A stretch of 6,655 nt of DNA, from the IMG/VR virus record IMGVR_UViG_2547132255_000001, positions 1 to 6,655 of that record; one strand, 5' to 3'. The DNA comes from a virus. Lineage: Monodnaviria > Loebvirae > Hofneiviricota > Faserviricetes > Tubulavirales > Inoviridae. Within the stretch, counting starts at the first letter, position 1. Each line of letters starts with the position of its first letter. The notes beneath the pieces were generated by a model. It was not told where the DNA came from, ran no database searches, and saw only the letters and a list, made by a program, of their open reading frames with translations. Positions 1 through 6,655 of the stretch are shown here, piece after piece. The position numbers and the translations under genes are program-made.

Positions 1-480
1 GTGCCACGTAACGTGGATAAACCTGCGAATCGTATTGAAGATATCCACGGTATGGCTGATTTCATCAGCCAGTATCCTGGTGTTGATAGCACCCGTATTG
101 GTTTGCTGGGGATTTGCGGGGGAGGAGGGTATTCACTTGCTGCCGCCGAGACGGACAAACGATTCAAATCGATTGCAACCATTAGCATGTTTAATTCAGG
201 ACTTGTACGGCGCAATGGTATGCAGGATTCACAGTTGGATACTATTCAACAACGTCTTCAGCAGGCTTCAGATGCACGAGCTCAGGAAGTCGCCGGTGGC
301 GAAGTGCTTTACTCCGGTGATGCCAACCTGACTGATGAACAGATCGCTAAATTACCTTTTGCGTTATATCGCCAGGGCTACGAGTACTACTGGAAAACCC
401 ACGCACACCCAAACTCAACGTTTAAATACACCACGAGCAGTTTGTTAGACTTGATGAACTCAGAAATCACAACGTATTGA
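1..480 (+). CDS. 3' portion of a host alpha/beta-hydrolase (dienelactone-hydrolase-like) gene; true start lies upstream of the window
   Basis: Frame is open from the window edge to TGA at 478-480. Product contains GICGGGGYS (Gly-x-Cys-x-Gly nucleophile-elbow pattern as in the dienelactone hydrolase family) and a His-containing C-terminal segment (WKTHAHP). The GTG at position 1 is probably not the real start. Family assignment is motif-based only. Confidence 0.55.
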   Translation: MPRNVDKPANRIEDIHGMADFISQYPGVDSTRIGLLGICGGGGYSLAAAETDKRFKSIATISMFNSGLVRRNGMQDSQLDTIQQRLQQASDARAQEVAGGEVLYSGDANLTDEQIAKLPFALYRQGYEYYWKTHAHPNSTFKYTTSSLLDLMNSEITTY

Positions 481-529
481 TTTATCTGTGTGTGGATGTG
501 AATGGTGAAGTAAAGGACCTTCACAGTCA

Positions 530-557
530 ATTTAACATAATATACATTATGCGCACC
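530..557 (-). other. dif: dif-type XerC/XerD recombination site forming the host-prophage junction
   Basis: Minus-strand reading of 530-557 is GGTGCGCATAA-TGTATA-TTATGTTAAAT, which matches the E. coli dif sequence as I recall it (11-bp XerC arm, 6-bp central region, 11-bp XerD arm). The XerD arm (530-540) faces the host gene and the XerC arm (547-557) faces the prophage. Confidence 0.85.
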
Positions 558-684
558 AATGGTAAGGATGGCAGAATCTGGCGGGAATCGTTGACACTGG
601 CCGTCAACTGGCTACTATCGACAGTGATTCAAAATCATCCGTTTCTCCAAACGAATCAGAATCAAATGTCTGTCAGCAGTAAGT

Positions 685-716
685 GAACGGCCTGACCTCA
701 CCAATCAGGCCTGTTC
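685..716. repeat. Imperfect inverted repeat (hairpin) in the phage intergenic region
   Basis: GAACGGCCTGA (685-695), 9-nt loop cctcaccaa, TCAGGCCTGTTC (705-716). 7 bp perfect stem plus 4 more bp after a 1-nt bulge. No flanking T-run, so not a terminator. Confidence 0.5.
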
Positions 717-975
717 ATCCAGTTAGTTGGTAAATCTGTACCTGATACACGAGAATCAAACACCACTTCTTCAGTGCCATCACCATGCTCCTGATGTGTC
801 ATGAATTTTTCCATGATAAGGCCCGATGAATGCTGCCGCGCCGAATCAGCCATAACGCTGAAAATGGAAACTGTACGGCTTGGCCAACCCCGGACAGCAA
901 CAAAACAAGTTTTGTCACTGACCGGCGTTATCTTTCAAAACAGACAGTTAACGATTTTTTGTCTGGTGTTTATGC

Positions 976-1002
976 GTGAAATTTCGTGCGTACGAAATTC
1001 AC
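976..1002. repeat. Imperfect inverted repeat (hairpin) in the phage intergenic region
   Basis: GTGAAATTTCGT (976-987), loop gcgt, ACGAAATTCAC (992-1002). 8 bp perfect stem plus 3 bp after a 1-nt bulge. No T-run on either strand. Confidence 0.5.
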
Positions 1003-1199
1003 CACCAATAAACAAACGGACGATGACTGACCGGAAAAGCAATGCCGTCAGCATCATGACCACGCATTACCTGATTGAGAAGCCTTCTGACTTCACGGCG
1101 CTCAGGCCTGGTCATCATCATATTGCGATACCAGGACGGCGATTTATCAAACCATCTGGCACAACTGGCAAAATGTGAACCTACACGACGATAAGACTT

Positions 1200-1239
1200 A
1201 AGGCGGCCACCGGGAAGTCGGTCACGCGCCTTATTTTTT
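1200..1239 (+). terminator. Candidate rho-independent terminator acting on the + strand (antisense to the phage genes)
   Basis: AAGGCG (1200-1205) pairs with CGCCTT (1227-1232), with inner ACCG/CGGT pairing (1209-1212 / 1219-1222), followed immediately by ATTTTTTA (1233-1240) on the + strand. The minus-strand side has only a weak U-tract. Confidence 0.5.
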
Positions 1240-1335
1240 ACAGACATAATAAATCCTCTACGTAACTGAATACCTAGAAGATGTCGTACTGTTCATACCC
1301 CATAAAAGTTAACGCCATAATAAAAATCCATACAA

Positions 1336-2580
1336 TCAGTTCAGGTTGTCCCGGAACAGTTCACCGCTCCTCGCGGCGCTGCGGGGCGTCGCCCTGCTCC
1401 GGTCAACCTTTCTGACCTGAAGCATCACCATAATATCAGTCTTGTTGCTTTCACTGGTACGGGAACCGAAGAAGCTCCAGCCGGAACTGGCCTTACTGTC
1501 TTTCTGTTCAGCAAGGCCACCAAGTAAAATAATATCACCATCTGCAAGGCTGACTTCGGTTGTTACATCACGCTTGATAAGGGTTGGCGAGTTATTGACG
1601 CCGGTTTCAGTGGTCACAAAGTTGGAAAGCTGCTGCTGAATCTTGAGATCCATTGTCCGACTTTTGATTGATGGCGTCACGTTAAACAAAACACCGCTGG
1701 AACGATATTCAACGGATTGCGTTGTCGTATTGTTATTCACCGTAACACTGCCCAGTACTGGCACATCAGAGCCGACTGAAAAAGACGCTGAGGCATTATT
1801 TTTTACCCGCAGTCGTGGCGCACTGACAACAGTAAAACGACTGTCGGTTTTCAGCAGATTGAAAATGGCATCAATGGAGCCGGTTCGAATATTGATAAAA
1901 TTATCCAGTCCGGCAGCACCAACTGAAATATTGAATTTATCAGACAGAATTTTAGCCGCTAAAAGAATGCCGGAGCCGTCAGACTGCGAGGTCTGAACCT
2001 CAAAAACATAACCAGAAACAACCACTTCATCACTCATCGTATCCAGCGAAGTGACCAGTGTTTTCAGGATGGCGATATCCTCTTTCGTACCATAATAAAC
2101 CAGAATATCACCGGTTCGATTGATGTAGTTGCTTGCCCCTGATGAACCTTTTAGCGAATCGTCAGAAATCACGGCTCCACTGTTATTGAAGGAGCCTGAA
2201 ACGTAGCCGCCAAGAATATCAGACAGGTAGGCAACAGAACGGTACTGAGGCGTATAAGTCCATGTATAACGTGGCTTAACCGGCTCTTTCGGCGTATAGG
2301 GCGCGATAAAATCAACACCCTTTTTCGTCCATATTCGAATGTTCATATTGCCAAGATAACGGGTTACAAATTCCCGTTCATCAATATCAGATGTTAACCT
2401 GAATGTAATCATTCGTTCATCATTAACAAGCTGTGGATCTAGCATATACGGGACTTTAAGCACCTCACTGTAAATAAGAGAAATAGCCTCCGGTAGCTTG
2501 ACTTTATTTAATTCAAGCTCTGACCCTGCGAAAGCACATGAAGAAAATAGTAGCGTTAATGCGAGTAAAATCTTTTTCAT
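1336..2580 (-). CDS. Filamentous-phage secretin (pIV-like, GspD/PulD secretin family), 414 aa
   Basis: N-terminal signal peptide MKKILLALTLLFSSCAFA|GS. C-terminal secretin-domain hallmarks (DGDIILLGGL ... WSFFGS ... DIMVMLQVRKV). Start ATG overlaps the stop of the upstream gI-like gene (TAATG at 2578-2582). Last gene of the module, as in Ff phages. Confidence 0.85.
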   Translation of the reverse strand: MKKILLALTLLFSSCAFAGSELELNKVKLPEAISLIYSEVLKVPYMLDPQLVNDERMITFRLTSDIDEREFVTRYLGNMNIRIWTKKGVDFIAPYTPKEPVKPRYTWTYTPQYRSVAYLSDILGGYVSGSFNNSGAVISDDSLKGSSGASNYINRTGDILVYYGTKEDIAILKTLVTSLDTMSDEVVVSGYVFEVQTSQSDGSGILLAAKILSDKFNISVGAAGLDNFINIRTGSIDAIFNLLKTDSRFTVVSAPRLRVKNNASASFSVGSDVPVLGSVTVNNNTTTQSVEYRSSGVLFNVTPSIKSRTMDLKIQQQLSNFVTTETGVNNSPTLIKRDVTTEVSLADGDIILLGGLAEQKDSKASSGWSFFGSRTSESNKTDIMVMLQVRKVDRSRATPRSAARSGELFRDNLN

Positions 2581-3590
2581 TATTTTTTCCCCGTATAAAG
2601 CGTCACACGCTCACCATCAATAATTCCGCTCATCAACATCCCTTTATAATTAAAACTGGATGCAGGAACGGCACGCAAAACACCGGCACCGTTAACAAGA
2701 ATCACAAACGCCCTGCCTTCACTGGTCATTCTCCCTGATATACGCCACTCGGTTGAAAGTGGCGGTTCAGCTGGTTCTGAGGGAGTAGCAGCGGAAGAAC
2801 GAAACATGGCCGCATCACGTACATCTGTTGTAGTCAAATCTGGCGAGGGATCGCTTCGGCCAAACGTGCTGAAAAATGAGTAAATCAGCCAGCCTGACCC
2901 GATAAACATCAATGGAAAAAGCACAAGAAAGAACCTGACTTTGCCAGAATTCCAGATGCTCTGGCGTTTATCTGTCTGCTTTTCATTACCGTTATTTCCT
3001 TCATAGCTTTTGTAAAGTTCAAAAATATCAGGGTTATATTTATTGCGATAACTGGTGACGAGGTTGCTTTTATAGATTTTGTGGCCTGAATATACGTCAA
3101 TGCAGTAATGATTATTCAGGCCCAACGCTTTCAGCTTGCGCATCCGGTAAGTTGTTTCTATTTTGTCTTTCAGAAAGCGAGCAATATTAGAAAGTGACTG
3201 ATTTACAATAACCAAATCACAGCTAATACCCGTTTCAGGGTGCGTAAAATGACGATGTTCAGCAATAAATGATTTCTTCTCAGCCGTCATATCCTTATCG
3301 CTACCGAAGATTCGCCATGCTTCATCAATAACAATTAAATCACCAAACTGGCAAAAGCTCCCTTCCCCACCTTTAAAAGGAAAGAAATCTGCTTTAAGCA
3401 CATCATCATTATCCACAACAATAATTTCTCCCGTTGCATCAGGATAACGTTCGGTGATTTTATCTTTTTGTAAACCATAAATGTTCGTCACAACTCTCCG
3501 GCCGCTGGTAAATGCCGGAATAATGACATTGCAAACGGCTTCATAACTTTTTCCTGAGCCGGGTATGCCAATATATGCAGAAATAGCCAT
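2580..3590 (-). CDS. Filamentous-phage assembly ATPase (pI / Zot family), 336 aa
   Basis: N-terminal Walker A GIPGSGKS, Walker B-like LIVIDEAW, and one internal hydrophobic transmembrane segment (FFLVLFPLMFIGSGWLIYSFF) as in pI. Positioned between gVI-like and secretin genes. Confidence 0.85.
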   Translation of the reverse strand: MAISAYIGIPGSGKSYEAVCNVIIPAFTSGRRVVTNIYGLQKDKITERYPDATGEIIVVDNDDVLKADFFPFKGGEGSFCQFGDLIVIDEAWRIFGSDKDMTAEKKSFIAEHRHFTHPETGISCDLVIVNQSLSNIARFLKDKIETTYRMRKLKALGLNNHYCIDVYSGHKIYKSNLVTSYRNKYNPDIFELYKSYEGNNGNEKQTDKRQSIWNSGKVRFFLVLFPLMFIGSGWLIYSFFSTFGRSDPSPDLTTTDVRDAAMFRSSAATPSEPAEPPLSTEWRISGRMTSEGRAFVILVNGAGVLRAVPASSFNYKGMLMSGIIDGERVTLYTGKK

Positions 3591-3593
3591 AAC

Positions 3594-3881
3594 TCACCCT
3601 ATAACAGGAATACGTCGAATAATAAAACGAGTAGCCATTGCGGAGATAATCATACTAATCCCCTGTGGTAATTTACTCAGGTTAATGAAGTACCAGAATC
3701 CGTCTGATAAATTGGCAAACAGCGATGAGAGATTGCTTGAATCTGGCAGTAACTCAACAAGGATTTCAACGAAGCCCTGGACTACAAAATACAGCGCAAA
3801 GAATACGACGAATTTAATAATCAATGACCGGAATACAAAACCTAACAAAGTATTTAATGCACTAATCAGAATCCCAAACAT
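3594..3881 (-). CDS. Minor coat protein pVI-like small hydrophobic protein, 95 aa
   Basis: Highly hydrophobic multi-segment protein of pVI-like size, located between gIII and gI. AGGAG Shine-Dalgarno 6 nt upstream of the ATG at 3881; stop is 3 nt before the gI start. Confidence 0.6.
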   Translation of the reverse strand: MFGILISALNTLLGFVFRSLIIKFVVFFALYFVVQGFVEILVELLPDSSNLSSLFANLSDGFWYFINLSKLPQGISMIISAMATRFIIRRIPVIG

Positions 3882-3893
3882 AGTTGCACTCCT

Positions 3894-5606
3894 TTAGGCA
3901 CTCAGAATAATACGGAGCGCAACAAATCCCCATATAATCAGAAATATGGTTTCTACGGCGCTTCTGTTCTGCTCAATTAACGGACAATGGGAGTCAATTC
4001 TGTACTGGTGATTAAACACGCTGAATTCAACAACGGGGCAGGATGCTGAACGAGAGCCGATGTTAAATTCGTTTGTAAAAGGCAACAAGTTAATAATTGG
4101 CGTTAAAATATCTCTTGCCGTTGGCGTTTCTTCAAGCTCAGGCTCTTTTACACCGGGATCTTCTCCCAAATCTATATTGCCATTATTTCCAGTGTCAGAT
4201 CCTGAGTTGTTATTAATGGTAATATCAATATTGACGTCAGCCCCTGCACTGTCAGATACAGGTGAAAGCATATCTAATAACGTTGGAGATAGCCTAAGTT
4301 CCGACATCGCAGAAGTTACTTCAGCCGGTGAAACCTCTTTAAACGGTAAGCCGTTATAATCGGCATTAACGGCAGCTTCAGACCACAGCTCGTTAATCAT
4401 GTCGGCAAGAAGTGCTGGCGATACACTAACACTATCAAGATACTCCAGATAATCAATCATGGACTCAATATTTCCGGCCTCCAGTACTTCCGTCATGGCT
4501 TTATATTTGGTATTGGTCCAGATAGTAAGCTCACTCTTTTCATCAATATCTTTTGTGGTGTAATCCTCTTTTTCAGGAACGGCGCAAATCGTCGAATATC
4601 CACCATTTGACTGATTAGTCGTTTTACAAGGCGTGTTGTGATACTGATATTGCTTTCCTGCTGTTAAATAAGCAACGCTGTAATACATGGGAAGCCCTGC
4701 TACATTTTCATACATGGGAATACCTGCGGGAAATGAAGATGCGGCCGGGTTGCTATACAAGTGTGTAATCTCAGGAATTTCATAAAATGAGGAAGGATAA
4801 GTAAACTTATAATTCTGTTCAGTAAAGGAGACATCTCCATTACTGTTGACAACTTTATTCGTCACAGTGCGTTCAAAATTCGTTAGTGTTTCAGTATAAG
4901 TACGCGAGTTATAGTCATTAAGATAATTTCTGGCAATTTCAGTTGGATTATCACCATAGTAATAAATTAGCTCTTTCGAATCCTGATAATAATAAAGTGC
5001 ATTATCTGGCGTGGAATATCCTGTTTCAACACCTACAACTGGAGAACCCGCATCCACATTATTACGACTAACATGAAGGATTACCGGACTTAATTCCTGT
5101 GGTTCAAAATTAACGGTTATCGTCTTACTTTCACCACTTTGACCACTGTACGTTACTTCATATAAATTATCGGAAATCTTTTTACCGTTAGTCATTACCA
5201 TTACCGAGCCGTCAGATGAACTCAAAGAAGACGGAACAAAAGATGATACAGCAGCAGCAATACCCGCCCACGTTGCAACACCGCTCATTTTGTATGATGA
5301 GGCAGCAGGCAAGTATTCGGCAGCATTAGCCGCAGCACGGCCAACAAAAACACGGGTTGCTGTAAGCTGTGATGCCGTATAAATCGCATCATTGGCAGCA
5401 AAGCGACGAACAAGCACCCGGCCAACGACTTTAGGAATAACAGCCCGCGCAGCCACTGCTGCAATTGCTGGTACAAATGAATATGAATATCGGGGAAAGG
5501 AAACCCAGAGAAAGGAAAAAATAAAGGAATAAACCGTCAGCCTCTTAGCCCAAGAATAACGACATAAGCTGAGACGATCCCCCATAAAAGGGAACCCAAT
5601 TTCCAT
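3894..5606 (-). CDS. Adsorption / minor coat protein pIII-like, 570 aa; start codon uncertain
   Basis: Largest ORF in the structural module, directly after gVIII and its terminator. Ser/Thr/Asn/Tyr-rich central region, Gly/Asn/Asp-rich linker (NNNSGSDTGNNGN) and C-terminal hydrophobic anchor (TIFLIIWGFVALRIILSA) as in pIII. GGAG 8 nt upstream of the ATG at 5606. N-terminal 110 aa are atypical. Confidence 0.6.
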   Translation of the reverse strand: MEIGFPFMGDRLSLCRYSWAKRLTVYSFIFSFLWVSFPRYSYSFVPAIAAVAARAVIPKVVGRVLVRRFAANDAIYTASQLTATRVFVGRAAANAAEYLPAASSYKMSGVATWAGIAAAVSSFVPSSLSSSDGSVMVMTNGKKISDNLYEVTYSGQSGESKTITVNFEPQELSPVILHVSRNNVDAGSPVVGVETGYSTPDNALYYYQDSKELIYYYGDNPTEIARNYLNDYNSRTYTETLTNFERTVTNKVVNSNGDVSFTEQNYKFTYPSSFYEIPEITHLYSNPAASSFPAGIPMYENVAGLPMYYSVAYLTAGKQYQYHNTPCKTTNQSNGGYSTICAVPEKEDYTTKDIDEKSELTIWTNTKYKAMTEVLEAGNIESMIDYLEYLDSVSVSPALLADMINELWSEAAVNADYNGLPFKEVSPAEVTSAMSELRLSPTLLDMLSPVSDSAGADVNIDITINNNSGSDTGNNGNIDLGEDPGVKEPELEETPTARDILTPIINLLPFTNEFNIGSRSASCPVVEFSVFNHQYRIDSHCPLIEQNRSAVETIFLIIWGFVALRIILSA

Positions 5607-5628
5607 AATTCAATCTCCATAATAACCT

Positions 5629-5657
5629 CAAGTAAAACGGGCGATATTGCATCGCCC
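5629..5657 (-). terminator. Rho-independent terminator between major coat gene and gIII (minus strand)
   Basis: Perfect 7-bp stem GGGCGAT (5639-5645) / ATCGCCC (5651-5657) with a 5-nt loop, followed on the minus strand by GUUUUACUU (5638-5629), 14 nt after the gVIII stop. Matches the position of the post-gVIII terminator in Ff phages. Confidence 0.6.
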
Positions 5658-5670
5658 ATGAATAATGAAT

Positions 5671-5862
5671 TTATGCGGATTTAACGGTACGCAATACCCA
5701 GCGAACGCCAGCGACACCGGCATAAAGTGTTACCAGTGAAGCAGCAACGGCCATAATCGCAACCAGAACTGTACTGAAATCAATGCTGTTCGTCAGCGGC
5801 GATAAATCAACACCACTTGATGCCGCTCCTTCTGCAGCGAAAGTCGCGCCAGAAACAGCCAT
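5671..5862 (-). CDS. Major coat protein pVIII-like, as called from ATG 5862; the probable true start is ATG 5903 in another frame, so the gene appears frameshifted
   Basis: Mature-protein architecture after an AxA site: acidic N-terminus AEGAASSGVD, hydrophobic core, basic C-terminus RWVLRTVKSA. The ATG at 5862 has no Shine-Dalgarno and leaves only a 9-aa leader. A GGAG-preceded ATG at 5903 encodes MFKK and is out of frame by one nucleotide at the A6 run 5892-5897. Confidence 0.7.
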   Translation of the reverse strand: MAVSGATFAAEGAASSGVDLSPLTNSIDFSTVLVAIMAVAASLVTLYAGVAGVRWVLRTVKSA

Positions 5863-5937
5863 TAATGCAGGTACAGCCAGAAAACTAACGATTTTTTAAA
5901 CATAACTCTATCTCCATTACATTTTAAAGGTTCGCAT

Positions 5938-6189
5938 TCAAGCAGTACGAACCATCTTTATTACCTGTCCCACACCTACAGAAAAAAGCCAGAGCAGCAG
6001 GACAGAGCCAAAACCTAATGTCCAGTAATTTCCCATTGCAGAATAATCAATTTGATGAAATGGTTCAGAACGTACCATTATTGCCTGACATTCTTTTGCA
6101 TTGTTCGCATTACATAAATAACCTTCAATACGGTAACCATTTTCAGGAATATGATTATCAAACTGAATATCGAAACCTGATGTATCCAT
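5938..6189 (-). CDS. Hypothetical small membrane protein in the position of the Ff pVII/pIX minor coat genes, 83 aa
   Basis: Lies between the gV-like and gVIII genes; start is 2 nt after the gV-like stop. C-terminal hydrophobic segment WTLGFGSVLLLWLFSVGVGQVI. Assignment is by synteny only. Confidence 0.4.
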   Translation of the reverse strand: MDTSGFDIQFDNHIPENGYRIEGYLCNANNAKECQAIMVRSEPFHQIDYSAMGNYWTLGFGSVLLLWLFSVGVGQVIKMVRTA

Positions 6190-6191
6190 AA

Positions 6192-6509
6192 TCAGCCTTT
6201 TATTTCAGTAATGCCGCCATCTGATGAAATGTTATAAGTTACTCCTTCCCTCCCCTCCATTGACCAGACGCGAACATATACAGGTATCTGGACTAACTTA
6301 CCGATAAAATTATTTGCCTGATTCATTACACCGGCATTAACAAGAGCCTGAGATACACGAATAATAATCTGGTCTTGCTTAGTGCCGCCAAAACCATCAG
6401 GAATCTCTAAGCCAACACCAATTTCATTATAGTATCCCTGACCATTGACCTTATTACGCTGGCGAGCACCAAGCATTTTACCTTTTACAAAAAGACCATA
6501 ATTAGACAT
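6192..6509 (-). CDS. Putative ssDNA-binding protein (gV analogue), 105 aa
   Basis: AAGGAG Shine-Dalgarno 6 nt upstream of the ATG at 6509. Size and position (after the replication gene, before structural genes) match gV. No recognisable motif, so the function is inferred from synteny. Confidence 0.4.
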   Translation of the reverse strand: MSNYGLFVKGKMLGARQRNKVNGQGYYNEIGVGLEIPDGFGGTKQDQIIIRVSQALVNAGVMNQANNFIGKLVQIPVYVRVWSMEGREGVTYNISSDGGITEIKG

Positions 6510-6517
6510 ATCACTCT

Positions 6518-6655: not shown

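Follow-up and report, generated by a model that had tools for sequence, protein, structure and literature searches.

A probable phage-rebuilt dif site at the secretin-side end of a CUS-1 filamentous prophage in Escherichia coli

The window, which is the whole 6,655-nucleotide stretch of DNA analysed here, is E. coli chromosome, approximately 100% identical to strains 998 and STIN_95 and 99.9% identical to NC101. In the complete genomes, an acetylxylan-esterase pseudogene is followed by dif, small ORFs, and genes for a secretin, Zot, a DUF2523 protein, a pIII-like protein and a coat protein; next come a membrane protein gene, those for a G5P protein and the gII/X replication protein, a divergent HTH repressor-like gene, a hypothetical gene, the STM4504/CBY_0614 gene, and finally hipA-hipB. 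Within the window, the features are:

1 to 480, + strand: 3' part of a host acetylxylan-esterase-like (alpha/beta hydrolase) gene (Pfam AXE1, E 7.9e-05), an incomplete pseudogene in the RefSeq annotation of 998 and NC101.
530 to 540, − strand: XerD-binding arm of dif, TTATGTTAAAT, an exact dif match; host-derived and host-proximal, the equivalent arm and centre of a Klebsiella plasmid lysogen being those of the target.
541 to 546, − strand: 6-bp central region TGTATA; host-derived. Of its six bases, the phage attP centre TGTCAACGCG has only the first three (TGT) in common.
547 to 557, − strand: XerC-binding arm GGTGCGCATAA; phage-proximal, and phage-derived according to the exchange model and the heterologous lysogens.
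558 to 1335, − strand: 3'-terminal non-structural segment of the prophage, missing from the empty site and 100% identical to the end of YpfΦ (unit 9039-9268); annotated as hypothetical proteins, no Pfam match.
1336 to 2580, − strand: pIV-type secretin (Pfam Secretin, E 1.5e-24).
2580 to 3590, − strand: pI/Zot-type assembly ATPase (Pfam Zot, E 2.1e-26), 98% identical to the Y. pestis YpfΦ protein.
3594 to 3881, − strand: DUF2523 small membrane protein at the pVI position (Pfam DUF2523, E 1e-20).
3894 to 5606, − strand: large protein at the position of the pIII adsorption protein (RefSeq start 5456), by position the puvA-type gene of CUS-1; from the ORF list and annotation, no Pfam match.
5671 to 5904, − strand: major coat protein (pVIII-like) gene, frameshifted in this window (Pfam Phage_Coat_B, E 4.9e-4, below the gathering score).
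5938 to 6189, − strand: small membrane protein at a minor coat or morphogenesis position; from annotation, no Pfam match.
6192 to 6509, − strand: G5P-type single-stranded-DNA-binding protein (Pfam Putative_G5P, E 1.2e-52).
6521 to 6655, − strand: 3' end of the gII/X rolling-circle replication initiator, which runs past the window (annotated at 18522-19574 of the longer locus L001; Pfam Phage_CRI 1.1e-73, G2P_X_C 3.4e-34).

In dif, GGTGCGCATAA is the XerC arm and TTATGTTAAAT the XerD arm. Positions 530-557 of the window read GGTGCGCATAATGTATATTATGTTAAAT on the − strand, which is identical to canonical E. coli dif at 28 of 28 positions and has the architecture of the species consensus, namely an 11-bp XerC arm, a 6-bp centre and an 11-bp XerD arm; no match to dif with three or fewer mismatches arose in any of 200 dinucleotide-preserving shuffles. 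On the + strand, the order is thus the XerD arm ATTTAACATAA (530-540), the centre TATACA (541-546) and the XerC arm TTATGCGCACC (547-557). The same 28-mer is given for the dif site of E. coli K12 (PMC2731167), and the assignment of the two arms is consistent with the layout of a published table (PMC3089051). The host ORF stops at position 480 and dif begins 49 nt further on. As the original prediction had it, the host side of the site, toward the esterase pseudogene, is the XerD arm, and the side facing the prophage is the XerC arm. That no second dif-like site lies within the window was likewise correct: the best other match reached 18/28, and in a loose scan 17/28 matches occurred in flanking host DNA as well.

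The esterase gene is contiguous with dif and hipA in prophage-free strains. When the predicted empty site was assembled by joining the window up to position 557 to the hipA-side flank, the resulting esterase–dif–hipA sequence matched at least 12 prophage-free E. coli without interruption (278/278 identical positions), and 847 genomes at a coverage of at least 80%. Since the empty site bears no interruption whatsoever, the DNA from position 558 onward, between the two XerC arms, is an insertion. Its boundaries fall exactly on the boundary between XerC arm and centre, and the XerC arm is present at both ends. The segment from 558 to 1335, whose host origin would have spoken against an integrated element, is missing from the empty site in prophage-free E. 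coli. Furthermore, dif is single per chromosome, as the 32-mer that contains it has 4,853 occurrences in 4,853 records, one in each, and it lies at the conserved terminus locus beside hipA, in the same context as in the empty sites.

The insert is a 9,268-bp inovirus that is 99.4% identical over 7.5 kb (7,502 nt) to YpfΦ of Yersinia pestis. Judged from its sequence, it is the described filamentous prophage CUS-1, the sister of this plague phage; the assignment rests on the near-identity to YpfΦ together with the description of CUS-1 in the literature. CUS-1 was reported as a prophage of E. coli O18:K1:H7 by Gonzalez et al. in 2002 (cited in PMC4266046), and YpfΦ and CUS-1 are described as sharing 99% identity over a 7.1-kb core while differing in their attL-side cargo, with homologues of YPO2280a and YPO2281 located by attR (PMC4266046). 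The present prophage conforms to this lineage in its near-identity to the YpfΦ core and in its different attL-side cargo. With CUS-1 it shares an E. coli host, integration at dif, and the gene order of HTH repressor, gII, gV, coat genes, puvA/pIII, pVI-like gene, Zot, secretin and two small ORFs by attR, as well as two unrelated attL-side cargo ORFs in place of YPO2271/2272; it differs by a 1-bp deletion in the start region of the coat gene. The puvA product is a receptor-binding virion protein (PMC4266046). Pfam recognises a filamentous-phage gene set (secretin, Zot, DUF2523, coat B, G5P and G2P), and no integrase or recombinase is present among the annotated genes of the prophage in L001 and in the NC101 annotation. 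A search of the INPHARED phage collection in near mode returned no near match to the phage, and a scan of the genome collection with the Zot protein returned one locus, that of Y. pestis NCTC5923.

Two small ORFs on the − strand, at 698-895 and 999-1247, lie between the secretin gene and dif and encode 65 and 82 amino acids, the 82-residue product being very basic. Both are retained in CUS-1, YpfΦ and the Klebsiella plasmid phage, and they occupy the position that ctxAB holds in CTXφ. Neither has a Pfam match, and a marginal PADLOC match to JetB (E 0.004) was treated as noise. In the literature, this attR-side segment corresponds to the YPO2280a/YPO2281 homologues (PMC4266046).

The other junction was expected beyond position 6655, and it is indeed found approximately 9.27 kb away, about 80 nt from the hipA stop (L001 21798-21825, − strand). 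It reads GGTGCGCATAA-TGTCAACGCG-TTATGTTGAAAAGG, in which the XerC arm matches at 11/11 positions, the spacer is 10 nt long and the XerD-like arm matches at 9/11. The XerD-like arm is followed by a GC-rich stem-loop and then, on the same strand, by CATAACGTCATTGTGCGAACC, an inverted and imperfect second half-site (attP2). A second dif-like site past the window, anticipated as a probably degenerate 28-mer, therefore exists, but it is not a simple degenerate 28-mer, given its 10-nt spacer and inverted half-site.

In the circular phage, attP is flanked on its 5' side by the last bases of this segment of the prophage (…CCATCCTTACCATT, ending at 558), and the circular attP was reconstituted by joining this end to the sequence of the hipA-side junction. 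The reconstituted junction occurs at 176/176 identity in at least ten genomes, NC101 and nine others, and also in one IMG/VR contig. In NC101, two complete copies of the 9,268-bp unit, both cargo genes included, are arranged head to tail; the hipA side and the junction between the copies each have attP1 and attP2, and a single intact dif lies at the esterase side. Tandem arrays are also seen in three further loci (L003, L006 and L007).

These tandem lysogens reveal the origin of each arm, as the junction between copies carries the phage's own XerC arm. This arm reads GGTGCGCATAA, which bears out the suggestion that the phage arm is identical to that of the host dif. It is for this very reason that E. 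coli is uninformative as to which XerC arm lies at which junction. Two other hosts, in which the target arm differs, provide the following junctions:

K. pneumoniae plasmid lysogen, two tandem copies of an almost identical phage, far junction: AGTGCGCTTAA-TGTACGACTCG-TTATGTTGAAAAGG.
K. pneumoniae plasmid lysogen, inter-copy junction: GGTGCGCATAA-TGTACGACTCG-…
K. pneumoniae plasmid lysogen, secretin-side junction: GGTGCGCATAA-TGTACG-TTATGTTAAAT.
Y. pestis NCTC5923 YpfΦ, unit of 8,742 bp: far-junction XerC arm GGTGCACATAA; inter-copy XerC arm GGTGCGCATAA; the secretin-side junction lies outside the fetched locus.

Where the target's XerC arm differs from that of the phage, it remains at the far junction, as AGTGCGCTTAA in the Klebsiella plasmid and GGTGCACATAA in Y. 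pestis. The far junction is thus composed of the target XerC arm, the phage centre and the phage XerD arm, and the secretin-side junction, as seen in the Klebsiella plasmid, of the phage XerC arm with the centre and XerD arm of the target. This is the composition that had been proposed for the site in the window, namely a phage-derived XerC arm joined to the chromosomal XerD arm.

The sequence at 530-557 is identical to native dif, and the window by itself would not separate a rebuilt site from a native one beside which the phage had come to lie by coincidence or through some other insertion mechanism. This latter explanation is refuted by the empty site together with the Klebsiella plasmid and Y. 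pestis lysogens, and its probability is negligible: the insertion boundaries coincide precisely with the boundary of XerC arm and centre, the XerC arm is duplicated at the two ends, and the same phage, which has no annotated integrase, also occupies Y. pestis dif and a plasmid-borne dif-like site in Klebsiella, with swapped arms in both. It is thus very probable that 530-557 is an intact dif rebuilt at the secretin-side end of the CUS-1 prophage, the site termed attR in the YpfΦ literature.

The junctions are those to be expected from an exchange of the XerC-cleaved strands only, as shown by both junctions in Klebsiella, by the far and inter-copy junctions in Y. pestis and by the centres in E. 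coli. Combining the three hosts places the crossover between position 8 of the XerC arm and position 3 of the centre, an interval that brackets the XerC cleavage point. This pattern fits the prediction, made from sequence, of a single XerC-mediated strand exchange followed by replication, as opposed to an exchange on the XerD side. Complete recombination of a duplex attP with dif, either in two steps by XerC and XerD or XerD-first as for TLCφ, would place the arms at both junctions in the same arrangement. However, the centres are not hybrid: that of the far junction is wholly phage and that of the near junction wholly host. An XerD-side exchange would put the phage centre beside the host XerD arm, yet the near-junction centre is TGTATA or TGTACG, that of the host or target. 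Moreover, a phage centre of 10-11 nt against the 6 nt of the host is incompatible with a second strand exchange. Recombination of this kind is accordingly very unlikely.

The junctions alone are compatible with either duplex or single-stranded DNA as the phage partner in an XerC-first exchange. The coding strand of inovirus genes is the packaged (+) strand, and the strand considered for folding is the (+) strand because it is the coding strand of the phage genes. In this strand, the two inverted dif-like sites fold into a forked hairpin that presents XerC and XerD arms: the reconstituted attP folds as single-stranded DNA with −33.5 kcal/mol, compared with −14.2 ± 2.9 for shuffled sequences (z −6.56; 0/200). 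Both arms are paired, with a 5-nt bulge in the centre. The XerC arm includes a G·A mismatch and wobble pairs, and a top-strand spacer of 10 nt faces a bottom-strand spacer of 5 nt, a geometry unlike that of the canonical 6-bp site. The inverted half-site attP2 is kept in CUS-1, YpfΦ, the Klebsiella plasmid phage and an unrelated inovirus.

Integration of the VGJφ type would instead employ a conventional duplex attP in the double-stranded replicative form, with XerC exchanging one pair of strands, replication completing the process and the reverse reaction allowing excision. An XerC-first exchange of a duplex followed by replication would equally give rise to host XerC arm, phage centre and phage XerD arm at one end and phage XerC arm, host centre and host XerD arm at the other, so that finding the phage centre at the far junction and the host centre at the near one is expected with either substrate. 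In addition, the phage centre shares its first 3 nt with the target in E. coli and its first 6 nt in the Klebsiella plasmid, on the XerC side only, as do VGJ-type sites. Yet a duplex attP with a central region of dif-like length is not what these phages possess: the spacer of duplex attP1 is 10-11 bp (10 nt in CUS-1, 11 nt in YpfΦ and the Klebsiella plasmid phage), and at 6-bp spacing only 2/11 positions of the XerD arm match. Furthermore, the inverted second half-site some 60 nt away folds far better than chance and is kept across phages, and reviews group CUS-1 and YpfΦ with CTXφ rather than with VGJφ (PMC4246890). We therefore consider a VGJφ-type route improbable, and the folded hairpin would be the integration substrate of CUS-1. 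The original interpretation is supported, with the refinement that attP would be a folded single-strand hairpin of the CTXφ type, with two inverted half-sites, and not a simple duplex 28-mer.

In the mechanism that emerges, CUS-1, having no integrase of its own, would use the host XerC and XerD recombinases. The packaged (+) single strand, corresponding to the − strand of the window, would carry two dif-like half-sites in inverted orientation: attP1, GGTGCGCATAA-TGTCAACGCG-TTATGTTGAAA, and, about 60 nt downstream on the same strand, attP2, CATAACG-TCA-TTGTGCGAACC. These would pair to give a forked hairpin in which the XerC and XerD arms are double-stranded and the centre is bulged. XerC would then swap one pair of strands between the hairpin and chromosomal dif at the boundary of XerC arm and centre, and replication would turn the intermediate into the prophage. 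The predicted product consists of hipA, the host XerC arm with the phage centre, the phage XerD stem and attP2, the phage genome, the phage XerC arm with the host centre and host XerD arm, and the esterase gene. Because the phage XerC arm is identical to that of E. coli, the site on the esterase side becomes a perfect dif, and as this rebuilt dif could be targeted by further integrations, tandem arrays would result. Catalysis by XerC only, completion by replication, irreversibility, and rolling-circle production of virions from tandem copies would apply to CUS-1 by analogy with CTXφ.

For CTXφ of Vibrio cholerae, integration of single-stranded attP(+) was described by Val et al. in 2005, as reviewed (PMC3089051, PMC4246890). 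CUS-1 resembles CTXφ as an inovirus that lacks an integrase and whose (+) strand has two inverted dif-like sites able to form a forked hairpin, a property known for CUS-1 from sequence; in both, one dif, predicted to be functional in CUS-1, is regenerated, non-functional dif-like sequences lie at the other end, tandem arrays occur, and the repressor and replication module is divergently arranged. In contrast, the attP regions have no sequence relationship, the cargo of CUS-1 is not a toxin, and the inverted sites of CTXφ lie about 90 nt apart in a hairpin of about 150 nt (PMC3089051), versus about 60 nt and about 100 nt in CUS-1. For CUS-1, the likeness in mechanism is predicted from sequence. 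YpfΦ (CUS-2) is much closer, with 99.4% nucleotide identity over the regulation, replication, morphogenesis and secretion modules, and with attP2, the stem-loop, the XerC arm GGTGCGCATAA and tandem copies at dif in common. It differs in its attP-side cargo, the first 1,553 nt of the unit being unmatched in Y. pestis except for the 96-nt attP, in its attP1 centre (TGTACGACTCG, 11 nt, versus TGTCAACGCG, 10 nt), in its unit length (8,742 versus 9,268 bp) and in its host, as the Y. pestis XerC arm is one base off the phage arm.

Much of this has been described before. YpfΦ insertion rebuilds an intact dif at the 3' end, its encapsidated genome carries inverted XerC/XerD sites, and its prophages occur as tandem repeats (PMC4266046); the attP sites of CUS-1 and Ypf were noted to show features of direct single-stranded DNA integration (PMC3089051). 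Both YpfΦ and CUS-1Φ are given as relatives of CTXφ in which XerC performs the first exchange, replication completes the reaction, integration is irreversible and phage is produced by rolling circle (PMC4246890). XerC-only catalysis, irreversibility and rolling-circle virions from tandem copies are known for CTXφ (PMC4246890, PMC3089051), and proposed for YpfΦ and CUS-1 (PMC4266046). The junction, the hairpin attP and the CTX-type class of Xer-dependent integrating elements (IMEX) are therefore already known for CUS-1/YpfΦ (PMC4266046, PMC4246890, PMC3089051), and the locus represents a textbook case of a phage hijacking the chromosome-dimer-resolution machinery of its host, to which no new mechanism is added here. 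What the natural lysogens with differing target XerC arms contribute is a sequence-only confirmation of the place of crossover, which is a useful check and not a discovery. As CUS-1 and YpfΦ are tied to the fitness and virulence of E. coli K1 and the plague bacillus, recognition of the junction also aids in annotating such prophages and setting their boundaries.

The intact dif of the lysogens is the esterase-side site, whereas in the hipA-side hybrid no XerD arm follows at a spacing of 6 bp. The record has no intact dif other than the rebuilt site, in line with the earlier suggestion that this site might function in chromosome-dimer resolution. Since it is the sole intact dif of the lysogen, and since the same is stated for CTXφ and YpfΦ (PMC3089051, PMC4266046), we infer that 530-557 is the functional site of FtsK-dependent dimer resolution in the lysogen and the entry point for further integrations.

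Several further observations concern the individual lysogens. In Y. pestis NCTC5923, the XerC arm on the host side is GGTGCACATAA and that between copies is GGTGCGCATAA (L007 4400-4427 versus 13142-13169). The dif of Y. pestis CO92 has been given with GGTGCGCATAA (PMC2731167), and by comparison of these arms the published CO92 'dif' may be a phage-rebuilt site with the XerC arm of the phage. In the K. pneumoniae plasmid (NZ_CP132684.1, L006), the junctions lie at approximately 2555, 12060 and 21564, and the phage carries three different cargo genes. The dif-like target of this plasmid reconstructs as AGTGCGCTTAA-TGTACG-TTATGTTAAAT, and the attP1 centre of its phage, TGTACGACTCG, starts with the entire centre of the plasmid site. 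This match suggests that the attP1 centre may set target tropism.

The coat gene of the window contains a run of six A residues (5893-5898, − strand), where all nine other copies examined, which included those of strains 998, STIN_95 (three copies), NC101 (two) and the Klebsiella plasmid (two), have seven. The shorter run shifts the frame at codon 4 of the 77-residue coat precursor (MFKKIVSFLAVPALMAVSGATFA…), leaving an ORF of 63 amino acids without the signal-peptide start; either a mutation that inactivates the gene or a sequencing error in the homopolymer would account for it.

At the other end of the prophage, the attP-adjacent cargo gene annotated STM4504/CBY_0614 (L001 20798-21727, + strand) matches Pfam AbiJ_NTD4 (8.6e-27) and DUF7014 (1.1e-77) and, weakly, PADLOC PDC-S32 (4.5e-10), which makes it a candidate abortive-infection or defence gene of a filamentous phage. 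The 139-residue ORF beside it (L001 20292-20711) has no match in Pfam or PADLOC. That these two attL-side genes constitute a separate element was ruled out, as the 9,268-bp tandem unit of NC101 includes them and nothing resembling dif stands between them and the phage.

A further E. coli lysogen, again at the dif beside hipA (L003, IMG/VR UViG_2740892487_000008), has attP1 at 1402 and 10013, with a tandem unit of 8,611 bp. Its inovirus shares with the CUS-1-like phage only the first 1,635 nt, comprising attP and cargo (98.5% identity), and the final ~22 nt leading up to the XerC arm; the remainder of the unit gave no blastn match to that phage. The integration and cargo module is therefore mosaic. 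In addition, approximately 440 enterobacterial plasmids, mostly conjugative, carry a 72-nt stretch about 93% identical to the XerD-arm stem, loop and attP2 half-site. This stretch lies directly downstream of a plasmid gene of the STM4504 family, with no attP1 upstream, as at 3001-3071 of L005, from the E. coli IncF plasmid NZ_CP019251.1; the gene and hairpin stretch there are either a remnant or a shared gene-plus-hairpin module.

The 98.5% identity in two otherwise unrelated inoviruses and the 93% remnant on ~440 IncF-type plasmids raise the tentative idea, which we regard as rather less than an even chance, that the attP hairpin and the AbiJ-like cargo gene form a portable cassette. If so, the integration module and a candidate anti-phage defence gene would pass between dif-integrating phages as one piece, and the attP1 centre (TGTCAACGCG versus TGTACGACTCG) would tune which dif-like targets can be used, be it the chromosome or a plasmid site with the centre TGTACG.

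Finally, STIN_95 contains three copies of a 3,871-bp partial unit (L002 20231-28000) that extends from the middle of gIII to just past the HTH gene, with boundaries equivalent to L001 16365 (window 4365, inside gIII) and L001 20235. Successive Xer integrations were ruled out as the source of these units, because the joins contain nothing resembling dif. A perfect 10-bp stem (AACGTGCAGT-GTTGGTAAT-ACTGCACGTT) downstream of the repressor-like gene has one of the boundaries in its loop, and this boundary is joined to a GTTAAT motif in gIII. Rolling-circle replication that started or stopped aberrantly at a candidate (+) origin could have produced these copies as an RS1-like satellite array; alternatively, they could stem from misassembly.

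What the first reader, a model, noticed from the sequence alone, without database searches (positions are those of the whole stretch)
3894..5606. pIII-like adsorption protein has an atypical 110-aa N-terminal region with two hydrophobic segments
Instead of a short cleavable signal peptide, the ORF opens with an acidic start (MEIGFPFMGD), then a KR-flanked hydrophobic stretch (LTVYSFIFSFLWVSF), an Ala/Arg-rich segment, and a second signal-like segment after an internal Met at 5288-5286 (MSGVATWAGIAAAVSSFVPSSLSS). Codon choice across the region looks coding. The true start and topology are unclear, and the receptor-binding portion shows no obvious resemblance to Ff pIII, so host or receptor specificity may differ.
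Basis: partly seen in the sequence, partly recalled or inferred. Interest (0 to 1): 0.45.

Follow-up and report, generated by a model that had tools for sequence, protein, structure and literature searches.

The report
Phage adsorption protein's long leader explained
The odd 110-residue front end of this filamentous-prophage adsorption protein (the CUS-1/YpfΦ pIII-like gene) is mostly ordinary: an out-of-frame overlap with a conserved, unnamed 27-codon gene, then a normal secretion signal, then a conserved N-terminal module of the mature protein.

Summary
The ORF (5606..3894, minus strand, 570 aa) and its two hydrophobic segments are real. The reading "no cleavable signal peptide" is not supported.

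- **Codons 1-22** overlap a conserved small hydrophobic gene (5620..5537, MEIELWKLGSLLWGIVSAYVVILGLRG) in another frame. Selection there acts on the small gene's frame (64 synonymous : 20 nonsynonymous codon differences), not the long ORF's (3:82).
- **The first hydrophobic segment** (residues 23-37, then PRYSYS|FVP) aligns with the N-terminal Sec signal peptide of all relatives. Positions -3 and -1 are small in 46 and 48 of 52 sequences, and Pro follows in 50 of 52.
- **The Ala/Arg-rich stretch and second hydrophobic segment** (residues 44-133) form a conserved N-terminal module of the mature protein, shared by much of a family of 785 representative proteins. AlphaFold2 models it confidently and does not model the second segment as a transmembrane helix.
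- **Start codons.** The internal Met (5288) and the RefSeq/PGAP start (GTG 5456) are not conserved and lack Shine-Dalgarno sequences. ATG 5606 is the best start.
- **No resemblance to Ff pIII** receptor-binding domains was found.

The main by-product is the small gene, present in 94 of 96 loci and unnamed in any library searched. Interest is modest.

The parts
3894..5606 (-). pIII-like adsorption/minor-coat protein precursor, 570 aa including stop. This is the puvA gene of CUS-1, probably equivalent to YPO2277 of YpfΦ.
   Evidence: ORF list. Gene order coat - this ORF - DUF2523 - Zot - secretin. Matches phrog_3942 at E = 4.7e-253. 785 family representatives found. Literature on puvA and YPO2277.
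5537..5620 (-). Conserved small hydrophobic gene, 27 aa plus stop (MEIELWKLGSLLWGIVSAYVVILGLRG), in the +1 frame relative to the long ORF. It is unannotated in RefSeq.
   Evidence: Conserved in all 7 divergent lineages and in 94 of 96 loci at the syntenic position, HMM E = 1e-7 to 1e-17. Synonymous:nonsynonymous 64:20 in its own frame. Shine-Dalgarno strength -6.3 kcal/mol. No CDS is annotated here.
5626..5629 (-). GAGG Shine-Dalgarno sequence of the small gene, 5 nt before ATG 5620.
   Evidence: Sequence; duplex energy -6.3 kcal/mol, within the top ~7% of positions; conserved in relatives.
5615..5618 (-). GGAG Shine-Dalgarno sequence of the long ORF, 8 nt before ATG 5606. It lies inside codons 1-2 of the small gene.
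   Evidence: Duplex energy -6.4 kcal/mol. The equivalent energy in four related lineages is -5.6 to -6.4.
5541..5606 (-). Codons 1-22 of the long ORF: an extended, sequence-unconstrained n-region of the signal peptide that overlaps the small gene.
   Evidence: Synonymous:nonsynonymous 3:82 in this frame. pLDDT below 50 for residues 1-15.
5496..5540 (-). Signal-peptide h-region, residues 23-37 (LTVYSFIFSFLWVSF).
   Evidence: Aligns with the N-terminal signal peptide of 52 relatives. Modelled as an isolated helix, residues 18-36. Mean Kyte-Doolittle hydropathy 1.76 over 15 residues.
5478..5495 (-). Signal-peptide c-region PRYSYS, residues 38-43. Signal peptidase I cleavage is predicted after Ser43, giving a mature N-terminus FVPAIAAV...
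   Evidence: Position -3 is A/S/C/T in 46 of 52 sequences, -1 is A/S/T in 48 of 52, and Pro follows at +2/+3 in 50 of 52. pLDDT below 50 for residues 38-45.
5208..5477 (-). Conserved N-terminal module of the mature protein, residues 44-133: three helices carrying the AAND motif (residues 70-73, 5399-5388), then the GxxTW element and a hydrophobic stretch.
   Evidence: P46, T84 and W113 are nearly invariant. 77% identity to the 66%-identical relatives, the best-conserved segment. pLDDT 81-96. 75 of 134 long family hits carry a strict A[AS]N[DE] motif.
5217..5288 (-). It is part of the mature N-terminal module, not a start or a signal peptide.
   Evidence: M107 is Ile in 4 lineages. No Shine-Dalgarno sequence. 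19-residue hydropathy of 1.36, below transmembrane grade. Modelled as a short strand plus short helices at pLDDT above 93. No conserved cleavage site follows it.
5454..5456 (-). GTG used by RefSeq/PGAP as the start (520-aa product). Probably a wrong start, because it removes the signal peptide.
   Evidence: Annotation. The codon is GTA, ATT, GTC or CCT in relatives. Shine-Dalgarno energy +0.9 kcal/mol.
4458..5207 (-). Beta-rich middle region, residues 134-383. It is the most variable part across the family and is the presumed primary receptor-binding domain.
   Evidence: Model secondary structure and pLDDT mostly above 90. Lowest conservation and occupancy in the 52-sequence alignment. No Pfam, PDB or fold match.
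3897..4457 (-). Conserved C-terminal domain, residues 384-570. It includes an Asn/Asp/Gly/Ser-rich linker (residues 447-495, 4268-4122) and the C-terminal membrane anchor (residues 548-569, 3965-3900).
   Evidence: C523, P524 and C541 are invariant in 52 sequences. Most of the 785 family hits match here. Anchor hydropathy 2.18 over 19 residues. Helix 548-569 in the model.
5637..5659 (-). Terminator-like hairpin with a T-run downstream of the major-coat gene, immediately upstream of the small gene.
   Evidence: An equivalent hairpin plus T-run is present in all divergent lineages.

Best explanation
The 110-residue 'atypical N-terminus' is a composite of three ordinary parts.

(a) Translation of the pIII-like precursor most likely starts at ATG 5606. 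This lies 14 nt inside a conserved 27-codon membrane-protein gene (5620..5537) that is read in another frame. The first 22 residues are therefore dictated by that gene. They serve only as a long, unconstrained n-region ending in K21-R22.

(b) Residues 23-43 (h-region LTVYSFIFSFLWVSF, c-region PRYSYS) complete a Sec-type signal peptide. It inserts N-in/C-out and is predicted to be cut by signal peptidase I after Ser43.

(c) The mature protein begins at FVPAIAAV. It carries a positively charged, conserved N-terminal module (residues 44-133: three helices with the AAND motif, then a Trp-containing hydrophobic element), a variable beta-rich middle domain, a flexible Asn/Asp/Gly-rich linker, and a conserved C-terminal domain with a membrane anchor that holds it in the inner membrane until assembly.

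The overlap exists because this lineage has only about 20 codons between the small gene's stop and the cleavage site. That is too few for a complete signal peptide, so the start lies upstream inside the small gene. In relatives with 21-30 codons of room, the pIII-like ATG sits within a few nucleotides of the small gene's stop.

Shown here: conservation, frame-specific selection, the cleavage motif, Shine-Dalgarno strengths and model confidence. Inferred: actual initiation at 5606, actual cleavage after S43, periplasmic location of the module, and any role of the module. My working guess, by analogy with the layout of Ff pIII (N1, N2, C-terminal domain), is a co-receptor or entry function.
For: - Small gene: conserved in 7 lineages down to 37% pIII identity, in two deposited saliva inoviruses, and in 94 of 96 loci including Burkholderiales, Pseudomonas, Neisseriales and Methylobacter prophages.
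- Frame-specific selection: codons 1-22 give 3:82 (synonymous:nonsynonymous) in the long-ORF frame against 64:20 in the small-gene frame. From codon 37 on, the long-ORF frame gives 59:22 to 139:58 and the other frames almost no synonymous changes.
- Start codons: the PGAP GTG (codon 51), the GTG at codon 64 and ATG 107 are not conserved. Shine-Dalgarno energies are -6.4 (ATG 5606), -6.3 (ATG 5620), -3.6 (ATG 5585), +0.9 (GTG 5456) and +2.2 (ATG 5288) kcal/mol. ATG at codon 1 is present in all five close lineages, whereas codon 8 is ATG, TTG or GTG.
- Signal peptide: the first hydrophobic segment aligns with the N-terminal signal peptide of 52 relatives. Distant ones begin MKK + h-region + AQA|xP, and P0036 has YSYA|FLP against the window's YSYS|FVP. 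Position -3 is small in 46 of 52, -1 is small in 48 of 52, and Pro follows in 50 of 52. The N-side flank is more positive than the C-side flank in 33 of 48 sequences, equal in 13 and less positive in 2.
- Model: AlphaFold2 mean pLDDT 84.4. Residues 1-15 and 38-45 are below 50, residues 18-36 form an isolated helix, residues 46-128 score 81-96, and the second hydrophobic segment is not one long helix.
- Geometry: the overlapping arrangement occurs where the stop-to-cleavage distance is 41-65 nt (one case, L046, at 71 nt). The adjacent arrangement occurs mostly at 62-89 nt.
- Conservation pattern: N-module and C-domain conserved, middle variable.
Against: - No experimental data and no dedicated signal-peptide predictor were available. 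Cleavage after S43 is inferred from pattern and homology only.
- The start codons at codon 1 and codon 8 are NTG triplets created by conserved Trp codons of the small gene, so their conservation is weak evidence for use.
- A 43-residue signal peptide with acidic residues in its n-region and an Arg at -5 is unusual.
- The mature module is strongly basic (net +6 here; positive in 46 of 48 relatives). Under the positive-inside rule that would equally suit a cytoplasmic loop.
- In distant relatives the second hydrophobic element reaches transmembrane-grade hydropathy (19-residue Kyte-Doolittle mean at least 2.0 in 24 of 72). A membrane role for that element in the family is not excluded.
- Model coordinates could not be inspected, so packing of residues 44-133 against the beta domain is not verified.
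Confidence: 0.75

Rival explanations
1. Helical-hairpin leader. The two hydrophobic segments are both transmembrane. The N-tail is translocated, the Arg-rich stretch (residues 44-106) is a cytoplasmic loop, the second segment crosses in-to-out, and signal peptidase cuts after it (about SLS|S, residue 129/130). This would release a roughly 130-residue membrane 'pro-piece' and a mature pIII that starts at SDGS.
For: The loop is strongly basic (net +6 here; positive in 46 of 48 relatives), as the positive-inside rule predicts for cytoplasmic loops. Small residues (SSLSSS) follow the second segment in the window. The second element is transmembrane-grade in some distant relatives.
Against: - The N-side flank of segment 1 is more positive than its C-side flank (33 of 48; the reverse in 2 of 48), which favours an N-in, signal-peptide orientation.
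- Distant relatives start MKK + h-region + AQA, an unmistakable signal-peptide form.
- The site after segment 2 is not conserved. P0007 and P0009 have LNA|P, with Pro at +1, which is generally held to prevent signal peptidase I cleavage. P0016 has ELL-S.
- Segment 2 has a 19-residue hydropathy of only 1.36 here and 0.47 in P0026.
- The model shows a strand plus short helices at pLDDT above 93, not a transmembrane helix.
Confidence: 0.1
2. The gene starts downstream of the small gene, at the PGAP GTG 5456 (520 aa) or at the internal ATG 5288 with the second segment acting as the signal peptide. On this view the upstream frame is open only by chance.
For: RefSeq/PGAP annotates GTG 5456.
Against: Both codons are non-start codons in relatives: GTA, ATT, GTC or CCT at codon 51, and ATA, ATC or ATT at codon 107. 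Neither has a Shine-Dalgarno sequence, at +0.9 and +2.2 kcal/mol. The long-ORF frame shows a synonymous-dominated substitution pattern from about codon 24 onward. A product starting at codon 51 would lack any signal peptide, so an exported virion protein could not be made.
Confidence: 0.04
3. Programmed -1 ribosomal frameshift. Ribosomes start at ATG 5620 on the small gene and slip into the pIII frame before its stop, so that pIII carries the small protein's N-terminal part as its leader.
For: The small-gene start has a good Shine-Dalgarno sequence, and the pIII frame is -1 relative to it.
Against: The window has no canonical X_XXY_YYZ heptamer, and none is conserved at a homologous position in 9 lineages. 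In many betaproteobacterial relatives the pIII-like gene has its own ATG just after the small gene's stop, so fusion is not a family feature. An in-frame ATG with its own Shine-Dalgarno sequence is available at 5606.
Confidence: 0.03
4. The start is ATG 5585 (codon 8) rather than 5606, giving a 36-residue signal peptide (MGDRLSLCRYSWAKR + h-region + c-region). Everything else is as in the best explanation.
For: This gives a more typical n-region of 15 residues with net charge +3. Codon 8 is a potential start (ATG, TTG or GTG) in all 7 lineages.
Against: Its Shine-Dalgarno sequence is weak, at -3.6 kcal/mol (-3.3 to -4.1 in relatives), against -5.6 to -6.4 for codon 1. In two lineages it is TTG or GTG while codon 1 stays ATG.
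Confidence: 0.2

Closest known systems
CUS-1 puvA (E. coli O18:K1:H7), with YpfΦ YPO2277 (Yersinia pestis) as its probable equivalent
   Same: This appears to be the same gene. The window matches the CUS-1-type dif-integrated prophage found in 109 of 5,426 complete E. coli genomes at 99% identity or better. The 40-aa extended form of the small ORF is recorded verbatim in Y. pestis genomes. [quoted passage not shown] It reports that disrupting YPO2277, a morphogenesis-module gene, abolishes particle production. It also states that no receptor is known.
   Different: In what I could read, nothing describes the signal peptide, the conserved N-terminal module or the overlapping small gene. The equation YPO2277 = this ORF rests on gene order in the review, not on a sequence comparison made here. 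The primary 2002 CUS-1 paper is not held.
Ff (M13/fd/f1) pIII (g3p)
   Same: Same genomic position (after the major-coat gene and before pVI and pI). Same logic of parts: Sec signal peptide, N-terminal domains, flexible low-complexity linker, C-terminal domain with a hydrophobic anchor. Same conservation pattern: conserved extreme N-terminal part, variable middle, conserved C-terminal domain.
   Different: No detectable sequence or fold similarity to the N1, N2 or C-terminal domains. The signal peptide is about 43 residues rather than 18, and its start overlaps an upstream gene. The N-terminal module is helical and basic. The Ff features cited here are from established knowledge and were not re-derived.
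Ff pVII and pIX (32-33 aa hydrophobic minor coat proteins)
   Same: The small gene's product is 24-31 aa and is essentially one hydrophobic helix with a polar or basic C-terminus. It is encoded in the structural module and is tightly packed or overlapped with its neighbours, as the small Ff genes are.
   Different: It lies after the major-coat gene rather than before it. No detectable homology was found (hhalign probability 2-5% against M13 pIX and pVII sequences written from memory). Virion location is unknown.
Extended signal peptide region (ESPR) of autotransporters and two-partner-secretion proteins
   Same: A Sec signal peptide with an unusually long N-terminal extension ahead of a normal n/h/c core.
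   Different: The ESPR is a conserved sequence motif thought to have its own function. Here the extension is unconstrained (3 synonymous: 82 nonsynonymous) and is a by-product of gene overlap. The comparison is from general knowledge and was not tested.

Membership tests
Inovirus pIII/g3p-type adsorption (minor coat) protein | Gene lies between the major-coat gene and the pVI-like and pI (Zot) genes of the structural/assembly module | tested here: met
   Order on the minus strand: G5P-like, 83-aa membrane protein, Phage_Coat_B-like, this ORF, DUF2523, Zot, secretin. The same order is seen in relatives.
Inovirus pIII/g3p-type adsorption (minor coat) protein | N-terminal Sec signal peptide | tested here: met
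   n/h/c organisation with a family-wide small-x-small|x-Pro motif and N-in flank charges. Actual cleavage was not testable.
Inovirus pIII/g3p-type adsorption (minor coat) protein | C-terminal hydrophobic membrane anchor and conserved C-terminal domain for virion incorporation | tested here: met
   Residues 550-568 have a mean hydropathy of 2.18 and residues 548-569 form a helix. The C-domain is the most conserved region across 785 hits. Incorporation itself was not testable.
Inovirus pIII/g3p-type adsorption (minor coat) protein | Flexible low-complexity linker between the receptor-binding part and the C-terminal domain | tested here: met
   Residues 447-495 are Asn/Asp/Gly/Ser-rich and have no regular secondary structure. 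pLDDT is below 50 at residues 467-478.
Inovirus pIII/g3p-type adsorption (minor coat) protein | Sequence or fold homology to Ff g3p domains (N1, N2, C-terminal) | tested here: not met
Inovirus pIII/g3p-type adsorption (minor coat) protein | Needed for particle production or infectivity | not testable with these tools
   Literature only: disrupting YPO2277 abolishes particles, and puvA is described as a receptor-binding virion protein.
Sec / signal peptidase I signal peptide (first hydrophobic segment) | Positively charged n-region, hydrophobic h-region of 10-15 or more residues, helix breaker, small residues at -3 and -1 | tested here: met
   K21-R22; LTVYSFIFSFLWVSF; P38; S41 and S43. The corresponding family columns are conserved.
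Twin-arginine (Tat) signal (R67-R68) | S/T-R-R-x-F-L-K motif directly followed by a hydrophobic h-region and an AxA site, at the N-terminus of the precursor | tested here: not met
   R67-R68 lies after an upstream Sec-type signal peptide and is followed by FAANDAIYTASQ, which is not hydrophobic. In distant relatives the equivalent is RGFAANDPR inside the mature protein.
Ff pVII/pIX-like small minor coat protein (small gene 5620..5537) | About 30-aa single-helix hydrophobic protein encoded in the structural module | tested here: met
   24-31 aa, with W6, G14 and G24 invariant. Syntenic in 94 of 96 loci.
Ff pVII/pIX-like small minor coat protein (small gene 5620..5537) | Sequence homology to pVII or pIX, or presence at the virion tip | tested here: inconclusive
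   hhalign probability 2-5%. No Pfam or PHROG family. Peptides this short carry little signal. Virion location is not testable here.

The most novel reading that the evidence does not exclude
The 24-31 aa gene wedged against, or overlapping, the pIII-like start is a previously unrecognised, near-universal structural or assembly protein of a large inovirus clade infecting beta- and gammaproteobacteria. Its translation is physically interlocked with that of the adsorption protein, through competing or coupled initiation sites, which would set their stoichiometry. Together with this, the basic AAND helices plus the hydrophobic Trp element at the mature N-terminus would form a membrane-active entry device that replaces the TolA-binding N1 domain of Ff phages.
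Probability: 0.25. Interest if true: 0.55.

Novelty: new variant of a known kind. Interest (0 to 1): 0.33.

Why it matters
- **Annotation.** The RefSeq/PGAP model of this gene (520 aa from GTG 5456) probably lacks its signal peptide. The conserved small gene is missing from RefSeq and from the deposited inovirus genomes I examined.
- **Engineering.** Anyone displaying or swapping receptor-binding domains from this family, or filtering candidates with a signal-peptide predictor, needs the correct precursor start and the predicted mature N-terminus (F44).
- **Biology.** CUS-1 and YpfΦ are linked to the fitness of extraintestinal E. coli and of Yersinia pestis, and their receptor is unknown. Separating a conserved N-terminal module from a variable middle domain shows where to look for co-receptor and primary-receptor binding.
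- **The small gene.** It is a cheap, testable candidate for a missing minor virion or assembly protein in a large, poorly studied inovirus clade.

None of this overturns current understanding of filamentous phages.

Tried and rejected
- **Internal-Met start and PGAP GTG start.** Rejected on codon conservation and Shine-Dalgarno energies.
- **Tat signal at R67-R68.** Rejected: it sits after a Sec signal peptide and no h-region follows it.
- **-1 frameshift fusion.** No conserved slippery site.
- **Curated families.** Pfam and NCBIfam scans of 52 family members returned no real family.
- **AlphaFold2 on a distant 'RGFAANDPR' member.** With only 12 sequences the model reached pLDDT 51 and was uninformative about whether the second hydrophobic element is transmembrane there.
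- **Locus retrieval with broad alignments.** Solved by using a subfamily alignment.
- **Searches for the small protein.** The large protein database refuses queries under 40 aa. tblastn of a 27-aa version against deposited phages found nothing. Homology to M13 pVII and pIX was undetectable.
- **Literature.** The primary 2002 CUS-1 paper (PMC135385) is not held. A 'puvA' search mostly returned dermatology papers.
- **megablast of the window against deposited phages.** No match, because these elements are deposited as prophages.
Full report
**What the window is.** The minus strand carries the structural and assembly module of a filamentous (inovirus) prophage. In order it encodes:
- a G5P-like ssDNA-binding protein (6509..6192);
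- an 83-aa membrane protein (6189..5938);
- a Phage_Coat_B-like major coat gene;
- the long ORF under study (5606..3894);
- a DUF2523/pVI-like gene (3881..3594);
- a Zot/pI gene (3590..2580);
- a secretin/pIV gene (2580..1336).

The stretch matches 109 of 5,426 complete E. coli genomes at 99% identity or better. Some carry it as tandem copies, and one record is a 9.5-kb circular 'plasmid'. A perfect E. coli dif site lies at 530-557. An ORF identical to window 5659..5537 is recorded in Yersinia pestis genomes. This is the CUS-1/YpfΦ type of dif-integrating prophage. In CUS-1 the adsorption gene is called puvA. In YpfΦ, disrupting the morphogenesis gene YPO2277 abolishes particle production, and no receptor has been identified (PMC4266046).

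**Checking the observation.** All full-length homologues, at 88% down to 37% identity, keep this N-terminal region in frame.

**An overlapping gene explains the 'acidic start'.** I translated the region in three frames in seven lineages. A small ORF in the +1 frame, with its own GAGG Shine-Dalgarno sequence just downstream of the post-coat-gene hairpin, is conserved in all of them. In the window it is 5620..5537 (MEIELWKLGSLLWGIVSAYVVILGLRG). In the 37%-identity lineages it reads MWDIVVFLWGLLCAWAVIQGLSGH.

Codon differences among five close lineages were classified as synonymous or nonsynonymous (S:N) in each frame:
- Long-ORF codons 1-22: 3:82 in the long-ORF frame, against 64:20 in the small-ORF frame.
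- Codons 24-36: 25:29 in the long-ORF frame, with substitutions enriched at third positions.
- Codon 37 onward: 59:22, 91:38, 139:58 and 100:65 in successive segments of the long-ORF frame, with almost no synonymous differences in the other two frames.

The 'acidic start' is therefore an out-of-frame reading of another gene. The pIII frame comes under selection immediately after that gene's stop.

The small gene is remarkably widespread. It is present in two deposited saliva inoviruses, PP511687 and OR148978, that share only the N-terminal leader region and the C-terminal third of pIII with the window. It is also present in prophages of Burkholderiales, Pseudomonas, Neisseriales and Methylobacter (for example MTNSQLWYLFVFAWGIVCAWAVIKGLE). 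An HMM finds it at the syntenic position in 94 of 96 loci. One of the two exceptions lacks the upstream DNA. W6, G14 and G24 are invariant.

The small gene is not annotated in RefSeq or in the two GenBank inovirus records. It matches no Pfam or PHROG family. Where gene callers have picked it up, it appears only as 'hypothetical protein'.

**Where the pIII-like gene starts.** Three downstream candidates fail:
- The RefSeq/PGAP start (GTG 5456, codon 51) is GTA, ATT, GTC or CCT in relatives.
- The GTG at codon 64 is GTT or GTC.
- ATG 107 is ATA, ATC or ATT.

None of the three has a Shine-Dalgarno sequence, at +0.9, -1.5 and +2.2 kcal/mol. Because the frame is selected from about codon 24, initiation must occur inside the small gene. 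ATG 5606 has a GGAG 8 nt upstream (-6.4 kcal/mol, within the top ~7% of positions) and is ATG in all five close lineages. ATG 5585 has a weak site (-3.6) and is TTG or GTG in two lineages. Both NTG triplets are generated by Trp codons of the small gene, so their conservation alone proves little. No conserved slippery heptamer supports a frameshift fusion.

**The first hydrophobic segment is a signal peptide.** A profile search of 1.84 billion representative proteins found 785 relatives. In a 52-sequence alignment, window residues 23-43 align with the N-terminal signal peptide of every relative.
- Distant members simply begin MKK/MRK + h-region + AQA|xP.
- Closer ones read AYA|NP, AYS|NP or YSYA|FLP, against the window's YSYS|FVP.
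- Position -3 is A/S/C/T in 46 of 52 sequences, -1 is A/S/T in 48 of 52, and Pro follows at +2/+3 in 50 of 52.
- The N-side flank is more positive than the C-side flank in 33 of 48 sequences and less positive in only 2, the orientation expected of a signal peptide.
- AlphaFold2 (mean pLDDT 84.4) models residues 18-36 as an isolated helix, with disorder at residues 1-15 and 38-45.

Many relatives start at M(R/C)(L/M)G..S.., about 33-36 nt inside the small gene. The window lineage lost that ATG because its small protein has Ala-Tyr (GCT TAT) where others have Ala-Trp (GCA TGG). It therefore uses a start further upstream.

The geometry is consistent across loci. Where at least about 21 codons separate the small gene's stop from the cleavage site, the pIII-like ATG lies -3 to +19 nt from that stop. 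Where only 14-20 codons are available, as in the window (59 nt), the start lies 30-69 nt inside the small gene (one locus, L046, at 71 nt, does not fit).

**The Ala/Arg-rich stretch and the second hydrophobic segment.** Residues 44-133 form a conserved module at the N-terminus of the predicted mature protein. Its elements are P46, helices at 46-52, 56-71 and 78-97 carrying an AAND motif (RGFAANDPR, invariant in the betaproteobacterial subfamily), T84, and a GxxTW element (W113) followed by a hydrophobic stretch.

It is the best-conserved segment against the 66%-identity relatives (77% identity). Across the family it is more conserved than the beta-rich middle region and less conserved than the C-terminal domain.

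The second segment has a 19-residue hydropathy of 1.36, below transmembrane grade. The model renders it as a short strand plus short helices at pLDDT above 93. No usable cleavage site follows it in several relatives: LNA|P has Pro at +1, and P0016 has ELL-S.

The module is basic in 46 of 48 relatives. In some distant relatives the hydrophobic element reaches transmembrane grade. A membrane-interacting role in the family therefore remains possible. A model of a distant member was too poor to decide the point.

**Rest of the protein.** Residues 134-383 are beta-rich and are the most variable part of the family. Residues 384-446 are helical and conserved. Residues 447-495 form an Asn/Asp/Gly/Ser-rich linker. 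Residues 496-570 form a conserved domain with invariant C523, P524 and C541 and a C-terminal anchor.

**How it most likely works.**

*Shown here:*
- the gene overlap and the frame-specific selection;
- the family-wide signal-peptide motif;
- the lack of conservation of the alternative starts;
- the conserved module.

*Inferred:*
- Ribosomes initiate independently at 5620 (small protein) and at 5606 (pIII precursor).
- The precursor is exported by the Sec pathway and cut after Ser43.
- The mature protein stays anchored by its C-terminus until it is incorporated into the virion.
- By analogy with the layout of Ff pIII, the conserved N-module serves a host-conserved step (co-receptor binding or entry) and the variable middle domain binds the primary receptor.
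- The small protein is a structural or assembly component comparable to pVII/pIX.

**Verdict.** The finding is real but largely ordinary once relatives are compared. Its value lies in correcting the gene start and in exposing a conserved, unnamed small gene and an uncurated N-terminal module.

Noticed in passing
window 5537-5620 (minus strand): A conserved 27-codon hydrophobic gene overlaps the start of the pIII-like ORF in another frame. It is found in 94 of 96 related loci across beta- and gammaproteobacterial inovirus prophages. It is absent from the RefSeq and GenBank annotations I saw and from Pfam and PHROGs.
   Followed up: yes
window 5892-5903 (minus strand): The major-coat (pVIII-like) gene has ATG TTT followed by an A6 run in this copy. 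That shifts the frame (MFKKSLVFWLYLH*) and cuts off its signal peptide. All 17 close copies among the fetched loci have A7 and an intact 77-aa precoat. Only E. coli NU14 (NZ_CP019777.1), out of 99 matching genomes, is 100% identical over 5840-5960. This is either a homopolymer sequencing error or a defective or phase-variable copy.
   Followed up: partly
window 530-557 (minus strand): An exact 28-bp E. coli dif site (GGTGCGCATAATGTATATTATGTTAAAT) flanks the prophage, as expected for XerCD-dependent integration of CUS-1/YpfΦ.
   Followed up: partly
window 5454-5456; L001 6245-7807: RefSeq/PGAP starts the pIII-like gene at a non-conserved GTG with no Shine-Dalgarno sequence. The resulting 520-aa product (WP_024175356) would lack the signal peptide. 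This is probably a systematic start-site error for the family.
   Followed up: yes
L001 (NZ_CP054965.1) and L002 (NZ_CP128883.1): In one E. coli chromosome the prophage is present as a tandem array with a truncated first copy of the pIII-like gene. In another strain a 9,565-bp circular 'untypable plasmid' is the whole phage genome, probably the replicative form.
   Followed up: no
L061, L064, L067, L075, L078, L092, L095 (about 2800-2980): In Undibacterium-type prophages the conserved small gene ends 250-450 nt before the pIII-like gene. A second hydrophobic ORF of 45-60 aa (for example MIGYDKWWEPLVVAAVFPIY...) fills the gap.
   Followed up: no
window 5388-5399 and 5310-5339; L014 1885-2300: The AAND motif recurs. 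The window has RRFAANDAIY and a degenerate GRAAANAAEY about 20 residues later. Saliva inoviruses carry two or three copies (AAANDAAFLAANEAA...VAANDATF). This suggests a short tandem-repeat origin for the helical module.
   Followed up: no
L007-L009 (after the pIII-like gene, e.g. L007 3505-4411): In the P0009 lineage the pIII-like gene is followed directly by a truncated 230-aa secretin. No pVI-like or Zot gene is called there, which suggests a deletion derivative.
   Followed up: no
window 5637-5659 (minus strand): A terminator-like hairpin plus T-run follows the coat gene and contains the ATG (5659) of the 40-aa 'hypothetical protein' form of the small ORF. That ATG has no Shine-Dalgarno sequence (+1.6 kcal/mol), so the 27-aa form is the more plausible product.
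   Followed up: partly

What the first reader, a model, noticed from the sequence alone, without database searches (positions are those of the whole stretch)
5671..5915. Major coat protein gene is split from its signal peptide by a 1-nt frame discrepancy in an A6 homopolymer
The ATG at 5903-5901 (minus strand), with GGAG 8 nt upstream, opens MFKK and then stops after 13 codons. Shifting -1 inside the A6 run (5892-5897) gives MFKKIVSFLAVPALMAVSGATFA|AEGAASSG..., a textbook 23-aa signal peptide with an AxA cleavage site fused to the mature coat protein. The hydrophobic IVSFLAVPAL stretch sits in supposedly non-coding sequence, which argues the leader is real. As written, the ORF from ATG 5862 has only a 9-aa leader and could not be exported. 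This is either a homopolymer sequencing error, an inactivating or phase-variable indel, or a -1 ribosomal slip; low-efficiency slippage is hard to reconcile with a protein needed in thousands of copies.
Basis: partly seen in the sequence, partly recalled or inferred. Interest (0 to 1): 0.75.

Follow-up and report, generated by a model that had tools for sequence, protein, structure and literature searches.

The report
Coat gene missing one A
The major coat protein gene of a well-known filamentous prophage (CUS-1/YpfΦ type) is one adenine short in a run that is A7 in almost every other copy, so it is either a base-calling slip or a recent knock-out mutation, and not a programmed frameshift.

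Summary
On the minus strand, ATG 5903-5901 has GGAG 8 nt upstream. It opens MFKK, runs through A6 (5897-5892) and stops after 13 codons. One extra A gives a 77-aa precursor: a 23-aa signal peptide, then AEGAASSG...

The window is a dif-integrated CUS-1/YpfΦ-family inovirus prophage of E. coli, with a perfect dif at 530-557.

Nearly every other copy has A7 and one intact 77-codon ORF:
- 91 of 100 complete E. coli records carry the exact A7 sequence, and 9 are same-length variants.
- All 11 metagenome occurrences are A7.
- All 18 close IMG/VR relatives are A7, as are Y. pestis and K. spallanzanii.

Diverged homologues (69-88 aa) all keep an in-frame 19-30-aa leader, and the internal Met is not conserved.

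One-A-short alleles are rare singletons, each otherwise identical to an intact relative. Some are probably artefacts: NU14 is a PacBio-only assembly that PGAP flags "frameshifted", and one TUM14759 copy is error-rich. At least one is probably genuine: a short-read Y. enterocolitica draft.

Nothing supports programmed frameshifting. The out-of-frame state is not conserved, there is no in-frame X XXY YYZ heptamer, and there is no stimulatory structure.

Verdict: an ordinary homopolymer −1 indel. Artefact and genuine pseudogene are about equally likely, and I lean slightly to artefact. Interest is low.

The parts
5671..5903 (-). Major coat (pVIII-type) precursor gene of the prophage. Here it is disrupted. 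With A7 it would be one 77-codon ORF plus stop.
   Evidence: It is identical to the intact 234-nt CDS WP_000473544.1 of UTI89, strain 998 and NU14 copy 2, apart from one missing A. It matches PHROG 2186 'virion structural protein' at E 4e-29 over residues 1-77. Pfam Phage_Coat_B is the top hit but lies below the cut-off. Sources name the protein 'major capsid protein'.
5892..5897 (-). The A6 homopolymer, which is A7 in intact copies. It encodes Lys3-Lys4 plus the first base of Ile5 in the signal peptide's basic n-region. This is the site of the 1-nt deficit.
   Evidence: Alignment of the window and NU14 copy 1 (A6) against UTI89 (A7) shows this as the only difference. In intact relatives this A7 is the longest homopolymer of the 6.6-kb stretch.
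5912..5915 (-). Shine-Dalgarno GGAG, 8 nt upstream of ATG 5903.
   Evidence: Direct reading. It is conserved in all close relatives.
5862..5903 (-). The 13-codon stub ORF (MFKKSLVFWLYLH) created by the frameshift. Its stop, TAA 5864-5862, overlaps ATG 5862-5860 (TAATG).
   Evidence: Direct reading.
5835..5903 (-). The stretch that encodes the 23-aa signal peptide once the frame is restored (MFKK / IVSFLAVPALMAVSGA / TFA). Cleavage is predicted before AEGAASSG.
   Evidence: Translation of the A7 allele. TFA|AEG aligns with M13 procoat SFA|AEG at the same residues, 21-26. Diverged relatives end their leaders in xFA|(A)E.
5671..5862 (-). The residual 63-aa ORF: a 9-aa leader remnant plus the 54-aa mature coat. 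The mature part has an acidic N-terminus, a hydrophobic core (TVLVAIMAVAASLVTLYAGVAGV) and a basic C-terminus (RWVLRTVKSA).
   Evidence: This exact 63-aa product is called on 109 public contigs.
530..557 (-). A perfect 28-bp dif site at the host/prophage junction. This is context: it identifies the element as a XerCD/dif-integrated inovirus.
   Evidence: 0 mismatches, and 0 of 200 shuffles give a match. The YpfΦ review describes a reconstituted dif at the prophage's 3' end (PMC4266046).

Best explanation
The locus is the ordinary pVIII-type major coat gene of a CUS-1/YpfΦ-family, dif-integrated filamentous prophage.

Its normal form is a single 77-codon ORF:
- a strong SD and ATG;
- a 23-aa signal peptide whose Lys-Lys-Ile codons (AAA AAA ATC) make an A7 run;
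- leader-peptidase cleavage after T-F-A;
- a 54-aa mature coat with an acidic N-terminus, a transmembrane/packing helix and a basic DNA-binding C-terminus.

In this record the run is one A short. I take this to be a non-programmed homopolymer -1 indel. My best single guess is a consensus under-call of the longest homopolymer in the region during sequencing or assembly. On that reading the real prophage has an intact coat gene.

Shown: the wild-type state is A7; the A6 allele is rare; it sits at the tips of the tree.
Inferred: that this particular instance is an artefact rather than a true deletion. The umbrella claim 'non-programmed 1-nt deletion relative to an intact A7 gene' I hold at about 0.93. 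The artefact sub-claim carries the confidence given below.
For: 1. A7 is the norm. 91 of 100 complete E. coli records carry the exact A7 82-mer, and 9 are same-length substitution variants. Only NU14 has an A6 copy. All 11 metagenome occurrences are A7. All 18 close IMG/VR relatives are A7, as are Y. pestis NCTC5923 and K. spallanzanii.

2. Every A6 record is otherwise identical to an A7 relative:
- window vs strain 998: 2 SNPs plus this gap in 6.6 kb;
- NU14 copy 1 vs copy 2 and vs UTI89: 0 mismatches, 1 gap;
- L004 (Y. pestis PBM19) vs NCTC5923: 0 mismatches, 1 gap;
- L008 vs L016: 0 mismatches, 1 gap.
So the allele sits only at tips, with no sign of inheritance.

3. The platforms fit an artefact in several cases.
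- NU14 was assembled from PacBio RSII reads only (PMC5477200), and PGAP flags the gene as 'frameshifted'.
- The one-A-short copy in TUM14759 carries roughly 20 other small indels over 6 kb relative to a Logan contig.
- PBM19 was assembled from mixed Illumina, 454 and/or PacBio data. [quoted passage not shown]

4. In intact copies the A7 is the longest homopolymer of the whole window, so it is the most error-prone site.

5. All six one-base alleles seen are deletions and none is an insertion. Under-calling is the typical direction of long-read consensus error (my own knowledge).
Against: - The window has no other indel against its nearest relative, so its source is not a generally error-rich assembly.
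- At least one A6 instance comes from paired-end short-read data, where A7 miscalls are rare. This is L008, Y. enterocolitica Ye.4, from a lineage documented to have gained 41 small indels. Genuine A7-to-A6 deletions therefore do occur.
- Unambiguous real lesions remove the same gene's 5' end in other strains: a 38-nt deletion, a gII-coat fusion deletion and a rearrangement (L003, L006, L007, L009). Coat-gene decay in this prophage family is real.
- The window's source assembly and its sequencing platform could not be identified. It is not among RefSeq complete E. coli genomes.
- The odd 6,655-base length could mean a short-read contig.
Confidence: 0.5

Rival explanations
1. It is a genuine, recent A7-to-A6 replication-slippage deletion that inactivates the coat gene of this prophage copy, making it a pseudogene. 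Translation from the strong SD ends after 13 codons. At most a leaderless 63-aa product is made, so this copy cannot supply export-competent procoat and cannot make virions unless an intact tandem copy complements it. The mutation is neutral or mildly beneficial to the host and is not a selected switch.
For: - An A6 allele is present in a short-read draft of an in-host-evolved Y. enterocolitica lineage that accumulated 41 small indels.
- A one-A-short N-V-N-type allele appears in a Logan contig that is otherwise clean (L012).
- Four other loci carry larger, undeniably real deletions or rearrangements of the coat gene's 5' end.
- The window is otherwise clean against strain 998.
- Tandem arrays are common: the median is 2 places per genome, and the review reports 2-4 copies (PMC4266046). 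This relaxes selection on any one copy.
Against: - The allele is rare: about 1 of 184 places in complete E. coli genomes, and 0 of 32 in the unbiased samples.
- It was never seen shared by diverged strains.
- Several documented instances lie in long-read or mixed-platform assemblies, where homopolymer under-calls are expected.
Confidence: 0.38
2. The A-tract is a contingency (phase-variation) locus. Reversible A7/A6 slippage, or A8/A7 in the N-V-N variant, switches virion production off and on in a subpopulation, and the tract is kept for that purpose.
For: One-A-short alleles recur independently on at least five backgrounds: the window's E. coli, NU14, Y. pestis PBM19, Y. enterocolitica Ye.4, and L010. 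They also occur in both leader variants. NU14 holds ON and OFF copies side by side.
Against: - The tract is short. Known contingency tracts are usually 8-9 or more units, and A/T runs slip less than G/C runs (my own knowledge).
- The OFF frequency is about 1% or less, and several instances are explicable as sequencing error.
- Diverged relatives have no homopolymer in the leader, so the tract is not a conserved family feature.
- A simpler reason for the run exists. Lys codons of the basic n-region followed by an A-initial codon produce it, and A-rich early codons favour high expression (my own knowledge).
- The neighbouring gene's T6 run also shows one-base-short alleles, so the coat tract is not special.
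Confidence: 0.05
3. It is programmed recoding. Either -1 ribosomal frameshifting or transcriptional slippage on the A6 run fuses the leader to the coat, so the gene as written is functional.
For: A P-site tRNA-Lys could re-pair perfectly one base back within A6, which would give exactly MFKK-IVSF... (sequence reading). A strong SD drives ribosomes onto the run.
Against: - Recoding sites are conserved as out-of-frame arrangements. Here about 99% of copies and all homologues are simply in frame.
- There is no in-frame X XXY YYZ heptamer. The zero-frame reading is U AAA AAA U.
- There is no notable downstream structure: z = -1.4, and 20 of 200 shuffles fold at least as well.
- A6 is too short for efficient E. 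coli RNA polymerase slippage, which needs about 9 or more (my own knowledge).
- A coat protein needed in thousands of copies per virion cannot rely on slippage at the percent level.
- PGAP treats the same allele as a frameshifted pseudogene.
Confidence: 0.02
4. It is a leaderless coat. Ribosomes that finish the 13-codon stub reinitiate at the overlapping TAATG and make the 63-aa protein. YidC inserts this protein N-out without a signal peptide, as for Pf3 coat, and it still assembles with a 9-aa N-terminal extension.
For: The stop-start overlap TAATG lies at 5864-5860. The N-terminal tail is acidic and the C-terminus basic, which fits N-out topology (sequence reading). Pf3 coat is naturally leaderless, and pVIII tolerates short N-terminal extensions in phage display (my own knowledge).
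Against: - Every full-length homologue retains a 19-30-aa leader, and the internal Met is not conserved.
- The TAATG exists only because of the frameshift. In A7 copies it reads in frame as A-L-M-A.
- The translocated tail would be about 30 aa, longer than Pf3's.
- The allele is rare and sits only at tips.
Confidence: 0.02

Closest known systems
CUS-1/CUS-2 prophage of E. coli O18:K1:H7 and YpfΦ of Yersinia pestis (Gonzalez et al. 2002; Derbise et al. 2007; review PMC4266046)
   Same: - The gene order matches: gII-type replication protein, G5P-like ssDNA-binding protein, small membrane protein, coat, pIII-like protein, DUF2523/pVI, Zot/pI, secretin.
- The element is integrated at dif, with a perfect dif at the junction.
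- Tandem copies are common.
- The window is about 99.2% identical to the Y. pestis locus over 4 kb.
- UPEC strains UTI89 and NU14 carry the same element.
   Different: There is one A fewer in the coat leader. Otherwise this is simply another copy of the known phage family. No named CUS-1 record was available in the collections I searched: the INPHARED phage collection gave no match. The identification therefore rests on the review's description and on the Y. pestis loci.
Ff (M13/fd/f1) gene VIII procoat
   Same: - The architecture matches: a leader of about 23 aa with a basic n-region, then cleavage at S/T-F-A|A-E-G at the same residues 21-26.
- The mature protein is short, with an acidic N-terminus, a hydrophobic helix and a basic C-terminus.
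- The gene sits upstream of the pIII-like adsorption gene.
   Different: There is no significant sequence similarity beyond the 6-residue cleavage motif (BLASTP E 0.08). There is no PDB sequence hit. The best Pfam family is Phage_Coat_B (PF05356, as that Pfam library describes it: 'Inovirus Coat protein B'), and the score is below its threshold.
Homopolymer indel errors and frameshifted pseudogenes in long-read bacterial assemblies
   Same: It is a single-base under-call in the longest A/T run of the region. PGAP gives the identical allele a 'frameshifted' flag in PacBio-only NU14. The one-A-short copy in TUM14759 is indel-rich.
   Different: The platform of the window's source is unknown. One A6 instance comes from short reads.
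Programmed -1 frameshift sites (for example dnaX A AAA AAG, or IS911)
   Same: An A-rich lysine-codon run lies downstream of an SD-like element.
   Different: The out-of-frame state is not conserved, there is no proper in-frame heptamer, and there is no stimulatory hairpin at the right spacing.

Membership tests
CUS-1/YpfΦ-type dif-integrated inovirus prophage | Integration at the chromosomal dif site, with an intact dif at the prophage end | tested here: met
   A perfect 28-bp dif lies at 530-557, between the host flank and the phage genes. In relatives the locus lies next to hipBA, tam and yneE in the terminus region.
CUS-1/YpfΦ-type dif-integrated inovirus prophage | Module order: replication (gII, G5P), then morphogenesis (small proteins, coat, pIII-like, pVI-like), then secretion (Zot/pI, secretin) | tested here: met
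   ORF list. The window's G5P-like protein matches Pfam Putative_G5P. PGAP annotation of the equivalent genes in NU14, UTI89 and strain 998 gives the phage replication protein II/X, DUF2523, Zot and secretin (GspD) assignments, and precomputed Pfam hits on related loci give Phage_CRI, DUF2523, Zot and Secretin.
CUS-1/YpfΦ-type dif-integrated inovirus prophage | Near-identity (about 99% nt) to YpfΦ of Y. pestis | tested here: met
   The window is 99.25% identical to L004 (Y. pestis PBM19) over 3,986 nt. L004 is identical to Y. pestis NCTC5923 apart from the A.
Inovirus major coat protein (pVIII type) | A small precursor (about 45-90 aa) with a cleavable N-terminal signal peptide, and a mature protein with an acidic N-terminus, a hydrophobic helix and a basic C-terminus | tested here: met
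   This is met for the restored A7 reading. It is not met by the sequence as written, which separates the leader from the mature part.
Inovirus major coat protein (pVIII type) | A match to a curated coat-protein profile above threshold | tested here: inconclusive
   Pfam PF05356 Phage_Coat_B is the top hit for all 5 family members, but the score is 18.9 bits against a cut-off of 23.5. Several homologues carry a precomputed PF05356 hit. PHROG 2186 'virion structural protein' matches at E 4e-29. NCBIfam gives nothing.
Inovirus major coat protein (pVIII type) | The protein is the predominant component of purified virions | not testable with these tools
   This needs virion proteomics. The review reports only that disruption of the morphogenesis-module gene YPO2277 abolishes particle production, and the text I read does not say which protein YPO2277 encodes.
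Programmed -1 ribosomal frameshift | The out-of-frame two-ORF arrangement is conserved among relatives | tested here: not met
   Relatives are in frame in about 99% of copies and in all diverged homologues.
Programmed -1 ribosomal frameshift | A slippery heptamer X XXY YYZ in the zero frame, plus a downstream or upstream stimulator | tested here: not met
   The zero-frame reading is U AAA AAA U. The downstream fold has z = -1.4, and 20 of 200 shuffles fold at least as well.
Phase-variable (contingency) homopolymer locus | Frequent tract-length polymorphism, within and between closely related strains, that produces ON and OFF states | tested here: inconclusive
   OFF alleles recur on at least 5 backgrounds, but at about 1% frequency or less, and some are attributable to sequencing error.
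Phase-variable (contingency) homopolymer locus | The tract is conserved as a feature of the gene family | tested here: not met
   Diverged homologues have leaders without any long homopolymer.

The most novel reading that the evidence does not exclude
The Lys-Lys-(Ile/Asn) A7/A8 run at the start of the coat leader acts as a mutational off-switch for virion production in CUS-1/YpfΦ-family prophages. It slips recurrently and independently in E. coli, Y. pestis, Y. enterocolitica and other Enterobacterales. Lysogens could then silence costly phage secretion while keeping the prophage, and tandem copies or back-slippage could restore production.
Probability: 0.06. Interest if true: 0.45.

Novelty: already known. 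Interest (0 to 1): 0.1.

Why it matters
It matters little beyond annotation hygiene.

- If the missing A is an artefact, the record needs one base corrected, and the prophage has an intact coat gene.
- If it is genuine, this prophage copy is a coat-defective pseudogene copy. It cannot by itself produce CUS-1/YpfΦ-type virions. That is relevant only to anyone using this strain to study phage production or the modest fitness effects ascribed to these prophages.

The useful general point is that the A7 run in the coat leader is the weakest spot of this phage family's sequence. Its state should be checked before a lysogen is called phage-competent or phage-defective.

Tried and rejected
1. Programmed frameshifting. 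I checked conservation of the out-of-frame state, the heptamer and the downstream structure. All were negative, so I rejected it.

2. Tracing the window's source genome.
- No exact match exists among RefSeq complete E. coli genomes. The best matches (strain 998, STIN_95, NC101) are one base longer.
- None of ten contigs that carry the 63-aa call is the source.
- The pIII-like protein is identical to that of strain 998, because the SNP at 5337 is synonymous. An exact-protein look-up therefore could not single out the source.

3. The INPHARED phage collection, searched in distant mode, gave no match.

4. Sequence searches of the PDB with the protein and with a 5-member profile gave no significant hit. 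I did not attempt structure prediction, because a single transmembrane helix would not discriminate.

I therefore could not compare contig-size distributions of intact and truncated alleles, or sample the 105 blocks of 5-10-kb contigs that carry the 63-aa call.

6. The supplements of the Y. enterocolitica in-host evolution paper do not list this locus. Whether Ye.3 shares the A6 of Ye.4 remains unknown.

7. A direct scan of IMG/VR for any tract length returned only the same 15 A7 contigs.

Full report
**1. Observation**

I read the minus strand. GGAG lies at 5915-5912. An 8-nt spacer follows, then ATG at 5903-5901. The reading continues TTT, AAAAAA (5897-5892), TCG TTA GTT TTC TGG CTG TAC CTG CAT, then TAA at 5864-5862.

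The only ORF in the coat frame runs 5862-5671 (63 aa, MAVSGATFAAEGAASSG...). No Shine-Dalgarno-like purine stretch precedes ATG 5862. Inserting one A gives MFKKIVSFLAVPALMAVSGATFA|AEGAASSG..., 77 aa. The cleavage motif is T-F-A|A rather than A-x-A.

**2. What the element is**

The window encodes, on the minus strand:
- a Putative_G5P ssDNA-binding protein (6509-6192);
- an 83-aa membrane protein (6189-5938);
- the coat gene;
- a 570-aa pIII-like protein (5606-3894);
- a DUF2523/pVI-like protein (3881-3594);
- a Zot/pI protein (3590-2580);
- a secretin (2580-1336).

These assignments come from the ORF list, a Pfam scan of the window's G5P-like protein, PGAP annotation of the equivalent genes in relatives and precomputed Pfam hits on related loci.

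A perfect 28-bp E. coli dif lies at 530-557, between these genes and a truncated host acetylxylan-esterase gene. In UTI89, NU14 and strain 998 the same element sits beside hipBA, tam and yneE. It is 99.2% identical to the Y. pestis locus.

This is the CUS-1/YpfΦ family of XerCD/dif-integrated inoviruses. The review PMC4266046 describes them as 99% identical between E. coli K1 and Y. pestis, as forming tandem arrays of 2-4 copies, and as reconstituting dif at the prophage end.

**3. What the gene normally looks like**

- In UTI89, strain 998 and NU14 copy 2, the gene is one intact 234-nt CDS (WP_000473544.1). It differs from the window by a single extra A.
- Among RefSeq complete E. coli genomes, 100 records hold the region. 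91 carry the exact A7 82-mer, 9 are same-length substitution variants, and only NU14 holds an A6 copy.
- All 11 metagenome occurrences are A7.
- All 18 close IMG/VR relatives are A7, as are Y. pestis NCTC5923 and K. spallanzanii.
- In the samples not selected for the truncated ORF, the tally is 32 A7 and 0 A6.
A leader variant, MFKKNVNF..., has an A8 run and is on 718. The 63-aa ORF is on 109.

**4. The leader is real and the short start is not**

PHROG 2186 ('virion structural protein') aligns over residues 1-77 (E 4e-29).

A broad homologue search returned 33 clusters from E. coli, Salmonella, Citrobacter, Proteus and others. All full-length members are 69-88 aa, with a 19-30-aa leader. Each leader has a basic n-region and a hydrophobic core, and most end in x-F-A|(A)(E/D); the Proteus forms appear to end in A-L-A|S. 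The Met that corresponds to ATG 5862 is not conserved.

M13 procoat shares the motif SFA|AEG at the same residues, 21-26 (the M13 sequence is from my own knowledge).

Formal Pfam membership in Phage_Coat_B is sub-threshold (18.9 bits against 23.5), although it is the top hit for all five aligned members. No solved structure is detectable by sequence.

**5. What the one-A-short alleles are**

Ten non-redundant places carry the 63-aa call.
- Four have A6: NU14; L004, which is Y. pestis PBM19; L008, which is Y. enterocolitica Ye.4; and L010.
- Two have A7 in the N-V-N variant, which needs A8: L005, a TUM14759 chromosomal copy; and L012, a Logan contig.
- Four have larger lesions that remove the gene's 5' end: a 38-nt deletion, a gII-coat fusion deletion seen in two loci, and a rearrangement.

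None of the ten is the window's source.

Each A6 allele is otherwise identical to an A7 relative:
- window vs strain 998: 2 SNPs plus the gap;
- NU14 copy 1 vs copy 2 and vs UTI89: 0 mismatches;
- PBM19 vs NCTC5923: 0 mismatches;
- Ye.4 vs an E. coli-type IMG/VR contig: 0 mismatches.

The allele is thus a recurrent change at the tips of the tree. In intact copies the A7 is the longest homopolymer of the 6.6-kb stretch.

**6. Artefact or real?**

For an artefact:
- NU14 is PacBio RSII-only (HGAP2/Quiver; PMC5477200).
- PGAP already labels the NU14 gene 'frameshifted'.
- The TUM14759 copy has roughly 20 other small indels over 6 kb.
- PBM19 is a mixed Illumina, 454 and/or PacBio assembly. Its A6 contradicts the reported 100% identity of YpfΦ across Y. 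pestis isolates.
- All six single-base changes are deletions.

For a genuine mutation:
- Ye.4 was sequenced with paired-end short reads. It belongs to a lineage with 41 documented small indels.
- Larger genuine deletions hit the same gene in other strains.
- The window has no other indel against its nearest relative.

I could not obtain reads or identify the source assembly. I put about 0.50 on artefact and about 0.38 on a genuine pseudogenising deletion. I hold the umbrella statement, a non-programmed -1 homopolymer indel in an otherwise ordinary coat gene, at about 0.93.

**7. Recoding and other readings**

Programmed -1 frameshifting or transcriptional slippage is not supported:
- The out-of-frame state is not conserved.
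- The zero-frame sequence U AAA AAA U is not an X XXY YYZ heptamer.
- The downstream RNA folds no better than shuffles (z = -1.4).
- A6 is shorter than the runs on which E. coli RNA polymerase slips efficiently (my own knowledge).

Basal P-site slippage of tRNA-Lys could give trace amounts of full-length procoat. That could not supply a protein needed in thousands of copies per virion (inference).

A contingency-locus reading is not excluded but is weak. The tract is short, it is absent from diverged relatives, OFF alleles are at 1% or less, and the neighbouring gene's T6 run shows the same kind of one-base-short alleles.

A leaderless, Pf3-like product made by termination-reinitiation at TAATG is conceivable. 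Nothing in the comparative data supports it.

**8. Mechanism of the intact gene**

This account is inferred from Ff biology and from the sequence. The strong SD and A-rich early codons drive high expression. The 23-aa leader and the mature hydrophobic segment insert as a hairpin. Leader peptidase cuts after TFA. The 54-aa mature protein has an acidic N-terminus (AEGAASSGVDLSPLTNSIDFS), a hydrophobic helix and a basic C-terminus (RWVLRTVKSA). It waits in the inner membrane and is then assembled around ssDNA, through the Zot/pI-secretin machinery encoded downstream. With A6, translation from the SD stops after 13 codons and this supply is lost.

**9. Verdict**

The feature is a single-base homopolymer discrepancy in a known gene of a known prophage family. 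NCBI's pipeline already flags the same discrepancy in an identical allele. Novelty: already known. Interest: low.

Noticed in passing
window 530-557 (-): A perfect 28-bp E. coli dif site (GGTGCGCATAATGTATATTATGTTAAAT) lies at the junction between a truncated host acetylxylan-esterase pseudogene (1-480) and the prophage. None of 200 shuffles gives a match.
   Followed up: yes
window 5860-5864 (-): In the A6 allele the stop of the 13-codon stub ORF overlaps the ATG of the 63-aa ORF (TAATG), a classic termination-reinitiation arrangement. It arises only through the frameshift. In A7 copies it reads in frame as Leu-Met.
   Followed up: partly
window 5982-5987 (T6 on the minus strand, in the 83-aa gene 6189-5938); P0006; L005: The neighbouring 83-aa membrane-protein gene has a T6 run. 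A 70-aa Y. pestis protein (P0006, on 21 contigs) is that gene truncated by T6-to-T5, and L005 also has T5. One-base-short homopolymer alleles are therefore not unique to the coat gene.
   Followed up: partly
L003, L006, L007, L009 (around locus positions 2925-3010): Other strains carry larger lesions that remove the coat gene's 5' end. L006 has a 38-nt deletion that takes out the SD, the ATG and most of the leader. L007 and L009 have a deletion that fuses the replication gene to the coat ORF. L003 has a rearrangement. Coat-gene decay in this prophage family is real.
   Followed up: partly
NZ_CP128883.1 (9,565 bp) and NZ_CP128877.1, E. coli TUM14759 (H173, H174; L005): This strain has a 9.5-kb circular 'plasmid' record that is the phage itself, probably the replicative form. 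It also has three chromosomal places. One chromosomal copy (L005) has roughly 20 small indels over 6 kb relative to a Logan contig of the same phage type.
   Followed up: partly
P0004, P0009, P0012 (cluster members); L005 and L012: A common leader variant, MFKKNVNF... (718 contigs), encodes Lys-Lys-Asn as an A8 run. Its one-A-short (A7) frameshifted form also occurs.
   Followed up: partly
NU14 chromosome NZ_CP019777.1, 1,654,446-1,673,373 (L001, L046): NU14 carries two tandem prophage copies. They are identical over 7.8 kb apart from the coat A-run: copy 1 is A6 and copy 2 is A7. Near-clonal UTI89 has one copy with A7.
   Followed up: yes
P0038 (Proteus mirabilis, 69 aa) vs P0036 and P0037: A Proteus homologue has an N-terminus (MRNNFNHFFIIRCRFGFWGK...) that looks like a frameshifted read of the normal leader (MNKTKLGITLITFLSSGVALA...). 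This suggests the same kind of leader-region indel in another phage of the family.
   Followed up: no
L008 (FWCD02000081.1, Y. enterocolitica Ye.4): An E. coli-type copy of this phage, identical over 3.2 kb to an IMG/VR contig apart from the A-run, sits in a Y. enterocolitica 4/O:3 isolate from a 14-year chronic infection. The paper does not mention the phage.
   Followed up: partly
window 3894-5606 (-): The start of the pIII-like gene is ambiguous. The longest ORF is 570 aa from ATG 5606, and several gene callers use it. PGAP instead annotates a 520-aa product that starts 50 codons downstream.
   Followed up: no
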